IMG/VR virus record: IMGVR_UViG_3300036985_004624
Source of the DNA: a virus
Direction: 5' to 3' (one strand)
Length of the DNA stretch: 64,000 bases
Below the pieces are notes generated by a model. It searched no databases and was not told the DNA's origin. It saw only the letters and a list, made by a program, of their open reading frames with translations. This document shows positions 1 through 64,000 of this stretch, piece after piece. The position numbers were made by a program, and so were the translations under genes. Each line of letters opens with the position of its first letter. Positions within the stretch are counted from its first letter, which is position 1.

Positions 1-152
1 CCTATTTTACCTAAAGATACTATTTCTTGATCTTCGTCAGTATAATCTTGATCTACATTGATGTATTGCTTCAATAGTGCATAAATGGAGGAAGACAGGG
101 AAATTAATGCCCTGTCTTCCTCTGTTGTCTCAAATAATTCTTGCAATCTCAT
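1..152 (-). CDS. N-terminus of hypothetical protein, runs off window (MRLQELFETTEEDRALIS...)
   Basis: Open frame from ATG 152 to window edge, ATAAATA motif upstream. Confidence 0.6.
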   Translation of the reverse strand, partial: MRLQELFETTEEDRALISLSSSIYALLKQYINVDQDYTDEDQEIVSLGKI

Positions 153-179
153 AGCGTACCTTTCGATACGCTATTTATC

Positions 180-1208
180 TTAATCTTTCTCTTTTAAAAG
201 ATGTCGATTAGAGATTACTTTGAATGATGCTTCACATTCATTGCACTTGAATACTAGCCCTTCTCTTTCGGGCCCGTTGATGTTTCCCATAACAGACTTA
301 CCTTCAGCCAATGTTAATAGGTCAGCAATAGTTTCCGTAGAGAACGACTTTTTAGAAGTAAATACAGGAACATGCCGCAATCCATACTTCGTAATAAAGG
401 CCTTTCTTTCAGCTGGAGTGAAATATCTGCCATTCTTAACATCATAAATATCAAAGATAAAGAATTCCTGATCTTTAAACATGTACGGATTACCTTGTAT
501 TCCGTTCCCTACTATTTCACCTTGCAATGCTAAATCGGGATTACCATCTTTTAGAATTTTTTCTAAATCATAACGAATTGCTACTTTCCATAGCGAGTTA
601 TTTTCGTCTCTCTTTAAATCCAAATTACGAGAACATACACCGAAATCTTCTTCGAGTAAATAGACAGTCATAGAACTGCCGTTTAGCTTTTCTGATTCTT
701 CCCAAGTGAATCCTGTTTCTTTCCAGAATTCAAATTCCTTAGGTAAATTTTGAATTCTTTCTTGATCAGTCTTTGGAATTCTAGACGGAAAGTTTCCGCG
801 AACAGTCCCTGCCAAGTTTGCAGCGATAGGTGCTTCGTATTTCTGAATATTAAGCGGTAAGGAAACATCTAAACCCTCGAATAACATAGATTCGATGTTA
901 GCACAAGTCGGCTCGAGCGGCATTAATAAACCCTGAGATAGCTGCTTTTTTAGCCGAATTGTGCGTAATTTTTCGCCCTTAACCCCGTTATACTCCCTAG
1001 GCTCTTTGCCTTTAGACAAAAACGGTGCTAATTCGATGGGAATCCAAGAATCCGGTTCTGCATATACTACTAGATCATCAATGGCATATTTTCCGACCGA
1101 ATCAACTACCCACCAACCGTCCACCCGATAGGCACAGATTAAATCTGCTTCGGGTATTGCTTTAATCTCAACAATTTTACGAATTGTTGCCATTTTTCTT
1201 TCTGTCAT
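180..1208 (-). CDS. ATP-dependent RNA ligase, DRB0094/Rnl5-like
   Basis: N-terminal OB-like RKMATIRKI..IPEAD, motif I EKLNGSS, LQGEIVG, EREGLVFK, SFKVISN. Confidence 0.9.
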   Translation of the reverse strand: MTERKMATIRKIVEIKAIPEADLICAYRVDGWWVVDSVGKYAIDDLVVYAEPDSWIPIELAPFLSKGKEPREYNGVKGEKLRTIRLKKQLSQGLLMPLEPTCANIESMLFEGLDVSLPLNIQKYEAPIAANLAGTVRGNFPSRIPKTDQERIQNLPKEFEFWKETGFTWEESEKLNGSSMTVYLLEEDFGVCSRNLDLKRDENNSLWKVAIRYDLEKILKDGNPDLALQGEIVGNGIQGNPYMFKDQEFFIFDIYDVKNGRYFTPAERKAFITKYGLRHVPVFTSKKSFSTETIADLLTLAEGKSVMGNINGPEREGLVFKCNECEASFKVISNRHLLKEKD

Positions 1209-1209
1209 A

Positions 1210-1665
1210 TCAATCCTTTACATATCTATCTTCTAACGGCCTATTTAAGTATTCTTCATCCTCTGGTCGATCCGGGTGCCATTTTGTTATTGGCTTAATC
1301 CAATCTGAAAATGCAAGTTTGAACATAATAGCACTATTCTCATTTTCAAAACTAAATCGATACCAAGTATTATGAATATCATATTTCTTTTCCCATTCAT
1401 AACTCTTCCCGTAATACTTCTTATAATCCATCTCGACACTATCGAAAATAACAGTGTCCGGTATTAAATTTTCTATCCAACGGCGAATTTCTAATTTGCG
1501 ACTTGCATATTGGAATTCATCTCTGTGCATACATAGTTGATGCGGAAAATTCTTACTAGGCCAGTCAAATCTATAACTACCTGCACCCGAATGTACCCAA
1601 TACGCATCATCAAAAAACCAAGTAGCATCTAAGCCTAAAGTATTAAGTGTAACTAATCTGCCCAT
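1210..1665 (-). CDS. hypothetical protein
   Basis: 151-aa ORF abutting ligase. Confidence 0.7.
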   Translation of the reverse strand: MGRLVTLNTLGLDATWFFDDAYWVHSGAGSYRFDWPSKNFPHQLCMHRDEFQYASRKLEIRRWIENLIPDTVIFDSVEMDYKKYYGKSYEWEKKYDIHNTWYRFSFENENSAIMFKLAFSDWIKPITKWHPDRPEDEEYLNRPLEDRYVKD

Positions 1666-1680
1666 TTGCTAGTATAAATG

Positions 1681-1709
1681 ACAAAACCGCTTATTGCAAG
1701 CGGTTTTGT
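1681..1709. terminator. intrinsic terminator
   Basis: ACAAAACCGCTT-ATTGC-AAGCGGTTTTGT hairpin after TAXI gene. Confidence 0.8.
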
Positions 1710-1723
1710 TTGGTTAAAGAAGT

Positions 1724-2668
1724 TTACTTCTTTTTAGCTGGCACTGCAACCTTAGTTACTGGCAATTCATAATAGGACCACTTGCCTGTATTATCTGGAT
1801 TCACTGCATTCCACTTTTTATGCATACCCGTAGTTTCTTGCAATTCGGCAACATTGGCCTTAAAGCATCCGCGGAGTGCGCCCAGCGACTGAACATACTT
1901 TTCTGTCTTATATGCACGAGTTACAAACAGGGATTCTGTTGCAATAGATTGCACACCTGAACCGCCTTGACCCATACTCGAATAGTTCAACTTAGCAGGA
2001 ACATACACGCTCTTCAACTTACCCATAGTTGCCTCAGGGAAGGAAAGCAATTTGTATGTATTATTGAGTGCCTTAACATCGTCCATCGGCTGGCCGCCGA
2101 CCATTACAATAGCTGCCACCTGACCTGCATCCAATGCTGCCTTAGCTGCTTTGAAATCAGCTACTTCGACTACCGTAAAACTAATTTCACTTTGCAGACG
2201 AATAACTTGCGCTGTAACAATACTACCGCCCCATGCTGCAACAGCACGGCCTTGGAGATCATTCACAGTATTAAATACTGCTGGCTTCTTGCCCATACCC
2301 AATGTACCACCTTCCAAGATGGCGCTTGTGGCAGAAGTAATCACATGCACTTCTTCAGGATACAATGCAAATAGTGTTTTAATGCCCCCCAAGTCTTCAT
2401 TTCGGGCACGATAAAACAGTACATCGGTTTGTACAATAGCTGCGTTCACTTCATTACCAAGCAACTTATCCATATTATCGACAGAACCCTTCGACGGTAC
2501 TTCGATCTGCATAATTTGATCTTTACATGCTTGCTGGAACTCAGTAAACATACGGTGATATGTGCCAGTTACTCCGCCTGTTGCTACTTTAAGTTGTGCT
2601 TGAGCCATTGCCCCTGCAGAAACCATAAGCATGGCGCTAATTGCAATAATCTTTGAAAATTTCTTCAT
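1724..2668 (-). CDS. TAXI-family TRAP transporter solute-binding protein
   Basis: Signal peptide, VATGGVTGTY, SKGSVDN, AIVQTDV, LYPEEVHVI. Confidence 0.85.
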   Translation of the reverse strand: MKKFSKIIAISAMLMVSAGAMAQAQLKVATGGVTGTYHRMFTEFQQACKDQIMQIEVPSKGSVDNMDKLLGNEVNAAIVQTDVLFYRARNEDLGGIKTLFALYPEEVHVITSATSAILEGGTLGMGKKPAVFNTVNDLQGRAVAAWGGSIVTAQVIRLQSEISFTVVEVADFKAAKAALDAGQVAAIVMVGGQPMDDVKALNNTYKLLSFPEATMGKLKSVYVPAKLNYSSMGQGGSGVQSIATESLFVTRAYKTEKYVQSLGALRGCFKANVAELQETTGMHKKWNAVNPDNTGKWSYYELPVTKVAVPAKKK

Positions 2669-2687
2669 TTGTGTGTCTTTCTTTAAG

Positions 2688-2852
2688 TTAGTTAATTTTC
2701 AGGTTTTTCAAATCTGCATCAGACGAACCTTGCGGTTGTGGCTGACTTTGCATTGTAGGACCTGCAGGGCTTTGATGATCGCCGCCCGTTAAAACAAACA
2801 ATGCTACCAGGATAACAAGTACCAATAATGATCCAAAAATTCGTGTCTTCAT
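2688..2852 (-). CDS. small membrane-anchored protein (54 aa, not in ORF track)
   Basis: MKTRIFGSLLVLVILVALFVLTGGDHQSP...KIN*, ATGA overlap with upstream stop. Confidence 0.7.
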   Translation of the reverse strand: MKTRIFGSLLVLVILVALFVLTGGDHQSPAGPTMQSQPQPQGSSDADLKNLKIN

Positions 2853-3607
2853 TTAACACCTACTTTCTGTGTTTCGCGAACTTGTACATCAAGCACAACC
2901 GGCTCGCTATTGCTTAATTGTACAACAACCGCGGTCGGTTTGTCATCCACATCCACATCTAACGCTGCTGCTACCTCAAGTTCAGCGAATGCACGATTCA
3001 TACTTTCGAATACTGCATCGACTGCTGTATCAGCTTTTAACCGTTCAAATTGGTCGCCCGTATCCATACCTGCTGCCTTGTTGGCTGCTTGAGCTGCTTG
3101 ACTCATTTCCCAATAAGCCTTCATTTCTTCCAATTTATTATGACCTTCCTCAAGTACATGTTCGGCATCATTTAATGCCTTTTTCTTTCGCTCAACCAAG
3201 TCAGTCATCCGAACAAGTTGTGTTTTAAATTCGGGTGCTCGCGCAGGATATTTTAAAGCAAATGCTTCTATCTTACTTTTAAAGTTATTTCTTGCAGTTA
3301 CAGCAGTTGTAACATTGATCTGGAATTCTTTAAATGCCACCTGCTTTGCTGCAAGCAAATTAACCATAGTTTCGATTGGATTTTCTTTGGCCTCGGCCAT
3401 AATTGCCCTAACTTTCCAATTCGCAAACTTCATTGTCACCCATGGCGTAAAAGTTACTACTGCCAATCCCACTACACCGGCAATTACTAAGCCGATAAGC
3501 CCCTGTATTGCTAAAAAAATTACCGGAGCAACAATTAAACCAGTCAACCCCACTAATCCAACGGTTGCCCATTTCTTTACGTTAGCACGTCTTGTATCGA
3601 TATCCAT
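2849..3607 (-). CDS. membrane-anchored coiled-coil protein (PspA-like architecture)
   Basis: Two N-terminal TM helices then long helical region. Confidence 0.55.
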   Translation of the reverse strand: MDIDTRRANVKKWATVGLVGLTGLIVAPVIFLAIQGLIGLVIAGVVGLAVVTFTPWVTMKFANWKVRAIMAEAKENPIETMVNLLAAKQVAFKEFQINVTTAVTARNNFKSKIEAFALKYPARAPEFKTQLVRMTDLVERKKKALNDAEHVLEEGHNKLEEMKAYWEMSQAAQAANKAAGMDTGDQFERLKADTAVDAVFESMNRAFAELEVAAALDVDVDDKPTAVVVQLSNSEPVVLDVQVRETQKVGVK

Positions 3608-3673
3608 ATGTGTCCTTTCTGTGTTAGACGCTGCTATTATATAACAGCGCCCATGTTAAAACAACCGATTTTA

Positions 3674-4156
3674 TTACTTCAGAGCAGATATAGCAGATTC
3701 ATAGATCTTGTTATAAACACCGTGAAACACTTTCTTAACCAGTATTTGAATTCCATCGATAATATCGAATACCAAACTATCGATGATAGAGAAAGGCCAT
3801 ACAATGATCCACGATGTAATTGTCGATAACATTGCCTTAGGACTCAGATATTCAAGTGCATGAGTCTTTAGATGTTGCTGAGCGTCTTTATACTCTTCAA
3901 TAACATCAGCAACATGCCGTTTATATCTCCAAAAACTCCATAATAGACCAGCTGCTACATAAACTACTGCGCCAATCGTAAGTGTTAACAATGGTACACT
4001 GAAGAAGAAGAACAGAACAACGGCAGTAATTAATGCAATAAATACTGCCCATCCGTGAGCATCGTTGTGCTCGAACAGAACACCTAGCACCAAAAGTACT
4101 ATTAATGCAGGCCATGTTAACATAACACCCGCTATAAATCCTAAAACTGTAAACAT
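3674..4156 (-). CDS. multi-pass membrane protein
   Basis: Several hydrophobic helices. Confidence 0.7.
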   Translation of the reverse strand: MFTVLGFIAGVMLTWPALIVLLVLGVLFEHNDAHGWAVFIALITAVVLFFFFSVPLLTLTIGAVVYVAAGLLWSFWRYKRHVADVIEEYKDAQQHLKTHALEYLSPKAMLSTITSWIIVWPFSIIDSLVFDIIDGIQILVKKVFHGVYNKIYESAISALK

Positions 4157-4203
4157 TTGATTTCTTTCTATATTAATCGGTAACTAAACTGTCACCAAAT
4201 GTC

Positions 4204-4232
4204 AGCTTATATGATTATTATATAGATGTCAA
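4204..4232 (-). promoter_or_regulatory. sigma70-type promoter
   Basis: TTGACA-17-TAAGCT. Confidence 0.55.
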
Positions 4233-4276
4233 TTTATTCGATTAGTATTGCTACTCAAAATTACTAATTTGTGATT

Positions 4277-4885
4277 TTAATGGTGCATCTCTATAAATAT
4301 ATCTGCAGATATTTCTTTTAGATGCATTTGTATCGTTCTTATTTCTGATTCGGTAGGTTCGGCAGTTAAATATAAATTAACAATACCTACAAAATTACCA
4401 TATGATGGAGGAATACTAGTTGAGCAAATTGTTTTTATAAAAGATGCCGAGGCCGGAAGATTCTTAAATAACATGCTTTCGCTAATAGGCGAACACACGA
4501 ATTCATGATTTATAATTCTAATCATTCGAGCATTACTTGCTTCATTATTATTTGTAAAGATGGGAGATATATGCGATATCTTATTAGAAATATAATTCAT
4601 ATATATTTTCTGAAATTCATTAGATTCTAATTGGCTATATACAACATGCCTGGCATTTTTCGATAAATCCATTGCCATTACTTGTATTCCCATATAATCG
4701 GGATGACTATGTAAGAATTGATCAATTTTTATAATTACTAACGGGCTTAATGTGGAGAACTCTGTATCGTATGAAACTAGTTTATATACTAAAAATGATA
4801 ATAATAAAATAACAGAAACTATAATAGGTATCACTGTTCTTAAGCTTATTCTTTTTGGTGTTTTTTGTCGTACAACCTCTGTCAT
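4277..4885 (-). CDS. single-TM protein with GAF-like periplasmic domain, T4 holin T-like (paralog 1)
   Basis: One TM, then INHEFVC..CSTSIPPSYGNFVGIV, paralogous to 5142..5834. Confidence 0.5.
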   Translation of the reverse strand: MTEVVRQKTPKRISLRTVIPIIVSVILLLSFLVYKLVSYDTEFSTLSPLVIIKIDQFLHSHPDYMGIQVMAMDLSKNARHVVYSQLESNEFQKIYMNYISNKISHISPIFTNNNEASNARMIRIINHEFVCSPISESMLFKNLPASASFIKTICSTSIPPSYGNFVGIVNLYLTAEPTESEIRTIQMHLKEISADIFIEMHH

Positions 4886-4891
4886 TTTAAA

Positions 4892-5161
4892 TTATCCCAA
4901 TAGTGCAGCAATTAACAAATACTCTTCCACCATCTCTATATCTGCATTAACTTTACTTAATATTTCTATTGCCTTAATTTTCTTCCCTCGTCTGGCTTCG
5001 ACTTCTGCCTTAGATAATTGAGTAACTCCCTGTTGTAAATTTTTAACAAATCGTTGAATATCTCTCCGATTAATAAGTTTACTACTTTTATGTAATATGT
5101 CTGATTCGATCGCAGTCCATTCTATGCTAGAATTAATTCGTTTATTTAATGTCGCGTTCAT
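4892..5161 (-). CDS. hypothetical protein
   Basis: 89-aa ORF packed between paralogs. Confidence 0.65.
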   Translation of the reverse strand: MNATLNKRINSSIEWTAIESDILHKSSKLINRRDIQRFVKNLQQGVTQLSKAEVEARRGKKIKAIEILSKVNADIEMVEEYLLIAALLG

Positions 5162-5834
5162 ATATTTTAGATGCTAAATTTCTTGTTACTTCTCTTAACT
5201 GGGCGATTTCAGAGGCGGTAGGATTTCGCTTTAGTATAACACTTACTACGCCGCTAAAGATACCATAAAATGGGGGAATTCCGTTAGAACAGACCGTATT
5301 TGCAAAAGGTATTGTGGTAGGATTAAGCATGGCATCGATCGAATCACTATATGAATGGCACGTAAATTCACCGTTTATAAGATCCACCATTCTACTATTG
5401 TTTATAGTATCTGTATTAAATAATGGTACATCTCCCGATAATCTTCTATCATCAGTGTCATATATTTTTCGTAAATTACTATCATCGCTATTCTTATATA
5501 TAATATAACGAGTATTCTTTTGAAAATCTACCGTGGATATAATAATAGATACAATTAAGTCGGACTGCACAACAAGCATATCTATTTCTTCTCTGCTTTT
5601 TTTAGTCAGTGCCTGTGGAGGACTTTTATATTGACCTATTCGCTGATGTTTTGTGTATTCTATAAAAACAGATCGTGTTTCATATAACGCAACAGCTAAA
5701 CCGACTATAATAAAAAATACAGTCAATTGAAGGAGTTTAGTCCATGTAAGAATCTTCAAGAATGCTTGAATTAATGTAAGATTGCCTGCGGCATTACTGG
5801 CAACATTATTTGCCACATCAGTTTTTATACTCAT
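5142..5834 (-). CDS. single-TM protein with GAF-like periplasmic domain, T4 holin T-like (paralog 2)
   Basis: One TM, INGEFTC..CSNGIPPFYGIFSGVV. Confidence 0.5.
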   Translation of the reverse strand: MSIKTDVANNVASNAAGNLTLIQAFLKILTWTKLLQLTVFFIIVGLAVALYETRSVFIEYTKHQRIGQYKSPPQALTKKSREEIDMLVVQSDLIVSIIISTVDFQKNTRYIIYKNSDDSNLRKIYDTDDRRLSGDVPLFNTDTINNSRMVDLINGEFTCHSYSDSIDAMLNPTTIPFANTVCSNGIPPFYGIFSGVVSVILKRNPTASEIAQLREVTRNLASKIYERDIK

Positions 5835-5923
5835 TACACCTGCTTATTTATTATAACAGGTAAAAATACCACATTATGACAATATTTACCTATATATTAC
5901 CAATAATGGATGTGAGTAGTTAA

Positions 5924-5998
5924 TGGTGCCCATTCCGAGAATCGAACTCGGGATCTTCTCTTTACCAAAGAGATGCTTTACCACTGAGCCAAACGGGC
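5924..5998 (-). tRNA. tRNA-Thr(GGT)
   Basis: Cloverleaf, TCTCT-TTGGTAA-AGAGA, CCA end. Confidence 0.95.
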
Positions 5999-6080
5999 AA
6001 AAAGAGTAGGTATATTATTTAATAATATATCTGGGCCGGTGTGTATCTATTTAGATAGCACCACGCATACTCTGTATTTA

Positions 6081-6281
6081 TTATTCTGCTAATGCAAGCG
6101 GATCTTTATTCCGCAGATTAGGTGTCTTAGATTTTAAGGCCTGGCGGCGGGCCGCCGCTTCTGCCAATTCACCTTGAATCATTAGGTATTTATAATGACC
6201 CCGATCTTCGTTCGATTTGCAGAGTAATGCAATTTGCGTTTTGGCTCGCTTGGAAAGTCTAAAATTCTTATCAGGTGTCAT
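6081..6281 (-). CDS. hypothetical protein
   Basis: 66-aa ORF coupled to upstream gene. Confidence 0.65.
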   Translation of the reverse strand: MTPDKNFRLSKRAKTQIALLCKSNEDRGHYKYLMIQGELAEAAARRQALKSKTPNLRNKDPLALAE

Positions 6282-6643
6282 ATATCTTTTCTTTCTTTAT
6301 TTTCGCGTTGTGTACGCTGATTAATATTTTTTCTTATAGAGCCGATTTGCTCATTAAGCGAACGGGACTTCTTATCAGATGCATCCTGCCGCTTATTTAC
6401 TGCTACTATAGCATTTTGCACCTCTCGCAGTCTACCGGTTTCGGAATTTTCTGAATGACGCACTCTGGCAATATTCTCTGTTACGAGCACAATAATAGTC
6501 TGCTCTTCTGGTATGAATGAACGGTGTTTAACAATCCATTCTTCGCCACTAATAACAACCATATCTCCGGGCATGGGAGGAAATGCTTCTTCGCTACCCC
6601 AATATAATTTAGTCCCGTATTCGTCTTCGTAATGTATTTTCAT
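6278..6643 (-). CDS. hypothetical protein with C-terminal coiled coil
   Basis: 121-aa ORF. Confidence 0.7.
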   Translation of the reverse strand: MKIHYEDEYGTKLYWGSEEAFPPMPGDMVVISGEEWIVKHRSFIPEEQTIIVLVTENIARVRHSENSETGRLREVQNAIVAVNKRQDASDKKSRSLNEQIGSIRKNINQRTQRENKERKDI

Positions 6644-6660
6644 ATTGTATTTATAATAAA

Positions 6661-6893
6661 TTAGGTGAGTGTCTTGCTAATCGGTCATCATAGCTACAAA
6701 GTGTGACTCAAACGGTTTGCCAAATCTATCACACTATACGTTATATTTCTACTGCTATATAACTTTTCTGTCCATTTTCCCGACACTCGGGAGGAGATAC
6801 CGTAAGATAGGTCAACATAGGATGGGTTGAGATTTATCTTTCTGCCCATATGTTCCACCGGCTGTATCTCTTTCTTGACTGCCTTTTACCTAA
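6661..6893 (-). ncRNA. unassigned structured RNA (~230 nt)
   Basis: Terminal TTAGGT/ACCTAA stem, nested GAGATAC/GTATCTC, AGTGTGA/TCACACT, GTTATAT/ATATAAC helices, no ORF. Confidence 0.65.
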
Positions 6894-6899
6894 TATCCG

Positions 6900-7508
6900 T
6901 TACATTGCGCCCGGGTCTGTATAATTGCACTTCTTAAATGCCCACGCACGTTCTCTACATTGCCAGCATAAATTACATCTTAGTGTTTTCGATTCTGTGC
7001 AAGTATGCGTTATTTCCATAATCTCTGTTAATCCGCGATCTATACACAATTGTAGCATAACATCTTTTGTATAGTCAAAGAAAGGTTTATATAGTCTCGG
7101 ATGATCGCCCCTTTTTCGTGGAGGTCCACCCGGTACTTCGTCTATCGGCGGTACTATGTTATCGCCTGTCAATAATACTTCAAATTTAAAATTTATCAAT
7201 GCCTCACTTATGCCACTACTAACTTGTTGAGTAAAGTGTAAATCTGGATTACCTACAATATGCCATTCCGTAGGAATTTTATTAAATTTATTGTCAATAT
7301 AATCGATAATTCGTTTGGCATGAATAACTGAATCATCATATCTGGGAACAGTAAAGAATTCGAATGCATTATTAGTCTGATTTTTTTCTCTTAGATCATG
7401 CACCAAATACGTCAGTAATGTACTATCAAACCCACCCGAAACAAGCAGGCCTATATTTTTATGCGTTGACAGTATATATTCTAAATCTGAAATAATTCTA
7501 TGGTTCAT
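6900..7508 (-). CDS. QueC-like PP-loop ATPase
   Basis: SGGFDS, THTC..CNLCWQCRERAWAF zinc motif. Confidence 0.8.
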   Translation of the reverse strand: MNHRIISDLEYILSTHKNIGLLVSGGFDSTLLTYLVHDLREKNQTNNAFEFFTVPRYDDSVIHAKRIIDYIDNKFNKIPTEWHIVGNPDLHFTQQVSSGISEALINFKFEVLLTGDNIVPPIDEVPGGPPRKRGDHPRLYKPFFDYTKDVMLQLCIDRGLTEIMEITHTCTESKTLRCNLCWQCRERAWAFKKCNYTDPGAM

Positions 7509-7520
7509 ATAATTTATAAA

Positions 7521-7735
7521 TTAGTGCTATAGACGGTAAATCTATATCCTGACACATTTATGAGCGTATTGCTCGACCGTCCCGCATGTACACTAGGGCG
7601 GACTTATCAGACACCGGCCAAAAGCGTGACCGCCCACTTTCTGGATGTAGGAGCTCCATTACTGAAATGGCAGTAATCACCAGCCCATAGTCCCGGACAA
7701 GGCATTGAGGCACCTTTCGATGTACCATCCCCAAG
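7521..7735 (-). ncRNA. unassigned GC-rich structured RNA
   Basis: GC-rich ORF-free gap, GGTACATC-GAAA-GGTGCC GNRA hairpin and further hairpins. Confidence 0.55.
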
Positions 7736-7740
7736 ATTCA

Positions 7741-7923
7741 TTATACTACTTTCTTACGCTCTTCGCAAGTAATATTCTTAATAATAACTGTTTCGCCGTC
7801 AATATCCATATCAAGAATATCATCTACCAACCAGCCTAACTCGTCTACCATCTCTTTTGGCAAAGGTAATACTGCATTACCTTCTTCATCCTCTTCAACT
7901 GTGACTGTCCATGTTTTATTCAT
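7741..7923 (-). CDS. AbrB/MazE-like DNA-binding protein
   Basis: LPLPKEMVDELGWLVDDIL motif. Confidence 0.75.
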   Translation of the reverse strand: MNKTWTVTVEEDEEGNAVLPLPKEMVDELGWLVDDILDMDIDGETVIIKNITCEERKKVV

Positions 7924-8315
7924 TATCTCTCCAATACTGTATGTGGTTTATTTGTTTTTCTTGCATGGCGAATTGTTGTCCAAGATCCGCTGCGCCATAC
8001 TTCTTCTGTAGTTAACGGTGCACCTAATAGATATTCTGTTTCGTTTACTATATCTTTGTCTCGTTTAATATATGCTTTTGGTATTCTATGTTCATCACCT
8101 TTTCTAAATGCCTGAGTATAAGTTAATTCCGGCGGATGAACAACAATATGCACTTCAGGAAAAAATTCTCTAACGATATCGTGTGCTTCGGCATCGGCTC
8201 CTTTACAATCGCCATGATGGAATTCTGTTGGACCAAGTTCAAATAACTTAAGAACAAATTGTTCCTTTTGGGATTGACTCATTCCTTGTCTTGTGCCTGT
8301 AAATCCTACTCTCAT
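7923..8315 (-). CDS. SLOG-superfamily (DprA/Smf-like) nucleotide-binding protein
   Basis: VGFTGTR, HHGDCKGAD, RSGSWTTIRHA. Confidence 0.75.
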   Translation of the reverse strand: MRVGFTGTRQGMSQSQKEQFVLKLFELGPTEFHHGDCKGADAEAHDIVREFFPEVHIVVHPPELTYTQAFRKGDEHRIPKAYIKRDKDIVNETEYLLGAPLTTEEVWRSGSWTTIRHARKTNKPHTVLER

Positions 8316-8770
8316 AATACTTTATACATATTGTCGAAATAACCTTCTATAACTCGTCTACCATAATACCTGTACCATTCGGGTTTTTCACTTATACGTG
8401 CAGAGATTCTCTCTATATTTATATCTACTTCTTTCTTATCTGGATGCCAGTCTACGTGGTTAAATTCTTTCGGTAAATCTCCGAAAAAATATCTAAAATC
8501 GGGATCACTGTTTATGTTATATTCACGTTTGACAAGTTCTCCTGTGAGTAATCTATAACGCTCTGTCAGGAACTTCATCTTATTATAGAAGAATGTAACA
8601 TGGCCTGTATTAAGTGTATATTTGCCAGGTATACTATTCTGAATAACCTGAATCGATTTCGTACGTAAAGATCTACGTAATGCAGCAGGCACCATCTTAA
8701 TTTCTCGCCATTCTGCGAATAAATGTTGATCGGCAAGATTTTCTACAGGAACTAAATTAATACGTGTCAT
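8312..8770 (-). CDS. denV: pyrimidine dimer DNA glycosylase (endonuclease V)
   Basis: MTRINL..LADQHLFAEWRE..GHVTFFYNK..KPEWYRYY. Confidence 0.95.
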   Translation of the reverse strand: MTRINLVPVENLADQHLFAEWREIKMVPAALRRSLRTKSIQVIQNSIPGKYTLNTGHVTFFYNKMKFLTERYRLLTGELVKREYNINSDPDFRYFFGDLPKEFNHVDWHPDKKEVDINIERISARISEKPEWYRYYGRRVIEGYFDNMYKVL

Positions 8771-8949
8771 AGTGACCTAATAAGATCTTCAATCCGTGTT
8801 ACAGTTCTTGCCTGCATATGAACATCACCCTGATACCATCGATAAAGTTGACACAATGATAGAATACGATCCATAATAGGGGCATTTGTATCATCAATAA
8901 GTTTATTTAACCTTTCACGTTCATCGACAAAATTGTGTTGTGTTCTCAT
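8767..8949 (-). CDS. hypothetical protein
   Basis: ATGA-coupled 60-aa ORF. Confidence 0.6.
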   Translation of the reverse strand: MRTQHNFVDERERLNKLIDDTNAPIMDRILSLCQLYRWYQGDVHMQARTVTRIEDLIRSL

Positions 8950-9164
8950 ATTTCCGATACCCCTCCAAAAACAAGTTTAAAAATTAAAGCTGACTCAGCA
9001 TCGTAGAAGTGAAAGGTAGAATGACCGTGTCTCGACCAGAGCATATATCCTCCGTGGCCAAAATTTCCAACTTCTATATTCATTTTTAGCCATTCTACCA
9101 TTTTTTCAAAATGTGCTTGGCCCCGATCTTTAACATATATGATATTAGTGATGGATTTTCTCAT
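8946..9164 (-). CDS. hypothetical protein
   Basis: ATGA-coupled 72-aa ORF. Confidence 0.6.
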   Translation of the reverse strand: MRKSITNIIYVKDRGQAHFEKMVEWLKMNIEVGNFGHGGYMLWSRHGHSTFHFYDAESALIFKLVFGGVSEI

Positions 9165-9171
9165 AATAAAT

Positions 9172-9246
9172 TGGCGCCTTGTGTGGGAATCGAACCCACT
9201 GCCAGGAAGTTTAGAAGTTCTTGCTCTACCGTTGAGCTAACAAGGC
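9172..9246 (-). tRNA. amber suppressor tRNA (anticodon CTA)
   Basis: GCCTTGT/ACAAGGC-G-CCA, canonical D and T arms, loop TT-CTA-AA by register, anticodon stem only 3 bp. Confidence 0.75.
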
Positions 9247-9257
9247 GTGTATGTGCC

Positions 9258-9286
9258 ATTTTACTGGCACATTTGATTATTGTCAA
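9258..9286 (-). promoter_or_regulatory. sigma70 promoter for suppressor tRNA, palindrome over -10
   Basis: TTGACA-17-TAAAAT, GTGCCA-GTAAAA-TGGCAC. Confidence 0.7.
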
Positions 9287-9609
9287 TCGGCTGGCCTATA
9301 TAGATCCCATTTCTGAAAGAATGCTCGCTCTTTCGGATTAATTACAGGTCTTGTGCAAATTGCACTATAACCCATATCATTATCGGGCTCGTGAAATATA
9401 TAATATCCAATTCCGGCTCGACTAATCCTTGCAGCAATATCTAATAAATCGTCCTCATCTTTAGCAGATAATAAAATCAAACTCGATGTATGTTTATGCT
9501 CCCATTGATTTAATAATTTACCTGCTTCATGACAAGCATGGCCGAGTTGCACAATCTTTTGAGCGGGTGAAATATCCTCCCGGATAAAAGTATAGATATA
9601 CGAGTTCAC
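9283..9609 (-). CDS. peptidyl-tRNA hydrolase Pth2-like
   Basis: FIREDISPAQKIVQLGHA..FHEPD..SAICTRP. Confidence 0.8.
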   Translation of the reverse strand: MNSYIYTFIREDISPAQKIVQLGHACHEAGKLLNQWEHKHTSSLILLSAKDEDDLLDIAARISRAGIGYYIFHEPDNDMGYSAICTRPVINPKERAFFQKWDLYRPAD

Positions 9610-9977
9610 TTGAATAACTCCCTTAATGTTGTAATAAGATCCGTAGTAAAAATAACACCATATTTTTTACCTAATGAATCAATTCGTTCTTTTTCTTCTG
9701 CTGCGCGTCTTGCTTTGCGTTCAGGTGTATCTTGTGGCCACATTGCATTAGTGTCGCGTATTTGCCATTGTGCATCTTTTTTTGCTATGTCAAAAGAATT
9801 CCAAGGCGATATACCGTTTGCTAATTTATTTGCTGATTGAATTGGACTAAAACCGCGTTTAAGGTCGTGTCCGCGAAGAGCGTTGTAAAAAATGTGATCC
9901 GTAGCAGTACGGTTTATAATTTTGTTCCAAGCAACGATTGCACTTAGATACTCTTCTTTATTGATAATGAAATTCAT
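9606..9977 (-). CDS. hypothetical protein co-translated with Pth2
   Basis: 123-aa ORF, AAGGA RBS. Confidence 0.7.
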   Translation of the reverse strand: MNFIINKEEYLSAIVAWNKIINRTATDHIFYNALRGHDLKRGFSPIQSANKLANGISPWNSFDIAKKDAQWQIRDTNAMWPQDTPERKARRAAEEKERIDSLGKKYGVIFTTDLITTLRELFK

Positions 9978-10039
9978 GATTATTGTCCTTATAAAATGTA
10001 ATCAAATTTGTTTTCTAACTTACTAACATTTGATTAGTT

Positions 10040-10072
10040 TTATGGCGGACCGTTGTTTAACACCTATTGCAT
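10040..10072 (-). promoter_or_regulatory. leader micro-ORF with in-frame amber codon (MQ*VLNNGPP*)
   Basis: AAGGAG RBS then ATG CAA TAG GTG TTA AAC AAC GGT CCG CCA TAA. Confidence 0.7.
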
Positions 10073-10161
10073 ATTATCTCCTTTTAAGTTGTGAATGTAT
10101 TTATATATTGAGTAGACCCTCCCGGCTCAAATCCGGATATGCTTAAACACTCTTATACTCG

Positions 10162-10245
10162 ATTTTTATCTATCAAGTAGCCACTCATTTCCAAGCGTCC
10201 TCGTACTCAGTATGTAACACACCTCTATACTTGATAGATAAAAAT
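10162..10245 (-). ncRNA. long-stem small RNA candidate
   Basis: Perfect 18-bp inverted repeat enclosing 48 nt. Confidence 0.55.
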
Positions 10246-10360
10246 ACTGATGATACAAATAAATATAGATTGCCTTACCGGTAACGCTCTTGCCAGGCTC
10301 TCTGCTTTCGCAGCGCATTCTTTATGCTACTTTGGTATATATTTATTTGTGTGTCTCAGT
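10246..10360 (-). ncRNA. long-stem small RNA candidate with tRNA-like interior
   Basis: ACAAATAAATATA stem enclosing TAGCATAAAGAATGC and CTGC-GAAA-GCAG. Confidence 0.5.
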
Positions 10361-10378
10361 GATTAGATTATAACGGCC

Positions 10379-11161
10379 CTATCGAACTTTTGCAACCGAT
10401 AATATTTCCGTAAGTGTGGGTGCATAACATCCTAAATGCTGTACTGTGATAGAACTTGCATCAATTGCAAACTGGATAGATTTTTCCATATCTTCAGAAC
10501 TTAGATATTGATAGACAAGTGCAGACAAGAATGTATCTCCGGCTCCACAGGCATCTATTACATCTAATTTAACAGCAGGAAATATCTTATCGTCCCATTC
10601 TACACCATTGCCCCCGCAGGTCACTATTGTGGAGTGCATATCCGGTTTACTAATTAAAGAATTATATTCTAGTTGATTTATTTTAATAATACAACCTGTT
10701 ATTTTGGCTAAATTCTTCTTCTTCGTATCAACAAATATCGGACCACGAAAACGTTCTCTTAACTGTTGTATTAATTCGTAACTAATGGCACCTTTTTCGT
10801 AATCGCTTATCACCACAGCATCATACGTGGATAGATCAAGAGTATCTAAAAATAAAGGGCAGGAAATATCATCGTTATCTATACGAATAATATGCTGTCT
10901 ACTTCGAGTATCTATTAAACGTGTCTTTGTACTTATATTACCATATAAGAAATAAACATTACACCCCAACGATTCTAAATTATTACGAACATTCCCGGCC
11001 ATCCCGGGCTTACGTTCTTCGTGTGTAAATTTAAATACAGGTACAGGTGCTTCGGGGCTAATTCGCTCAACTATGCCATACTGGTATATGTCTGTGCAAT
11101 TATCCCCTATCAATAATACTTTGAATTTTGTTTGTCGTTGAGTACTTTTCGAGCCGGTCAT
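10379..11161 (-). CDS. PfkB-family kinase, HldE/RfaE domain I (heptose-7-P kinase-like)
   Basis: RISPEAPVPV, PGMAGNV, ISDYEKG, DACGAGDTF. Confidence 0.9.
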   Translation of the reverse strand: MTGSKSTQRQTKFKVLLIGDNCTDIYQYGIVERISPEAPVPVFKFTHEERKPGMAGNVRNNLESLGCNVYFLYGNISTKTRLIDTRSRQHIIRIDNDDISCPLFLDTLDLSTYDAVVISDYEKGAISYELIQQLRERFRGPIFVDTKKKNLAKITGCIIKINQLEYNSLISKPDMHSTIVTCGGNGVEWDDKIFPAVKLDVIDACGAGDTFLSALVYQYLSSEDMEKSIQFAIDASSITVQHLGCYAPTLTEILSVAKVR

Positions 11162-11504
11162 AGAATTTTATATGTTTACAGTATTTAGCACCAATAATCG
11201 GCTGGTCGCGATAATCGCTACCTTTAATCATAATATCTGGCGCAAACTTACGTATCAGTTCTTCTAATTCTTCATCAGAGTCAAACACATCAACTCTGTC
11301 TACACATTTAAGTGCGAATAATAATGTGCATCGTTCGTATTCATTATTTACGGGACGGGTTGGGCCTTTTAGTTCACGAACGCGACGATCACTGTCTATC
11401 AATACCGATATATAGGAATCTGGCTGAGATCTTGCAAATTCTAATAAACGTATATGTCCTAAATGAAGAACGTCAAATGTACCATTTACGATTATTCTAG
11501 ACAT
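11100..11504 (-). CDS. nucleotidyltransferase, HldE/RfaE domain II
   Basis: NGTFDVLHLGH, LKGPTRPVN, KGSDY, YSTT. Confidence 0.9.
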   Translation of the reverse strand: MSRIIVNGTFDVLHLGHIRLLEFARSQPDSYISVLIDSDRRVRELKGPTRPVNNEYERCTLLFALKCVDRVDVFDSDEELEELIRKFAPDIMIKGSDYRDQPIIGAKYCKHIKFYDRLEKYSTTNKIQSIIDRG

Positions 11505-11617
11505 ATTATCTTATACCGACTGTTGCCCTTACCTATGCGGTAATTATCTTCTATACTATCAGGTGTACTAACTTCAATCCACCAACCTTTCGAAACCGGC
11601 CCGTTTAATCTCGTCAT
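11492..11617 (-). pseudogene. internally deleted cupin (mannose-6-P isomerase-like) remnant
   Basis: MTRLNGPVSKGW fused directly to WIEVSTPDSIEDNYRI, the two ends of the cupin usual in such heptose operons. Confidence 0.65.
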
Positions 11618-11618
11618 T

Positions 11619-12521
11619 TTATAGAATCTCCAGTCCTGTTCCACACTCACTGCAGAATTTTGCATTTGCTTTATTTACCTTACCGCAGGTACCACATCTC
11701 TGTTTATTCTTTACTAAAATTGGTGCAGCAACTTCTACAGTCCCAATCATACCTACCATTCTAAGAATGATAACGTGTGAGTTAAGTTCTGATTTAAAGC
11801 CGAATACAGGTGTAAACTTTTGATCTACCTTAGAGCCTGGCACAGTAATGCCTATATCACTGACAGGGATTGCACGATTATCGGCACATACTGAGCCCAT
11901 ATGTGGATCAACAGTAGCAGAATCATATGTTTCCGATACTTGATTTACCACACCCCTTAATGACGATGCACACGATGCATTCATAAATTGTGAATCACCT
12001 AATGACCCACTTGCACCACTAATACCGGTGCTCACACAACCATATCTCCCAATTATTGGTGGCCACGTATATGGCTGATGATAGTAATCACGGTAGTGAT
12101 GCTTATCCCAATAAATATCATTTATCTTTATTTCCGCTTGTTCTTGCTCAAACCAAAATTCAACACGAACGACACCATCGTCAACGTTGATACCACGCGG
12201 TCCGTCTTCTACAGATTTTGTTCTTTCTATGAATTTAAAGGCATTACCTTCATTCATATTTCCATTGCGAATGAATCGTTTTACTTCAACTTCAGAATTC
12301 CCTCTTACAATAATCTCTTCTCCATCGAGTACATCCGTACCATCTATGTGCAATATAAATTTTGCTCGTCTCGAATTCAGATTTTTAACTAATACACTAA
12401 ATTCACTACCATAAGGTAAGTGTACTAAGTCTTTGTTTTCACGGAGGATTTTGCCGTTATGTTTTATTGCCACGGCGAAGCGATCTTGATACATGTTCAT
12501 GTTTTCCTTTATACATCGCAC
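11619..12521 (-). CDS. hypothetical protein with C-terminal double zinc ribbon (start likely ~12500)
   Basis: CGTCGK..FCSECG. Confidence 0.75.
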   Translation of the reverse strand: MRCIKENMNMYQDRFAVAIKHNGKILRENKDLVHLPYGSEFSVLVKNLNSRRAKFILHIDGTDVLDGEEIIVRGNSEVEVKRFIRNGNMNEGNAFKFIERTKSVEDGPRGINVDDGVVRVEFWFEQEQAEIKINDIYWDKHHYRDYYHQPYTWPPIIGRYGCVSTGISGASGSLGDSQFMNASCASSLRGVVNQVSETYDSATVDPHMGSVCADNRAIPVSDIGITVPGSKVDQKFTPVFGFKSELNSHVIILRMVGMIGTVEVAAPILVKNKQRCGTCGKVNKANAKFCSECGTGLEIL

Positions 12522-12602
12522 AGACTAAGCGATCGATTGTTAAAGTCTGTTAGGTGCTACACTGTGTAGCAAATTTATTTATCTTATGCAGATATTTTAG
12601 TC

Positions 12603-12630
12603 AAAGAAAAAGGCCTTGCGGCCTTCTTCT
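12603..12630 (-). terminator. intrinsic terminator
   Basis: AAGGCC-GCAA-GGCCTT-TTTCTTT after porin. Confidence 0.85.
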
Positions 12631-12642
12631 GATTAGTTTTGT

Positions 12643-13530
12643 TTAGAAACTATGTGATAGTCCAAGACCCAACTGGCGTGTATCAACTGTATCATTAACA
12701 TTGCGTAAAGCAACATTTACAGAAGTACGCTTAGACAAGTCATATTCGGCACCAACTGCATATGCAGTCACTCTAGTTGCGATGTCACCAGTCTTCACAC
12801 CATATGAGCCTTTAAGGATCAATGGCAGACCTGATACTGGAAGAGCAAGACCGACTAAAGTACCGCGTGTTGTACCGGCCACATCAGCATCCAAACTGGT
12901 GCTAGCGAACAACTTGTTACCAGCGTATGCGCCTTGCACCGCAAGAACAGTGCTCTTAGCATCACCTTGTTCAAAACGAGCAACAGTAGCAGAGACTGGA
13001 CCAAGCTTACCTGTTCCGCTGTAGCTAGTAGCTTCAACACCACCTGTTACGGTGCGATCAAATGCGATAGAGGCAGGACCTAAATTGTAGTTAAGGAACA
13101 CTGCGTTGCCGCTACGAACTGTGCGAACATTGTGAATGTCGCCGGCGATTGAGCCGTAGTCAGTATCGAATACGTCATTGCTGGTGATTGCCAGGAAGTG
13201 ACTGTTCAACTTACGACCTAAATCGACCGAACCGTTCTTTGATGCCAGACCGATTGTGCTTTGGCGATTACCAATCTTGGTATCAGCATTGGCAGCAGGA
13301 TCATTGCCGGAGAAGCCAGTTTCAACAACTACGCGGGCGGATAGTCCGTTGCCAAGTGATTCGTTTGCTTTGAATCCGATGCGACTTGTATCGTCCACCA
13401 TGCTTGTAACAGTAGTATTACCTACCTTAGTGTTGTCAACATATTCACGAACTAATCCGTAAACGGCAACTTGAGCCGATGCTGAGAGTGATGCGGCGAC
13501 AAGAATTGTCGCTAATACTAATTTTTTCAT
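12643..13530 (-). CDS. Gram-negative outer-membrane porin
   Basis: Signal peptide, SRIGFKANESLGNGL, YDLSKRT, C-terminal LSHSF. Confidence 0.9.
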   Translation of the reverse strand: MKKLVLATILVAASLSASAQVAVYGLVREYVDNTKVGNTTVTSMVDDTSRIGFKANESLGNGLSARVVVETGFSGNDPAANADTKIGNRQSTIGLASKNGSVDLGRKLNSHFLAITSNDVFDTDYGSIAGDIHNVRTVRSGNAVFLNYNLGPASIAFDRTVTGGVEATSYSGTGKLGPVSATVARFEQGDAKSTVLAVQGAYAGNKLFASTSLDADVAGTTRGTLVGLALPVSGLPLILKGSYGVKTGDIATRVTAYAVGAEYDLSKRTSVNVALRNVNDTVDTRQLGLGLSHSF

Positions 13531-13589
13531 TATATTTCCTTTTGTTTGTTCGCCTTTTAAAGTGCGAATCTATATTTATCTCAATCTTA

Positions 13590-13618
13590 ATTGTATTATA
13601 GTATTTTAGAATTGTCAA
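13590..13618 (-). promoter_or_regulatory. sigma70-type promoter
   Basis: TTGACA-17-TACAAT. Confidence 0.65.
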
Positions 13619-13625
13619 CTTATCA

Positions 13626-14618
13626 TTATAGACTTAATTTCTTCCAATCTGCTCTAATTTTATCTTTAACTGACTTGGGAAGCGCAACATAATCTAATTC
13701 ATCTGCTGCTTTATCGCCACTTGTAAATGCCCAATCAAAGAACTTCGTTGCTACTTTGACTTGTTCAATGTTGTCAGGCTTTTGATAGATAAGAATAAAT
13801 GTTGCGCCGCTGATTGGCCACGCTGCCTTGCCATTTTGGTTAGTAAGAATCTGGTAGTATGTCTTGTTCCAATCGGCGCCTGCGGCTGCTGCTTTGAACG
13901 CATCTTCTTCTGGAGCAACCCAAGTGCCTGCGGCATTTTGGACTTGAACATAAGTCATCTTGTTTTGATTCACATACGCATATTCGACATACCCAATTGA
14001 TCCCGGAAGCTGCTTAACCATTGCTGCTACGCCCTCATTACCTTTGCCACCGGCCCCAACTTTCCAATTGACTGCGGTCCCTTCGCCCACCGTGTCTTTA
14101 AATTCTTTACTCACTTTACTTAGATAGTTAGTCCAGATAAATGTTGTACCTGATCCATCTGCTCTACGCACTGCCATAATATCAACTGACGGTAGAGCAA
14201 GGGTCGGATTCAATGTTTTGATTGCCGTATCATCCCATTTCTTAATCTTACCAAGGTAAATGTCAGCAAGAACGGTACCAGTTAGTTTCATATCGCCAGG
14301 ATTGATACCTTTAAGATTAACTACAGGAACAACTCCACCAATAACTGTTGGGAATTGGAATAGACCCATTACAGCTAACTTGTCATCTGTAAGTGGCATA
14401 TCACTTGCACCGAATACAACAGTCTTGCCTTCGATCTGTTTAATGCCGGCCCCTGAACCAACACTTTGATAGTTGACCTTAATGCCCGTTTCTTTGTTGT
14501 AGGCTGCTGCCCATTTCGAATACAAAGGAGCAGGGAATGTTGCTCCGGCTCCAGTAATGTCTTGTGCTGTTGCAGTTATTGCGACAGCGGCTAATAGAAT
14601 TGCTAATAGTTTCTTCAA
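13626..14618 (-). CDS. pstS: phosphate ABC transporter substrate-binding protein
   Basis: ITGAGATFPAPLY, YQSVGSGAG, RRADGSGTT, GKGNEGV. Confidence 0.97.
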   Translation of the reverse strand: MKKLLAILLAAVAITATAQDITGAGATFPAPLYSKWAAAYNKETGIKVNYQSVGSGAGIKQIEGKTVVFGASDMPLTDDKLAVMGLFQFPTVIGGVVPVVNLKGINPGDMKLTGTVLADIYLGKIKKWDDTAIKTLNPTLALPSVDIMAVRRADGSGTTFIWTNYLSKVSKEFKDTVGEGTAVNWKVGAGGKGNEGVAAMVKQLPGSIGYVEYAYVNQNKMTYVQVQNAAGTWVAPEEDAFKAAAAGADWNKTYYQILTNQNGKAAWPISGATFILIYQKPDNIEQVKVATKFFDWAFTSGDKAADELDYVALPKSVKDKIRADWKKLSL

Positions 14619-14655
14619 TTGTAACCCCTTTTAAGTAAGCTAATATTTAGCAGAC

Positions 14656-14688
14656 TTTTGTTAAATATTTGTTACGGTTTTGTTACAG
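14656..14688 (-). promoter_or_regulatory. Pho-box-like tandem 11-bp repeats
   Basis: CTGTAAC-AAAA-CCGTAAC-AAAT-ATTTAAC-AAAA upstream of pstS. Confidence 0.75.
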
Positions 14689-14721
14689 TGATATTATATT
14701 ATAAAAGTATAAGAAAATTAA

Positions 14722-15870
14722 TTATAAATCTCTGTCTATTAACTCAATCAATTTCGGTATAACTGTAATCGGATCTATACCAGATCTTATACCATTCGTT
14801 ATATATCCGTCTTGTATTATTTTTAAATAATTTTCACATGGAAGATTATCGAAACTATTTATAAATTGATTAATTTCTACTGCATATTTGTTTATGTAGG
14901 AATTATTATAAATAGGTTCTACATTGACTAATTGTCTACTATATACACCCAATGTACTTATTGCCATTGTTGCAGGGCCAGAAACGTGATTTATTCCAAA
15001 CCTGAACCATGTATATTGTCCAAAACTATCTAACCAATACAGAAATTCACGAAGACCTTCAAGACAATATAAGTTTAATGTAGGAATAACAGTAACAGTT
15101 AAATTTTTATGTGTTAAGGAAAGATTATATAATTGTTTAAAATTATTATCAAATTTATCCCATTTTAAACCTGTTCGAATAAATTCTGCCTGCGACCCTA
15201 CGGATTCTATGCTAATCCTAAATATAAATTTGATATTTTTATTTTCTTCTACATATTTACGTATGCGGACAAAATGAGAATCGTTAAACATTGCATTCGA
15301 ATACAGAATTATACTAAGCGGTTTAGTCCTTAGCGCAACTATCTTATCCAAAATAGTATAAAAAGAGGGCATGATTGTTACTTCACCGCCGATTAATTCT
15401 ATATTAGACAGTTCATCACTAACAATGACGCGCTCTATCCACTTCATTGCTGGTGTTTCAAAGTCTGTACATGAGTGACTTATGATAGGTATGTTTTTTT
15501 CTACTGCCCAAGTCGTGCTATCTTTTTCAGAACAATATACGCAAGCAAGATTGCATAAATTTCCTAAGTTTATAGATAACATCTTTGGAAAGGCAACATA
15601 TAAATCAAAATTATTAGTTTGAAGTACAGGTATCTGTTTACTAAATTGTCTTTTACTGAGTTGGTTCTTATCTTCGAGTACCCAGCAACTATCACAATCG
15701 GTTGGACGAGAGCCTTGTAGGAACTCTGTTCTTCTATCTATTAGGAATTTATTATTAAAGAAATCAGTTTGGTCATCCACCCACGGTGTTCTACCACAAC
15801 TTCTAATTTTACCATTTGCAATATTTATTTCTAGCCATGTCCACGGCATATGACAGCTTATTTCTTTCAT
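14722..15870 (-). CDS. radical SAM protein with N-terminal twitch/SPASM-like Cys region
   Basis: CNLACVYC, IGGEV, CHMPW..CDSCW. Confidence 0.85.
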   Translation of the reverse strand: MKEISCHMPWTWLEINIANGKIRSCGRTPWVDDQTDFFNNKFLIDRRTEFLQGSRPTDCDSCWVLEDKNQLSKRQFSKQIPVLQTNNFDLYVAFPKMLSINLGNLCNLACVYCSEKDSTTWAVEKNIPIISHSCTDFETPAMKWIERVIVSDELSNIELIGGEVTIMPSFYTILDKIVALRTKPLSIILYSNAMFNDSHFVRIRKYVEENKNIKFIFRISIESVGSQAEFIRTGLKWDKFDNNFKQLYNLSLTHKNLTVTVIPTLNLYCLEGLREFLYWLDSFGQYTWFRFGINHVSGPATMAISTLGVYSRQLVNVEPIYNNSYINKYAVEINQFINSFDNLPCENYLKIIQDGYITNGIRSGIDPITVIPKLIELIDRDL

Positions 15871-15912
15871 CTATTACCTATATATTTAATATTTATCGCA
15901 ATATAGTCCATT

Positions 15913-15935
15913 AAAATAGGGACCGAAGTCCCTAT
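15913..15935 (-). terminator. intrinsic terminator after tmRNA
   Basis: ATAGGGAC-TTCG-GTCCCTAT-TTT. Confidence 0.85.
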
Positions 15936-15939
15936 GTGA

Positions 15940-16300
15940 TTGGTTTGGTTACAAGGTCGTTCTACCTCGGAGTTGGTGTTTCTTAGGCAACCATTTCCAT
16001 AGCCATATCGCTATCAGCGAAAGCCGACAGGTCAAGAGCTACAAAAGACTCAGTTGTATATGCGTTTGCATTTACAGATTTGCTTGATTAACGGTCATCG
16101 CCTACCGTGTTGCCGTCTCTACTATCTCACGCAATCGATTACCGGAGCAGGCCCATCATAAAGAAATTACAGACTATATTCGTCCGGAATAAACGGGACA
16201 TATTCTTCTGGTAGTTCTAATATATTCATAAATTTCCTTATGGTGGACCTGGCGAGATTCGAACTCGCGTCTTGCTTGCCTTCATTTCAAAGGGATTACA
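15940..16300 (-). ncRNA. ssrA: circularly permuted (two-piece) tmRNA
   Basis: T-arm plus CAGGTCC-ACCA (16241) precedes GGGCCTG 5' end (16154), G3-U70, tag frame 16069..15983 ANAYTTESFVALDLSAFADSDMAMEMVA*. Confidence 0.9.
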
Positions 16301-16306
16301 ACAATT

Positions 16307-17392
16307 CTATCCTACAAAATTATGAAACAACGGAATAAACACATTTCGCTGATTCTTTTCCTTAAATGCATATGTTTTTGTCATCGCAATAATACACCCA
16401 TTCCTATCATTATTACTTACCTTAACTATACGATCAAACCCCACCGATGTATCAATATTAATATTACTAAGAATATTCGATATTAAGAATCCACTTCCTA
16501 CAGGAATATACATATCTTGATCACATAATAATATCCACTCGTTTGAGGCTATCTTACTACCTTCTAAAAGTGCTTCCTCTGCATTTGTTGTATTATATAC
16601 AGGAATAATCTCTGCGTCAACCTCTGATAATCCCGGAGATCTTCCTACATTAATTTCAAATACAGTAGGATCATTTACTGGAACAATTACACTAAATGTA
16701 ATAGGGCGATTAGTTATAGGCTTAGGTATCTTTGTGCCCGTGACACATATCTGATAACTATATAAATTTCTTTCTGCTACAGCTCGGGATATTCCGCGAA
16801 ATTCTGCTGCATCTATCAATAGATTAGCAAACTTTATATCTTTTTCTCCTCCATTACCCACTCCCACATAGCGTGTAGTTTCTATTGTAGGAAACCATCC
16901 CGAATCTAAAAATAATTTAATTGTTGAAGCAATTGACATAAATCTTAAATGTGTAGAATCGAGCAGACCGTATTCGTCATACGATAAATCGCCTAGTAAC
17001 ATACGTTCTATAACACCTATATTTGTCATGATAGGCATACAACACGATATCCGAGCAGCAGGACTGCTAACTTCATATACAAATTTCATAGCATCTATTG
17101 GATTTGTTAAATGTTCGAGCACATCACCCATCACAACTGCATCATAATTACTGCCAGGTAAATCGGATTCTTTAGGATTATTAAGATCCATAAGAACTAC
17201 TTCGTCCATGCGCTTTATTGCTTGAGAAAGTGACTGTGAACTTACATCGACACCTGTCCATTTTGCAACAGGATGTAAACTCTTAAATACTTCGGCTAAT
17301 CGACCGCCTGAACACCCTAACTCTAATACATTAATTGCTTCTGAAGAAACTAATCTCAGTAATTCATTGTTTATATTGTCATATTGTTTCAA
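16307..17392 (-). CDS. class I SAM methyltransferase fused to GT2-like fragment
   Basis: VLELGCSGG, GDVLEHL, GLLDSTHLRF, C-terminal FSVIVPVND..LCDQD. Confidence 0.85.
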   Translation of the reverse strand: MKQYDNINNELLRLVSSEAINVLELGCSGGRLAEVFKSLHPVAKWTGVDVSSQSLSQAIKRMDEVVLMDLNNPKESDLPGSNYDAVVMGDVLEHLTNPIDAMKFVYEVSSPAARISCCMPIMTNIGVIERMLLGDLSYDEYGLLDSTHLRFMSIASTIKLFLDSGWFPTIETTRYVGVGNGGEKDIKFANLLIDAAEFRGISRAVAERNLYSYQICVTGTKIPKPITNRPITFSVIVPVNDPTVFEINVGRSPGLSEVDAEIIPVYNTTNAEEALLEGSKIASNEWILLCDQDMYIPVGSGFLISNILSNINIDTSVGFDRIVKVSNNDRNGCIIAMTKTYAFKEKNQRNVFIPLFHNFVG

Positions 17393-17403
17393 TGTTATTC
17401 AAC

Positions 17404-17595
17404 CTATTTAGTACCGATATGCCCGGTTCCCCACATAATTGCTATTACGGGCAATGCCACATGTTCAAATATTTCATATAATGCCCATAGCGTGAGCCCT
17501 AATGCAAACCAATTGCTTGTCGTTGCTTTTCTACTTAGCCAACCAAAGAATTGTCCGTGCCATTTACCTATATTTCTTGCAAATTTTACTATCAT
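17404..17595 (-). CDS. small membrane protein
   Basis: 63 aa, AGGAG RBS, hydrophobic. Confidence 0.65.
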   Translation of the reverse strand: MIVKFARNIGKWHGQFFGWLSRKATTSNWFALGLTLWALYEIFEHVALPVIAIMWGTGHIGTK

Positions 17596-17657
17596 CTAAG
17601 ATCTCCTATTGCATACTTACCTGTCGAATAATATAGAGATCAATGTTATTCGATATA

Positions 17658-17927
17658 TTATTTTACACAAGAATTCAATGCAGTCAATAATTCGCCTTCA
17701 TATCCCATATGTAATTTTCTATCTGCCAACAATGCTTTTGTCTTATCAAATACCGTCTGTTCTGCTTTTAATTTATCAAAATTAAAATCTGGTTTCACAG
17801 GAACTACTGCTTTACATGGTACGGCAATCGGAACTTCTACACGTTGTATAACAGTATTAATAACTGGCTCGGTAGTAGCACATCCAGAGAGTAAAATAAT
17901 AGAAAGTATTAGAATATTATTCTGCAT
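17658..17927 (-). CDS. o-spanin-like lipoprotein
   Basis: Lipobox LLSGC, Pro-rich, terminal Cys, overlaps i-spanin. Confidence 0.75.
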   Translation of the reverse strand: MQNNILILSIILLSGCATTEPVINTVIQRVEVPIAVPCKAVVPVKPDFNFDKLKAEQTVFDKTKALLADRKLHMGYEGELLTALNSCVK

Positions 17928-18321
17928 TTTGAAGTTCCTTATTAATTAGGTTGTTCGATGCTTCACAATTAGATTCGGTAGGAGGCACTTTAGAATCCAT
18001 TAATTCTTGCGCTTGTTTCTTATAAGAAATTGCTATGGCGCGTGCTTTATTAATTTCAATTTGATGGGCGGCTAATCGTGCATCGATCTCTGCTTTCATT
18101 TTATCTATTGCTGCATTTTGATCTAATATAGCTTGTTGCAAGCCTTTTACTGAGGCTTGAGATACTTGTAATTCTGCAACAACGACATTCTTTTCAGCTA
18201 TTGCTGCCGAAAGATCGGACTTTAATATCTTTATATAAATGCCAGCACCTAAAATAGCTGCCGCTAATATGCCTACTAATACTAAATTCTTATTCTTTAA
18301 TAAAAATGCAATCATGCCCAT
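17917..18321 (-). CDS. i-spanin-like protein
   Basis: N-terminal TM, coiled coil, C-terminal Cys. Confidence 0.75.
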   Translation of the reverse strand: MGMIAFLLKNKNLVLVGILAAAILGAGIYIKILKSDLSAAIAEKNVVVAELQVSQASVKGLQQAILDQNAAIDKMKAEIDARLAAHQIEINKARAIAISYKKQAQELMDSKVPPTESNCEASNNLINKELQNAE

Positions 18322-18349
18322 ATCTTACCCCGTTATGTAATTACTTATC

Positions 18350-19123
18350 TTAGATGCTTCTACCACCATCAACTTCAATACATACACCGTTGATAAATGC
18401 AGAATCATCGCTTGCTAAGTAAAGAGCAGCATTTGCTATATCTTCCGATGTAACAAATCTTCGCATAGGAATTGCAGCAATTCTTACAGCAATCCTCTCC
18501 TTTGTTAGTGGGCCGCCTGCAAACGATTCACTTAAATTCGTGTTAGGATTAAACCCCGGATTAATGACATTCACCCTGATATTCTCGGGTCCTAATTCGG
18601 CGGCTAAAGATTTAGATGTAATAATCAACGCCGCTTTCGAACCATTATACCATGTTAACCCGGGCGGCGGCCTTAAACCTGCTGTAGAACCTATGTTAAT
18701 AAAATTTCCAATACCTTGTTTTCGAAAGATAGGTACGGCGTGCATCGTAGATAGGTATAAGCTCTTTATATTGGTGTCATAACACTTGTCAAATTCTTCT
18801 TCGGGTACATCTAATGCAGGCTGATAAAAATGCGTCCATCCTACATTATTTACAACAACATCTATTCTTCCATATTGTTGCACTGTATGTTGCATAAGAT
18901 TTTTAACTTCTTCAGTTTTTGTCATGTTTGCATAGACAAACTCTGCTCGATTACCGCAATTTATTATATCGTTAGCAATACGATTACCATTTTCTGTGTT
19001 TATATCATTTACAATAACTATTGCACCTTCACTCGCTAACTTAGCTGCCATCACTGAGCCGATTCCCGAACCTGCACCTGTCACAATTATTACTTTATCT
19101 TTTACTCTCATATTTTCTTTCAT
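18350..19123 (-). CDS. short-chain dehydrogenase/reductase
   Basis: TGAGSGIG, VNNVG, YNGSK, VDGG. Confidence 0.93.
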   Translation of the reverse strand: MKENMRVKDKVIIVTGAGSGIGSVMAAKLASEGAIVIVNDINTENGNRIANDIINCGNRAEFVYANMTKTEEVKNLMQHTVQQYGRIDVVVNNVGWTHFYQPALDVPEEEFDKCYDTNIKSLYLSTMHAVPIFRKQGIGNFINIGSTAGLRPPPGLTWYNGSKAALIITSKSLAAELGPENIRVNVINPGFNPNTNLSESFAGGPLTKERIAVRIAAIPMRRFVTSEDIANAALYLASDDSAFINGVCIEVDGGRSI

Positions 19124-19143
19124 ATTTTATTACTTATTACTTA

Positions 19144-20532
19144 CTATGCATTTAACTGATAGTCTATATAATTACGCACTAATCTAGTTTGTTTATCTAA
19201 AAAATCTAATACAGGTAAATCTTTTCGTTTTACAAGCAACATTTCATCAAATGTATAACCCAGCCCTACATTCTGAGCAAGATCAAACGCAGTAGGCATC
19301 GTATATTGGGCCTTGGCTTCAGTATTTAATATATTAGATAAAGAATATGCTTCGTTAAATGTAAAATGTTCATTTTTCCAGTTTAACCCCTCACTATGTT
19401 CAAACGAATATCCATATTTTTGATAGTCTAATTCAAATTCGGATAACCATACCTTACCTACATTCCGTGTAATATATAGTGCGCCAAAATTCCATTCATA
19501 CATTTCATTTTCTTTGCACCATTGATGAGTTTCTAATATACTATCCTTACTTTCTCCCGGTAAACCTGTTATTAATGCTATCTTCCACGTAATTTTATCA
19601 TTCCATTCTTTTTTTAATTTAAGTATATAATCTTTAAAATGTTTTCCATTCCACCCTTTTCCCACTGCTTTGGCGGCGCCTGGATGTAAGGTTTCGATAC
19701 CAAAGAATGCAGACCTTAAGCCAGAATCTTTCAATATTGTACTTTCGCCTGGTCTACTCCATATTAGGTCAAGTCTATTATATCCTACCCACTCGAGTTT
19801 AAAAGGTAAACTCTGTGCTATATTGGCAAGATTTATCATTTTCTCTTCGCTCTCGTTCACGGTATCGTCTGTGAAAAAATATCTGGTAGAACCCCATTTT
19901 TCATAATTTTCCAGAAATTCTGACTTTACAGATTCCATATCACGTAAATATGTTCCTTTTTTCTTACCTGTCATTGGCAAATTACAGAATTTACACTTAA
20001 AGTGGCATCCTCGGCCGAGCTCCATAGGTATTATCTCATGCGGTTGTATAAAATCATTTTCTTCAAAAGATTTATATAAGCACTTAATATCAAATAATTC
20101 ACGACGTACAAACTTGTTAGAGTGTTCGTCCATCCATTTAAGTAAAGAATCTTCTGCATAACTTCGGAATTTAATCCATTCATTACGTTGTTTGCCTATA
20201 GTCGATGCCGTGCCGCCTAAAAGCCAATATAATTTGTGTCTTGATTCTAGTTCTTTTCTACTGTTAAATACCCAGTCAGGTTCAGCAAATCTATTTACAA
20301 CATTTTCGAAATCTTGCCAGAATGTAGAACTGACACCTATTGCAATTGTTTCGGGACCTATATATTTTTCGGTTATTGTTACTAATTCTTCAGTTGTCAT
20401 CATATGACAGAAATCAATAACCTTAACAGTGTACCCGTTGCTTCTTAACCAGGATGCTAATTGATACACACCCAATGTCCTAACCGCAGCATATTGCCGA
20501 TGCATGGACGTCCATAGTATTAAATTAGCCAT
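19144..20532 (-). CDS. B12-binding-domain radical SAM protein
   Basis: LGVYQLASWLR, ELGRGCHFKCKFC, FGIETL. Confidence 0.88.
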   Translation of the reverse strand: MANLILWTSMHRQYAAVRTLGVYQLASWLRSNGYTVKVIDFCHMMTTEELVTITEKYIGPETIAIGVSSTFWQDFENVVNRFAEPDWVFNSRKELESRHKLYWLLGGTASTIGKQRNEWIKFRSYAEDSLLKWMDEHSNKFVRRELFDIKCLYKSFEENDFIQPHEIIPMELGRGCHFKCKFCNLPMTGKKKGTYLRDMESVKSEFLENYEKWGSTRYFFTDDTVNESEEKMINLANIAQSLPFKLEWVGYNRLDLIWSRPGESTILKDSGLRSAFFGIETLHPGAAKAVGKGWNGKHFKDYILKLKKEWNDKITWKIALITGLPGESKDSILETHQWCKENEMYEWNFGALYITRNVGKVWLSEFELDYQKYGYSFEHSEGLNWKNEHFTFNEAYSLSNILNTEAKAQYTMPTAFDLAQNVGLGYTFDEMLLVKRKDLPVLDFLDKQTRLVRNYIDYQLNA

Positions 20533-20565
20533 GGCAATAGAATAAACTTATTTTGTTATAATTCA

Positions 20566-20799
20566 TTAATCTGCGGTGAATACTGTATTGATGCCGCGTT
20601 CTGCATTATATAAGCGAACTGCAACATATCCATACAATAATTCTAGATCATGCTGTGTTAATGTCGGATTCTTGGTATGCAAATATGCAATAGCATCATT
20701 TTGTAAATTTTTGGAATCTATCGATCCGTACTTGTAAGTTTTAGCAAATACGCCCACAGTAGCCATAATTAAAATAAAAGAAATAATTAATTTTTTCAT
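20566..20799 (-). CDS. small secreted protein
   Basis: Signal peptide. Confidence 0.65.
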   Translation of the reverse strand: MKKLIISFILIMATVGVFAKTYKYGSIDSKNLQNDAIAYLHTKNPTLTQHDLELLYGYVAVRLYNAERGINTVFTAD

Positions 20800-20826
20800 A
20801 AAAACCTTATGTTAAATGTGTATTTA

Positions 20827-21258
20827 TTAACATTCAATAAATTCGCCATAGATCGCGATTTCCTCAAATAATTTCTTATCTGCGTAATTCTTAAAAAAGT
20901 ATTCAAAATTAACATAGTACCATGGACCGGTACATGCCCGATTTATTCTATATCGATTTTGTCTCAAGAACCACGGCATATCATCTATCGATAATTCTAC
21001 ACCGTGCCATTCAAATTTTACTTTCACTGAATATGTATAAGTGTTATATCTGCCATCTTCTTCCAAATCAGTAACTGTTGTAAGAGGCTTATTCCATTCC
21101 ATATCGCGTAAATCATATATTAATGTCAGCACATTATTACGAAGGTGATCCGGTATCTCTAAATCAGTCTTCTTTAAAAAGTGAACAATATATCTACATA
21201 TTACTTTAGGTAACTGATAAGGACTAAAGATAGGATATAGTATTTTGTATATTTTCAT
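20827..21258 (-). CDS. hypothetical protein
   Basis: TAATG-coupled ORF. Confidence 0.65.
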   Translation of the reverse strand: MKIYKILYPIFSPYQLPKVICRYIVHFLKKTDLEIPDHLRNNVLTLIYDLRDMEWNKPLTTVTDLEEDGRYNTYTYSVKVKFEWHGVELSIDDMPWFLRQNRYRINRACTGPWYYVNFEYFFKNYADKKLFEEIAIYGEFIEC

Positions 21259-22481
21259 TATAATACATCTGAAATAGTTTTAATAATATTATCGATCTGC
21301 AATTTCGACATTAAATAACCCGGACTAATAATTAATGATTTAGGATTACCTCGAGTAATAATTCCTCGTTCTCTAATTTTAGTTGCGAGTGCAGCACCTT
21401 TGTTTACAGCGGCATCGATTTGAACGTATCTATCTTCATATTGAGAAAAGTGTAACGCAATAAATAATCCGGAACTATCTATTTTATAACATCTAGATTC
21501 TATATCGTATTTTTCTAATCTGTCAAGTACATAATTACTCAATTCCGAAATAGTATCGTCTTCGATACAAGTTCTTATAATATCTATAGATGCCAAGGCC
21601 GCGGCGCACGATATCGGATGGCCTGCCATTGTATAACCATACGCAATAGCTTGATCACTATCAAACTTAAATGTGGTGACACAACAGCCTAATGGCATAT
21701 AACCGTTTGTTATTGCCTTACTAACAATCAACACATCGGGTATAACATTATATTTTTTCCATGCGAACATTTCACCTAATCTACCGAATCCGGAGATTAC
21801 TTCATCTAATATCAAGTATATGCCATATTTGTTTAATAATGTCTTTAATTTAGGTAATATATTTTCCTTCATAAAGAATCCGCCGCTTGCACCTATCATT
21901 GGTTCGGCAATAAAAGCTAGTACTTTTTCAGGATTGGCACGCTTAATCTTTCCCTCTATATAATCTAAATATTCATCAACAGATCGATTATCATAGAAAG
22001 AATAAAAATCGACGAAAATAAATTCATTATTACTAACTGACAGATTGCCCGAAGCAGATAATGTTGCTCTGGTGCTGCCGTGATAACTACCCGAATAAGA
22101 CATAACTTTATGCCTGTTTGACCCAGAATGTAATTTACACAAACCAATTGCACTATCAACTGCTTCGGACCCACTATTAGTAATATATAGTTGTTCAGCA
22201 AACGGAATATGTTGTTTAAGTTTATCTTCTAAGGCAGTTAAATATATATTTGTTTGAGAGATTCCCGGTATAATTGAAAAAATATGGCTAGATGGTAGAT
22301 TATTTGTGGCATCAAATATAGCAGTTTTTATAGTATCGGAACTATATCCTAGCGGACAGTTATATAGACCGGATATAGCATCCAAATATGACTTATCGCC
22401 TACTGTTACTTGATAATCGTTACAGGTCGTTACTTCGGCCAAAGAATTATTTATTTTAGAGAATGGGTGTAATGTTTTCAT
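21258..22481 (-). CDS. class III PLP aminotransferase
   Basis: YLDAISGL, NSGSEA, SYHGST, DEVISGFGRLG, SKAITNGY. Confidence 0.93.
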   Translation of the reverse strand: MKTLHPFSKINNSLAEVTTCNDYQVTVGDKSYLDAISGLYNCPLGYSSDTIKTAIFDATNNLPSSHIFSIIPGISQTNIYLTALEDKLKQHIPFAEQLYITNSGSEAVDSAIGLCKLHSGSNRHKVMSYSGSYHGSTRATLSASGNLSVSNNEFIFVDFYSFYDNRSVDEYLDYIEGKIKRANPEKVLAFIAEPMIGASGGFFMKENILPKLKTLLNKYGIYLILDEVISGFGRLGEMFAWKKYNVIPDVLIVSKAITNGYMPLGCCVTTFKFDSDQAIAYGYTMAGHPISCAAALASIDIIRTCIEDDTISELSNYVLDRLEKYDIESRCYKIDSSGLFIALHFSQYEDRYVQIDAAVNKGAALATKIRERGIITRGNPKSLIISPGYLMSKLQIDNIIKTISDVL

Positions 22482-23433
22482 TTGATAATATATTAATTAA
22501 TTCTGAATATTGTATATCTACAGGATAAAACGGGAGTTTTAATTCGGTTACTGTCTTCGTAATTTCGACTAATTCGCGATCTTCGATATTCCCCCACCGA
22601 TCTTTAAAGAATAAATCAATATTTTCATATCCCATGTATTTAGGACGAGGTTCCATATCGGGCCATAGCTTGTGATATATAAATGGCTTTAAATTAGCAC
22701 TTGCTATACCCATACACGATCTTTCATATTTTACAAGAGTTTTTATATCTTCACAAGTTAACCAAGACATCATCATTTCCGGAGTATACATAAAGAAGCG
22801 ATTGACCACATCTTCATCTTGATTAAATGCAGCATGTATAGGGCATATGGAAGTTTGTTCTTCAGAAATAAACATACCTTCTAAATTCGGGTACCCATTT
22901 ATACGAGACCTCATCATACTAATGTCTCCTCCACCCAAAATACACAAATACTCTTTACAGAATAATCTGACAGCTTCTGCATGTACCATTATGCCAGGTC
23001 TTGCCGATTTATACATCTGGGCATCGCCCAATAATCTTTCTTTTACATATTTGTTAAAATCAAAGTCATATAACTTAAACTTTATATTATTTTCTTTTAC
23101 ATATTTAAATGCATAAGCCGTATCGTGTTCATTAACGACCTCCCCATTATATATTATATTCAATATAAGTGCCTGGCATTCAACCTTTGCTTCTATCATA
23201 GCCCGCAGTATAACTTCGGAATCTACCCCGCCGGAGAAAAATACTAATATGGGTCTTGTTGCAGTCTCACCAATTAATTTACATGCATTTACACATTCTT
23301 CGCGAAAAGACATCGGCTGTCGTGTAATTTTACCAAAATTAACCCAATAAGGCAATGAGCCATTATCTTCAAAGTTATAAATACCTGATCCCCATCCAAA
23401 CTTAAAATGATTGTTATATGTGTAATTTTTCAT
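22456..23433 (-). CDS. PP-loop adenine nucleotide alpha hydrolase
   Basis: FSGGVDSE, RPKYMGYE. Confidence 0.75.
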   Translation of the reverse strand: MKNYTYNNHFKFGWGSGIYNFEDNGSLPYWVNFGKITRQPMSFREECVNACKLIGETATRPILVFFSGGVDSEVILRAMIEAKVECQALILNIIYNGEVVNEHDTAYAFKYVKENNIKFKLYDFDFNKYVKERLLGDAQMYKSARPGIMVHAEAVRLFCKEYLCILGGGDISMMRSRINGYPNLEGMFISEEQTSICPIHAAFNQDEDVVNRFFMYTPEMMMSWLTCEDIKTLVKYERSCMGIASANLKPFIYHKLWPDMEPRPKYMGYENIDLFFKDRWGNIEDRELVEITKTVTELKLPFYPVDIQYSELINILSNENITPIL

Positions 23434-23866
23434 GTCGTTAAATAAAATATTGTATTTCCTCGATGTATTTCAGGAAGAAAAGAAAAAAGAATTCATAGAT
23501 TTTTTAAAATCGTGTAAGATAAAAGCTATAGATAGCCACCAATGGAACATATATAAGATAACTAATTTACCTTCAGGGCTAGGTTTATCTGATGATCCAT
23601 TGATAGTACAATTCAATAAAGAAAAAGAATATATAAGATATAATGTATGGGAATTAGAATTCGAAGATACTGAAGATTTTCTAGCATGTAGGTTAATATT
23701 TAAGGATGTTATATGTTTAAATAAAATACCGAAACAAATCAAATATACATACACTTGTGCGGGTATCGAACAACACATATTTGCTCTTATAGAAAAATCT
23801 GATTGGAAATCCCCGTTTAAATTCTTATTCGTCGACCGTTGTATACCCGGTAATATCTCGTGTTAG
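23432..23866 (+). CDS. hypothetical protein, only plausible plus-strand gene
   Basis: 144-aa ORF exactly filling a gap. Confidence 0.55.
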   Translation: MSLNKILYFLDVFQEEKKKEFIDFLKSCKIKAIDSHQWNIYKITNLPSGLGLSDDPLIVQFNKEKEYIRYNVWELEFEDTEDFLACRLIFKDVICLNKIPKQIKYTYTCAGIEQHIFALIEKSDWKSPFKFLFVDRCIPGNISC

Positions 23867-24760
23867 CTCACTTAACGTTCTACTAACTCTGTTTCTATAC
23901 TTTAAACCTTTATATTTCTTTTCTAAAAAATTCTCGAACTCTTCTATCTTCTGATCAATTGGCTCGAAACCCGTCATCTTTTTCCTAGATATTAAATCGG
24001 GGTATACTTCCCTGTACCCTAGTATCTTTGTAGAATTCACACCTAATTTACCATAATACTTATCATTTATTAATTCTTTGAACCAAAATAAATTCGTATA
24101 TGAAATCACTAGCCCGGGTGTCCATTTAAACCATTCGCCTATCGCAGGCCTATCAAGATACCTAATATATTTCGAATACCCGATATCGTGCTCGTAGCAT
24201 ATCGATATCCAATCACCCTTGACATCATAACCTATATTTTCTCCGTCTACCCTATACCAGGATGGATCGCTGGAACAATAAATAGGTAAACCATCTGCAT
24301 AATCTATAAATTTTAATTGTGGTAAGGCCCTTGGAAAATCTATTTGTGCCCTTTCAGAAATTAATTCTGCATCATTTTCAAAAAACTTGTTTAAGTTAAA
24401 ATCTATCAACTTATACTCTATATTAAGCGAAGCACATATTGCAATAGCATAACTGACATCTAATATATTAATGTCGTCTTCGTACCTAAATATAATAACT
24501 TCGGGATTCACGCCTATGTCTTTGTATGTTCTTAAAACAATTTCGCTATCGACACCGCCACTAAAAAATATAGTAGGACGAAGATTCGGATAATAGTCTA
24601 TCGTACTCTTGGCAGCTTTCTTTAATTCTTCCTTGAAGCTACCTATATGTTCATAACACTTTTTAAAATGTGTACTAAATCTACTATTCCCTGTCTGTCT
24701 ACCAAAATGCGGGTCGTCACCATATTGCCAACTATACCAATTATTTTCAGAAGTAAACAT
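23825..24760 (-). CDS. PP-loop adenine nucleotide alpha hydrolase
   Basis: FSGGVDSE, RKKMTGFE. Confidence 0.75.
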   Translation of the reverse strand: MFTSENNWYSWQYGDDPHFGRQTGNSRFSTHFKKCYEHIGSFKEELKKAAKSTIDYYPNLRPTIFFSGGVDSEIVLRTYKDIGVNPEVIIFRYEDDINILDVSYAIAICASLNIEYKLIDFNLNKFFENDAELISERAQIDFPRALPQLKFIDYADGLPIYCSSDPSWYRVDGENIGYDVKGDWISICYEHDIGYSKYIRYLDRPAIGEWFKWTPGLVISYTNLFWFKELINDKYYGKLGVNSTKILGYREVYPDLISRKKMTGFEPIDQKIEEFENFLEKKYKGLKYRNRVSRTLSELTRDITGYTTVDE

Positions 24761-25192
24761 TTACTCGACACCCTTATAAGTTCCAAATAATATATCCCAG
24801 TGTGGGAAAAATAGTCCATAATTCTTATTATGCATTTTATGATGTATTCTGTGCCATTTACCCGAAGTTATTAATGGAAAATCTATATCTACGTTATGTT
24901 CTATACTCTCCTGTATAAATGCTGCCCATATATAATAGAAAATACATAACCACCACTGCCACGTAATAGCACAAAAAATAACAGTAGGAATAACTTCGGT
25001 AATCCAAAGATCTAGCGTACTTATCCATGTATCATTAAATAAGAATAGATTATTCCAGTGCCAGCCTAAATCATTTGTGTTGGCATATATATGATGATGC
25101 CAGTGTATTCTTTGTATAATAAGTGTCTTATGGCCCAAACGATGGACACAATATAGCATCAACGTCCATAATAAGAAATATACTAAAAACAT
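24761..25192 (-). CDS. sterol desaturase/fatty acid hydroxylase family
   Basis: HRLGH, HWHHH, EH, HRIHH..NYGLFFPHWDILFGT. Confidence 0.9.
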   Translation of the reverse strand: MFLVYFLLWTLMLYCVHRLGHKTLIIQRIHWHHHIYANTNDLGWHWNNLFLFNDTWISTLDLWITEVIPTVIFCAITWQWWLCIFYYIWAAFIQESIEHNVDIDFPLITSGKWHRIHHKMHNKNYGLFFPHWDILFGTYKGVE

Positions 25193-25280
25193 AATTAAAA
25201 TTTATCAATATTTATAAGGTCAGAGTGCATAGAGTTTACTTCTGGACATTCTAAATGTAGTACCTTTAAATTGTTAATTG

Positions 25281-26135
25281 TTATTCGCCTTTGATTAGTT
25301 CGCCGCTGTGTGCAGACTTTAGCCATCTAAGGTTTAAGTCTGCCTGATTACATAAGCTATTATAATTCCATGTATTTCTTTCAACGAATTTATTGTATAT
25401 TTCTTTATGTGTCCATGCACCGATCGATCTATCATACAAATGATCTACGGCTGGCGCAAGGCCGACAAAAGACTCTTTCATAAACTCGCTTAAATCTGCA
25501 AAAATAGGAAGATTATTGTAAAGAACCACTATGCTAGCATCAGATAAATTAAATGTCCAATTTAATTTTATATTATACGCCTTACAAATTGTTTCCATAA
25601 ATGCAAATCTTTCCTCTAGCATATATCTAATATTATGCGGATTATTCAGTTTTTTATTGGCATCTAATTGTATTAACCACGTATTTAATTCTTCATCACT
25701 CACTATACCGCCTGTATGACAAAATCTGGCGGAACTCTCTCTTGTACTTACATTATAACACTTCCCTGATTTATTGACATATTCGTATCCATCAAATCTG
25801 GGTATTGTCATGTATACATATTCGGGTGCTCCAAAATTCTGTATATAAGCATACAGTCGCCGTACCATAGACGGAACACCAGATCCTACTGTACCCAAAG
25901 CAATAAAAGGTTCATTTGGATGAAAGTCAGTATGATGCATAACAGGCCACCTGTATTCTACATCTAGAAGATTCATCATGTCGCAGGTACCTAAATATAC
26001 AACTTTACTCGGTTGCAATTTATCTCCACGATACCCCTCCTCATTTATCTCGGTGATAAATTGATTATAGCTTCTATAAGACTCTATTTCCCAGAAGCGA
26101 AGATGATGATCGGAAGTTTCGTTCCAATATGTCAT
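25281..26135 (-). CDS. hypothetical protein (possibly SGNH-like)
   Basis: INEEGYRG..YLGTC. Confidence 0.6.
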   Translation of the reverse strand: MTYWNETSDHHLRFWEIESYRSYNQFITEINEEGYRGDKLQPSKVVYLGTCDMMNLLDVEYRWPVMHHTDFHPNEPFIALGTVGSGVPSMVRRLYAYIQNFGAPEYVYMTIPRFDGYEYVNKSGKCYNVSTRESSARFCHTGGIVSDEELNTWLIQLDANKKLNNPHNIRYMLEERFAFMETICKAYNIKLNWTFNLSDASIVVLYNNLPIFADLSEFMKESFVGLAPAVDHLYDRSIGAWTHKEIYNKFVERNTWNYNSLCNQADLNLRWLKSAHSGELIKGE

Positions 26136-26713
26136 ACAATAAATTCCCTAACAGTACTGCTACGATAACCCAATAATCTATCTCCTATAAAAACAGAAAT
26201 TCTGAATCTTCTATCCCCTATGCATTCTGCTTCTGTGACTGTCATTTTTGACATAATGTTATTCTTTATGATATCAGAAAATACAGATGTATCCGGGATT
26301 TCAAACACGGCAAAGATAACCTTATCATCCGATCCCATAGGCCCATATACTTTCTCGAATCCTTTTTCTATCACGCCGCGGCAAATATCTGTGATATAAT
26401 AACAAACATTAAACGGTGTAATCTCGTCATCTATAGCATGACTAGATGCTACTTTAGTTTCCAGGTGAACCTCTGTCGGGGAATATGAAAAGTAAAAACG
26501 AATATCGTTTGTTTCAAATTGCCCAGTTATATAGCCATCTAGTTTATCTGTGCTTATTTTAAATTCACCCTGCGATAAAAAAGGTTTTCTGAATTGTATT
26601 TTGAAGTTTTTTACATTACCATAAATTTTATTTATGACTGTAAGTGCATCGGCTATGACGACAGCATTATTGAGATAGTTTCTGTCGCCGATTGAGAAGA
26701 AGTTTGCTAACAT
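26132..26713 (-). CDS. hypothetical protein
   Basis: 193-aa ORF with RBS. Confidence 0.65.
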   Translation of the reverse strand: MLANFFSIGDRNYLNNAVVIADALTVINKIYGNVKNFKIQFRKPFLSQGEFKISTDKLDGYITGQFETNDIRFYFSYSPTEVHLETKVASSHAIDDEITPFNVCYYITDICRGVIEKGFEKVYGPMGSDDKVIFAVFEIPDTSVFSDIIKNNIMSKMTVTEAECIGDRRFRISVFIGDRLLGYRSSTVREFIV

Positions 26714-26760
26714 ATTGTGTCCTTGTAAGGGGGTGTGAATTATTCTATTAACAGTATAAT

Positions 26761-27594
26761 TTAATTAGCGATATTTGTCAAGAAATGAGTAACGGGTGTA
26801 TAATATTTCTGGTCGTATTGACCTACACTTTCTTTAAGATGATTTCTTAATGGCATATCCCATTCTTGTATTAATTCAAATCCAGTCTTTTTAGTTCTAT
26901 CCTCAAATTCAAAAATATCAGAGAAACATGCATGTTTATGATCCAATAGTCTTGCTACGTGGGCGGCCATCAATAATTTAACTGTAGGTAAATTCAGGAA
27001 AGCAGATATTAAGCGACCATCCTGTTTCCAAAATTGAAATACACCCGGAATGTTGTTTAATATACAAAAATTATTTAATGTAAATTCTCGTTGCTCATCC
27101 ATCATATAGTACTGTTTGTTCATTAATACTATATCCATCTCACCATTACCTGCAATAAAGAAATACCCTTCCTCTGAACACCATTTCATTATATACATAT
27201 GACATGCGTACTGTGGTGAAAATGACTGGGCCGATAAAGCATAATCAATTAAAATTTTATCATCTGTAAATATGTCTATATCACAATATACTTTGTCTAT
27301 ATTATGTTCAAGGCACCATCTCTCAGCATATTCATAATCTTGTTTATTAAATATTTCACCAGATTTATTTTGTAGTCGACCAATAACACATATAAATGGT
27401 ATATTTGCAAGAAATAATGATTCTGCGACAAGCTGGCTATCTATTCCTCCACTCATCATTACCGCAATAGGCAAATTATTATGATTTTGCAGGTTTGCAT
27501 TATGTGCCGCTGCTATACATTCTGTTTTGAAGTCTGCTACCGGAGAAGTAACAGTGTCGTATTCGACAAAAAATGGATTAAATTGGTATTTCAT
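26761..27594 (-). CDS. PP-loop adenine nucleotide alpha hydrolase
   Basis: MSGGIDSQ, RTKKTGFE. Confidence 0.75.
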   Translation of the reverse strand: MKYQFNPFFVEYDTVTSPVADFKTECIAAAHNANLQNHNNLPIAVMMSGGIDSQLVAESLFLANIPFICVIGRLQNKSGEIFNKQDYEYAERWCLEHNIDKVYCDIDIFTDDKILIDYALSAQSFSPQYACHMYIMKWCSEEGYFFIAGNGEMDIVLMNKQYYMMDEQREFTLNNFCILNNIPGVFQFWKQDGRLISAFLNLPTVKLLMAAHVARLLDHKHACFSDIFEFEDRTKKTGFELIQEWDMPLRNHLKESVGQYDQKYYTPVTHFLTNIAN

Positions 27595-29128
27595 AGTTTA
27601 TTTGATTTAATAATTTCATTTTATATTGATCGATGTAAGATTCTATTAATTTTAGTTCTCGCATGTTTTCAACAAATTTTTTACGACTACTTCCTATCAA
27701 TGACGCTGGTGATATACCCAAATTACTTGCCATAATAACAGGATATCCTGCACAGCGCCATCTATCATTTTTTCTGCCGCTATCTATAAAAGACTGGGCC
27801 ATTAATTGTGCGCTCTTAAATGTGAAATGACTGTTATACCAGTTGCCGTTTTCACCTAATACATACCCATATTTTTCCGCCGATGATTCAAACTCGGATC
27901 TCCATATTCTACTTTTCTTGGTAGTTTTAGTAATATATAGTGGTTCAAATTGAAAAAAATCTAACGGACAATCCGGCTCTAACAACCATTGCGACCACTC
28001 TGTTACTGTTTCAGGTGTATCATGCGGTAATCCTACAATAAATCCTGAAGTGGTGGCGACTTCATTTTTCCATATATCATTCTTTAACCAGTATAATAAT
28101 TCTTTTGTCTTATCGGGGTGAAGGCCTTTTCCTATTGCCTTGCCTGATTCATGATTTAATGTTTCTATACCAAAGATAGCAGATCTTAATCCGGATTCTC
28201 TCAATAATATAGCAGTTTCTTTGTGTGCATATATCAAATCATGTCGCAAATATGCAGCATATTCTAATTCGAAAGGTAGACTCGATACTATACGATGAAG
28301 TTGCTCCAACTTTTCTATCGAATCATTGTGTGTATCATCCAGATAAACATATCTTGTTATACCTTTTTCATAATAATTTTTAAGAAACTCATCTTTCAAT
28401 ATAGATTCTTTCTTAATAAAATCTAATTTCTTTTTTCCATTCGATGGATATGAACAAAATTTACATCTAAAAATACAACCCCTAGCTATCTCTATAGGAA
28501 GTGCCTCATCATTTGAGATATGATCAGTATCATGCCATTCAAATATGCTATCTGTGAAGTCGAATTTTCCAAGATTTTTCTCGCCAAAAAACATTATTTG
28601 TGTATCATTTAGCTGATCATATTGGAAAAACGGGTTCTTACCCTCGAGATACTTCATATATTCGACAACTGCTTGGTCGCAATAGCCTATTGCATAAGCA
28701 TCACATAAACCTTTCATTTCGTTAGTCTTCGATCCGCCTAATACAATTTTTAAGTTAGGATTAATATCTTTCATTTTCTTAAACCATGCCATCATTCTAT
28801 CGGTATGATAAGGATAGTGTGGAGTTTTCATTCTATTGCCGGGCGGCTGTGTATCTTTTCCCGTCTGAAATTTTTGAAATTTATCTAGTCTTTCATCTGT
28901 GTACATAAAAAAAGTAGACGAAAAACCGACTATCAATGTTTCCGAACTAATAAAAGAAGACATTATTTTTTCCATCTCTTCTTCAGAAAATTCGGTAAAA
29001 AAATCTACAACCTGACAGGTATATCCAGATTTTCTAATCTCATTTGCAATTCTGTATGCCCCGATTGATCGCCCGACTCCGCGGCGATTATCCATTAGCT
29101 CTGTGAATATTAATGCGTTAACGCTCAT
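27578..29128 (-). CDS. B12-binding-domain radical SAM protein (start MSVNAL)
   Basis: IGAYRIANEIR, EIARGCIFRCKFC, FGIETL. Confidence 0.88.
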   Translation of the reverse strand: MSVNALIFTELMDNRRGVGRSIGAYRIANEIRKSGYTCQVVDFFTEFSEEEMEKIMSSFISSETLIVGFSSTFFMYTDERLDKFQKFQTGKDTQPPGNRMKTPHYPYHTDRMMAWFKKMKDINPNLKIVLGGSKTNEMKGLCDAYAIGYCDQAVVEYMKYLEGKNPFFQYDQLNDTQIMFFGEKNLGKFDFTDSIFEWHDTDHISNDEALPIEIARGCIFRCKFCSYPSNGKKKLDFIKKESILKDEFLKNYYEKGITRYVYLDDTHNDSIEKLEQLHRIVSSLPFELEYAAYLRHDLIYAHKETAILLRESGLRSAIFGIETLNHESGKAIGKGLHPDKTKELLYWLKNDIWKNEVATTSGFIVGLPHDTPETVTEWSQWLLEPDCPLDFFQFEPLYITKTTKKSRIWRSEFESSAEKYGYVLGENGNWYNSHFTFKSAQLMAQSFIDSGRKNDRWRCAGYPVIMASNLGISPASLIGSSRKKFVENMRELKLIESYIDQYKMKLLNQINYEIPI

Positions 29129-29589
29129 TGCTGATTTAAAGATATATAACAGTAAGCATTGGCTTCGCTTGTTTCGCTTTGTTCCCAATTTGATGTTAAG
29201 ACAAATCCGGCAGACTCATACGTAGGCCACGATGTTTTTCTAGAATAACTCCATACCGAATTAGCACCATATATCTTAGATTCTGCTATCGTAGCTTCAA
29301 GCAGTAGCTTACCAAATCCTTGTTTACGGTTGTTGGGTGAGACCCAGAGTCCTCTGGAGCGGGCGCTACCGTCGACACACATATGGCCACTATTAACCCC
29401 TATCAATTCCTCGTTTACAATACATCCGAGATACCAGCTGGGCAATGAAAAATTACCCATGTCATATTCTTTATATAAGTGTAGCATAGCACTATGAGTT
29501 TCTATTGCGGATACTCTATTAGGCCATAATTCTTCTGCCCAAATAGGCAATATAGTTTCAAAGTCGATTTTTATAATTTTGTTGGGCAT
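29125..29589 (-). CDS. GNAT acetyltransferase
   Basis: GLWVSPNNRKQGFGKLL, YESAGF. Confidence 0.88.
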   Translation of the reverse strand: MPNKIIKIDFETILPIWAEELWPNRVSAIETHSAMLHLYKEYDMGNFSLPSWYLGCIVNEELIGVNSGHMCVDGSARSRGLWVSPNNRKQGFGKLLLEATIAESKIYGANSVWSYSRKTSWPTYESAGFVLTSNWEQSETSEANAYCYISLNQQ

Positions 29590-29685
29590 AGTTATATTTA
29601 TGTAGTAAAAACTGATAAAATCATAATTATCGGTATTTTAGGTCAAAAAAATACCCACTATCGTTTAAGATAGCAGGTATTTCTA

Positions 29686-30059
29686 TTATGCACTTACAGC
29701 CAATTCTTCCTGTAATTTCTTTAAGAGTGCGAGTTTTGATTCTCGATCTTTCAATTCTTGCTTGTGTTTTCGGGCCAATGCCGCGGCCGCCCGCTTCTTT
29801 TTATCTGCTTCGGCCTGTGCTGCTTCGGCCTTAGCTACCTCAAGATAATCAGCAATAGTCTTAGCAATAAATGCCGGTGTATCGACAGGTTGTTCCAGAA
29901 TAGCAAAATTATACTGTCGTGCAGCAGCCTTCTGTAATAGAAGGTAATCTTCGTGAGTTACCACTGTCCATTCGGTAATATTATTAATGATAGTATTACA
30001 ATCATCCCATAATTACTATATACATCTCTGCTTGTGATAATAGCTATTTTGTGTGTCAT
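29686..30059 (-). pseudogene. hypothetical gene with 1-nt frameshift near 30005
   Basis: AGGAG RBS plus MTHKIAIITSRDVYSNYG continues in another frame as DDCNTIINNITEWTVVTHED. Confidence 0.6.
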
Positions 30060-30089
30060 TTTACTCTCCTACTCCTACTTTGGATTACC

Positions 30090-30980
30090 TTATAAATTTA
30101 ATCCACCTATTCTCTCAAGATAACTAAAAAATGGTTCTAACTTAAATTCTGGTGTCAACATACCACGGCGTAAGTTACCTATATCGTGATTACACAATTC
30201 GGGCGGACTCCAGTCTGTTATTTTAAACCACGTTGTTTTCATTTTCTTAGATGCATCTAACGGGAAATATACATGATCTGGTTCATAGAAAAAATCAGTA
30301 TCCTTATTCCAGTTTCTAGCCCAATTATAATCAACATCTATCTGGTCGCAAACTAATTTAGTCATTTCATCTATAGTCCAGTTCTGATCTCTTTCACGAA
30401 CCCAGCGTCCTACAGGCATAATATTTCTAAATCTAATAACAGGATTACCGCCTATTTGTTTCGAGAGATTAAACAATCTGCCCGGATTTTTATCATTGGT
30501 GCCTTTTTGTAAAATAGAACCAATCTGAACAAGCATATTCTCTTCTTTAGCTGCTACCCATGCTTTAATTTTACGATCAGCACATTTAACGCCATCCATA
30601 ATCTCATAGACATTATCATCATCTGCACCATTCATACTAATATGAACTGCACGTAAACCTGCATCAGCCAATTCTCTAGCATAACCATCTCGAGCAAACA
30701 TTAATCCATTTGTCAATAGAGATGTTCTGTGACCCATATGCTTAATTTTAGAAATTATTTCTGGCAAATCTTTACGCATAGTTGGTTCACCACCATAAAG
30801 TCGAATCTCAGTCTTCTTCGGCAATTGTTCTAACATATCATATAATATGTTTACATCCATATCCGGGACATCGCGCTCAGGCGAATAACAATTGACACAA
30901 TTCATATTACACCGTTGTGTCACATCCACAAAAATAGTAGTGAACTGGCTATCCTTATATTCTGTTTTAATAGTATTCAT
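30090..30980 (-). CDS. radical SAM protein (MoaA-like fold)
   Basis: CNMNCVNC, GGEPT, LTNGL. Confidence 0.88.
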   Translation of the reverse strand: MNTIKTEYKDSQFTTIFVDVTQRCNMNCVNCYSPERDVPDMDVNILYDMLEQLPKKTEIRLYGGEPTMRKDLPEIISKIKHMGHRTSLLTNGLMFARDGYARELADAGLRAVHISMNGADDDNVYEIMDGVKCADRKIKAWVAAKEENMLVQIGSILQKGTNDKNPGRLFNLSKQIGGNPVIRFRNIMPVGRWVRERDQNWTIDEMTKLVCDQIDVDYNWARNWNKDTDFFYEPDHVYFPLDASKKMKTTWFKITDWSPPELCNHDIGNLRRGMLTPEFKLEPFFSYLERIGGLNL

Positions 30981-31017
30981 TATATCCCTATAAATTATTT
31001 GCTATTTACCTGCAATA

Positions 31018-31091
31018 TGGTAGGACCGGAGGGAATCAAACCCTCGTAGATCGGTTAAAAGCCGACTATTCTATCATTGAATTACGATCCC
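31018..31091 (-). tRNA. tRNA-Lys(TTT)
   Basis: GTCGG-CTTTTAA-CCGAT, CCA. Confidence 0.92.
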
Positions 31092-31094
31092 ATT

Positions 31095-31916
31095 TTATTT
31101 TATTGCAAAGTTCTTTAACTCTGCTAACTGTACATTATACGCTGGTATTACATATTTTACAAGTTTTCTTGTATCTACCAATACTTTATTGACTGATTTC
31201 GATCCGAGTGTCCTGATAACAGTTTTGTCCAAATTAAAAACATCATTCATAAGTGTTAATAATTCAAACTTATCTATACTCTTCGGACTAACAAGATGAT
31301 ATACTCCTGCGAAACAAGGGTCCATCATGTATTTGTTTATGCTTTTTGCTAATTGCAATGTTGTTACTCCGTTCCAGTGTGCATTCTCCCACCCAAAGAC
31401 TTCTTTATCGGGATTTGTTGTTAACCAGTGCATTAGCCCGGTGCCATTCTGTTTTAGCTCGGGGCCGATAATGCTCATTCTGAATGTTATATCTTTATCA
31501 TTGTTTATTTCGCCTAAAGATTTAGATTTTCCATATGCATTAGTCTCGGTATGTAGATCTGTCTCAACATAGTTGCCTTTGCTGCCATTAAAAACACAGT
31601 CCGTCGACAAATGAATCACTCTTGTATTCGTATTACGGAACTTGTTTTCTAAGAAATGTGGAAACCAAGCATTTATCAATGCTGCTCTATCTGGTCGATC
31701 AATGCTGTCTTTTACAAGTAGGCCAATACAATTTATAACATAATCTACTTCTGGCAGATAATTAAAAAAAGACTTTACGAGTAGCGGATTTTCAATATCC
31801 AAGTCATAAGAAGCATTTGTTCTTGCCACTGTAATTACTTCGTGCCCGCATTTTGTTAAATACTGAGTAATGATATGACCTGCCATACCATTTGAACCAA
31901 GCACAAGTACTTTCAT
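31095..31916 (-). CDS. NDP-4-keto-sugar reductase (RmlD-like)
   Basis: GSNGMAG, STDCVF, YGKSKSLGE. Confidence 0.9.
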   Translation of the reverse strand: MKVLVLGSNGMAGHIITQYLTKCGHEVITVARTNASYDLDIENPLLVKSFFNYLPEVDYVINCIGLLVKDSIDRPDRAALINAWFPHFLENKFRNTNTRVIHLSTDCVFNGSKGNYVETDLHTETNAYGKSKSLGEINNDKDITFRMSIIGPELKQNGTGLMHWLTTNPDKEVFGWENAHWNGVTTLQLAKSINKYMMDPCFAGVYHLVSPKSIDKFELLTLMNDVFNLDKTVIRTLGSKSVNKVLVDTRKLVKYVIPAYNVQLAELKNFAIK

Positions 31917-32488
31917 TTTACTTTCCTATATGCAGAAAAAATGTGACCGTTGCCGTCGAACAACTCTAATAATTCTATATTAGGTATAAATTCCGGGAGA
32001 TCAATAAACCAGTCTGGATGATATCTAAGATAATCTCTAGGATACGGGTGATAGAAAAATCCCGGAGTGTGAGTGTGAATTAGTACTACACCATTTTTAT
32101 TTAGTAATCCTGCCATGTTAAACATTGCAGTGAACGGGTCATATATATGTTCCAGAGTTGCTTGACATAATACAACATCGAATTTGGGTAAATGATATGC
32201 TAAATTTCTGTCACACAAGCTAAATCTGTAATCTACATCTTGCTCGTCGGCATAATATTCTAATGTGGAAAATGTATCGCTCGGGTATACTGTCGAGAAA
32301 AAAGGCTTAACAATATTTTTCTCTGACATTAATAGCCAACTACTATTCTCGCCTTTATAAAAATCCCACCATTGTTTTAATATACCATGGTATCCGGTTG
32401 ATTGATTGGGCACTGCAAATCGTTCACCAAACCACCCATTATGTGACGTATTATCATAATCCCAATTTCTACCAGCCTTATGTATCAT
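31913..32488 (-). CDS. methyltransferase domain protein
   Basis: FDVVLCQATLEH, HPYPRDYLR. Confidence 0.8.
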   Translation of the reverse strand: MIHKAGRNWDYDNTSHNGWFGERFAVPNQSTGYHGILKQWWDFYKGENSSWLLMSEKNIVKPFFSTVYPSDTFSTLEYYADEQDVDYRFSLCDRNLAYHLPKFDVVLCQATLEHIYDPFTAMFNMAGLLNKNGVVLIHTHTPGFFYHPYPRDYLRYHPDWFIDLPEFIPNIELLELFDGNGHIFSAYRKVK

Positions 32489-33465
32489 AAAAACTTCCCT
32501 TTAATTAACATTTCTTTTATCTGTTGTTTTTCTAACATTGTTGTTTTGGAGGAAAACTCATTAGAATGAATCTTAGGTAAGTGGCTATACTTATCGAGTA
32601 ATGACCCACTTGCAGATGATGGTAAAATTACAAAATAGTTATTATCGTACAAATAAGTCATCGGAGCTTCGTGCTCAGATACAAGCACTTCATCTAATTT
32701 CTCTCCAGGACGCATGCCAGTTTCTGTAATATTAACAGTGCCATATTCTTCCATTAATACTTCTATTAATTCACTTATATAACAGGCCGGCATATTCATT
32801 ACAAAAGTTTCTCCGCCAATACTATTCTCACTTGCCTTAAATAATAAACGAATTGCTTCTTCCAATGTCAGAAAGAATCTAGTCATTCTACTATCAGTAA
32901 GAGTAATAGGGCCGCCGATTTTTATTTGTTCAATAAATAATGGTATAACAGATCCGCTCGATCCCATAACATTTCCGCCGCGAATACAGACAAATTTTGT
33001 TGTATCACTTAATGTATTAGCTTGTATAATTAATTTTTCGCCTATAGCTTTAGTCATACCGTATAAGTTAATAGGTTCTACGGCCTTGTCAGATGATACG
33101 TCAATGACTTTCTTAATTTGATTTCGTATAGCTGCCGTAATTATATTCTGAGTACCTACTATATTTGTTTTAATTGCCTCTTGCGGTACTTCTTCACAAA
33201 TAGGTACATGTTTTAATGCCGCTAAATGAAAGATATAATCGACTCCCCTGGTTGCAGAAAGTACTGCATCCAAATCTCTAACATCGCCTATAATAAATTT
33301 AAGCTTAGGGTTATGAAATTGTCGTTTCATCGCAACCTGTTGATATTCGTTTCTAGAAAAACAAATTATTTCTTTAACATCGTAAGTTTTTAGTAACAAA
33401 CTAGTTAACATCTGACCCCAGGAACCAGTGGCGCCGCTTATAAATATCTTTGACCCATTAAACAT
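32485..33465 (-). CDS. UDP-GlcNAc 4,6-dehydratase (PseB/FnlA/CapD family)
   Basis: GATGSWG, HLAALKHVP, SSDKA..YGMTK, GMRPGEKL. Confidence 0.92.
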   Translation of the reverse strand: MFNGSKIFISGATGSWGQMLTSLLLKTYDVKEIICFSRNEYQQVAMKRQFHNPKLKFIIGDVRDLDAVLSATRGVDYIFHLAALKHVPICEEVPQEAIKTNIVGTQNIITAAIRNQIKKVIDVSSDKAVEPINLYGMTKAIGEKLIIQANTLSDTTKFVCIRGGNVMGSSGSVIPLFIEQIKIGGPITLTDSRMTRFFLTLEEAIRLLFKASENSIGGETFVMNMPACYISELIEVLMEEYGTVNITETGMRPGEKLDEVLVSEHEAPMTYLYDNNYFVILPSSASGSLLDKYSHLPKIHSNEFSSKTTMLEKQQIKEMLIKGKFL

Positions 33466-34714
33466 TTTGACTTCTCAACATTTGAATTATTTCAGCATTA
33501 GAATATACTCGTTGTGTCTTCATAAATTCAGCAAAATCCAAGTATGAAAGTTGAAGCGTACTCTCGGAAGGATAAACTTTATTAACAGGCGTCTTGATAA
33601 GAGTAAGACCGTAGTTGTTATCCATCGGGTATACTTCGAATTTCTCTTCCTTCAGCATATGATAAAGAAGTTTATAAGAATCCGAACACAACGATGATTC
33701 TGCAAATCTTTCCTCGGGGGGAATCATATCATGTATAATAATCCACTTATTTGCATAATCTACAGAATTATTGAAATCACGCATAACATAATCAAAATCA
33801 TGATTAGCATCAATATAGATAATATCAAAGCTAACCCCTTGTGAATTTGGATTACTCAGCAACTTTAGGTACAACTTTAATGATAGATTTTTAAAATATT
33901 GATCAGTTGTATCTGTAAACATTGCTTTACCGTTTGTATCTACAGAAAATTTATCTTTACACTTTATAATATCGAAATTTATGTTATCTCTAATACCTAA
34001 TTCCAGGTATGAACACTGCTCTATATTATTTAAGTTATTAATTATTTCACAACCGAGTATATTAACATCTTTTTTTAATACTATTTGAAATAGACCCGAC
34101 ACCTTATTATCGATTGCCACAATATTATGATCTGATGATAAAAATTGAACAGGTATCGAAGGCCCGAGATCATAATTATATTGCTTTTCCCATAGTGTTC
34201 GTTCTAGGACAGGAAGTGGATTACCTTCTGTCCAATAATGACGCCATTTTAAAGTCCAATAATGATACGACCTGTCATAATTACCCCATGCCGAAACAGA
34301 TTGTGTATATGGTACTTCTTGCGTATTATATACTGCTAATCCTGCTTCTTGGGTTCTTACGAAGAAATCATAATCCTCGAACCCGCCGCCGACATACCGT
34401 TCATCCATCATTCCTATTTTTCTAAACAATTCCTTCTTAAAGGCAAAGAACGCAAACGAGTATAAACCGACGAAAGCATATCCATCTTCCAATAATTGAA
34501 GTGCCTTTTTTACATGTTCCTGAGTAGGAAGAACTTTATCACTCATTAGAATAACTGTCTCTGTGGGTGAGGACGCCACGCACGAGTTTACTAATTTTGA
34601 AAAGGATTCGACACCTGTGCCGTCAAAATAATAAAGTTTTTCGGGTAGTAAAGAATCTTGTATCGGCTTATAGTATTGAGGTTTATTTGATATTAAAAAT
34701 AGTGTATAATTCAT
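33458..34714 (-). CDS. glycosyltransferase-methyltransferase fusion
   Basis: IGMMDERYVGGGFED, then YLELGI, IYIDANH, IHD. Confidence 0.8.
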   Translation of the reverse strand: MNYTLFLISNKPQYYKPIQDSLLPEKLYYFDGTGVESFSKLVNSCVASSPTETVILMSDKVLPTQEHVKKALQLLEDGYAFVGLYSFAFFAFKKELFRKIGMMDERYVGGGFEDYDFFVRTQEAGLAVYNTQEVPYTQSVSAWGNYDRSYHYWTLKWRHYWTEGNPLPVLERTLWEKQYNYDLGPSIPVQFLSSDHNIVAIDNKVSGLFQIVLKKDVNILGCEIINNLNNIEQCSYLELGIRDNINFDIIKCKDKFSVDTNGKAMFTDTTDQYFKNLSLKLYLKLLSNPNSQGVSFDIIYIDANHDFDYVMRDFNNSVDYANKWIIIHDMIPPEERFAESSLCSDSYKLLYHMLKEEKFEVYPMDNNYGLTLIKTPVNKVYPSESTLQLSYLDFAEFMKTQRVYSNAEIIQMLRSQNV

Positions 34715-34735
34715 ACGCTATTTATTGTATATACT

Positions 34736-34814
34736 TGGTCTCGGGTGAGGGATTTGAACTCTCATTATTTCTGGTCCCAAACCAGATGCCATAACCAGAT
34801 TAGGCGAACCCGAG
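34736..34814 (-). tRNA. tRNA-Pro(TGG)
   Basis: TCTGG-TTTGGGA-CCAGA, CCA. Confidence 0.9.
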
Positions 34815-35342
34815 TTTAAATTGTCTAACATATTCTTCTATTATATGTAATATCTCTATCTTAAATCTACTATGCATATACATATGGTGTGTAGGGCATA
34901 ACGGTACTAAATTTTCTATAGAATCGTCCGAATGATCTTCATTAAAGTGGTGTACTGCTACTATTTTAGCTTCCTTACATACCACACACTCTTTCTTATG
35001 TTTAGAAAAACATAATGTCTGATAACGGCCTCCAGACCAATTACCGTTATCTTCGCCACTTCTGAAATATTTATTTGCACATGATCTCGAACATGTACCT
35101 TTGCTATGCGAATAATCTTTTATTGGAGCATCACATACTTTACACTTAACTAAGTTATCTGGAGACAAATGGCAGGATGTTTCGTGTTTCTTAATACTGC
35201 ATATTAAAACAGACTTATTACAAAACTTACATTCTATCGTTACTAACCGCTCTTTAAAAGAATCAGGGTTAGTCGTACCTCTATAATTCCAATGCGATAT
35301 AAATGCCTTACGGCATTGAGCAGGCTTGCATAGATGAACCAC
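34800..35342 (-). CDS. HNH homing endonuclease (start uncertain)
   Basis: CVVC..HHFNEDHSDDSIENLVPLCPTHH, zinc knuckles. Confidence 0.8.
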   Translation of the reverse strand: MVHLCKPAQCRKAFISHWNYRGTTNPDSFKERLVTIECKFCNKSVLICSIKKHETSCHLSPDNLVKCKVCDAPIKDYSHSKGTCSRSCANKYFRSGEDNGNWSGGRYQTLCFSKHKKECVVCKEAKIVAVHHFNEDHSDDSIENLVPLCPTHHMYMHSRFKIEILHIIEEYVRQFKLGFA

Positions 35343-35420
35343 TTGCGTGGCGACAGTATGTAGACATTCTGTCCTTGGGCACCTTACGATGCTTACCCTA
35401 AAGAGGCTATGCCCCCAAAA
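35260..35420 (-). ncRNA. unassigned structured RNA with three GNRA hairpins
   Basis: GCATC-GTAA-GGTGC, CCAC-GCAA-GTGG, AATGCC-GTAA-GGCATT. Confidence 0.6.
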
Positions 35421-35520
35421 TCTTTATTAGTAAATTTACTAACTTACTAATAACTACTTGCTATGTGGCTAGTTTAACTTAACTAACTCACTTTGTCAAC
35501 TGGTTTTACAACTTTATTAT

Positions 35521-35612
35521 TGGCGGAGCGCCTCGGAGTCGAACCGAGCGGGCCACTCATCATGACCCTACACCTTAGCAGGGTGCTGCGATTACCGCAC
35601 TGCCCGCGCTCC
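35521..35612 (-). tRNA. tRNA-Ser(GCT)
   Basis: GCACC-CTGCTAA-GGTGT, long V arm. Confidence 0.9.
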
Positions 35613-35661
35613 GTATCTAATTATACAACAATATTTATCTTATTGCAATATTTCCTTTATT

Positions 35662-35738
35662 TGGCAACCCCTGTCGGACTCGAACCGACGTCTTTATGGC
35701 TCAGAACCATATCGCTCTTCCTGTTAAGCTACGAGGCA
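35662..35738 (-). tRNA. tRNA-Gln(CTG), weak acceptor stem
   Basis: TATGG-TTCTGAG-CCATA. Confidence 0.7.
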
Positions 35739-35745
35739 ACAAATT

Positions 35746-35820
35746 TGGAAACGCTACAGAGAATCGAACTCTGATTTACAGGATGAAAACCTGTTATCCG
35801 AACCATTAGATGATAGCGTC
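35746..35820 (-). tRNA. tRNA-Glu(TTC)
   Basis: ACAGG-TTTTCAT-CCTGT. Confidence 0.88.
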
Positions 35821-36060
35821 CTAACCGATAGACGAATGAGTCATGTCTTCTTCAATTTTAATTGATTCTATATGCTTTCTGATATATCGCATAAACAACA
35901 TTGCTTTATCTTCATTAAGAAAAACACCGTTGCCAGTATCGTCGATAGGTACAGGAAATTCGAAACCGCATTCTGTCTTATACCAGAGTTCTTTCTGTCT
36001 ATAAAATTCGAATGTCACTTTCTTATTATTCCTGACCATCTCTTTAATATCATATTTCAT
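35821..36060 (-). CDS. hypothetical phage protein
   Basis: LWYKTECGFEFPVPIDDTGNGVF. Confidence 0.75.
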   Translation of the reverse strand: MKYDIKEMVRNNKKVTFEFYRQKELWYKTECGFEFPVPIDDTGNGVFLNEDKAMLFMRYIRKHIESIKIEEDMTHSSIG

Positions 36061-36062
36061 AA

Positions 36063-36386
36063 TTATTCCTTGTCGGGATATTGAGCATCAATTACATCGA
36101 TTGCGTTGTGCGGACTTGTGCCACGACCCAACATAGTAATCTTGTCAGGTGCAAAGCCGTTTTCGACAGTGATCAGCGATTCGTTGCTGTTAATGCCGCC
36201 GCGGTACTTCCCGTCGCCCTTTTTATGCATAAGTTTACCTGTTGCAGGATCAATCGACCCCCATTCGGGTGTATGCTCGGTCACGATAGGTTCTACATAA
36301 TAGGATTTGCCTGTACGTTGGGAATAAACGATGAATCGCCCTGTTTCGTCTGTGTTTGTAAGAAATTGTTTTCGTAGCGTATTCAT
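36063..36386 (-). CDS. hypothetical phage protein
   Basis: GGAG RBS before MNTLRKQF. Confidence 0.75.
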   Translation of the reverse strand: MNTLRKQFLTNTDETGRFIVYSQRTGKSYYVEPIVTEHTPEWGSIDPATGKLMHKKGDGKYRGGINSNESLITVENGFAPDKITMLGRGTSPHNAIDVIDAQYPDKE

Positions 36387-36410
36387 ATTGTCTCCCTTGT
36401 TAAAAATTAT

Positions 36411-36485
36411 TGGAATCACTAAGGGGAGTCGAGCCCCTATTTCCAGATTGAGAATCTAGCGTCCTAACCGTTAGACGATAGTGAT
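36411..36485 (-). tRNA. tRNA-Glu(CTC)
   Basis: CTAGA-TTCTCAA-TCTGG. Confidence 0.88.
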
Positions 36486-36555
36486 ATATAGTGTATGTAG
36501 AGGGTAGTAACCCCGCGGCACAGGCCTTCTTACGTTTATACTATACACTAATTTA

Positions 36556-36628
36556 TGGACCCCCGTGAAGGATTCGAACCCTCGTAAGCTAGTTTCGAAG
36601 ACTGGCCACCAAGTCCATTGGACGGGAG
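36556..36628 (-). tRNA. tRNA-Arg(TCG), atypical D arm
   Basis: CCAGT-CTTCGAA-ACTAG. Confidence 0.8.
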
Positions 36629-36634
36629 ATAATT

Positions 36635-36711
36635 TGGTAGTGCAGGAGAGGCTCGAACTCTCTTCATTTTACCTTATGAGGATAACGTATTTCCACTAAT
36701 ACTACTGCACT
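36635..36711 (-). tRNA. tRNA-Met/Ile2(CAT)
   Basis: TTATC-CTCATAA-GGTAA. Confidence 0.85.
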
Positions 36712-36717
36712 ATGAAA

Positions 36718-36768
36718 CAGAATACAGTTTTTTACATTTGGAGTGTATTTATTTGCTGTATGTATTCT
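36718..36768 (-). ncRNA. CAGCAA-scaffold RNA carrying Trp anticodon stem-loop
   Basis: AGAATAC-ATA-CAGCAA..TACA-CTCCAAA-TGTA..GTATTCTG. Confidence 0.75.
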
Positions 36769-36774
36769 TTAATT

Positions 36775-36849
36775 TGGAGCGGGCAACGAGAATCGAACTC
36801 GTAATTTAACTTTGGCAAAGTTATGTGTTACCACTAGCACCATGCCCGC
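36775..36849 (-). tRNA. tRNA-Gly(GCC)
   Basis: TAACT-TTGCCAA-AGTTA. Confidence 0.93.
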
Positions 36850-37573
36850 ATATCTCTTCAAATATATCTCTTAGTTCAGATATATTTATAATCATTCTTG
36901 TTTTATTGTCCCCAAACTCTTTTCCAACTTCAATGAAGTCAAATTCTATATATTCTAAATCCATCAGTTTACAAAATTCTAAGGAATTAGTCGCTGCACA
37001 GATATCATTAAACTCTATCTTATATGCTGTATCAGCACAGTAAGCCTCATTATAGTGCAATATTTGGCGAATTACATCACCGAATCTGCTTACAGGCACA
37101 TTGACCGGTGTATGCAATAACTCAGCTATCGCATTCTGCTGATATGTCGATTTTATCCATGATTTCGATATTTCTGATACACATATACTAAGTGCAGTAC
37201 TAAAAATATCTTCCCTCGATAATACATAAACTCTATCAACTTGCTTAATTAAGTAATCAGTAATATCCGATTCTTTAGGAAAATGCTTTATTACATACGG
37301 GCCCGTTAATTCACTAACTAATTTACACCTGTTTTCGATCTCGTCAGATGTAGAAATAATAGGATCTTCTGTACGTATTAAGTTGTTATTATCCCTAATT
37401 AATTTACACTTAAATCTGTGATGCCATATATTAAAGAGTTCATCTAAACTAGGTTCAATATCTATCACTCTATAAATTTCAGATACTCTGCCTTTTGCGC
37501 GAAAATATCTATATAAGTTGAACGTTACCTGTTTAGATGCCATTCTTGGCATAGATAGTACTAATGTTTTCAT
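36821..37573 (-). CDS. sulfotransferase-like P-loop protein
   Basis: MKTLVLSMPRMAS, VIKHF, LSREDIFSTALS. Confidence 0.6.
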   Translation of the reverse strand: MKTLVLSMPRMASKQVTFNLYRYFRAKGRVSEIYRVIDIEPSLDELFNIWHHRFKCKLIRDNNNLIRTEDPIISTSDEIENRCKLVSELTGPYVIKHFPKESDITDYLIKQVDRVYVLSREDIFSTALSICVSEISKSWIKSTYQQNAIAELLHTPVNVPVSRFGDVIRQILHYNEAYCADTAYKIEFNDICAATNSLEFCKLMDLEYIEFDFIEVGKEFGDNKTRMIINISELRDIFEEICGHGASGNT

Positions 37574-37579
37574 AAATTT

Positions 37580-37666
37580 TGGAGGAAGATAACAGAATCG
37601 AACTGTGCCCCATTTCTGAAGCGAACAACTTTCCAAGTTGCTTAGTGCCCAGCACATCTATCTTCC
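37580..37666 (-). tRNA. tRNA-Ser(GGA)
   Basis: GCAAC-TTGGAAA-GTTGT, long V arm. Confidence 0.82.
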
Positions 37667-37672
37667 ATATTT

Positions 37673-37762
37673 TGGCGGATCATAATTGAATCGAACAATC
37701 ACCTGCTCATCACAAGTGGGACGGTATTCAAAGCCGTTTAGTGCCCAGCACTCCTATAATCC
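37673..37762 (-). tRNA. tRNA-Ser(TGA)
   Basis: ACGGC-TTTGAAT-ACCGT, long V arm. Confidence 0.8.
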
Positions 37763-37768
37763 AAATTT

Positions 37769-37843
37769 TGGTACCCAGTGACGATTTCGAAACGTCGGCC
37801 TTCGCTTTGTAGGAGCGTTGCTCTTCCTCTGAGCTAACCGGGC
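37769..37843 (-). tRNA. tRNA-Val(TAC), C33
   Basis: ACGCT-CCTACAA-AGCGA. Confidence 0.88.
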
Positions 37844-37849
37844 AAATTT

Positions 37850-38059
37850 TTATTTCTTAATATATATCTTCTTTAGATAATCGCGTCCAATTAATCCGGC
37901 TTCAATTTCTCGAAGTGCTGTTACACAGGGTCCATTTGTGCTTGTTACTTTAGACTTATAATTATTCTTTAATTCTTTTGCTCTATGAGCTGCAATCAAT
38001 ACTAAATCGTATCTATTACCAATCATCTCGACTGCTTTTTGCGAAGTAACTCTTGCCAT
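37850..38059 (-). CDS. rpoZ: RNA polymerase omega subunit
   Basis: MARVT..GNRYDLVLIAAHRAKEL..ALREIEAG. Confidence 0.92.
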   Translation of the reverse strand: MARVTSQKAVEMIGNRYDLVLIAAHRAKELKNNYKSKVTSTNGPCVTALREIEAGLIGRDYLKKIYIKK

Positions 38060-38076
38060 ATCATCCTTATGTTATT

Positions 38077-38152
38077 TGGTGGACCGCGCCAGGCGCGACC
38101 TGACCGTTAGACTGGCTGGTATTCTATCGAATACACAAGCATAGTGCGGCCC
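38077..38152 (-). ncRNA. tRNA-like RNA, Ala-type acceptor, no anticodon loop
   Basis: GGGCCGC/GCGGTCC-ACCA, GTATTC-GATA-GAATAC hairpin. Confidence 0.65.
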
Positions 38153-38195
38153 TAAGTAATAATTATATAGATTATTTATATATCTGTCAAATGAT

Positions 38196-38240
38196 TGGTG
38201 GAACTGCGGCATATAAATCACTAGGAATCCCGACAGCCCC
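38196..38240 (-). ncRNA. 45-nt CCA-ended minihelix, Ala-type acceptor
   Basis: GGGGCTG/CAGTTCC-ACCA. Confidence 0.6.
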
Positions 38241-38245
38241 ATATT

Positions 38246-38323
38246 TGGTATCCACGGTGGGATTCGAACCCACACTGTTCAGTTTTTGAAACTGCTGTCT
38301 CCTACCTATTGCACTACGTGGAC
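38246..38323 (-). tRNA. tRNA-Leu(CAA), short V arm
   Basis: GCAGT-TTCAAAA-ACTGA. Confidence 0.9.
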
Positions 38324-38325
38324 AT

Positions 38326-38424
38326 ATCATACTGAAACATACTGAGGAGAATCCAACTCCTCTCGCTGCCACGCAGGTCTTACGCTATCTCTAGCCCAGA
38401 GTTACTAATATGTTTCAATATGAT
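38326..38424 (-). ncRNA. long-stem RNA enclosing small hairpins including a T-arm-like one
   Basis: ATCATATTGAAACATATT/AGTATGTTTCAGTATGAT stem, GAGGAG-TTGGATT-CTCCTC. Confidence 0.6.
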
Positions 38425-38685
38425 TTCAATATTCCATAGCCGGGATTCTGTTCTATCCTAACATTAATCTTTGCCACAACCCGAACCAATAGGGCAAGTG
38501 TTCCCTAGTTCTGTTTGTGTTGCTTGTTATATCTTGGTAGTGTTAACGACGAAGCAAAGTGGCATTATGAGTCCGACTTTCGCGGGATGATCATACTGTG
38601 GTTCCACTCTGCGGGCCATCTCCTACTCGCACTTGCCACAAGTCCCGAACTTCCTCTGTTGCCAGCGTTAGGTCGAATACTGAAA
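38424..38685 (-). ncRNA. rnpB: RNase P RNA, compact (~260 nt)
   Basis: CR-I GAGGAAGTTCGGGA, CR-V ACAGAATCCCGGCTA forming P4 with bulged U, P1 TTTCAGTATTC/GAATATTGAAA, P2 CCTAACG/TGTTAGG. Confidence 0.85.
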
Positions 38686-38687
38686 AT

Positions 38688-38763
38688 TGGAGTGCGTGAC
38701 AGGAGTCGAACCTGCATAATCAAGGGTTGCAATCTTGTTCCTAGCCGTTCAGATCACACGCAC
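38688..38763 (-). tRNA. tRNA-Cys(GCA)
   Basis: CAAGA-TTGCAAC-CCTTG. Confidence 0.9.
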
Positions 38764-38779
38764 ATTAAAAATTATTAGG

Positions 38780-38850
38780 GGTGACCTATGGGTAACGCTC
38801 CCATTTAACTGATTTCACAGACCAGGTCATTACTTTTATGATAAGGCCAC
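38780..38850 (-). tRNA. tRNA-His(GTG), CCA not encoded
   Basis: CTGGT-CTGTGAA-ATCAG, flanked by TTATTAGG/CCTAATAA stem. Confidence 0.82.
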
Positions 38851-38874
38851 ACCTAATAACTCTCTAAAATAAAA

Positions 38875-38979
38875 CAGGATGTTTCGCTTTGGACCGGGAG
38901 TCGAACCCTATTGCGATGCTCCCAATGAGCTGGCCCGCCTAAGTTTTGGTGGCGATTGATTGTTTGCTGCAACCATCCT
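38875..38979 (-). ncRNA. CAGCAA-scaffold RNA carrying D-arm/T-arm (elbow) mimic
   Basis: AGGATGG-TTG-CAGCAA..AGCTCATTGGGAGC..GGG-TTCGACT-CCC..CATCCTG. Confidence 0.75.
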
Positions 38980-38985
38980 TTAAAA

Positions 38986-39405
38986 TTATTTACCGGATAA
39001 CTCTACAATCAACTCATTGAGTTCATAGAATACTCCGCTTGCAAACTGATACATTACATCCCAGCGATCCGGGTCTTCTAATAGTATGTATCCAGGCTTG
39101 CCTTTACCAATCATGTATCCGAGTTCTAAGTGACCCGACTTACCTGCTGGTAATAATAATATTGCTATATCATTTCTATCTAAATGATACTTGTCAAATT
39201 CGTATACGTGTTTAGCTGCGTATCCAGCTAGACCTTGTTTATAATTATTGCCTTTGGCAATTTCATATTTCTGCCAATAGTCGTCTGCTTCGGGACCTGC
39301 CGAAATCCAATCATCGAACACCTCGTGTCCGGCAGCTCGTAACATAAGAGCTGTTTCAATAATCTTTGGATTTCTTAGTGAACCTATGAGATAAATTTTT
39401 GCCAT
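38986..39405 (-). CDS. nucleoside 2-deoxyribosyltransferase-like protein
   Basis: KIYLIGS, D..HLDRND, GKSGHLELGY. Confidence 0.8.
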   Translation of the reverse strand: MAKIYLIGSLRNPKIIETALMLRAAGHEVFDDWISAGPEADDYWQKYEIAKGNNYKQGLAGYAAKHVYEFDKYHLDRNDIAILLLPAGKSGHLELGYMIGKGKPGYILLEDPDRWDVMYQFASGVFYELNELIVELSGK

Positions 39406-39426
39406 GTAATATCCTTAATTTATCAA

Positions 39427-39455
39427 AGTATATAACATGTGACACTCTGTGTCAA
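39427..39455 (-). promoter_or_regulatory. sigma70 promoter with palindrome over -35
   Basis: TTGACA-17-TATACT, TGACAC-AGA-GTGTCA. Confidence 0.75.
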
Positions 39456-39463
39456 CAAATTCA

Positions 39464-39541
39464 TGGTGCCCAAGGTGGGATTCGAACCCACACTGTTCGG
39501 CTTCTAAAACCGTTGTCTCCTACCAATTGCACTACTTGGGC
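39464..39541 (-). tRNA. tRNA-Leu(TAG), short V arm
   Basis: ACGGT-TTTAGAA-GCCGA. Confidence 0.9.
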
Positions 39542-39550
39542 ATAAACATT

Positions 39551-39620
39551 TAGTGATAGAGGGAATCGAACCCCACCCCCAAGCTGTGTGGCTTGGTACG
39601 CTGCCGTTACGCTACTATAT
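39551..39620 (-). pseudogene. degenerate tRNA-like element
   Basis: D and T arms present, 6-nt anticodon loop CACACA, broken acceptor, no CCA. Confidence 0.55.
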
Positions 39621-39680
39621 AAAATTCAATAAAGGTAGGAACATTATCTACAGCTTTCGCCTCCGATGTATACCTAAAAC

Positions 39681-39758
39681 TGGATGCAGACGGTTGGATT
39701 CGAACCAACGACCTTTAGGTTATGAGCCTAACGAGCTACCAAGCTGCTCCACGCTGCT
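39681..39758 (-). tRNA. tRNA-Met(CAT), initiator-like D arm
   Basis: TGGAGCAGCTTGGTAGCTCG, TTAGG-CTCATAA-CCTAA, 1:72 mismatch. Confidence 0.85.
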
Positions 39759-39763
39759 GTATC

Positions 39764-39834
39764 TGGATGCGGGGTCAGGAATCGCGCCTGAAAGACCGAG
39801 CTTATGAGACTGGACGAGCACTTGCATCCCCGCA
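39764..39834 (-). tRNA. atypical tRNA(CAT), reduced D arm
   Basis: TGCGGGG/CCCCGCA-TCCA, CTCATAA loop. Confidence 0.6.
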
Positions 39835-39974
39835 ATAATTAATGCACCCTCGATTTTACTCTTCGGACGACTTTAGTTACTTATCACCTTGTAGACTTAC
39901 TACCATGTTTTTTGCAAATGTTCCGCTTTGTCATTGTGGCAGCGGGAGCCTTGACGTCAATTGCAAATTCTGTT

Positions 39975-40058
39975 TGGTGCCCTGGGCGAGATTCGAACTC
40001 GCAACCCTTTCGGGGACGGCTTCTTAGACCGCTATGTAAACCGTTCCATCACCGGGGC
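39975..40058 (-). tRNA. tRNA-Leu(AAG)
   Basis: GCGGT-CTAAGAA-GCCGT, V arm CCC-GAAA-GGG. Confidence 0.88.
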
Positions 40059-40063
40059 GATAT

Positions 40064-40139
40064 TGGTGCAACCTACAGGGATCGAACCTGTTTGTCTGGG
40101 ACTTCACGCCAGCGCAATGACCACATTTGCTAAAGTTGC
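40064..40139 (-). tRNA. tRNA-Phe(GAA), unusual loop
   Basis: CTGGC-GTGAAGT-CCCAG. Confidence 0.8.
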
Positions 40140-40140
40140 G

Positions 40141-40617
40141 TTAATTTTTAGATATATCTTGTACTGTCGATATCTTTTTCAATAATAGTTCGCAGATATA
40201 TCGTAAATCTTTATTATCTGTAACAATTAATTCAAAAGGCACATCATTATAATGATCGGGGTCATAAGTCAGTTGAGTTCTATCATCTATACCAGTATAC
40301 ACTGTTTGTATACCCGTGTCTGATATTAACTCGCTGCAACTTTCCCCAAATCTATCGTCCATATGAACAAAACACGGACTAAGTGTAGTAACTAATATTG
40401 CACTATTTGGTAAATCACCATATAGTAAATGAAATTTATTAATCACTGTATGTTCAGCATGTTTCCATTTACCGGATATAGACTGTATAGCAGTTTCATA
40501 CACAGTATCATATTCTTCTGTTACTATGGCTGCGCCGACTAAACCAAAACATTCATTACCGTATTTTTCGTAACGGCGTAAGACTAATTTAAGACAATTT
40601 AATAATACATGATCCAT
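40141..40617 (-). CDS. zinc-dependent nucleotide/nucleic acid deaminase
   Basis: HAE, TTLSPC(x11)C, VYTG. Confidence 0.82.
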   Translation of the reverse strand: MDHVLLNCLKLVLRRYEKYGNECFGLVGAAIVTEEYDTVYETAIQSISGKWKHAEHTVINKFHLLYGDLPNSAILVTTLSPCFVHMDDRFGESCSELISDTGIQTVYTGIDDRTQLTYDPDHYNDVPFELIVTDNKDLRYICELLLKKISTVQDISKN

Positions 40618-40627
40618 GTATTATTTA

Positions 40628-40990
40628 TCAAGCCTGTCTGTGCAGGAAATGTTCTTTTACTGATGTCGGTGCAAAATATTTGTGAATGATATCGCGCACA
40701 ATTTGCGGATCGAACTTTTTGCAGGAAAATACATCAAAATATGCTGTGCTATCCGGCTCAATGAAGTGGGCGCAAATATTACTTGTTTCGATGAGTTGTA
40801 CTAAACTAAATCCTTGTTTAGGGTCGCCCGGTAGCATATACTCGATCATAGGTTCACCGTGTGCAACCATATCAATTGCTGGCACAAGTTCTTTAACAAA
40901 TTTCTTTATTTGACCTGCGCTTGCTATGTTTTCGTTACACCCTGCTGTGTCAAGCATTAAATGATAGCCCCAATATTCGCTCATATTCAT
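40628..40990 (-). CDS. speD: S-adenosylmethionine decarboxylase proenzyme
   Basis: WGYHLMLD, QLIETSNICAHF, DVFSCK. Confidence 0.88.
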   Translation of the reverse strand: MNMSEYWGYHLMLDTAGCNENIASAGQIKKFVKELVPAIDMVAHGEPMIEYMLPGDPKQGFSLVQLIETSNICAHFIEPDSTAYFDVFSCKKFDPQIVRDIIHKYFAPTSVKEHFLHRQA

Positions 40991-41022
40991 CCCCTATAAT
41001 TGAAGCTATTTACCTAATTGTT

Positions 41023-41096
41023 TGGCGGGCGAACAAGGACTCGAACCTTGACTGACGGTTTTGGAGACCGCGGTGCTGCCATTACACCATTCACCC
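41023..41096 (-). tRNA. tRNA-Trp(CCA)
   Basis: GCGGT-CTCCAAA-ACCGT. Confidence 0.93.
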
Positions 41097-41134
41097 TAAA
41101 TTTTATAGTTAGCGTATTTATCGCTAACTGTCTG

Positions 41135-41836
41135 TCATTTTGTTGCAGCTTTATAACCTGTATAAGCCAACATAGCAATCCCGATAAACGGAAGAGTTAT
41201 TGCATATGCTAAGCCGATAAATGGAGAAGCAATAAATAAGCCTACATTCTTAACTGTAGTGAATGCTTTTGTTTTTGCAAAAGCCTTATATGCTACTAGA
41301 GCCAACATACCTAAACCAACTAATGGTAGGAACATTGCATATAATAAACCTATAAATGGAGCAGCCATAAACAATGCAATATTTTTCCAATGCGGCTCTT
41401 CAACTGCTGTTGGTGCTACTACATCTACCGCTGCAATTTCTTGAATGAAAACTTCTGCAATAGCTTCTTTTTCGCTCATTGCTCTAGCTGCACTTTCTTC
41501 GATCATTTCTGGCGAAAGTGGCTTACGCATAAAGTCCGATACACCGATATTAGCGGCACGTTCTTCGTATGTCGGAGATCCGAACCCTGTTACGATAACA
41601 ACTGGCATCCATGGTTGGCTTGCCTTAACGTGTGTAGCAACTTCGATACCATCCATACCAGGCATTTTCAAATCAGTGAATACAGCATCATATTCTTCTG
41701 TTTTTAATTTAGCAAGTGCTTCTTCGCCGCTATGGCAGTTAATAACTGCATAACCTTTACTGGCCAATACACGTTCAAAGCTCTTACCAACTACCGGATC
41801 ATCATCTACTACTAAAATTTTACGTTGTGTTTTCAT
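41135..41836 (-). CDS. response regulator receiver with duplicated C-terminal membrane repeat
   Basis: ILVVDDD, TDLKMPGMDG, KPL, two NxxLFxAxPFIGL repeats. Confidence 0.88.
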   Translation of the reverse strand: MKTQRKILVVDDDPVVGKSFERVLASKGYAVINCHSGEEALAKLKTEEYDAVFTDLKMPGMDGIEVATHVKASQPWMPVVIVTGFGSPTYEERAANIGVSDFMRKPLSPEMIEESAARAMSEKEAIAEVFIQEIAAVDVVAPTAVEEPHWKNIALFMAAPFIGLLYAMFLPLVGLGMLALVAYKAFAKTKAFTTVKNVGLFIASPFIGLAYAITLPFIGIAMLAYTGYKAATK

Positions 41837-41983
41837 ATATACTCCTTTTATTTAATGTAACAATTGTGTGCGTTACATTAACATTATTATAAGCCCTTAT
41901 GGGGTCTCATACTAGTATTTATACTGATAGACTCAGTGTTTACACTGATAAAACTTGTTCTAGATTAAAGAAACCTATATAAA

Positions 41984-42058
41984 TGGACCCGCTGCCAGGA
42001 GTTGAACCTGGGTTTTTAGTTTCGCAAACTAAGGAACTATCCATTGTTCTACAGCGAG
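41984..42058 (-). tRNA. tRNA-Arg(GCG)
   Basis: TTAGT-TTGCGAA-ACTAA. Confidence 0.85.
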
Positions 42059-42064
42059 GAATTT

Positions 42065-42138
42065 TGGCAGGGGTACTTGGAATCAAACCAAGGATAATGA
42101 GTTCAAAGCCCATTGTGTTATCATTACACTATACCCCA
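42065..42138 (-). tRNA. tRNA-Gln(TTG)
   Basis: ATGGG-CTTTGAA-CTCAT. Confidence 0.9.
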
Positions 42139-42147
42139 ACAATAAAA

Positions 42148-42210
42148 CAGAGTGCTTTTTCTTTTCAAAGATAATGGTTTTGAAATTTTTAAGTTTGCTG
42201 GAAGCACTCT
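42148..42210 (-). ncRNA. CAGCAA-scaffold RNA
   Basis: AGAGTGC-TTC-CAGCAA..GCACTCTG. Confidence 0.72.
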
Positions 42211-42222
42211 TCAGAAATAAAA

Positions 42223-42305
42223 CAGAATTCTTATAACAGATCCTGTTACAGATCCGATTGGAGTTGAACCAATTTTAACCATAAGGTTGTTGCTGGAAGA
42301 ATTCT
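42223..42305 (-). ncRNA. CAGCAA-scaffold RNA carrying T-arm plus closed hairpin
   Basis: AGAATTC-TTC-CAGCAA..ATTGG-TTCAACT-CCAAT..GAATTCTG. Confidence 0.72.
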
Positions 42306-42312
42306 TCGAATT

Positions 42313-42390
42313 TGGTACGGGTGATGGGATTCGAACCCACACTGTTCAGATTTTAAGTCTGCTGTCTCCTACCAATTGCACTACACCCGC
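42313..42390 (-). tRNA. tRNA-Leu(TAA), short V arm
   Basis: GCAGA-CTTAAAA-TCTGA. Confidence 0.9.
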
Positions 42391-42396
42391 GTTAAT

Positions 42397-43119
42397 TTAT
42401 ACAGTGGTATTTCGCCACGTTCCGCCGAACGACACATCTTCTATATCAGGAGGGATAGTATCTACATACTCTTTACCTAATGCATCGAACGCCCATACTT
42501 TTTCCGAACAAGAATAACAATCATCACACTTGCCAACAGCATGTACCGTGCAGGAATGTGTCCACGGAATAATATCTTCACACCCCAATTTATAATATAA
42601 ATCTACAATTTGGGGCTTATGTAATACTAGGAAAGGTGCCTTATATAAAACTTGCTCGTCTGGATAAAACATCTTTAATGTGTGCTTAAACGGCCTAATA
42701 TCACCCGGGGCCATCCTATTATTGCCTTGATAAATATCCATATCATGTTTATTTGCATGGTAGGTTTCTCTAATAGGAACTATCCCAATTCTGCCTTCGG
42801 AATATGCAGGTTCATTATTTTCTAAATTATTTTGGTGATTTATCGTTACACCAAAATATTTAGATAATTTATCGACTACTCGTTCGGAATAATATGTCGA
42901 TCCTTCACCTTTGACAATAGTAAATGCAGTAACGGGGATAGTATTTAATCTACCTGTATCTTTTAAATCTGATAAAATTAAACATAACAGAGCAGTAGAA
43001 TCTAGTCCACCTGAACTGAAAACGCCCACTCTTTTAATTTCATTGCCTAATCTATTATGAGTAGGTATTGTAAATCTAAACGGTACCGATAAATTTTCTG
43101 GCCCTAATACTAAATCCAT
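42397..43119 (-). CDS. QueC-like PP-loop ATPase (second copy)
   Basis: SGGLDS, THSC..CDDCYSCSEKVWAF. Confidence 0.8.
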   Translation of the reverse strand: MDLVLGPENLSVPFRFTIPTHNRLGNEIKRVGVFSSGGLDSTALLCLILSDLKDTGRLNTIPVTAFTIVKGEGSTYYSERVVDKLSKYFGVTINHQNNLENNEPAYSEGRIGIVPIRETYHANKHDMDIYQGNNRMAPGDIRPFKHTLKMFYPDEQVLYKAPFLVLHKPQIVDLYYKLGCEDIIPWTHSCTVHAVGKCDDCYSCSEKVWAFDALGKEYVDTIPPDIEDVSFGGTWRNTTV

Positions 43120-43380
43120 ATTGTGTTCCTTTTACGATTCACTATTTATATATTTAAATATAAGGTTAATAAAAAACGACTTTCCAGCGACGCGCACGGT
43201 TCAAACCCGAAATCTCTCCCACTCGTCATTCGACTAGTAACAGGTTTGTATCATTACTGATACGAGTGCATTAGACTTATGCTACACATATGGAAAATCT
43301 ATCATTCCTCTATCCTCGTCCGGTCATTACGGAATGGTTACGCGCCTATGATACCTACTAAAGTTTTAAGGCATGAATTT

Positions 43381-43456
43381 TGGAGCAGGTAGCCAGTAAC
43401 GATCTGGGCTATTTTAGTTTGGAAGACTAATGTGTATCCGTAAACACCTTACCTGC
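43381..43456 (-). tRNA. tRNA-Gly(TCC)
   Basis: TTAGT-CTTCCAA-ACTAA. Confidence 0.88.
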
Positions 43457-43858
43457 ATTATTCTTTAATATACTCCCTCTGCCCCGACCTTTATTTTTTG
43501 AACCATAAAATTCCGTCTGTGTATGGCAATTAGGACACAATAATAGTAGATTTTCTTCTTTATTATTTCTACTATTACCATCACAATGTTCTAATTGCAT
43601 TGTCAACGGTAAATTATTATGAATACTAGTCTGGCCGCATGTAACACACGTATTATTATATTTTTCGCATATGTATCTACGAATAAAAGAACTTGTCTGT
43701 GTCAGCCCCTTAAACCCCTGTTCTAATCCATCTTTCCATCTCTGTATAAAGACACTGTATTCGAATTTTTTTTGACATTGGCGGCTGCAATATCTGTTCT
43801 TCTTATTTGATCTATACGGCGAATCTTCAGCGCAATATAGGCATTTGTAAATTTTCAC
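43427..43858 (-). mobile_element. HNH homing endonuclease cassette flanked by 15-bp direct repeats
   Basis: LEHCDGNSRNNKEENLLLLCPNCH, TACCTGCATTATTCT at 43450-43464 and 43866-43880. Confidence 0.85.
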
Positions 43859-43873
43859 AATAGTCTACCTGCA

Positions 43874-44176
43874 TTATTCTATGACTATCAACTTATATGT
43901 TGAATTTTCTGTTTCAAAGATAACCATATTATCTTCTTCTTTAATACTTTTTACGGTGCTTGTTCTTACGATCCTCAAGTCGAGCCCAAAGGTTAACGAC
44001 TTCGATACCATAGAGAATGATTCGCCGATAATTGGGTAATCTACGCATGTACCTTCTACTATGTCGGTCCTAACTCTACCGCCGCCTAGTACTTTTGATA
44101 ATATTATGTTGTGCATTATATTAACATTGCCCGGATTAGGGGCAAGTTCTTTTATTAAACAGAAACGCCGGGCCAA
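43874..44176 (-). CDS. hypothetical protein (start likely ~44116)
   Basis: VRTSTVKSI..FETENSTY. Confidence 0.65.
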   Translation of the reverse strand: MARRFCLIKELAPNPGNVNIMHNIILSKVLGGGRVRTDIVEGTCVDYPIIGESFSMVSKSLTFGLDLRIVRTSTVKSIKEEDNMVIFETENSTYKLIVIE

Positions 44177-45183
44177 ATCATCAAGCCCATGCCTTTAGTT
44201 AACTTACGATTAATTGATGTCGATTGAACATAAATTTCATAGTTGCCATGCATACCTGGAGCAAGTTTGACATTGCCGCTATGTGGGAGGCCGAGCAAGT
44301 CTCTTGCTGCGAGACCGCTATAGACCGCACCTGAAGATTTATCGCGGATTGCAATTTGCTTATACTCTTGAATTTCTTCTGTCTTTTTCAATTCGTAGAA
44401 TGCACAGCCTTTTACAAAAGTAACACCCTGGTCATTTACAAAATCACGAATTTGTGCGCCATCGTTAGCAGCATCTACTTCGTAAACAATTACTTGTTTA
44501 GAAATATCAACTAAGGCAGTTTTTACTTCCTTAAGTGAAACTGTGCTCAAATCTGCATAGAACTTATCAGTACTTGTCATCCCTTTAGAACGAGCAGTAT
44601 AATATCCGTCAAATGCTGAACGAGTAGCTGCCGATGCAACTTCTACACCACGTGTAGTTTGTTCCCATTCTAGAATATTGCCTTCCGGAATACCATATTG
44701 CATTAACCCGCGCTTTTCGCCGCGAGGTACACGGAATACAAATGTCCAGCGATCAGTTGCTTGTAATTCTTTAATCTTCTTACTAATGGTATGTCCTGTC
44801 CACTTAGTTGACGAATTCTCTTGCCCGTCTGTAATTGTCATAACAACGAACGAAACTTCCGGATCGTTTGCATCAGGAACAGATTGTAGTTGCTCGATTA
44901 AATCGCCCACGCTGTCAAACAGTGGTGTCGAATTGCCATCGGCAATATAATCACCGTCTTTAATAGGCTTCAGCATATTGACGTTAGAGTTGATAACTTC
45001 CCGAACAACTCTTGCGGGGCGGCCTGCACCGCACTTAACAACACTAACAATGGTGTCGATGTTATGCGCTGTAGCACCTTCTTTAATAGAAGCGATATTA
45101 TCGTTGTAATCGCGACCTGCTGCAAGGGTAATCATACCCATAGAACCGCTATGATCGCGGCTAATACCAATGTAATTTTTCAT
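44155..45183 (-). CDS. von Willebrand factor A domain protein
   Basis: MIDAS DHSGSM, TPLFDSVG, ITDGQENSS. Confidence 0.88.
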   Translation of the reverse strand: MKNYIGISRDHSGSMGMITLAAGRDYNDNIASIKEGATAHNIDTIVSVVKCGAGRPARVVREVINSNVNMLKPIKDGDYIADGNSTPLFDSVGDLIEQLQSVPDANDPEVSFVVMTITDGQENSSTKWTGHTISKKIKELQATDRWTFVFRVPRGEKRGLMQYGIPEGNILEWEQTTRGVEVASAATRSAFDGYYTARSKGMTSTDKFYADLSTVSLKEVKTALVDISKQVIVYEVDAANDGAQIRDFVNDQGVTFVKGCAFYELKKTEEIQEYKQIAIRDKSSGAVYSGLAARDLLGLPHSGNVKLAPGMHGNYEIYVQSTSINRKLTKGMGLMIWPGVSV

Positions 45184-45252
45184 GTGTACCTTTCTGTGTT
45201 AGATTAAAATATGTACACGAGCAGTTTACTATAGCTGCATTAAGGTGTCAAA

Positions 45253-45368
45253 TGGTGCCGCATGCCTGGATTTGCACCAAGTCTTCTTCCTTATGAATGG
45301 AATTTAATTGCTGTAAGAATCCTTGGCAGGATTACCTTTAAGCGTGCTATCTATTACACTACAGCGAC
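45253..45368 (-). ncRNA. tRNA-like RNA with permuted CAGCAA module plus CAT loop in anticodon arm
   Basis: D arm, AATCCTG-CCA-AGGATTC-TTA-CAGCAA, TTCC-ATTCATAA-GGAA, T arm, ACCA. Confidence 0.7.
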
Positions 45369-45373
45369 ATTGT

Positions 45374-45435
45374 TGGTGTCCCGCTTATACCCTGCAATAT
45401 GTATCAACAGATACAGGAATCATAGGAGCCGAACA
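45374..45435 (-). ncRNA. CCA-ended minihelix RNA
   Basis: Terminal stem plus ACCA, internal TGTATC/GATACA hairpin. Confidence 0.5.
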
Positions 45436-45440
45436 TAAAT

Positions 45441-45500
45441 TGGTCCCCATTCATATTCCACCACATACGGCCAATCTAACCAGTTAGAGATAATGGGAAC
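45441..45500 (-). ncRNA. CCA-ended minihelix RNA
   Basis: TCCCATT/AATGGGG-ACCA. Confidence 0.5.
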
Positions 45501-45510
45501 AGGGGTAAAG

Positions 45511-45586
45511 TGGTGGGCTTGTCCGTAATCGAAACGGAATCTCTCTGCTTAAGAGGCAGGACTCTAGCCACTTGAGTTACAAACCC
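45511..45586 (-). tRNA. tRNA-Lys(CTT)
   Basis: CCTGC-CTCTTAA-GCAGA. Confidence 0.88.
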
Positions 45587-45592
45587 GAAAAA

Positions 45593-45682
45593 TGGTGGGC
45601 ATACGATGGATTCGAACCACGCCAAACAAACTGCATCGCAGATGCATCTACTGTATGTTTGAATATACTACCTTAGGTGCCC
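45593..45682 (-). ncRNA. tRNA-like RNA with elongated anticodon arm
   Basis: GGGCA/TGCCC-ACCA, TTCGAAT T loop, CAAACA..TGCATC-TGC-GATGCA..TGTTTG. Confidence 0.6.
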
Positions 45683-45686
45683 ATAA

Positions 45687-45761
45687 TGGTATTCCGCTGG
45701 GGTTTTGATCCCCACTCAATAGTTTGAAGGACTATCGGCCACACCAGCTGCCTCGCGGAAT
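45687..45761 (-). tRNA. atypical tRNA-Glu(TTC), C33
   Basis: ATAGT-CCTTCAA-ACTAT. Confidence 0.7.
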
Positions 45762-45767
45762 GTGTAT

Positions 45768-45841
45768 TGGTTCCCAGAGCAAGAATCGAACTTGCAAGAT
45801 TCGGTTATCAGCCGAGCATTATACCACTTAATTATCCGGGA
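45768..45841 (-). tRNA. tRNA-Ile(GAT)
   Basis: CTCGG-CTGATAA-CCGAA. Confidence 0.88.
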
Positions 45842-46505
45842 ATTTTAATTTTCTGCCTTTTGTCCAACCGTTATCAATATACGATTGTAAAAGGTCTTTA
45901 TCTATCTTTATACTTTTCTTTAGTATAATATTTGTTATCCAACAGGTGCCATATTGTGAATTATTTTCTGCTATGCCCAGACCTTTATGACTAATACTCA
46001 TCTTTATCTTTGTTTCGGTTGAATGTATTTTACCAGCAAATGGTGTAAGTTTAAGGGCATGTACTTTAGCAATTGCTATTCGGCCACGGGCGGCAACTTT
46101 ATTGGCAAATTCTGGATCAGTTTTATAATGTAATTTTCGCGATGCAGCAGTCTTAGCTTGGATTTCTGGATTTTTCAGATTACCATATCCACCCCATACT
46201 GAACTAGTATTTATATGATCCCAACCGCCGAAACCACCTATTTTTAAGTTGTATGTATTTTCGTTTGTCAGGAAATCTTCATTTACTAATTCCGCTTCTT
46301 TATCATACATTTCTTTAGGATTATCATATTCAAATAATATTTCTTTAGTGAAATTTTCTAATCCATGCTTCTTGTAAGCATGATTTAGATATTTTCCTGA
46401 ACCCATATACCCGTCGTCTTTATTCTTAGTTTTGTGAAAACCGATATAGATTTTGTTATTAAGATTATTTGTAATTTTATATATTAGATAAAACATAAGT
46501 GCCAT
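45828..46505 (-). CDS. GIY-YIG homing endonuclease (Seg-like)
   Basis: IYKITNNLNNKIYIG..GYMGSG..YNLKIGG, NUMOD3 HSTETKIKMS. Confidence 0.92.
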   Translation of the reverse strand: MALMFYLIYKITNNLNNKIYIGFHKTKNKDDGYMGSGKYLNHAYKKHGLENFTKEILFEYDNPKEMYDKEAELVNEDFLTNENTYNLKIGGFGGWDHINTSSVWGGYGNLKNPEIQAKTAASRKLHYKTDPEFANKVAARGRIAIAKVHALKLTPFAGKIHSTETKIKMSISHKGLGIAENNSQYGTCWITNIILKKSIKIDKDLLQSYIDNGWTKGRKLKFPDN

Positions 46506-46562
46506 TACGCTGTTGTTCTTATGTATTTATCATAGTTCGACGCTCTTGCGCGAACTGCTGTG

Positions 46563-46635
46563 TCTCCCTATCCGGATTCGAACCGAAACCCTACCGCCCC
46601 AAACGGCAAATGCAACCAGATAACACTTTAGAGAG
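46563..46635 (-). tRNA. tRNA-Pro(TGG), CCA not encoded
   Basis: TGCCG-TTTGGGG-CGGTA. Confidence 0.8.
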
Positions 46636-46645
46636 ATTAAAAAAT

Positions 46646-46698
46646 TGTTTAGCTAGGTAGAATGGATTCAAAGTCCACTAGTTATACTTAACTAAACA
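46646..46698 (-). ncRNA. long-stem RNA carrying Gln anticodon stem-loop
   Basis: TGTTTAGTTA/TAGCTAAACA stem enclosing TGGA-CTTTGAA-TCCA. Confidence 0.7.
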
Positions 46699-46703
46699 TA
46701 TAT

Positions 46704-46782
46704 TGGCTCCGTGTGAGGGAATCGAACCCACCTAGTCATTGATTAACAGTCAAGTCCTTGCACCTTGCTTGAATTTCACGGA
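46704..46782 (-). tRNA. tRNA-Asn(GTT)
   Basis: CTTGA-CTGTTAA-TCAAT. Confidence 0.85.
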
Positions 46783-46790
46783 ATAAATTT

Positions 46791-46865
46791 TGGTGCCCCA
46801 GGCAGGAATCGAACCCACACACCCTGATTACAAAACAGGACCTCTACCACTAAGGATACAAGGGC
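46791..46865 (-). tRNA. tRNA-Thr(TGT)
   Basis: CCTGT-TTTGTAA-TCAGG. Confidence 0.88.
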
Positions 46866-46875
46866 AATATTAAAA

Positions 46876-46931
46876 CAGACTACACATTTGGTTTCATTTA
46901 CAGTGAATTTTTAAATTGCTGTAGGTAGTCT
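46876..46931 (-). ncRNA. CAGCAA-scaffold RNA carrying Tyr anticodon stem-loop
   Basis: AGACTAC-CTA-CAGCAA..TTCA-CTGTAAA-TGAA..GTAGTCTG. Confidence 0.78.
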
Positions 46932-46938
46932 TTGAAAA

Positions 46939-47014
46939 TGGCGCCATAGACGGGAATCGGACCCGCCACGAACTGATAGACAGTCAGTTATCACCCCCAG
47001 GTGGACTCTATGGC
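46939..47014 (-). tRNA. tRNA-Asp(GTC)
   Basis: ACTGA-CTGTCTA-TCAGT. Confidence 0.85.
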
Positions 47015-47025
47015 ATAAATTAAAA

Positions 47026-55100: not shown

Positions 55101-55515
55101 AGAATGCCATTGCTTCATATGTACGGGCACCACACACCCAATCAAATTTTACTGGACCGGTGATTCCAACTTTCTTATCTTCGAAAGGAGTAACAAGCAT
55201 ATCTATCCAATTATTTTTAGTCTGCGGCATAAGAATAGTATCATTATTCATTAATATGATAAATTCACCGGATGCACGCTTAATTCCGAGATTAGTAGCT
55301 TCTGTATATCCTACTGCCTCGTCTGTCCATACTAACTGTATACTAGGATTGTTTAATTCGATCAGATAACTTGCTGTATTATCTGTACATCCGTTTGCCG
55401 ATATAACTACTTCAACCTCTGACATTTCAGTGTACTTAAATATCGAATCCAGACAAGGCTTCAATAAATCATCACAATGATTATAAGTTGGTATAACTAT
55501 GCTGTATTTCTTCAT
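52117..55515 (-). CDS. multidomain protein: four tandem GT2 domains, methyltransferase, FkbM N-terminus
   Basis: Four I.PTYNH starts, LNLGSG..SHVFEH, ends VIDVGGN. Confidence 0.9.
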   Translation of the reverse strand: MKKYSIVIPTYNHCDDLLKPCLDSIFKYTEMSEVEVVISANGCTDNTASYLIELNNPSIQLVWTDEAVGYTEATNLGIKRASGEFIILMNNDTILMPQTKNNWIDMLVTPFEDKKVGITGPVKFDWVCGARTYEAMAFWLVMIKRDVFDKIGILDEIYSPGMGEDGDFCIRTTMAGYTLVSVPRNVTGHFDKGIENYNFPIYHAGNGTFADNNEEKNAIILRNNKILEEKYGQKEKSIDVTIIVPTYNHFEDAFKPCIDAIIKNTDLSNKEIIVVANGCTDGTRAYLDELKGRVSYIWFDEPQGVIRAYNAGIRQALGKYIVTIDNDSILLGQSIDQWIEILKAPFSDPMVGASSPFANDYAGLNLVLHAGCTMYDADILRQVGMFDEVYNPGYFSDSDLSMKIWRAGFKCVEVPKYDPEKKYENGVYSINFPVYHTGQVQTMNKFADRAIVEKNRRILYGRYSKKKYSIVIPTYNHCDDLLKPCIESIIQYTDTDNLEIIVVANGCTDNTREYIDSLGDFIKLIWVDEGIGYTKATNLGIKAATGEYVIPLNNDTEFLIQAKNDWINLLVAPFSDPKMGLTGVKENYDPYADANFLIFFCVMIPRRLFEEIGYLDEIFSPGYGEDIDFTLRAVNAGYLFKSVNTDFYQDGKRCTTYPIWHKDNKTFGEIPEYGNVIVGRNSKILAERYGKKMRKYSVVIPTYNHCEDLLRPLIRSIMQYTIPYNIEFIIVANGCTDNTKEFVENLGAPFKLIWSEEAIGYTRATNLGIQASNSEFIILLNNDTELLQQEKNAWIDILTAPFADETVGMVGPLQMHDNYSNHDVLIFFCVMIRKKLFDELGLLDEIYSPGGGEDIDFTIKAQKAGYKTLSTSTPVYSTTASTNVGDFPIWHKDNQTFKDIPEYTKSIIKVNGLLNCKRYNRDIKLNLGSGGIDYPGFLSVDLYDKRANIPMNITKLDFDNNSVSEIMASHVFEHLNPYHSVDILKEWLRALKPGGKLSMEMPDIEALCKSFLAETNYYDKMGILNAVYGSVNTTSEGGPDNITSPHLFGWWPESLFNHLQAAGYVDISFPPEQWPHPHNNLRVEAYKPASYVDRESLQIQEPNSYAEIFEENSYGIEVNDVRGKTVIDVGGN

Positions 55516-55580
55516 AAATCCTCAGGAGTATAATATCCCTATATTTATATGAATTAAAACATAGTTTTTAGTTTATTGAT

Positions 55581-56246
55581 TTAACTTTGTTTCTTAAGAA
55601 GTTTATTGACTTCTGCCATTTGCTTCTTTAATTTATTTATGGTTACTTGCTGATGCTGTATCTTTGCAGTTAAGATTGCCGATAATTTACCATAATCGAT
55701 ACCGGTTGGTATGCCGGCCTTATCTTTACCCACAATTTCCGGATATACTAGATCCATCTCTTCGGCAATAAATCCAAATTCGTGGCCTACATAGTCTATC
55801 CTATCGTATTCTCTCGGCGTTAAGTTATCAAATTTAGAAATATATGCACTACTCAAGTTCTTAATCTCTTTCTTAACACGCTGAGTAGATGTTGCATTAA
55901 AGCTTGTTGCACTTGCCGAGCCATTTACCTGCAATTTATCTGTACCGTTGTCTGTAGCAGTGCCTAATACTATATTGCCGCCATACTGCCCGAGCTTAAT
56001 CAGTCCCGAACTAAGAACTTCTATGCTCGGTATACCGCTCACATCGTTGACTGAGAAAATAGTACCAGTCATGGTGTCTGTAATGGAGAAGAGCTGTCCT
56101 GCCGACCCTTCAAAGGAAATAGTACCAGTAGATGTTACCCTAAGAGTAATATCCGTGGATACCGACACACCTTGAAATTTGATGGTCGGATCTTGGCCGA
56201 CTGTGGTCGAGCCTTGATTGGGAGTAATGAGTATTTTGCCTGCCAT
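55581..56246 (-). CDS. tail fibre protein with C-terminal intramolecular chaperone (peptidase S74-like)
   Basis: TSTQRVKKEI..GFIAEEM..PEIV..IDYGKL plus coiled coil. Confidence 0.82.
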   Translation of the reverse strand: MAGKILITPNQGSTTVGQDPTIKFQGVSVSTDITLRVTSTGTISFEGSAGQLFSITDTMTGTIFSVNDVSGIPSIEVLSSGLIKLGQYGGNIVLGTATDNGTDKLQVNGSASATSFNATSTQRVKKEIKNLSSAYISKFDNLTPREYDRIDYVGHEFGFIAEEMDLVYPEIVGKDKAGIPTGIDYGKLSAILTAKIQHQQVTINKLKKQMAEVNKLLKKQS

Positions 56247-56274
56247 TTTTTTACTTTACCTTATCTTATATTTA

Positions 56275-56934
56275 TCATATTCCATATCTTCCGCGGAGTG
56301 CATTAAAATTTTGTTCTACTTCTGTCGCTGACAGTGCTCGGTTGTATACTCTGACCATGGAGCAATAGCATGATGATATTTCTGTACCAGGGTCACCTAA
56401 TATATAAAGCGTTCCGGTCCCTGCAAGCACTGTATTATAAGTTCCGGTGCCGATTTGTGCTCCATTGACATACGCATTACAGGTAGTTCCAGCAGCGCCA
56501 GCTAAAGTATATAGGAGTTGATACCATGTACCAGTGGTTAAATTGGCAGTAAAATTTAGATCAGGGTATACATGTACAGTATTTGTTGAAGTACCAAACA
56601 AAATCTTTTCAGTTGCCCCGTCGTCGAGCCATGTTTGCCATCCTATCGCAAACGACTTAGAATTAAGCCATACTTCATATGTTCTTCCTGAAGGTGGAGA
56701 CGGGAAGTTAGCAATACGAAATCCTTGATCAGCGGTATCATTTGTTTCGAAAACTTTTGCACCGTTATATGTAATCCAATTTGCTGCGGTAAGATTAGAC
56801 ATAGTTGCTTGATACCCATTGCCACTTATATCATACCATGAAGTACCACTACCGGGATACGATTTTGTATTAGCTGCGTCAAGACACAAAATAAGTCCAG
56901 AAGTAACAATTGAAGGTGAATGTGCTAATGACAT
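56275..56934 (-). CDS. LamG/ConA-like lectin domain protein
   Basis: IVTSGLILCLDAAN..YNRALS..NFNALRGRYGI. Confidence 0.85.
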   Translation of the reverse strand: MSLAHSPSIVTSGLILCLDAANTKSYPGSGTSWYDISGNGYQATMSNLTAANWITYNGAKVFETNDTADQGFRIANFPSPPSGRTYEVWLNSKSFAIGWQTWLDDGATEKILFGTSTNTVHVYPDLNFTANLTTGTWYQLLYTLAGAAGTTCNAYVNGAQIGTGTYNTVLAGTGTLYILGDPGTEISSCYCSMVRVYNRALSATEVEQNFNALRGRYGI

Positions 56935-57188
56935 TGTATTTCTCCATATAGTTTACCGCTACTATAAGCTCTTATTGCTCTTATAAAAATATCAGAGCCA
57001 ATATTATTTATTAATAATATATCGTCGATGCATCTCCAAAAATCGAATATAAGTTCTGCCGAGCACTCGCAACTGCACTGTTGTCTATATGGCACCGCAC
57101 CGAAAGGTGCCTCGGAGAAATCGAAAGTTGACTCGACGGTAGCATTCTTGATGCCATCTGTTGTTTGAATATAGAAATCGTAAATCAT
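56925..57188 (-). CDS. hypothetical protein
   Basis: Coupled 87-aa ORF. Confidence 0.55.
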   Translation of the reverse strand: MIYDFYIQTTDGIKNATVESTFDFSEAPFGAVPYRQQCSCECSAELIFDFWRCIDDILLINNIGSDIFIRAIRAYSSGKLYGEIQCH

Positions 57189-57940
57189 TATCTCACCATT
57201 ATCATGTATTGGTTAGTGCCGCCGAAAGTCAACCCGTTCGCCACAAACGAGTTACTCAAAAAATTACCACTACCATCTGTGCTTGATCCGCCACACCAGG
57301 GGCCGGCGTAATAAAATGTGCCTCCGCAATATGTAGTTGCCATGCTCGTGGGATACCCGCCGTATGAAGAAAATCCACAACAATCCCTCATATAATACAT
57401 ATTATTTGCAGTGCCTGTTACAGGGAAGCCAACAGCACTTTGCATACCGGCAACACCCGAGTCGCCATATACACTTACATCATACTTCAAAGTTACATAT
57501 GACGGGCCCTGCTGAGTATCGCTTGTGGTAAATGTTGTATAGTCAAATCCATATCTCTTGTATATAAACGGCCCCCATGTATTGTTGTTAATATTTCCAC
57601 GATTACCAAATATAAATTCTGTAAAGGCAGAGTTTCCATTCCAATATGTCCACCAGCCTGCTTGATACGCTTGTGTGTAATCTTTAATGCTGCCGATAGA
57701 GCCGCCGCGCCATCCCCAGTTTGTTCCGTTATAATTTATAACCGAAGGATGACTTCTGGACAATAGCATCCAGCCGCCGCCGTCTGTGGTCATATCACAC
57801 CATATTAATTGATATTGACTGGTCGGGCCCTGAGGATATAATGTGTAATAATTATCTTTACCAGCAAGAGAAGGATAGGCAGCAAGTAAATCTTTTGCTG
57901 TCTTATAACTTCTGTAATCGGGGCCGGTGAATATACTCAT
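57188..57940 (-). CDS. fibrinogen-like lectin domain protein
   Basis: WCDMTTDGGGWML. Confidence 0.82.
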   Translation of the reverse strand: MSIFTGPDYRSYKTAKDLLAAYPSLAGKDNYYTLYPQGPTSQYQLIWCDMTTDGGGWMLLSRSHPSVINYNGTNWGWRGGSIGSIKDYTQAYQAGWWTYWNGNSAFTEFIFGNRGNINNNTWGPFIYKRYGFDYTTFTTSDTQQGPSYVTLKYDVSVYGDSGVAGMQSAVGFPVTGTANNMYYMRDCCGFSSYGGYPTSMATTYCGGTFYYAGPWCGGSSTDGSGNFLSNSFVANGLTFGGTNQYMIMVR

Positions 57941-58122
57941 GTTCCGTGCTTCCTAATATATTCTTCTGCCACACTTAAATCGTCTGACCCAAACCATGCG
58001 TTTCCGTTTTCATCGATAACCATATATTTAAATGCCGTTAATAAACAGGTAGAGCAGCTTTTATCCGGGTTTTCTATTTCCTTAATTGTTAAATTATAAG
58101 CCATATATACTCCTTGTTGCAT
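57937..58122 (-). CDS. small hypothetical protein
   Basis: ATGA-coupled ORF. Confidence 0.5.
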   Translation of the reverse strand: MQQGVYMAYNLTIKEIENPDKSCSTCLLTAFKYMVIDENGNAWFGSDDLSVAEEYIRKHGT

Positions 58123-58752
58123 TAAAATTTTGTATTAGTTCGGAATCAGATAAGCCGCGATTATAAATTCTTGCAGTTGCAATATTTACTGAGGGGTGAC
58201 CTGCTGCACTTAAATACCAAGTACCAGAATTGTCGTAAAAAGATAAACCTGTTCCCCAATTAGTATTGTACATCTCTATACCATCTATCCATATAATAAA
58301 ATTATTGTTGCGTCTCATTCCAACACAATGATGCCACTGATTTAAATTTATAGCATATGCCGGGTGTTGATATGTAGAACCACCAGCACCGTTATTAAAA
58401 CCTATCATCGTGTACATACCTGTCCCGATTTGGAAAAATCTAAACCAATATGTACCAAACACAGTTTCACAGCAGGCCGAATATGGATTAGAAGGATTAT
58501 AGATACACTCTATAGTCATGTCAGTAGTGTTAGCATACCAAGACGGTGCTGCCGCTCTTGCACTTGTGTTATTGACATACCCATATAACCTGACGCATTG
58601 TACGTTCCGGATGAGGGCAGAGTCCAGTCAAACCCGTTACCGCTTCTATCATACCAAGTGGTACCAGTATTTGGATAACTTCTGATATTTCTTGCGTCGA
58701 GATCCAAGACCAGACCCGAGGTAACGATCGAAGGGCCGGCAGCTAAACTCAT
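58094..58752 (-). pseudogene. LamG domain gene split by 1-nt frameshift near 58573
   Basis: N-half 58516..58752 continues in another frame as NNTSARAAAPSWYANTTDMTIEC. Confidence 0.75.
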
Positions 58753-59411
58753 ATACCGTACCTCCCCCGGAGTGCGTTGAAGTTTTGTGCGACTTCTGCT
58801 GCTGAAAGTGCTCGGTTGTATATTTGTGTATCTGAAATTTTTCCGATATACATATCAGGTAAATCCCATCTCATACCCAACCGAATTCCGTTACCACTAC
58901 ACCCTGGATTTCCAGAGTAGGTTGTGGTGCCACCAACATATGCACCATTAAGATAAATTCCCTGTGTAGTTCCGTCGTATGTGTAAGTGACGCATTGCCA
59001 CACATTCATTGACATTGTTGCCGTGGGGCTATTATACCATCCTGCCTGATAGATTCCGCCTTGCCAGACACCCGCACACGATATGCAATAATTTATCAGA
59101 CTAGGATACTTGTCTGTTATGACTGCGGGCGCAGCGCCGGTATACCCCGTGGGGTAAGCCCATACAGTTACAGTAAATCTTGTCAGGGCAGTAGTATAGT
59201 TTATATCAACTATGTCATCAATGCCATCAAAGACAATGCTACCCATATTAGCACTGTTATAAGTAGGTCCATTAGTCAGAGTCCCGTTACTTGAGGTATT
59301 TACTAAATTGGTCCAAGTAGTACCACTTCCTGGATAACTTCTCTGGTTGGCGGCGTCCAGACACAGAACAAGTCCGGAGGTGACAATGGATGGTGAGTGA
59401 GATAAAGACAT
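58749..59411 (-). CDS. LamG domain protein
   Basis: Same conserved termini. Confidence 0.85.
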   Translation of the reverse strand: MSLSHSPSIVTSGLVLCLDAANQRSYPGSGTTWTNLVNTSSNGTLTNGPTYNSANMGSIVFDGIDDIVDINYTTALTRFTVTVWAYPTGYTGAAPAVITDKYPSLINYCISCAGVWQGGIYQAGWYNSPTATMSMNVWQCVTYTYDGTTQGIYLNGAYVGGTTTYSGNPGCSGNGIRLGMRWDLPDMYIGKISDTQIYNRALSAAEVAQNFNALRGRYGI

Positions 59412-59671
59412 TACATTGGCGGATTAGGATCCGTCCATGCTGGTGTTGCCATTATCACAAGAATTTCGTCTTGTGTCAGATACGGCCCTTTAGTGGTGAG
59501 GGTGACGACACATGCAGGGGGTGAGCCGGCCCACTTTACAAGAGTTTGTAGACCGTCTATTGATCGGCGGCATGTCGCCACTGAAGTTTGTTCCACTTGT
59601 GTGAAGTCAATTGTGTTTAGTTCAGATACATCAAAGATGACGTAGGTGAATTGATTTAAAGTTAGTTCCAT
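59411..59671 (-). CDS. small tail-fibre-associated protein (paralog of 61955..62278)
   Basis: FTYVIFDV.EL.TIDF..TLVKW..KGPY. Confidence 0.7.
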   Translation of the reverse strand: MELTLNQFTYVIFDVSELNTIDFTQVEQTSVATCRRSIDGLQTLVKWAGSPPACVVTLTTKGPYLTQDEILVIMATPAWTDPNPPM

Positions 59672-59679
59672 ATTTTTTC

Positions 59680-61293
59680 CTATATTCCATATCTGCCACG
59701 AAGGGCGTTAAAGTTTTGTGTAACTTCATCTGCGGACAGGGCCCGGTTATAAATCTGGAGAGAGGCATATTTTCCTTTCAAGATATGCACATTATTAGTT
59801 GCATAGGCGCCGCCTAGCCAAATTCCTCCTCCATTTGGATCAGAGAATTTATAAAATCCAGTAGTCCCGGAACCAGAAACAACAGAGCCAACTTGAACAC
59901 CGTCATAGTACTTTACTACGCTTTGACTTGCATTAGATGTAAAGGTATAAACTCCTGTGTACATATGAAATCCAAGAGTGTTTACAACAGTACCTCGGTT
60001 TGACAGAGACATTCCGCTGTTATTACCTACAACAAAACCGAAGTCAGTCGAGGAATCTGCGGCTCCGTACAAAATAAGTGCAATTTCGTTGCTTCCATTA
60101 GCTATACTTCGGACACCAAACATAAAAGTACTGTCGCCAACTCCTTTACTTGTCTTACTTAGAATTACATTAACTGTAAAACTCGTATCAGACGCGAGCA
60201 AATTTGCTTGTGTGAATGGTACTAAAATATAGTCGTTTACTCCATCAAATACAATACTTCCACCGTTTGCAGAACTATAAATCGGTCCATTAGTTAAGGT
60301 GCCTGCAATGTTATTTCCACTTATGTCAGCCCAATTTGCTCCGGGCGTAAATGTTCCGCTCGTTGTAAATGTATGTATTGTATAGCTGTTATTTGTTGTT
60401 ATTGTTCCGCCAGTTGCTTTTTGCGGGCCCGCATAGCGAATGACTACTATCCCTGTTCCGCCGGCACCACCGGTTGTGGAAGTTTGCCCTCCACCAGTAT
60501 GTGATCCGGCACCACCACCTCCTCCGGTGTTTGTACCCCCTGCTCCACCATTTGTTGTATTATTTAATTGTGTTCCGGCGGCACCTGAATTAAGGGCGGA
60601 GCCACCTCCAAGACCTACGTTAGGATTTGTTCCGCCAAGCGCAAATGTTCCACCACCGCCACCACCGCCGATACCGCCTGAGCCCGCGTAATCAGGATAT
60701 CCCTGACCACCGCCACCACCGCCCCAGTAATAAGGGTATCCGCTAATATTACAATATAAGCCAGCACCACCGTTAGTAGCAGGCGTTCCTACTGAACTAT
60801 TTCCTGAAGTGAAACTTAAAGCTGCTGCACCAGCACCCCCGCCTCCAGACCCCGCATTATAACCAGCAGAATTACCACCTACATTTCCGCTTCCTATAAT
60901 CGCAGATATATATTGTGTTGCTGCTGCTAGAATGGTCATTAATCCGGCATTACCGGACTTGTTTACACTTCCTTGTCCGCCTCCTTGCCCCCCACCGGCT
61001 GTTTCGCCAAACGCGGTTGTACTGCCTCCTGCTCCACTTGGCGTATAATTTCCTGTAACTATCCCACCAGCCCCTACGACTATAGAATATGCGGTTCCTG
61101 CACTAACCTTAAATCCTGTAAAATAGCCAACTGCGCCGCCACCACCGGCACCACATAAGTTTATGCCGCCAGCACCACCACCGCCTACAAGAAGAATATC
61201 AACGATAGGTGGGCCGAATGATTTTATATTTGCAGCGTCTAGTTCTAATACTAAACCATTTGTAACTGCTACTGGACCAGCGGCGCAACTCAT
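59680..61293 (-). CDS. LamG domain protein with inserted glycine-rich domain
   Basis: LamG termini interrupted by ILLVGGGGAGG..GIVVIRY..IHTFTTSGTF. Confidence 0.85.
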   Translation of the reverse strand: MSCAAGPVAVTNGLVLELDAANIKSFGPPIVDILLVGGGGAGGINLCGAGGGGAVGYFTGFKVSAGTAYSIVVGAGGIVTGNYTPSGAGGSTTAFGETAGGGQGGGQGSVNKSGNAGLMTILAAATQYISAIIGSGNVGGNSAGYNAGSGGGGAGAAALSFTSGNSSVGTPATNGGAGLYCNISGYPYYWGGGGGGQGYPDYAGSGGIGGGGGGGTFALGGTNPNVGLGGGSALNSGAAGTQLNNTTNGGAGGTNTGGGGGAGSHTGGGQTSTTGGAGGTGIVVIRYAGPQKATGGTITTNNSYTIHTFTTSGTFTPGANWADISGNNIAGTLTNGPIYSSANGGSIVFDGVNDYILVPFTQANLLASDTSFTVNVILSKTSKGVGDSTFMFGVRSIANGSNEIALILYGAADSSTDFGFVVGNNSGMSLSNRGTVVNTLGFHMYTGVYTFTSNASQSVVKYYDGVQVGSVVSGSGTTGFYKFSDPNGGGIWLGGAYATNNVHILKGKYASLQIYNRALSADEVTQNFNALRGRYGI

Positions 61294-61955
61294 ATTCCGT
61301 ACCTCCCTCTGAGGGCGTTAAAGTTTTGTGCGACTTCTGCGGCTGAAAGCACTCGGTTATATACTCTACACACCGACAGGTTACCATTATAGGGGTAGCC
61401 GCCGCCACCGTAGCATCCTATGTACATACCTGATGCATTTGTACTCAATGTTCCAGTTGTGCTATTAGAGTTAACTTGCACACCGTTAATATACAAAATA
61501 CGTGAGCCCGAAGTGAAAGTGCCAACGACTTGATACCAGTTACTAGTATTCATATACGTGCCGGTATTTGTTGACAGATCACCTAACGGGCCGAGACGCC
61601 ATTGAATTACAGCACCTTCTTGGAACAATGCATATTGTGAGTTTACCGACCCCTTTTCGAACCAGAATCCGTTCTGTGTAGTAGCGTTTGTTTTAACCCA
61701 AACTTCAACAGTGGGTGTCTGTGTGTCTAGTGCAGTATTATTAGCAGCAGTTGCATAATCATTTACACCATCGAAGGTGAGATATCCAAGATTGCCACTA
61801 GAATATACCGGACCGTTCGCAAGCGCGAAATTATAACCGGTGCCAGTTAAATCATTCCAATTAGTACCTGAGCCCTGGTAACTACGTGGGTTTGCAGCAT
61901 CCAAACACATAACTAAGCCGGATGTTACTATTGAAGGGGAGTGTGATAAAGACAT
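61290..61955 (-). CDS. LamG domain protein
   Basis: MSLSHSPSIVTSGL..NFNALRGRYGI. Confidence 0.85.
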   Translation of the reverse strand: MSLSHSPSIVTSGLVMCLDAANPRSYQGSGTNWNDLTGTGYNFALANGPVYSSGNLGYLTFDGVNDYATAANNTALDTQTPTVEVWVKTNATTQNGFWFEKGSVNSQYALFQEGAVIQWRLGPLGDLSTNTGTYMNTSNWYQVVGTFTSGSRILYINGVQVNSNSTTGTLSTNASGMYIGCYGGGGYPYNGNLSVCRVYNRVLSAAEVAQNFNALRGRYGI

Positions 61956-62278
61956 TACACATCCAATGGATCTTTGGGCGTCCACTCCGGTGTCGCCATA
62001 ATAATTAGGATCTGATCTTGAGTCATATATGGCCCCTTGGTAGCCAGAGCTTCAATACACGCAGCAGGTGGTCCATACCACTTGACCAGAGTACGCTTGC
62101 CATTAGCTGAACGACGGCATGTCTCCGGCGATGTTTGGAGCACGTAGTTAAAGTCGATTGTGTCTAGTTCAATCACATCAAATATGACATAAGTGAAACT
62201 GTTTTCTTGTTGAGTGGCCAACAACTCTTCGGCGGTTAATGTTTGCATAATATTCCTTTTAGTATTTATATCGCCCAC
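61955..62278 (-). CDS. small tail-fibre-associated protein
   Basis: Paralog of 59411..59671. Confidence 0.7.
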   Translation of the reverse strand: MGDINTKRNIMQTLTAEELLATQQENSFTYVIFDVIELDTIDFNYVLQTSPETCRRSANGKRTLVKWYGPPAACIEALATKGPYMTQDQILIIMATPEWTPKDPLDV

Positions 62279-62460
62279 TTATCCATAGGGCATATTTTAA
62301 ATCTGTATTTGACTACATATGTTATCGGACAGGCACATTTCTGACATGTTTGATTGTCAGACACCAGTTCATTTAATGAACAGGCGTCACATAACTGTTG
62401 TCTAGCCGCCTTCTCCTCGTCTGAAGTTAATATACCAAAGTTGTTAACATCTTCAATCAT
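62266..62460 (-). CDS. small Cys-rich protein
   Basis: CDAC..CQKCAC..CPMDKW. Confidence 0.7.
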   Translation of the reverse strand: MIEDVNNFGILTSDEEKAARQQLCDACSLNELVSDNQTCQKCACPITYVVKYRFKICPMDKWAI

Positions 62461-63170
62461 ATACTGTACCTCCCGCGTAACGCATTAAAGTTTTGTGACA
62501 GTTCAGCGTCAGATAGGTATTTCTGATAGGTGCTGAAGTAGGCGATATCTCCCCAATACTGACTTCCGTCTGCCGGGGGCAGAGTGCCGTTGTGATACCC
62601 ACCGATAGCTCCAAAACCGCGATTGTATTTCGCATTAGCACTTGTAATTGAACCGCGAATTGTACCCGGAGTATCATTGTAACTTAATTGATAATAAGGT
62701 GAACTCGCTTGCCAACGCCAGTACATCATTACCCAGTTGCTAGTTCCATAATTAGGTAAACTCTGTTGGCTAAATCCCGAATCTAAGAACCCCACCGAGT
62801 CGTTATCATATGTACCAATTTGCCACCCACTTGCTTGGATGATAACTTGATGGTCGTTAACATATGATCGTGTCAACGTACGCCACTCTGCCGTAGAATT
62901 CTTGATACGAGTAACTGCACAATAAGTAACACCTGTGGCGTCTGATAACGAGATGTCTGTTGTATTCTTTGCGAGGCCGTAGCTGCCGTTAAAATCCATA
63001 TACTTGGAACCGGATGAGTTATATGCAGCGGCGACGATATTAAAATTATTGCTATTGCCACTCACATCATACCATGTAGTGCCGGTGCCGGGATAGCTGC
63101 GCGGATTTCCTGCATCAATGCATAACACCAATCCAGATGTTACCACAGAAGCGTTATATGCTACGCTCAT
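62457..63170 (-). CDS. LamG domain protein
   Basis: Conserved termini. Confidence 0.85.
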   Translation of the reverse strand: MSVAYNASVVTSGLVLCIDAGNPRSYPGTGTTWYDVSGNSNNFNIVAAAYNSSGSKYMDFNGSYGLAKNTTDISLSDATGVTYCAVTRIKNSTAEWRTLTRSYVNDHQVIIQASGWQIGTYDNDSVGFLDSGFSQQSLPNYGTSNWVMMYWRWQASSPYYQLSYNDTPGTIRGSITSANAKYNRGFGAIGGYHNGTLPPADGSQYWGDIAYFSTYQKYLSDAELSQNFNALRGRYSI

Positions 63171-63856
63171 ACTCCGTACCTACCTCTGATTGCATTGTAG
63201 TTCTGAATCACTTCATCATCAGACAACGCCGTAGTGTATGCTAAAACAAATGCCATATCACCCTGCCATAGTCCCGCGTAGCCGTTACCAATCAAGATAT
63301 TTGCGGTTGATGCAGTAAGAACCCCATACGGGTTAGCTGAACTGCTTGATAGTGAATCGTTTAGATACCAATTAAATGTGCTGGTGTTGCGAGAAGCACA
63401 CATGAAATTCCAAACGCTTCTGGGTGTTGCAGCACTTGTTACTCCCACATAAGGAGAGGAGTCTCCACCACCGTTACCGTAGAATTGAGTGATGTTCTCA
63501 CCTTGTTCATGCGTCCATGTTCCATATCCTGCATATGCTTGATTCCATGGATTCCGGCGTCCTGAGGTGTAAGTGTGTTTCATTACCATCAATAGAGTTT
63601 GTGCTGACGAGAAATTGAGTGTGCTGTTATTAGTTATAATGCCGTAGTTTGACGATCCGTCAAATGTAAAATACTTGGATGCTCCTGATACATATGCCGG
63701 TGTACTGGCAAAGACACAGTGATTATTGTTGCCGCTTACGTCATACCAGGTAGCGCCGCTACCCGGATATGAGCGAGGGTTGGCTGCGTCTAAACACAGC
63801 ACTAACCCGTTCGTTACGATACTTGAATTATATGCAATTGCCAATGTGTACTCCAA
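63167..63856 (-). CDS. LamG domain protein (start uncertain)
   Basis: IVTNGLVLCLDAAN..NYNAIRGRYGV. Confidence 0.82.
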   Translation of the reverse strand: MEYTLAIAYNSSIVTNGLVLCLDAANPRSYPGSGATWYDVSGNNNHCVFASTPAYVSGASKYFTFDGSSNYGIITNNSTLNFSSAQTLLMVMKHTYTSGRRNPWNQAYAGYGTWTHEQGENITQFYGNGGGDSSPYVGVTSAATPRSVWNFMCASRNTSTFNWYLNDSLSSSSANPYGVLTASTANILIGNGYAGLWQGDMAFVLAYTTALSDDEVIQNYNAIRGRYGV

Positions 63857-64000
63857 TTAAGCATACGTTGCGCTCTGATGCTGTTATGGCTCTATTGTAG
63901 AAGGAAACATTAGAGATGTATCCATTTACATTATAACTATTATTAATGCATCCTACCGAAAACTCTAAAGTAGCTGTTCCACCAATACCACCAGTGTTAT
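63828..64000 (-). CDS. C-terminal part of another LamG protein, truncated by window
   Basis: NGYISNVSFYNRAITASE, lacks usual RGRYGI end. Confidence 0.65.
   Translation of the reverse strand, partial: NTGGIGGTATLEFSVGCINNSYNVNGYISNVSFYNRAITASERNVCLIGVHIGNCI

What the first reader, a model, noticed from the sequence alone, without database searches (positions are those of the whole stretch)
9172..10083. Amber-gated micro-leader controlling a Pth2 operon beside an amber suppressor tRNA
Seen: strong AAGGAG RBS then ATG CAA TAG GTG TTA AAC AAC GGT CCG CCA TAA (MQ*VLNNGPP*). The post-amber segment GTCC-GCC-ATAAAA-C-TAATCAAAT can pair with ATTTGATTA-CA-TTTTAT-AA-GGAC, sequestering the AAGGA RBS of the next gene (9977). 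That gene is coupled to a Pth2-like gene, followed by a CUA tRNA with its own promoter. Known: GPP and Pro-Pro-stop stall ribosomes, and very short ORFs cause peptidyl-tRNA drop-off needing Pth. Inference: only ribosomes reading through UAG (suppressor active or RF1 limiting) reach GPP-stop and unmask the RBS, making this a termination-status sensor.
Basis: partly seen in the sequence, partly recalled or inferred. Interest (0 to 1): 0.85.

Follow-up and report, generated by a model that had tools for sequence, protein, structure and literature searches.

The report
Stop-codon-gated leader switch in giant phages
A giant phage that uses the normal genetic code keeps a UAG stop as the third codon of a tiny leader gene, placed so that two downstream genes (one a tRNA-hydrolase look-alike) can probably be translated only when the phage's own UAG-reading tRNA overrides that stop; this gives these puzzling phage tRNAs a natural target.

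Summary
On the minus strand the order is: Shine-Dalgarno site, ATG CAA TAG, seven more in-frame codons (VLNNGPP), TAA, then a hairpin whose 3' arm covers the ribosome-binding site of a 123-aa gene. That gene overlaps a Pth2-fold gene by 4 nt, and a tRNA(CUA) with its own promoter follows.

In one genome this is no more than chance. The evidence is comparative:
- All 23 distinct related phage loci inspected keep TAG at codon 3-5 of such a leader.
- The peptide after TAG is conserved through synonymous codon switches (Leu TTA/CTT, Ser TCT/AGT, Pro CCN).
- The hairpin arms covary, and the hairpin starts 11-13 nt after TAG in 11 of the 16 loci measured (13 nt here).
- In cultured phages (GAP32, BF, XbC2, RsoM2USA, XacN1, RAS14, Arash, ME3) the Pth2-like ORF itself has TAG at codon 3-4. 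A tRNA(CUA) was confirmed in seven of these eight; RAS14 was not fully checked.
- RaK2 has neither the TAG nor the tRNA.
- The GAP32-type homologues of the 123-aa gene carry their own M-L-TAG-...-GPP leader.

Best reading: read-through of UAG by the suppressor tRNA gates translation. Nothing is experimental.

I found no published description. This scan has noted the same module before on other DNA (65 notes, at least 52 genomes).

The parts
10367..10395 (-). Sigma-70-like promoter match (TTGCAA-17-TATAAT) overlapping the end of the upstream kinase gene. It is a possible start of the transcript that carries the leader.
   Evidence: 10 of 12 positions. The number of such matches in the region equals the shuffle expectation, so this is weak on its own.
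10108..10360 (-). Three consecutive stem-loop elements in the non-coding gap upstream of the leader. They could be a 5' UTR structure or separate small RNAs.
   Evidence: Fold z = -2.68. No Rfam family matched. Elements 1 and 3 recur with changed stem sequences in related loci.
10098..10105 (-). TATAAATA box about 15 nt upstream of the leader's Shine-Dalgarno site. An (T/C)ATAAATA box recurs upstream of the leader in most related loci.
   Evidence: The resemblance to the T4 late promoter consensus is from general knowledge and was not tested.
10078..10083 (-). Shine-Dalgarno AAGGAG of the leader, 5 nt before its ATG.
   Evidence: A GGAG/GGA site at the same spacing is present in all related loci.
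10040..10072 (-). Leader ORF ATG CAA TAG GTG TTA AAC AAC GGT CCG CCA TAA (M Q amber V L N N G P P stop). The amber codon is at 10066-10064.
   Evidence: TAG is conserved at codon 3-5 in 23 of 23 distinct loci. The post-TAG peptide is conserved through synonymous changes.
9985..10050 (-). Hairpin that sequesters the RBS. The 5' arm (10050-10028) includes the last leader codons and the TAA. The loop is 10027-10008. The 3' arm (10007-9985) includes the AAGGA ribosome-binding site (9990-9986) of the next gene.
   Evidence: MFE fold. The same architecture is seen in 14 loci folded and in the later loci. Arm-swap test: native pairs -16.05 against swapped -9.97 kcal/mol. 13 nt lie between TAG and the first paired base.
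9606..9977 (-). Gene X: a 123-aa all-helical protein of unknown function, and the first gene whose RBS is masked.
   Evidence: no Pfam match; phrog_22448, function unknown; 58 homologues, all unnamed; model pLDDT 91.8; no clear structural match; best Z 3.1.
9283..9609 (-). Pth2-fold gene (108 aa). Its GTG start overlaps the stop of gene X by 4 nt, an arrangement typical of translational coupling.
   Evidence: Pfam PTH2 24.3 bits. PDB profile hit to a peptidyl-tRNA hydrolase, E = 0.005. AlphaFold model pLDDT 85.5. Ranks 1-14 in Foldseek (12 rows shown) are all Pth2/Bit1 structures, TM 0.55-0.75. The 4-nt overlap is kept in the relatives.
9251..9286 (-). Promoter of the tRNA: TTGACA (overlapping the Pth2 stop codon), 17 nt, TAAAAT. 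The -10 box sits in the loop of an inverted repeat (9272-9251) directly before the tRNA.
   Evidence: 11 of 12 positions. The promoter and a covarying inverted repeat are conserved in 9 of 12 loci.
9172..9246 (-). tRNA with anticodon CUA (reads UAG). It has a short variable arm, discriminator G and an encoded CCA. The anticodon stem has only 3 Watson-Crick pairs.
   Evidence: A tRNA(CUA) lies within the fetched stretch of 21 of 23 loci.

Best explanation
This is a translational switch whose input is read-through of UAG.

Proposed mechanism:
1. A ribosome starts on the strongly initiated leader and meets TAG at codon 3.
2. If release factor 1 wins, the ribosome leaves 13 nt before the hairpin. 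The hairpin stays closed, and the RBS of gene X remains masked. The Pth2-like gene, which is coupled to X, stays off too.
3. If the phage's tRNA(CUA) decodes the TAG, the ribosome translates seven more codons and reaches a stop that lies inside the 5' arm of the hairpin. This melts the arm and frees the RBS, so X and the Pth2-like protein are made.
4. The Pro-Pro-stop ending may prolong this open state.

The module therefore makes these proteins only when, and roughly in proportion to how much, amber suppression is working. It does not recode the phage's other genes.

What is shown by sequence and comparison: the anatomy, its conservation, the translation frame after TAG, the covarying hairpin, and the co-occurrence with tRNA(CUA).

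What is inferred: that the tRNA is charged and decodes the TAG, that the hairpin blocks initiation, and what the switch is for. My best guess at the purpose is to match Pth2-type tRNA recycling to the extra stalled or read-through ribosomes that suppression creates, or to time these genes.
For: 1. Conservation of the gate. TAG is at codon 3-5 of an SD-led mini-ORF in 23 of 23 distinct loci that carry a gene X homologue. No locus has a sense codon or another stop at that place.

2. The frame after TAG is under protein-level selection.
- Type 1 peptides are [VI][LF][ND]x[GS]P(P). Type 2 peptides are [VI][YF]x[ND]S[ST].
- Leu is written TTA, TTG or CTT. Ser is TCT or AGT. Pro uses all four CCN codons.
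- Codon position 2 varies least.
- In L046, GAP32 and XbC2 the leader frame runs straight into gene X.

3. Geometry. The final stop lies in the 5' arm in all 16 loci measured. The hairpin starts 11-13 nt after TAG in 11 of 16 MFE folds. The SD bases are paired.

4. Covariation. The inner stems differ in sequence from locus to locus but stay complementary. Native arm pairs give -16.05 kcal/mol against -9.97 for swapped arms, and arms of the two leader types do not cross-pair.

5. Reverse test. Searching 2.9 million viral contigs with the post-TAG pattern alone gave 9 hits. Eight are complete modules with SD-ATG-X-TAG and a gene X homologue; a tRNA(CUA) lies in the fetched stretch of at least four of the five new ones.

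6. Direct gating in cultured phages. The Pth2-like ORF itself starts ATG-X(-X)-TAG, with no start codon between the TAG and the conserved domain, in RsoM2USA, XbC2, GAP32, BF, RAS14, Arash and ME3. XacN1 has the same opening but also an in-frame ATG four codons after the TAG. GenBank leaves these genes unannotated or truncated.

7. Co-occurrence with the tRNA. Seven of these eight phages encode tRNA(CUA) (XacN1 per PMC5852040). RAS14 was not checked genome-wide. RaK2 has no TAG in its Pth2-like gene and no CUA tRNA among its 9 tRNA matches.

8. Gene X in GAP32, XbC2 and BF, about 20 kb from Pth2, has its own M-L-TAG-..-S-T-G-P-P leader.

9. The genome is not recoded. Standard-code ORFs cover 80% of the coding strand and TAG ends 6 of 69 long ORFs.

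10. All 35 gating TAGs are followed by a purine. From memory, this context favours amber suppression (Bossi 1983; Miller and Albertini 1983).
Against: - There are no experimental data of any kind. Expression, charging and amino-acid identity of the tRNA are unknown.
- The window's tRNA has a weak anticodon stem (3 Watson-Crick pairs, C-C and A-C mismatches). It may therefore be a poor decoder.
- The hairpin is AT-rich and modest (about -13.5 kcal/mol). In this genome alone it is not better than shuffles.
- Loci are phylogenetically related, so counts such as 23 of 23 and 35 of 35 overstate the number of independent events. The purine after TAG is also confounded with the conserved Val/Ile codon.
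- An efficient suppressor would also read through the phage's and the host's ordinary TAG stops, which should be costly.
- The biological purpose of tying a Pth2-like enzyme and an unknown protein to suppression is a guess.
- 2 of 23 loci show no tRNA(CUA) in the fetched stretch (L019 and L047, both short stretches).
Confidence: 0.66

Rival explanations
1. The gate senses release factor 1, or termination capacity in general, rather than the phage tRNA. Read-through by near-cognate host tRNAs rises when RF1 is depleted or inhibited during infection, and this alone opens the switch. The neighbouring tRNA(CUA) would then be a helper or unrelated.
For: The sequence cannot distinguish the two inputs. 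The logic is the same as prfB autoregulation. 2 of 23 loci lack a CUA tRNA in the stretch fetched.
Against: tRNA(CUA) is tightly linked, mostly within 40-160 nt of the operon, in 21 of 23 loci. It is present in seven of the eight cultured phages with a gated Pth2 and absent from RaK2, which has no gate. I noticed no phage RF1 inhibitor, but none was sought.
Confidence: 0.12
2. ATG-CAA-TAG is a complete two-codon minigene, like the bar minigenes of phage lambda, and translation never passes the TAG. On this view the conserved bases downstream are kept only as RNA structure. The minigene acts through ribosome loading or peptidyl-tRNA drop-off, which would explain the link to a peptidyl-tRNA hydrolase.
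For: A strong SD plus a 2-codon ORF plus a stop is the minigene design, and drop-off products are Pth substrates (general knowledge). The last leader codons do overlap a structured arm.
Against: The first four post-TAG codons lie outside the hairpin yet keep the peptide through synonymous and two-base changes (Leu TTA/CTT, Ser TCT/AGT). An in-frame stop is always kept at the same place. In GAP32, XbC2 and L046 the frame continues into gene X. In cultured phages the TAG is inside the Pth2-like ORF, and in seven of the eight there is no later start codon.
Confidence: 0.08
3. The phage reads TAG as an ordinary sense codon (genetic code 15), at least late in infection. The leader would then be a plain leader peptide and the TAG would carry no special meaning.
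For: Phage-encoded tRNA(CUA) is the hallmark of code-15 phages (bioRxiv 10.1101/2021.08.26.457843; PMC9523058, listed). Only 64 kb of a genome probably around 360 kb was examined.
Against: Making TAG a sense codon does not lengthen ORFs more than making TGA a sense codon does. TAG terminates 6 of 69 long ORFs, with short extensions beyond it. Whole-genome scans of GAP32 and RsoM2USA find only 2-3 credible genes with an early TAG. The XacN1 authors found no gene extended by read-through. A plain sense codon would not stay fixed at codon 3-5 in 23 loci.
Confidence: 0.06
4. The leader and hairpin are a chance arrangement, or a conserved transcript-processing or stability element with no role in translation control.
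For: The single-genome statistics are unremarkable.
Against: The design recurs in every homologue, shows coding-type conservation and covarying arms, and is recovered specifically by a pattern search.
Confidence: 0.03

Closest known systems
prfB (release factor 2) autoregulation through an early in-frame UGA
   Same: A stop codon placed early in a reading frame serves as a live read-out of how well that stop is recognised. Downstream protein is made only when termination fails.
   Different: Here the stop is UAG. The bypass is decoding by a dedicated suppressor tRNA rather than a +1 frameshift. The regulated products are a Pth2-fold protein and an unknown protein, not the release factor itself. 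In this window the stop sits in a separate leader that acts through an RBS hairpin.
Leader-peptide translational attenuation (ermC, cat, cmlA type)
   Same: A short SD-led leader ORF overlaps the 5' arm of a hairpin whose 3' arm hides the RBS of the next gene. A ribosome standing at the right place in the leader opens it.
   Different: In those systems the input is an antibiotic-stalled ribosome. Here the input is whether the ribosome gets past a UAG at codon 3.
bldA tRNA(Leu-UUA) and TTA-containing genes of Streptomyces
   Same: One dedicated tRNA acts as a trans-acting activator of translation for a handful of genes that carry its codon.
   Different: bldA reads a rare sense codon. Here the codon is a stop, so the off state is clean termination after 2-4 residues.
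Stop-codon-recoded phages (code 15; crAss-like, Lak and others) with suppressor tRNAs
   Same: A phage-encoded tRNA(CUA) operates in a host that uses the standard code, and suppression is proposed as a regulator of phage gene expression.
   Different: Those phages carry TAG throughout their late genes. Here the genome is in the standard code and only 2-3 genes or leaders carry one TAG, always within the first five codons.
RAPP/RGPP ribosome-arrest peptides (ApdA, ApdP, ApcA; SecM RAGP)
   Same: A short upstream ORF ends in x-G-P-P next to a structure that masks the downstream RBS. One relative (L101) has a true R-G-P-P.
   Different: The Arg is irreplaceable in that family (PMC12992588). The window has Asn there, other loci have His, Lys or Thr, and a whole second leader type has no proline. 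The leader is only 10 residues long and stops directly after Pro-Pro.
bar minigenes of phage lambda
   Same: SD + AUG + one sense codon + stop, and a functional link to peptidyl-tRNA hydrolase (general knowledge).
   Different: The bar minigenes are complete at their stop and are toxic when host Pth is limiting. Here the codons after the stop are conserved as protein and the phage brings its own Pth2-type gene.

Membership tests
PTH2 peptidyl-tRNA hydrolase family (PF01981) | Sequence match to the family profile above the curated cut-off | tested here: met
   24.3 bits against a cut-off of 23, E = 3.9e-5. This is marginal. A profile of 11 relatives hits a solved peptidyl-tRNA hydrolase (24bt_A) at E = 0.005.
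PTH2 peptidyl-tRNA hydrolase family (PF01981) | Pth2 alpha/beta fold | tested here: met
   AlphaFold model with pLDDT 85.5. Foldseek ranks 1-14 (12 rows shown) are all Pth2/Bit1 structures (1q7s, 2zv3, 3erj, 1xty, 1rlk, 1wn2, 1rzw), TM 0.55-0.75 at 14-18% identity.
PTH2 peptidyl-tRNA hydrolase family (PF01981) | Conserved Lys (GK..Q..HA motif) and Asp (DAG motif) of the active-site region | tested here: inconclusive
   K18, Q21 and H24-A25 align to the GKK..VQ..HA segment, and D76 aligns to the D of KDAG in 24bt_A. They are invariant or nearly so among the 11 relatives aligned in A1. Which residues are catalytic is recalled from memory only; the source paper could not be opened.
PTH2 peptidyl-tRNA hydrolase family (PF01981) | Hydrolysis of peptidyl-tRNA | not testable with these tools
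   Needs an enzyme assay. The true substrate could be narrower, for example the suppressor tRNA's own esters.
Amber suppressor tRNA | tRNA cloverleaf with anticodon CUA | tested here: met
   ARAGORN finds anticodon cta at 9246-9172. Rfam tRNA scores 57.2 bits against a cut-off of 29.
Amber suppressor tRNA | Intact anticodon arm, charging, and decoding of UAG | tested here: inconclusive
   The anticodon stem has only 3 Watson-Crick pairs in the window; relatives have better stems. The discriminator base is A or G across relatives, so the amino acid is unclear. Charging and decoding are not testable here.
Leader-peptide translational attenuator (ermC type) | SD-led short ORF whose 3' end overlaps a hairpin that pairs with the downstream RBS | tested here: met
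   the same layout in all 16 loci measured, with 2-4 of the 4 SD bases paired.
Leader-peptide translational attenuator (ermC type) | Structure maintained by compensatory change | tested here: met
   Arm-swap test: -16.05 kcal/mol native against -9.97 swapped. RNAalifold on the MAFFT alignment recovered only the nearly invariant outer stem, because the variable inner stems were misaligned.
Leader-peptide translational attenuator (ermC type) | Ribosome position in the leader controls downstream translation | not testable with these tools
   Needs reporters or toeprinting.
RAPP/RGPP arrest peptides | Arg three residues before the A-site Pro (R-[AG]-P-P); the Arg is irreplaceable | tested here: not met
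   The window has N-G-P-P. Other loci have H, K or T-G-P-P, N-S-P or R-S-P. Only L101 has R-G-P-P. Type 2 leaders have no Pro. The rule comes from PMC12992588.
Genetic code 15 (TAG = Gln) phage | In-frame TAG codons spread through many conserved genes | tested here: not met
   XacN1 paper. Only 64 kb of this genome could be examined.

The most novel reading that the evidence does not exclude
The tRNA(CUA), the amber-gated leader and the Pth2-fold enzyme may form a closed control loop that sets the level of stop-codon read-through in the infected cell. The tRNA would switch on the enzyme, and the enzyme would in turn strip the suppressor tRNA's own aminoacyl or peptidyl esters, or clear the stalled products that suppression creates. 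That would be a natural 'suppression-stat', with a tRNA acting as the transcription-independent activator of a small phage regulon (Pth2-like protein, gene X, and an HD-like hydrolase in RsoM2USA, XacN1 and RAS14).
Probability: 0.15. Interest if true: 0.92.

Novelty: new variant of a known kind. Interest (0 to 1): 0.8.

Why it matters
Large phages that use the standard code often carry a tRNA that reads UAG. The papers on XacN1 and RsoM2USA state that no target gene could be found.

This module supplies targets. They are two or three small genes with UAG as the third to fifth codon, or a leader with that UAG that unmasks an operon. Gene callers miss or truncate them for exactly that reason.

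If the reading holds, it is a natural counterpart of the synthetic 'suppressor tRNA plus amber codon' expression switches. It would also be a UAG analogue of RF2 autoregulation.

It is directly testable, because several carriers are cultured phages of laboratory bacteria. It also flags systematic annotation errors: unannotated Pth2-like genes, the truncated family phrog_34073, and a CUA tRNA labelled tRNA-Phe in phage Arash.

Tried and rejected
- Nucleotide search of the locus against 50,697 phage records found no match. Relatives had to be found through proteins.
- Rfam scans of the leader and the upstream gap gave nothing below E = 1.7.
- RNAalifold on a MAFFT alignment of type 2 leaders recovered only the outer stem, because MAFFT misaligns the variable inner stems. 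I replaced it with per-sequence folds and an arm-swap test.
- tRNA identity: the CUA tRNA is at most 65% identical to any other tRNA of the window (best match tRNA-Gln-CUG), and the discriminator base varies among relatives. No amino acid could be assigned.
- Gene X: no Pfam match, PHROG of unknown function, no feature hit in the protein atlas, Foldseek best E = 0.47, and the wide structural search gave best Z 3.1. Its function stays unknown.
- Complex prediction of gene X with the Pth2-like protein gave no verdict (score 0.27, under the mark of 0.32). I draw no conclusion about binding.
- Whole-genome scans of GAP32 and RsoM2USA for 'ATG + 1-4 codons + stop + long open frame' showed no strong excess of TAG (6 and 8) over TAA (3 and 5) or TGA (0 and 5). 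Most hits are noise and only 2-3 per genome look real. A large amber regulon is therefore rejected.
- The HD-like gene of RsoM2USA and the N-terminal domain of XacN1 ORF364 have no Pfam match, and the HD-like gene has no homologue in this window.
- RAPP/RGPP membership was rejected for this window.
- The Powers et al. 2005 paper on Pth2 could not be opened.
Full report
**What is in the window.**
All features lie on the minus strand. The order downstream of a PfkB-type kinase gene (11161-10379) is as follows:
- a 400-nt non-coding gap;
- a Shine-Dalgarno site, AAGGAG (10083-10078);
- a mini-ORF: ATG CAA TAG GTG TTA AAC AAC GGT CCG CCA TAA (10072-10040);
- a hairpin with 5' arm 10050-10028 and 3' arm 10007-9985, where the 3' arm contains the AAGGA ribosome-binding site of the next gene;
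- a 123-aa ORF, 'gene X' (9977-9606);
- a 108-aa ORF (9609-9283) whose GTG start overlaps the stop of gene X by 4 nt;
- a TTGACA-17-TAAAAT promoter match, 11 of 12 positions (9286-9258);
- a tRNA with anticodon CUA (9246-9172).

The window looks like part of a giant phage. It carries 31 tRNA genes and a permuted tmRNA. Genes are on one strand and read in the standard code: 80% coverage by ORFs of at least 100 codons. Reading TAG as sense gains no more than reading TGA as sense.

**Is it more than chance?**
Within this genome, no. The leader region folds no better than shuffles (z = -0.70). 'SD + ATG + 1-3 codons + TAG' is, if anything, rarer than in shuffled sequence: 3 against about 9.7. The case rests on comparison with other genomes.

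**Relatives.**
Protein-guided searches of IMG/VR and of public assemblies recovered related loci. Most come from phage contigs of up to 385 kb.
- Every distinct locus with a gene X homologue that I inspected, 23 in all, has an SD-led mini-ORF with TAG at codon 3-5 just upstream.
- A tRNA(CUA) lies in the fetched stretch of 21 of the 23.
- Gene X and the Pth2-like gene overlap by 4 nt throughout.

Two leader types exist.
- Type 1, which includes the window, reads M-x-amber-[VI]-[LF]-[ND]-x-[GS]-P-(P)-stop.
- Type 2 reads M-M-amber-[VI]-[YF]-x-[ND]-S-[ST]-stop.

**The frame after the TAG is translated.**
- The peptide is kept while the codons change. Leu is TTA, TTG or CTT. Ser is TCT or AGT. 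Pro uses all four CCN codons. Codon position 2 varies least.
- The first four post-TAG codons lie outside the hairpin, so RNA pairing cannot explain their conservation.
- In L046 the leader has no second stop and runs in frame into gene X.

**The hairpin is selected as a structure.**
- All loci fold to the same design. The leader's final stop lies in the 5' arm and the SD lies in the 3' arm.
- The inner stems differ in sequence from locus to locus but remain complementary.
- Pairing each 5' arm with its own 3' arm gives -16.05 kcal/mol on average, against -9.97 for arms swapped between loci. Arms of the two leader types do not cross-pair.
- The hairpin begins 11-13 nt after the TAG in 11 of 16 loci (13 nt in the window). 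From general knowledge of the ribosome's mRNA channel, this is just beyond what a ribosome with TAG in its A site would unwind. A ribosome at the final stop must open the arm.

**Reverse test.**
I searched 2.9 million viral contigs with only the degenerate post-TAG pattern of type 1. This gave 9 hits. Eight are complete modules with SD-ATG-x-TAG and a gene X homologue; a tRNA(CUA) lies in the fetched stretch of at least four of the five new ones. One is an unrelated match.

**Cultured phages show the same gate in a simpler form.**
tblastn with the Pth2-like protein hits 38 phage records, mostly jumbo myoviruses.
- In RsoM2USA, XbC2, GAP32, Serratia BF, Stenotrophomonas RAS14, Salmonella Arash and Acinetobacter ME3, the ORF opens ATG-x(-x)-TAG behind a good SD. 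It then continues in frame into the conserved domain with no other start codon. XacN1 ORF364 opens the same way but has an in-frame ATG four codons after the TAG.
- GenBank leaves these genes unannotated or truncated. phrog_34073 appears to be the truncated form.
- RsoM2USA, XbC2, GAP32, BF, Arash and ME3 each encode one tRNA(CUA) near the gene. XacN1 has two according to its paper. RAS14 was not checked genome-wide.
- RaK2, whose Pth2-like gene has no TAG, has no CUA anticodon among its 9 tRNA matches.
- The gene X homologues of GAP32, XbC2 and BF lie about 20 kb from Pth2. They carry their own leader, M-L-amber-..-S-T-G-P-P, which is in frame with gene X or ends on its start codon.
- The window's lineage therefore looks like a fusion of two separately gated genes into one operon under gene X's leader, parked next to the tRNA.
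- RsoM2USA_91 also opens M-K-S-amber. Its homologue is fused in front of the Pth2 domain in XacN1 and RAS14.
- Whole-genome scans of GAP32 and RsoM2USA find only these 2-3 credible cases.

**What the proteins are.**
- The 108-aa protein has the Pth2 fold. Evidence: Pfam 24.3 bits, a PDB profile hit, a model with pLDDT 85.5, and Foldseek ranks 1-14 all Pth2/Bit1 structures. The Lys and Asp that align to the GK and DAG motifs are conserved. Activity and substrate are unknown.
- Gene X is a confidently modelled helical protein (pLDDT 91.8) with no family and no clear structural neighbour.

**Mechanism proposed.**
Termination at UAG leaves the hairpin closed and the operon untranslated. Decoding of UAG by the phage tRNA carries the ribosome into the hairpin arm and frees the RBS. 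The coupled Pth2-like gene follows. The Pro-Pro-stop ending of type 1 may hold the ribosome there.

Two limits apply to that last point. Type 2 leaders have no proline. The window's N-G-P-P lacks the Arg that RAPP/RGPP arrest peptides require. A stall is therefore optional and unproven.

All 35 gating TAGs are followed by a purine. From memory, that context favours suppression, but it is confounded with the conserved Val/Ile codon.

**Rivals.**
I consider an RF1 sensor, a bar-like minigene, global code 15, and chance. Each is weighed in the rival explanations. None fits the in-frame conservation together with the tRNA linkage as well as the proposed mechanism.

**Known or new?**
- The jumbo-phage review notes PTH2 genes but nothing about amber codons.
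- The XacN1 and RsoM2USA papers report CUA tRNAs without identified targets.
- Four full-text searches found no description of an amber-gated phage gene or leader.
- The building blocks are all known: leader attenuation, stop-codon sensing as in prfB, tRNA-gated regulons as in bldA, and phage suppressor tRNAs. The combination appears new.
- This scan has noted the same module before on other DNA: 65 notes in at least 52 genomes. A later check there priced the bold 'self-contained switch' reading at 20 in 100 for lack of experiments.
- What this report adds for this lineage: the single-leader architecture with a covarying RBS hairpin, the conserved spacing, a proline-free leader type, the separate GPP leader of gene X in GAP32-type phages, and the RaK2 negative control.

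**Limits.**
Everything is computational. The loci are related to one another, so counts overstate independence. Only 64 kb of this genome was available. The complex prediction gave no verdict.

Noticed in passing
window 10108-10360 (-): Three back-to-back stem-loop elements fill the gap upstream of the leader (fold z = -2.68, no Rfam match). Element 1 (AT-rich closing stem around a GNRA-capped hairpin and a GCCTGGCAAG..ACCGG core) and element 3 (GAGTA...TACTC around a CCGG-loop-CCGG hairpin) recur in related loci with changed stem sequences. In L010, tRNA genes are interleaved between them.
   Followed up: partly
window 9251-9286 (-); L001-L022: The tRNA(CUA) promoter is conserved in 9 of 12 loci. 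Its -35 TTGACA overlaps the Pth2 stop codon. Its -10 box sits in the loop of an inverted repeat whose arms covary between loci, ending 4-7 nt before the tRNA. It might be a processing or stability hairpin of the operon transcript, or a promoter structure.
   Followed up: partly
GenBank records: L029 (GAP32), L030 (BF), L026 (RsoM2USA), L028 (XbC2), L048 (Arash), L049 (ME3), L050 (RAS14), L027 (XacN1): The Pth2-like genes are unannotated or truncated because of the TAG at codon 3-4. phrog_34073 looks like the truncated form. In Arash the tRNA(CUA) is labelled tRNA-Phe.
   Followed up: yes
RsoM2USA about 68298 (-), in L033/L026; XacN1 ORF364 (L027 1970-2809); RAS14 (L050): A third early-amber gene: RsoM2USA_91 opens M-K-S-TAG. 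It carries an H..HDIGKP-type motif (HD-like by eye, no Pfam hit). In XacN1 and RAS14 its homologue is fused in front of the Pth2 domain, behind a single M-K-TAG opening.
   Followed up: partly
L022 2927-2998: ARAGORN calls a second odd tRNA with anticodon UUA (reads UAA) immediately after the tRNA(CUA).
   Followed up: no
L001 3365-3439: The closest relative's suppressor tRNA is called with an 8-nt anticodon loop (anticodon 'ctaa'). The window's own tRNA has C-C and A-C mismatches in the anticodon stem.
   Followed up: partly
window 10379-11504 (-): A cytidylyltransferase-like gene and a PfkB-kinase gene (a split RfaE/HldE-like pair) sit between the conserved 300-aa gene and the module. They are absent at that place in the closest relative, L001, so this is a lineage-specific insertion.
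   Followed up: no
window 15892-16333 (-); L002, L003, L010: A permuted (two-piece) tmRNA of the betaproteobacterial type with a 28-residue tag. In several relatives a tmRNA lies about 2 kb upstream of the amber module. With the Pth2-like gene it forms a cluster of ribosome-rescue functions.
   Followed up: no
L046 980-1300; L086 1128-1263: In some loci the tRNA(CUA) lies directly upstream of the leader (30-140 nt) instead of downstream of Pth2. The linkage is kept while the gene order changes.
   Followed up: partly

Follow-up and report, generated by a model that had tools for sequence, protein, structure and literature searches.

RNase P RNA is the ribozyme that trims new tRNAs and, to our knowledge, has been regarded as a universal cellular housekeeping ribozyme. 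Its specificity (S) domain reads the elbow formed by the T-loop and D-loop of the tRNA, metal ions bind near the bulged U of helix P4, and in class A RNAs the GGU of loop L15 binds the tRNA 3'-CCA. The bacterial P4 sequence, AAG[U]CCGGG paired with CCCGGCUU, is near-universal. An engineered E. coli catalytic (C) domain without the S-domain cleaves whether or not the C5 protein is present; its activity needs a P6-like pairing and can dispense with P18, and such C-domain-only constructs cleave with reduced efficiency (PMC5839562). In nature, almost the whole specificity domain has been lost from the type T RNase P RNAs of the Thermoproteaceae (e.g., Pyrobaculum), which are ~200 nt long and needed a dedicated covariance model because general models miss them (PMC3579882). 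In gut phages, HDV-like theta ribozymes adjoin tRNA genes and have been implicated in tRNA maturation (PMC10879173). Our literature search found no published report of an RNase P RNA in a phage or virus.

Here we analyze a 64,000-nt stretch of viral DNA (IMG/VR record IMGVR_UViG_3300036985_004624; hereafter, the window) in which a compact RNase P RNA of ~260 nt had been predicted, from the letters alone, inside an array of tRNA genes. The RNA lies on the minus strand at exactly the coordinates first proposed (Table 1), and its length of 262 nt, with boundaries set by a search for the inner P1 helix, is indeed shorter than the about 350-400 nt of typical type A RNAs. Judged by sequence and covariation, the phage encodes here a strongly reduced homologue of class A RNase P RNA, with the catalytic domain kept complete. 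The best explanation as a whole, to which we give a probability of roughly 0.7, is that this reduced class A homologue is co-transcribed with neighboring tRNA genes and removes 5' leaders in trans, most likely with the RnpA protein of the host.

All long open reading frames (ORFs) of the window are on the minus strand, and its G+C content is ~36-40%. The window carries phage hallmark genes, and its phage-like protein matches include a T4-type RNA ligase, virion structural protein families, a nucleoside deoxyribosyltransferase, a PstS-like protein and Pth2. In GenBank, one window protein has its best relative in Caulobacter phage Cr30 (57% identity), and no close DNA-level relative of the window was found among GenBank phages. 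The stretch is contained in DNA sequencing runs on metagenomes of lake water, freshwater and sediment. Together, the phage-like proteins, the lack of a close GenBank phage and the freshwater-type metagenomes identify the source, by all appearances, as a large uncultured freshwater phage. ARAGORN finds 31 tRNA genes and a two-piece tmRNA in the window, and 30 of these 31 tRNAs encode their CCA. Rfam adds two further tRNAs that ARAGORN missed (31021-31091 and 39685-39757, minus strand; 62 and 55 bits), the second of which sits in the highest-depth bin of all four RNA libraries compared. A tRNA-Pro at 46562-46635, called by ARAGORN only and without CCA, may not be a real tRNA.

Several other features of the window deserve mention in their own right. 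The tag peptide of the permuted tmRNA is ANAYTTESFVALDLSAFADSDMAMEMVA. An amber-suppressor tRNA (anticodon CUA, 57 bits with the Rfam tRNA model) adjoins the Pth2-type peptidyl-tRNA hydrolase gene (9283-9609; region 9172-9609, minus strand). A 69-aa ORF within the tRNA array (37850-38059, minus strand) matches the RNA polymerase omega/Rpb6 family (PF01192, E 4e-13), an unusual phage gene, and a 342-aa gene at 44155-45183 has vWA-type relatives. Four tRNA spacers on the minus strand (47026-47080, 46876-46930, 42148-42209 and 36718-36767) give sub-threshold Dicty_Class_I_RNA matches of 27-38 bits, which points to a putative small structured RNA repeated in the array.

Table 1. Features of the mini RNase P RNA, in the order of the RNA from 5' to 3', and of the surrounding window (positions are those of the window).
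Feature	Coordinates	Strand	Sequence, pairing or remark
Whole mini RNase P RNA gene	38424-38685	minus	262 nt, P1 5' strand to P1 3' strand
P1 5' strand	38675-38685	minus	UUUCAGUAUUC; pairs with GAAUAUUGAAA at 38424-38434; 11 bp
P2 5' strand	38667-38672	minus	CCUAAC; pairs with GUUAGG at 38457-38462; 6 bp
P3	38656-38665	minus	CUG-GCAA-CAG; 3-bp stem and GCAA (GNRA) tetraloop
CR-I	38642-38656	minus	GAGGAAGUUCGGGAC; J3/4 GAGGA, P4 5' strand AGU[U]CGGGA, then C
P5 5' strand	38638-38642	minus	CUUGU; pairs with ACAAG at 38523-38527
P6 pseudoknot 5' strand	38630-38637	minus	GGCAAGUG; pairs with CACUUGCC at 38493-38500 in the P16/17 loop; 8 bp
Hypervariable hairpin replacing the specificity domain	38533-38629	minus	conserved base GUAG/CUAC flanked by GGAG and CGUUAA
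CR-IV-like J5/15 and P15 5' strand	38511-38523	minus	GCAA-CAC-AAACAG
P16/17 stem	38483-38511	minus	GAACUAG/UUGGUUC; P6 3' strand in its loop
L15 3' side and P15 3' strand	38475-38482	minus	GGGUU (GGU motif), then GUG
J18/2-like segment, P2 3' strand, J2/4	38446-38470	minus	AGAUUAAU, P2 3' strand, AUAGAACAGAA; no P18 between
CR-V/P4 3' strand	38438-38445	minus	UCCCGGCU; CR-V block ACAGAAUCCCGGCUAU
Upstream tRNA-Cys(GCA)	38688-38763	minus	ARAGORN and Rfam; encoded CCA ends 2 nt before P1
Downstream tRNA-Leu(CAA)	38246-38323	minus	100 nt beyond P1
Two-piece (permuted) tmRNA	15892-16353	minus	Rfam tmRNA_permuted 106.6 bits, beta_tmRNA 104 bits
T4-type RNA ligase	180-1208		window gene

Relatives of the RNA were sought in loci picked by way of the neighboring protein and by pattern scans, three in all, of viral contigs, and the homologues obtained differ widely in their divergence. 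A single relative (L006) came from a first nhmmer/blastn pass over the flank-derived loci, the remainder from the pattern scans. A loose CR-I pattern match in L014 and a CR-V string in L022 proved to be unrelated sequence and were dropped. A covariance model (R1) built from 13 short members, with nested helices only and P6 left out, picks out 24 full-length copies, which score 125-235 bits and are carried on viral contigs; the 586 kb searched hold no other credible match. The window copy matches R1 with 219.8 bits over model positions 1-208 (cmsearch). The carriers include terminal-repeat IMG/VR records rated 100% complete. No match to the window copy, L055 or L053 was found by blastn in 50,697 GenBank phage records. 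A signature scan of one genome per prokaryote species (596 Gb) gave 37 matches in bacterial genomes and metagenome-assembled genomes (MAGs), which we reject as family members and attribute to chance, because R1 finds no member among them and their number is about that expected by chance in 596 Gb.

Of the 24 copies, 21 are distinct and were aligned; they span 42% to 59% G+C, and the smallest cores measure 196-205 nt (L053, in a 196-nt form, L046 and L043). In this 21-row alignment 95.8% of the cells pair, as against 27-46% after a shift of the 3' partner by 1-3 columns, and compensatory double changes are found at 38 of the 55 pairs, in 10 helices, where shuffling gives a mean of 17.6 and none of 500 shuffles reaches 38. 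An unfitted MAFFT alignment has 95.5% of its cells paired and 36 pairs with double changes. As P6 is not in R1, the alignment could not have been bent towards this helix. The conservation of the predicted helices in the family is far beyond chance. A protein-coding reading of the region is ruled out, as either strand holds only short ORFs, indels are non-triplet and whole hairpins are swapped within the family.

The original prediction had named the CR-I and CR-V signatures pairing as P4 with a bulged U, as well as P1, P2 and a minimal P3 (CTG-GCAA-CAG). All of these are present: P1 shows double compensatory changes across the family at 10 of its 11 pairs, P2 covaries at 6 of 6 with 100% of cells paired, and P3 covaries at 3 of 3. 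P4 joins AGU[U]CGGGA to UCCCGGCU in 8 bp (3 bp, the bulged U at 38648, then 5 bp), and its bulged U is invariant. To this list we add P5, the P6 pseudoknot, P15, P16/17, the L15 GGU loop and the J18/2-like segment AGAUUAAUG, which is present in the window copy. P5 covaries at 4 of 5 pairs (e.g., CACAC/GUGUG in L036 and CAAGC/GCUUG in L050), P6 at 6 of 8 and P16/17 at 6 of 7, and P15 at 1 of 3 (the middle pair, CGC/GCG in L054). The P3 loop is of the GNRA type in the AT-rich clade, to which the window belongs, and in L054, but not in L034 or L001. CR-I is unchanged in all 13 aligned members save for a single U-to-C substitution. In the 21-copy set P4 does not vary apart from a U-G to C-G change in L034, and in the more distant L055 two of its pairs are swapped (CAGGG/CCCUG for CGGGA/UCCCG) with the bulged U kept. 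The single strands that are invariant across the family, namely J3/4 GAGGA, the bulged U, J5/15 AAACAG, L15 GGGU, J18/2 AGAUxAAU and J2/4 ACAGAA, we take to be the catalytic core and the substrate contacts.

The one part of the RNA that varies freely is the hairpin standing in place of the S-domain. Its base, GUAGGAG...CGUUAAxCUAC, is conserved, with 2 of 4 pairs covarying, and its interior is as short as GCGAAAGC in L043, L046 and L053 and holds inserts of >150 nt in L035, L037, L040 and L050. A P7-like pairing at the hairpin base (CGNG with CNNG) was inconsistent by eye and was kept out of the model. In three relatives (L035:341-682(-), L040:336-683(+) and L050:5483-5827(+)) the hairpin holds a nested tRNA-like module whose acceptor stem reads GGGGCAU...AUGUUCC, whose T arm reads GGGUUCGAAUCCC and which has ACCA; ~90 nt in it stand in place of the D and anticodon arms. 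The module gives a weak Rfam tmRNA match (16.5 bits) and no ARAGORN call. The locus L039:13436-13572(-) has only the 3' half of a family member, with protein-coding-like DNA upstream of the 3' strand of the hairpin, which suggests a large insertion in the variable hairpin.

A comparison with RNase P models by Infernal, proposed with the original prediction as its check, finds nothing in the window copy: there is no RNase P match in Rfam at gathering, at E<=10 over 38300-38720 (421 nt) or at E<=1 over the whole window. The gathering threshold of the bacterial class A model RF00010 is 100 bits, and the window copy and its relatives all fall short of it. Both this silence and the sub-gathering scores of the relatives weigh against the class A reading. 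We nevertheless do not take the miss as a refutation, because relatives bridge the family to RF00010: L055 matches it end to end at 72.7 bits (E 2.5e-22) and L001 end to end at 52 bits (E 3.7e-15), both below gathering, and L054 matches RF00373, also below gathering, at 51.8 bits (E 8.4e-12) and at exactly the boundaries that had been set manually. L055, which is outside the building set of R1, also matches R1 (E 4.5e-12). As the window copy has no Rfam match of its own, its homology rests on these intermediate sequences together with the covariation, and the window copy is apparently linked to class A RNase P in a chain, by way of the R1 family and then L055.

The alignments bear this chain out block by block. 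For L001 and L055, Rfam places GAGGAA..., GCAA-P15-AAAxAG, CGGGU-P15', AGAUxAAUG and ACAGAA-CCGGCU on the corresponding blocks of its model, and CR-I in these two relatives aligns to the class A consensus GAGGAAAGUCCGGgC. The nearly invariant J5/15 and P15 5' strand align to Rfam GCAAggccAAAUAGG, GGGUUG-GGC, invariant in all members, aligns to Rfam CGGGUaggccGC, and the stretch from J18/2 through P2 to J2/4 aligns to Rfam AGAugAAUG...ACAGAA. CR-I, CR-IV, CR-V, J18/2 and J2/4 are all present, and in L001 and L055 they align with the Rfam consensus column by column. P1, P2 and P3 enclose the core in the canonical class A order, and the class-A-specific arm of P15, L15 (GGU) and P16/17 is present, as is the P6 pseudoknot to the strand after P5. 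The class A C-domain topology, the covariation and the scores of L055 and L001 uphold the proposal of a compact phage RNase P RNA within a tRNA array.

What the family lacks, relative to class A, is the specificity domain (P7-P14, CR-II, CR-III), for which the single hairpin with its replaceable interior is substituted, and P18: only 12 nt (GCAAAGAUUAAU) lie between the 3' strands of P15 and P2. L055 alone keeps P7-P9 and a shortened S-domain, with a P18 insert of 0 nt; L001 has its S-domain deleted in the Rfam alignment; and the AT-rich clade of the window has neither S-domain nor P18. The order L055, L001, AT-rich clade reads as a putative reduction series. Rfam at E<=1 gave no signal, across the window, of a second RNase P RNA or of an S-domain supplied in trans.

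The RNA is set tightly into its array. In the window P1 begins 2 nt after the encoded CCA of tRNA-Cys, and the two would be co-transcribed, because this gap has no room for a separate promoter. Relatives' copies mostly have a tRNA at a distance of 1-11 nt on one side or both, this distance rising to as much as ~200 nt in L036 and L054; the copies examined lie in tRNA arrays, with the exception of L001, whose 12.6-kb locus has no tRNA. On the other side of the window copy, the 100-nt spacer that separates it from tRNA-Leu(CAA) (38324-38423, minus strand) has a cloverleaf-like fold (MFE -36.6 kcal/mol) with a 17-bp closing stem and three hairpins and without CCA, the last hairpin (GGAG-UUGGAUU-CUCC) resembling a T arm. 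The sequence of the closing stem is found again in L002, which has no RNase P RNA, and around a different interior in L006.

L002 is informative in a further respect. Its neighboring deoxyribosyltransferase is 98% identical to that of the window, yet only a 69-nt spacer lies between its tRNA-Cys and tRNA-Leu(CAA) (L002:6744-6968), and the RNA is absent from the rest of this 39.5-kb contig (rated 12% complete). The complete 362-kb genome of a relative (G007) has none either. Because L002 lacks the RNA at the exact site and G007 has none, the gene appears to be dispensable or replaceable for the phage, a point against the ribozyme reading; gain and loss also appear to affect it as one clean cassette.

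Parts of the relatives' copies are covered by contigs that three studies' RNA libraries yielded on assembly, but we do not count them as evidence of expression, because the contigs do not reveal ends or strand and the same libraries cover a neighboring ORF too; nor do we read anything into the portions left uncovered. One such contig (X19 record 23, from an RNA library, at low depth, on window 38437-38675) holds a relative's RNA in circularly permuted form, with the P1 3' strand, UGA and then the P1 5' strand, as would be expected of a circular RNA or of a tandem gene copy. We note beside it the T4-type RNA ligase gene of the window.

We propose that the mini RNase P RNA is, most likely, an active trans-acting ribozyme that processes the 5' ends of phage tRNAs. 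It would be transcribed within the polycistronic tRNA array, released by the same cuts that free the neighboring tRNAs, and would then act in trans to remove the 5' leaders of the phage's 30-plus CCA-ending pre-tRNAs. Substrates would be read through the acceptor stem, the 3'-CCA (by the L15 GGU) and the leader junction (by J5/15 and J18/2), and not through the T-loop elbow; that nearly all window tRNAs encode the CCA ligand of the GGU supports this manner of reading. Host RnpA would most likely be borrowed as the protein partner. A search for PF00825 that was positive in 10 of 14 control bacteria revealed no RnpA in five carrier records, of which one, at 364 kb, is 100% complete, and there was no match among 20 small ORFs of the window. 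The benefit to the phage may lie in sufficient capacity for tRNA processing while infection proceeds. The phage RNA keeps, and in P6 lengthens, what the truncated E. coli RNA needed and drops what was dispensable there, which by analogy would make it a feasible ribozyme design. The original prediction had assigned it atypical tRNAs and tRNA mimics as substrates; this part falls away as unnecessary, because most window tRNAs are ordinary, CCA-encoding ones.

A related but unlikely alternative is that the RNA does act as an RNase P-type ribozyme but mainly on substrates other than ordinary tRNAs, for example, the two-piece tmRNA precursor, tRNA-like or Y-RNA-like spacer RNAs, or the passengers nested in its own hairpin. 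The loss of the S-domain, and with it of T-loop checking, would relax substrate specificity; the window is rich in structured RNAs (the tmRNA, the small-RNA matches in the spacers and the cloverleaf-like element); and the variable hairpin of some relatives itself holds a tRNA-like module with acceptor stem, T arm and CCA. Ordinary tRNA genes, however, are what the family is associated with most strongly and most generally, and the L15 GGU and near-universal encoded CCA fit canonical pre-tRNA recognition. The two ideas about substrates are not mutually exclusive.

Quite unlikely, in our estimate, is that the RNA is a non-catalytic decoy or regulator, an RNase P fold that soaks up host RnpA and/or the 3'-CCA ends of pre-tRNAs, so that host tRNA maturation is throttled or phage precursors are protected with no cleavage by the RNA itself. 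In favor of a decoy, four base pairs of P4 depart from the bacterial consensus (AGU[U]CGGGA/UCCCGGCU vs AAG[U]CCGGG/CCCGGCUU), one of them a U-G wobble adjoining the bulged U; these predicted departures also weigh against the ribozyme reading. All four are compensated, however, and the geometry of 3 bp, bulged U and 5 bp is kept. The S-domain and P18 are lost, as a decoy would allow, but C-domain-only constructs are active (PMC5839562). As the searches of the carrier records and of the window's small ORFs revealed no phage RnpA, any protein partner would have to come from the host. Against a decoy stands the invariance of the bulged U, J3/4 GAGGA, J2/4 ACAGAA and J5/15 AAACAG while the helices around them are fully rewritten, since these positions presumably matter for chemistry and not for protein binding.

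That the RNA is a decaying relic (a captured fragment of a host rnpB) or a selfish mobile cassette of no service to the phage is very improbable: the presence/absence polymorphism between near-identical phages (the window and L002) and the lack of the RNA in a complete related genome fit such a history, but 95.8% pairing, 38 compensatory pairs and an invariant catalytic core over 21 distinct copies from 42% to 59% G+C do not fit decay, no nuclease gene flanks the window copy as for a mobile cassette, and mobility is compatible with function. All three alternatives explain the invariance of the catalytic positions less well than an active tRNA-processing ribozyme does.

What appears to be new is that a virus encodes an RNase P RNA of the bacterial type that has neither S-domain nor P18 and escapes current family models. 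Beyond the window, the odds in our view lean towards a wider picture, in which phages of several lineages carry a working, natural C-domain-only RNase P ribozyme of ~200-260 nt that matures their tRNA arrays without relying on the host RNase P RNA and possibly aided by host RnpA or by no protein at all, the replaceable hairpin docking passenger RNAs and the cassette possibly being gained, lost and even circularized. If true, no earlier trans-acting ribozyme of the RNase P class would be known from a virus, and no natural bacterial-type RNase P would be smaller. A conserved viral RNase P RNA would mean that phages import, beyond tRNAs, part of tRNA maturation as well. The family would be a natural experiment on the minimal bacterial-type RNase P, with no S-domain or P18, a longer P6 and a rewritten P4; its reduction matches what truncation studies found sufficient, and it may offer compact scaffolds for structural and engineering work. 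Because Rfam and standard annotation miss these genes, they are currently labeled as intergenic spacers in phage tRNA arrays; the dedicated model R1 recovers them at >120 bits.

Of the described systems, class A RNase P RNA, as exemplified by E. coli M1 RNA (rnpB, RF00010), shares with the phage RNA, in the same order, P1, P2, P3, J3/4, P4 with its bulged U, P5, P6, J5/15, P15, L15 GGU, P16/17, J18/2 and J2/4, and the sequence blocks GAGGAA..., GCAA..AAAxAG, CGGGU, AGAUxAAUG and ACAGAA..CCGGCU. The phage RNA differs in its size (262 nt, or 196-205 nt in the smallest relatives, as against about 350-400 nt), in having one variable hairpin for the S-domain and no P18, in a P3 of only 3 bp with a GNRA loop, in a P6 lengthened to 8 bp, in the four altered base pairs of P4, and in being encoded by a virus inside a tRNA operon. 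The Eco CP RPR (Mao et al., 2018; PMC5839562) is likewise a class A C-domain without S-domain that retains a P6-like pairing and drops P18; whereas it was made by truncation in the laboratory and works with reduced efficiency, the phage RNA is encoded by a natural gene that is conserved and covaries, its P6 is strengthened to 8 bp, and its P3 and P4 are remodeled.

Type T RNase P RNA and the phage RNA are alike in the natural loss of the S-domain and in a core of ~200 nt (196-205 nt in L053, L046 and L043). Type T, however, is archaeal, chromosomal and served by archaeal proteins, whereas the phage RNA would be of bacterial class A descent, as indicated by L15 GGU, P6, P16/17 and J18/2; no RNase P clan model of Rfam matches the window, and the bridging members match the bacterial class A model best. 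Given this descent, the reduction would be independent of that in type T, and the likeness, as far as the alignments tell, is one of analogous reduction and not of membership. The theta ribozymes share with the phage RNA a place beside phage tRNA genes but have an unrelated fold and are small RNAs that cleave themselves, in cis (PMC10879173), whereas the phage RNA described here is a predicted homologue of a ribozyme that acts in trans.
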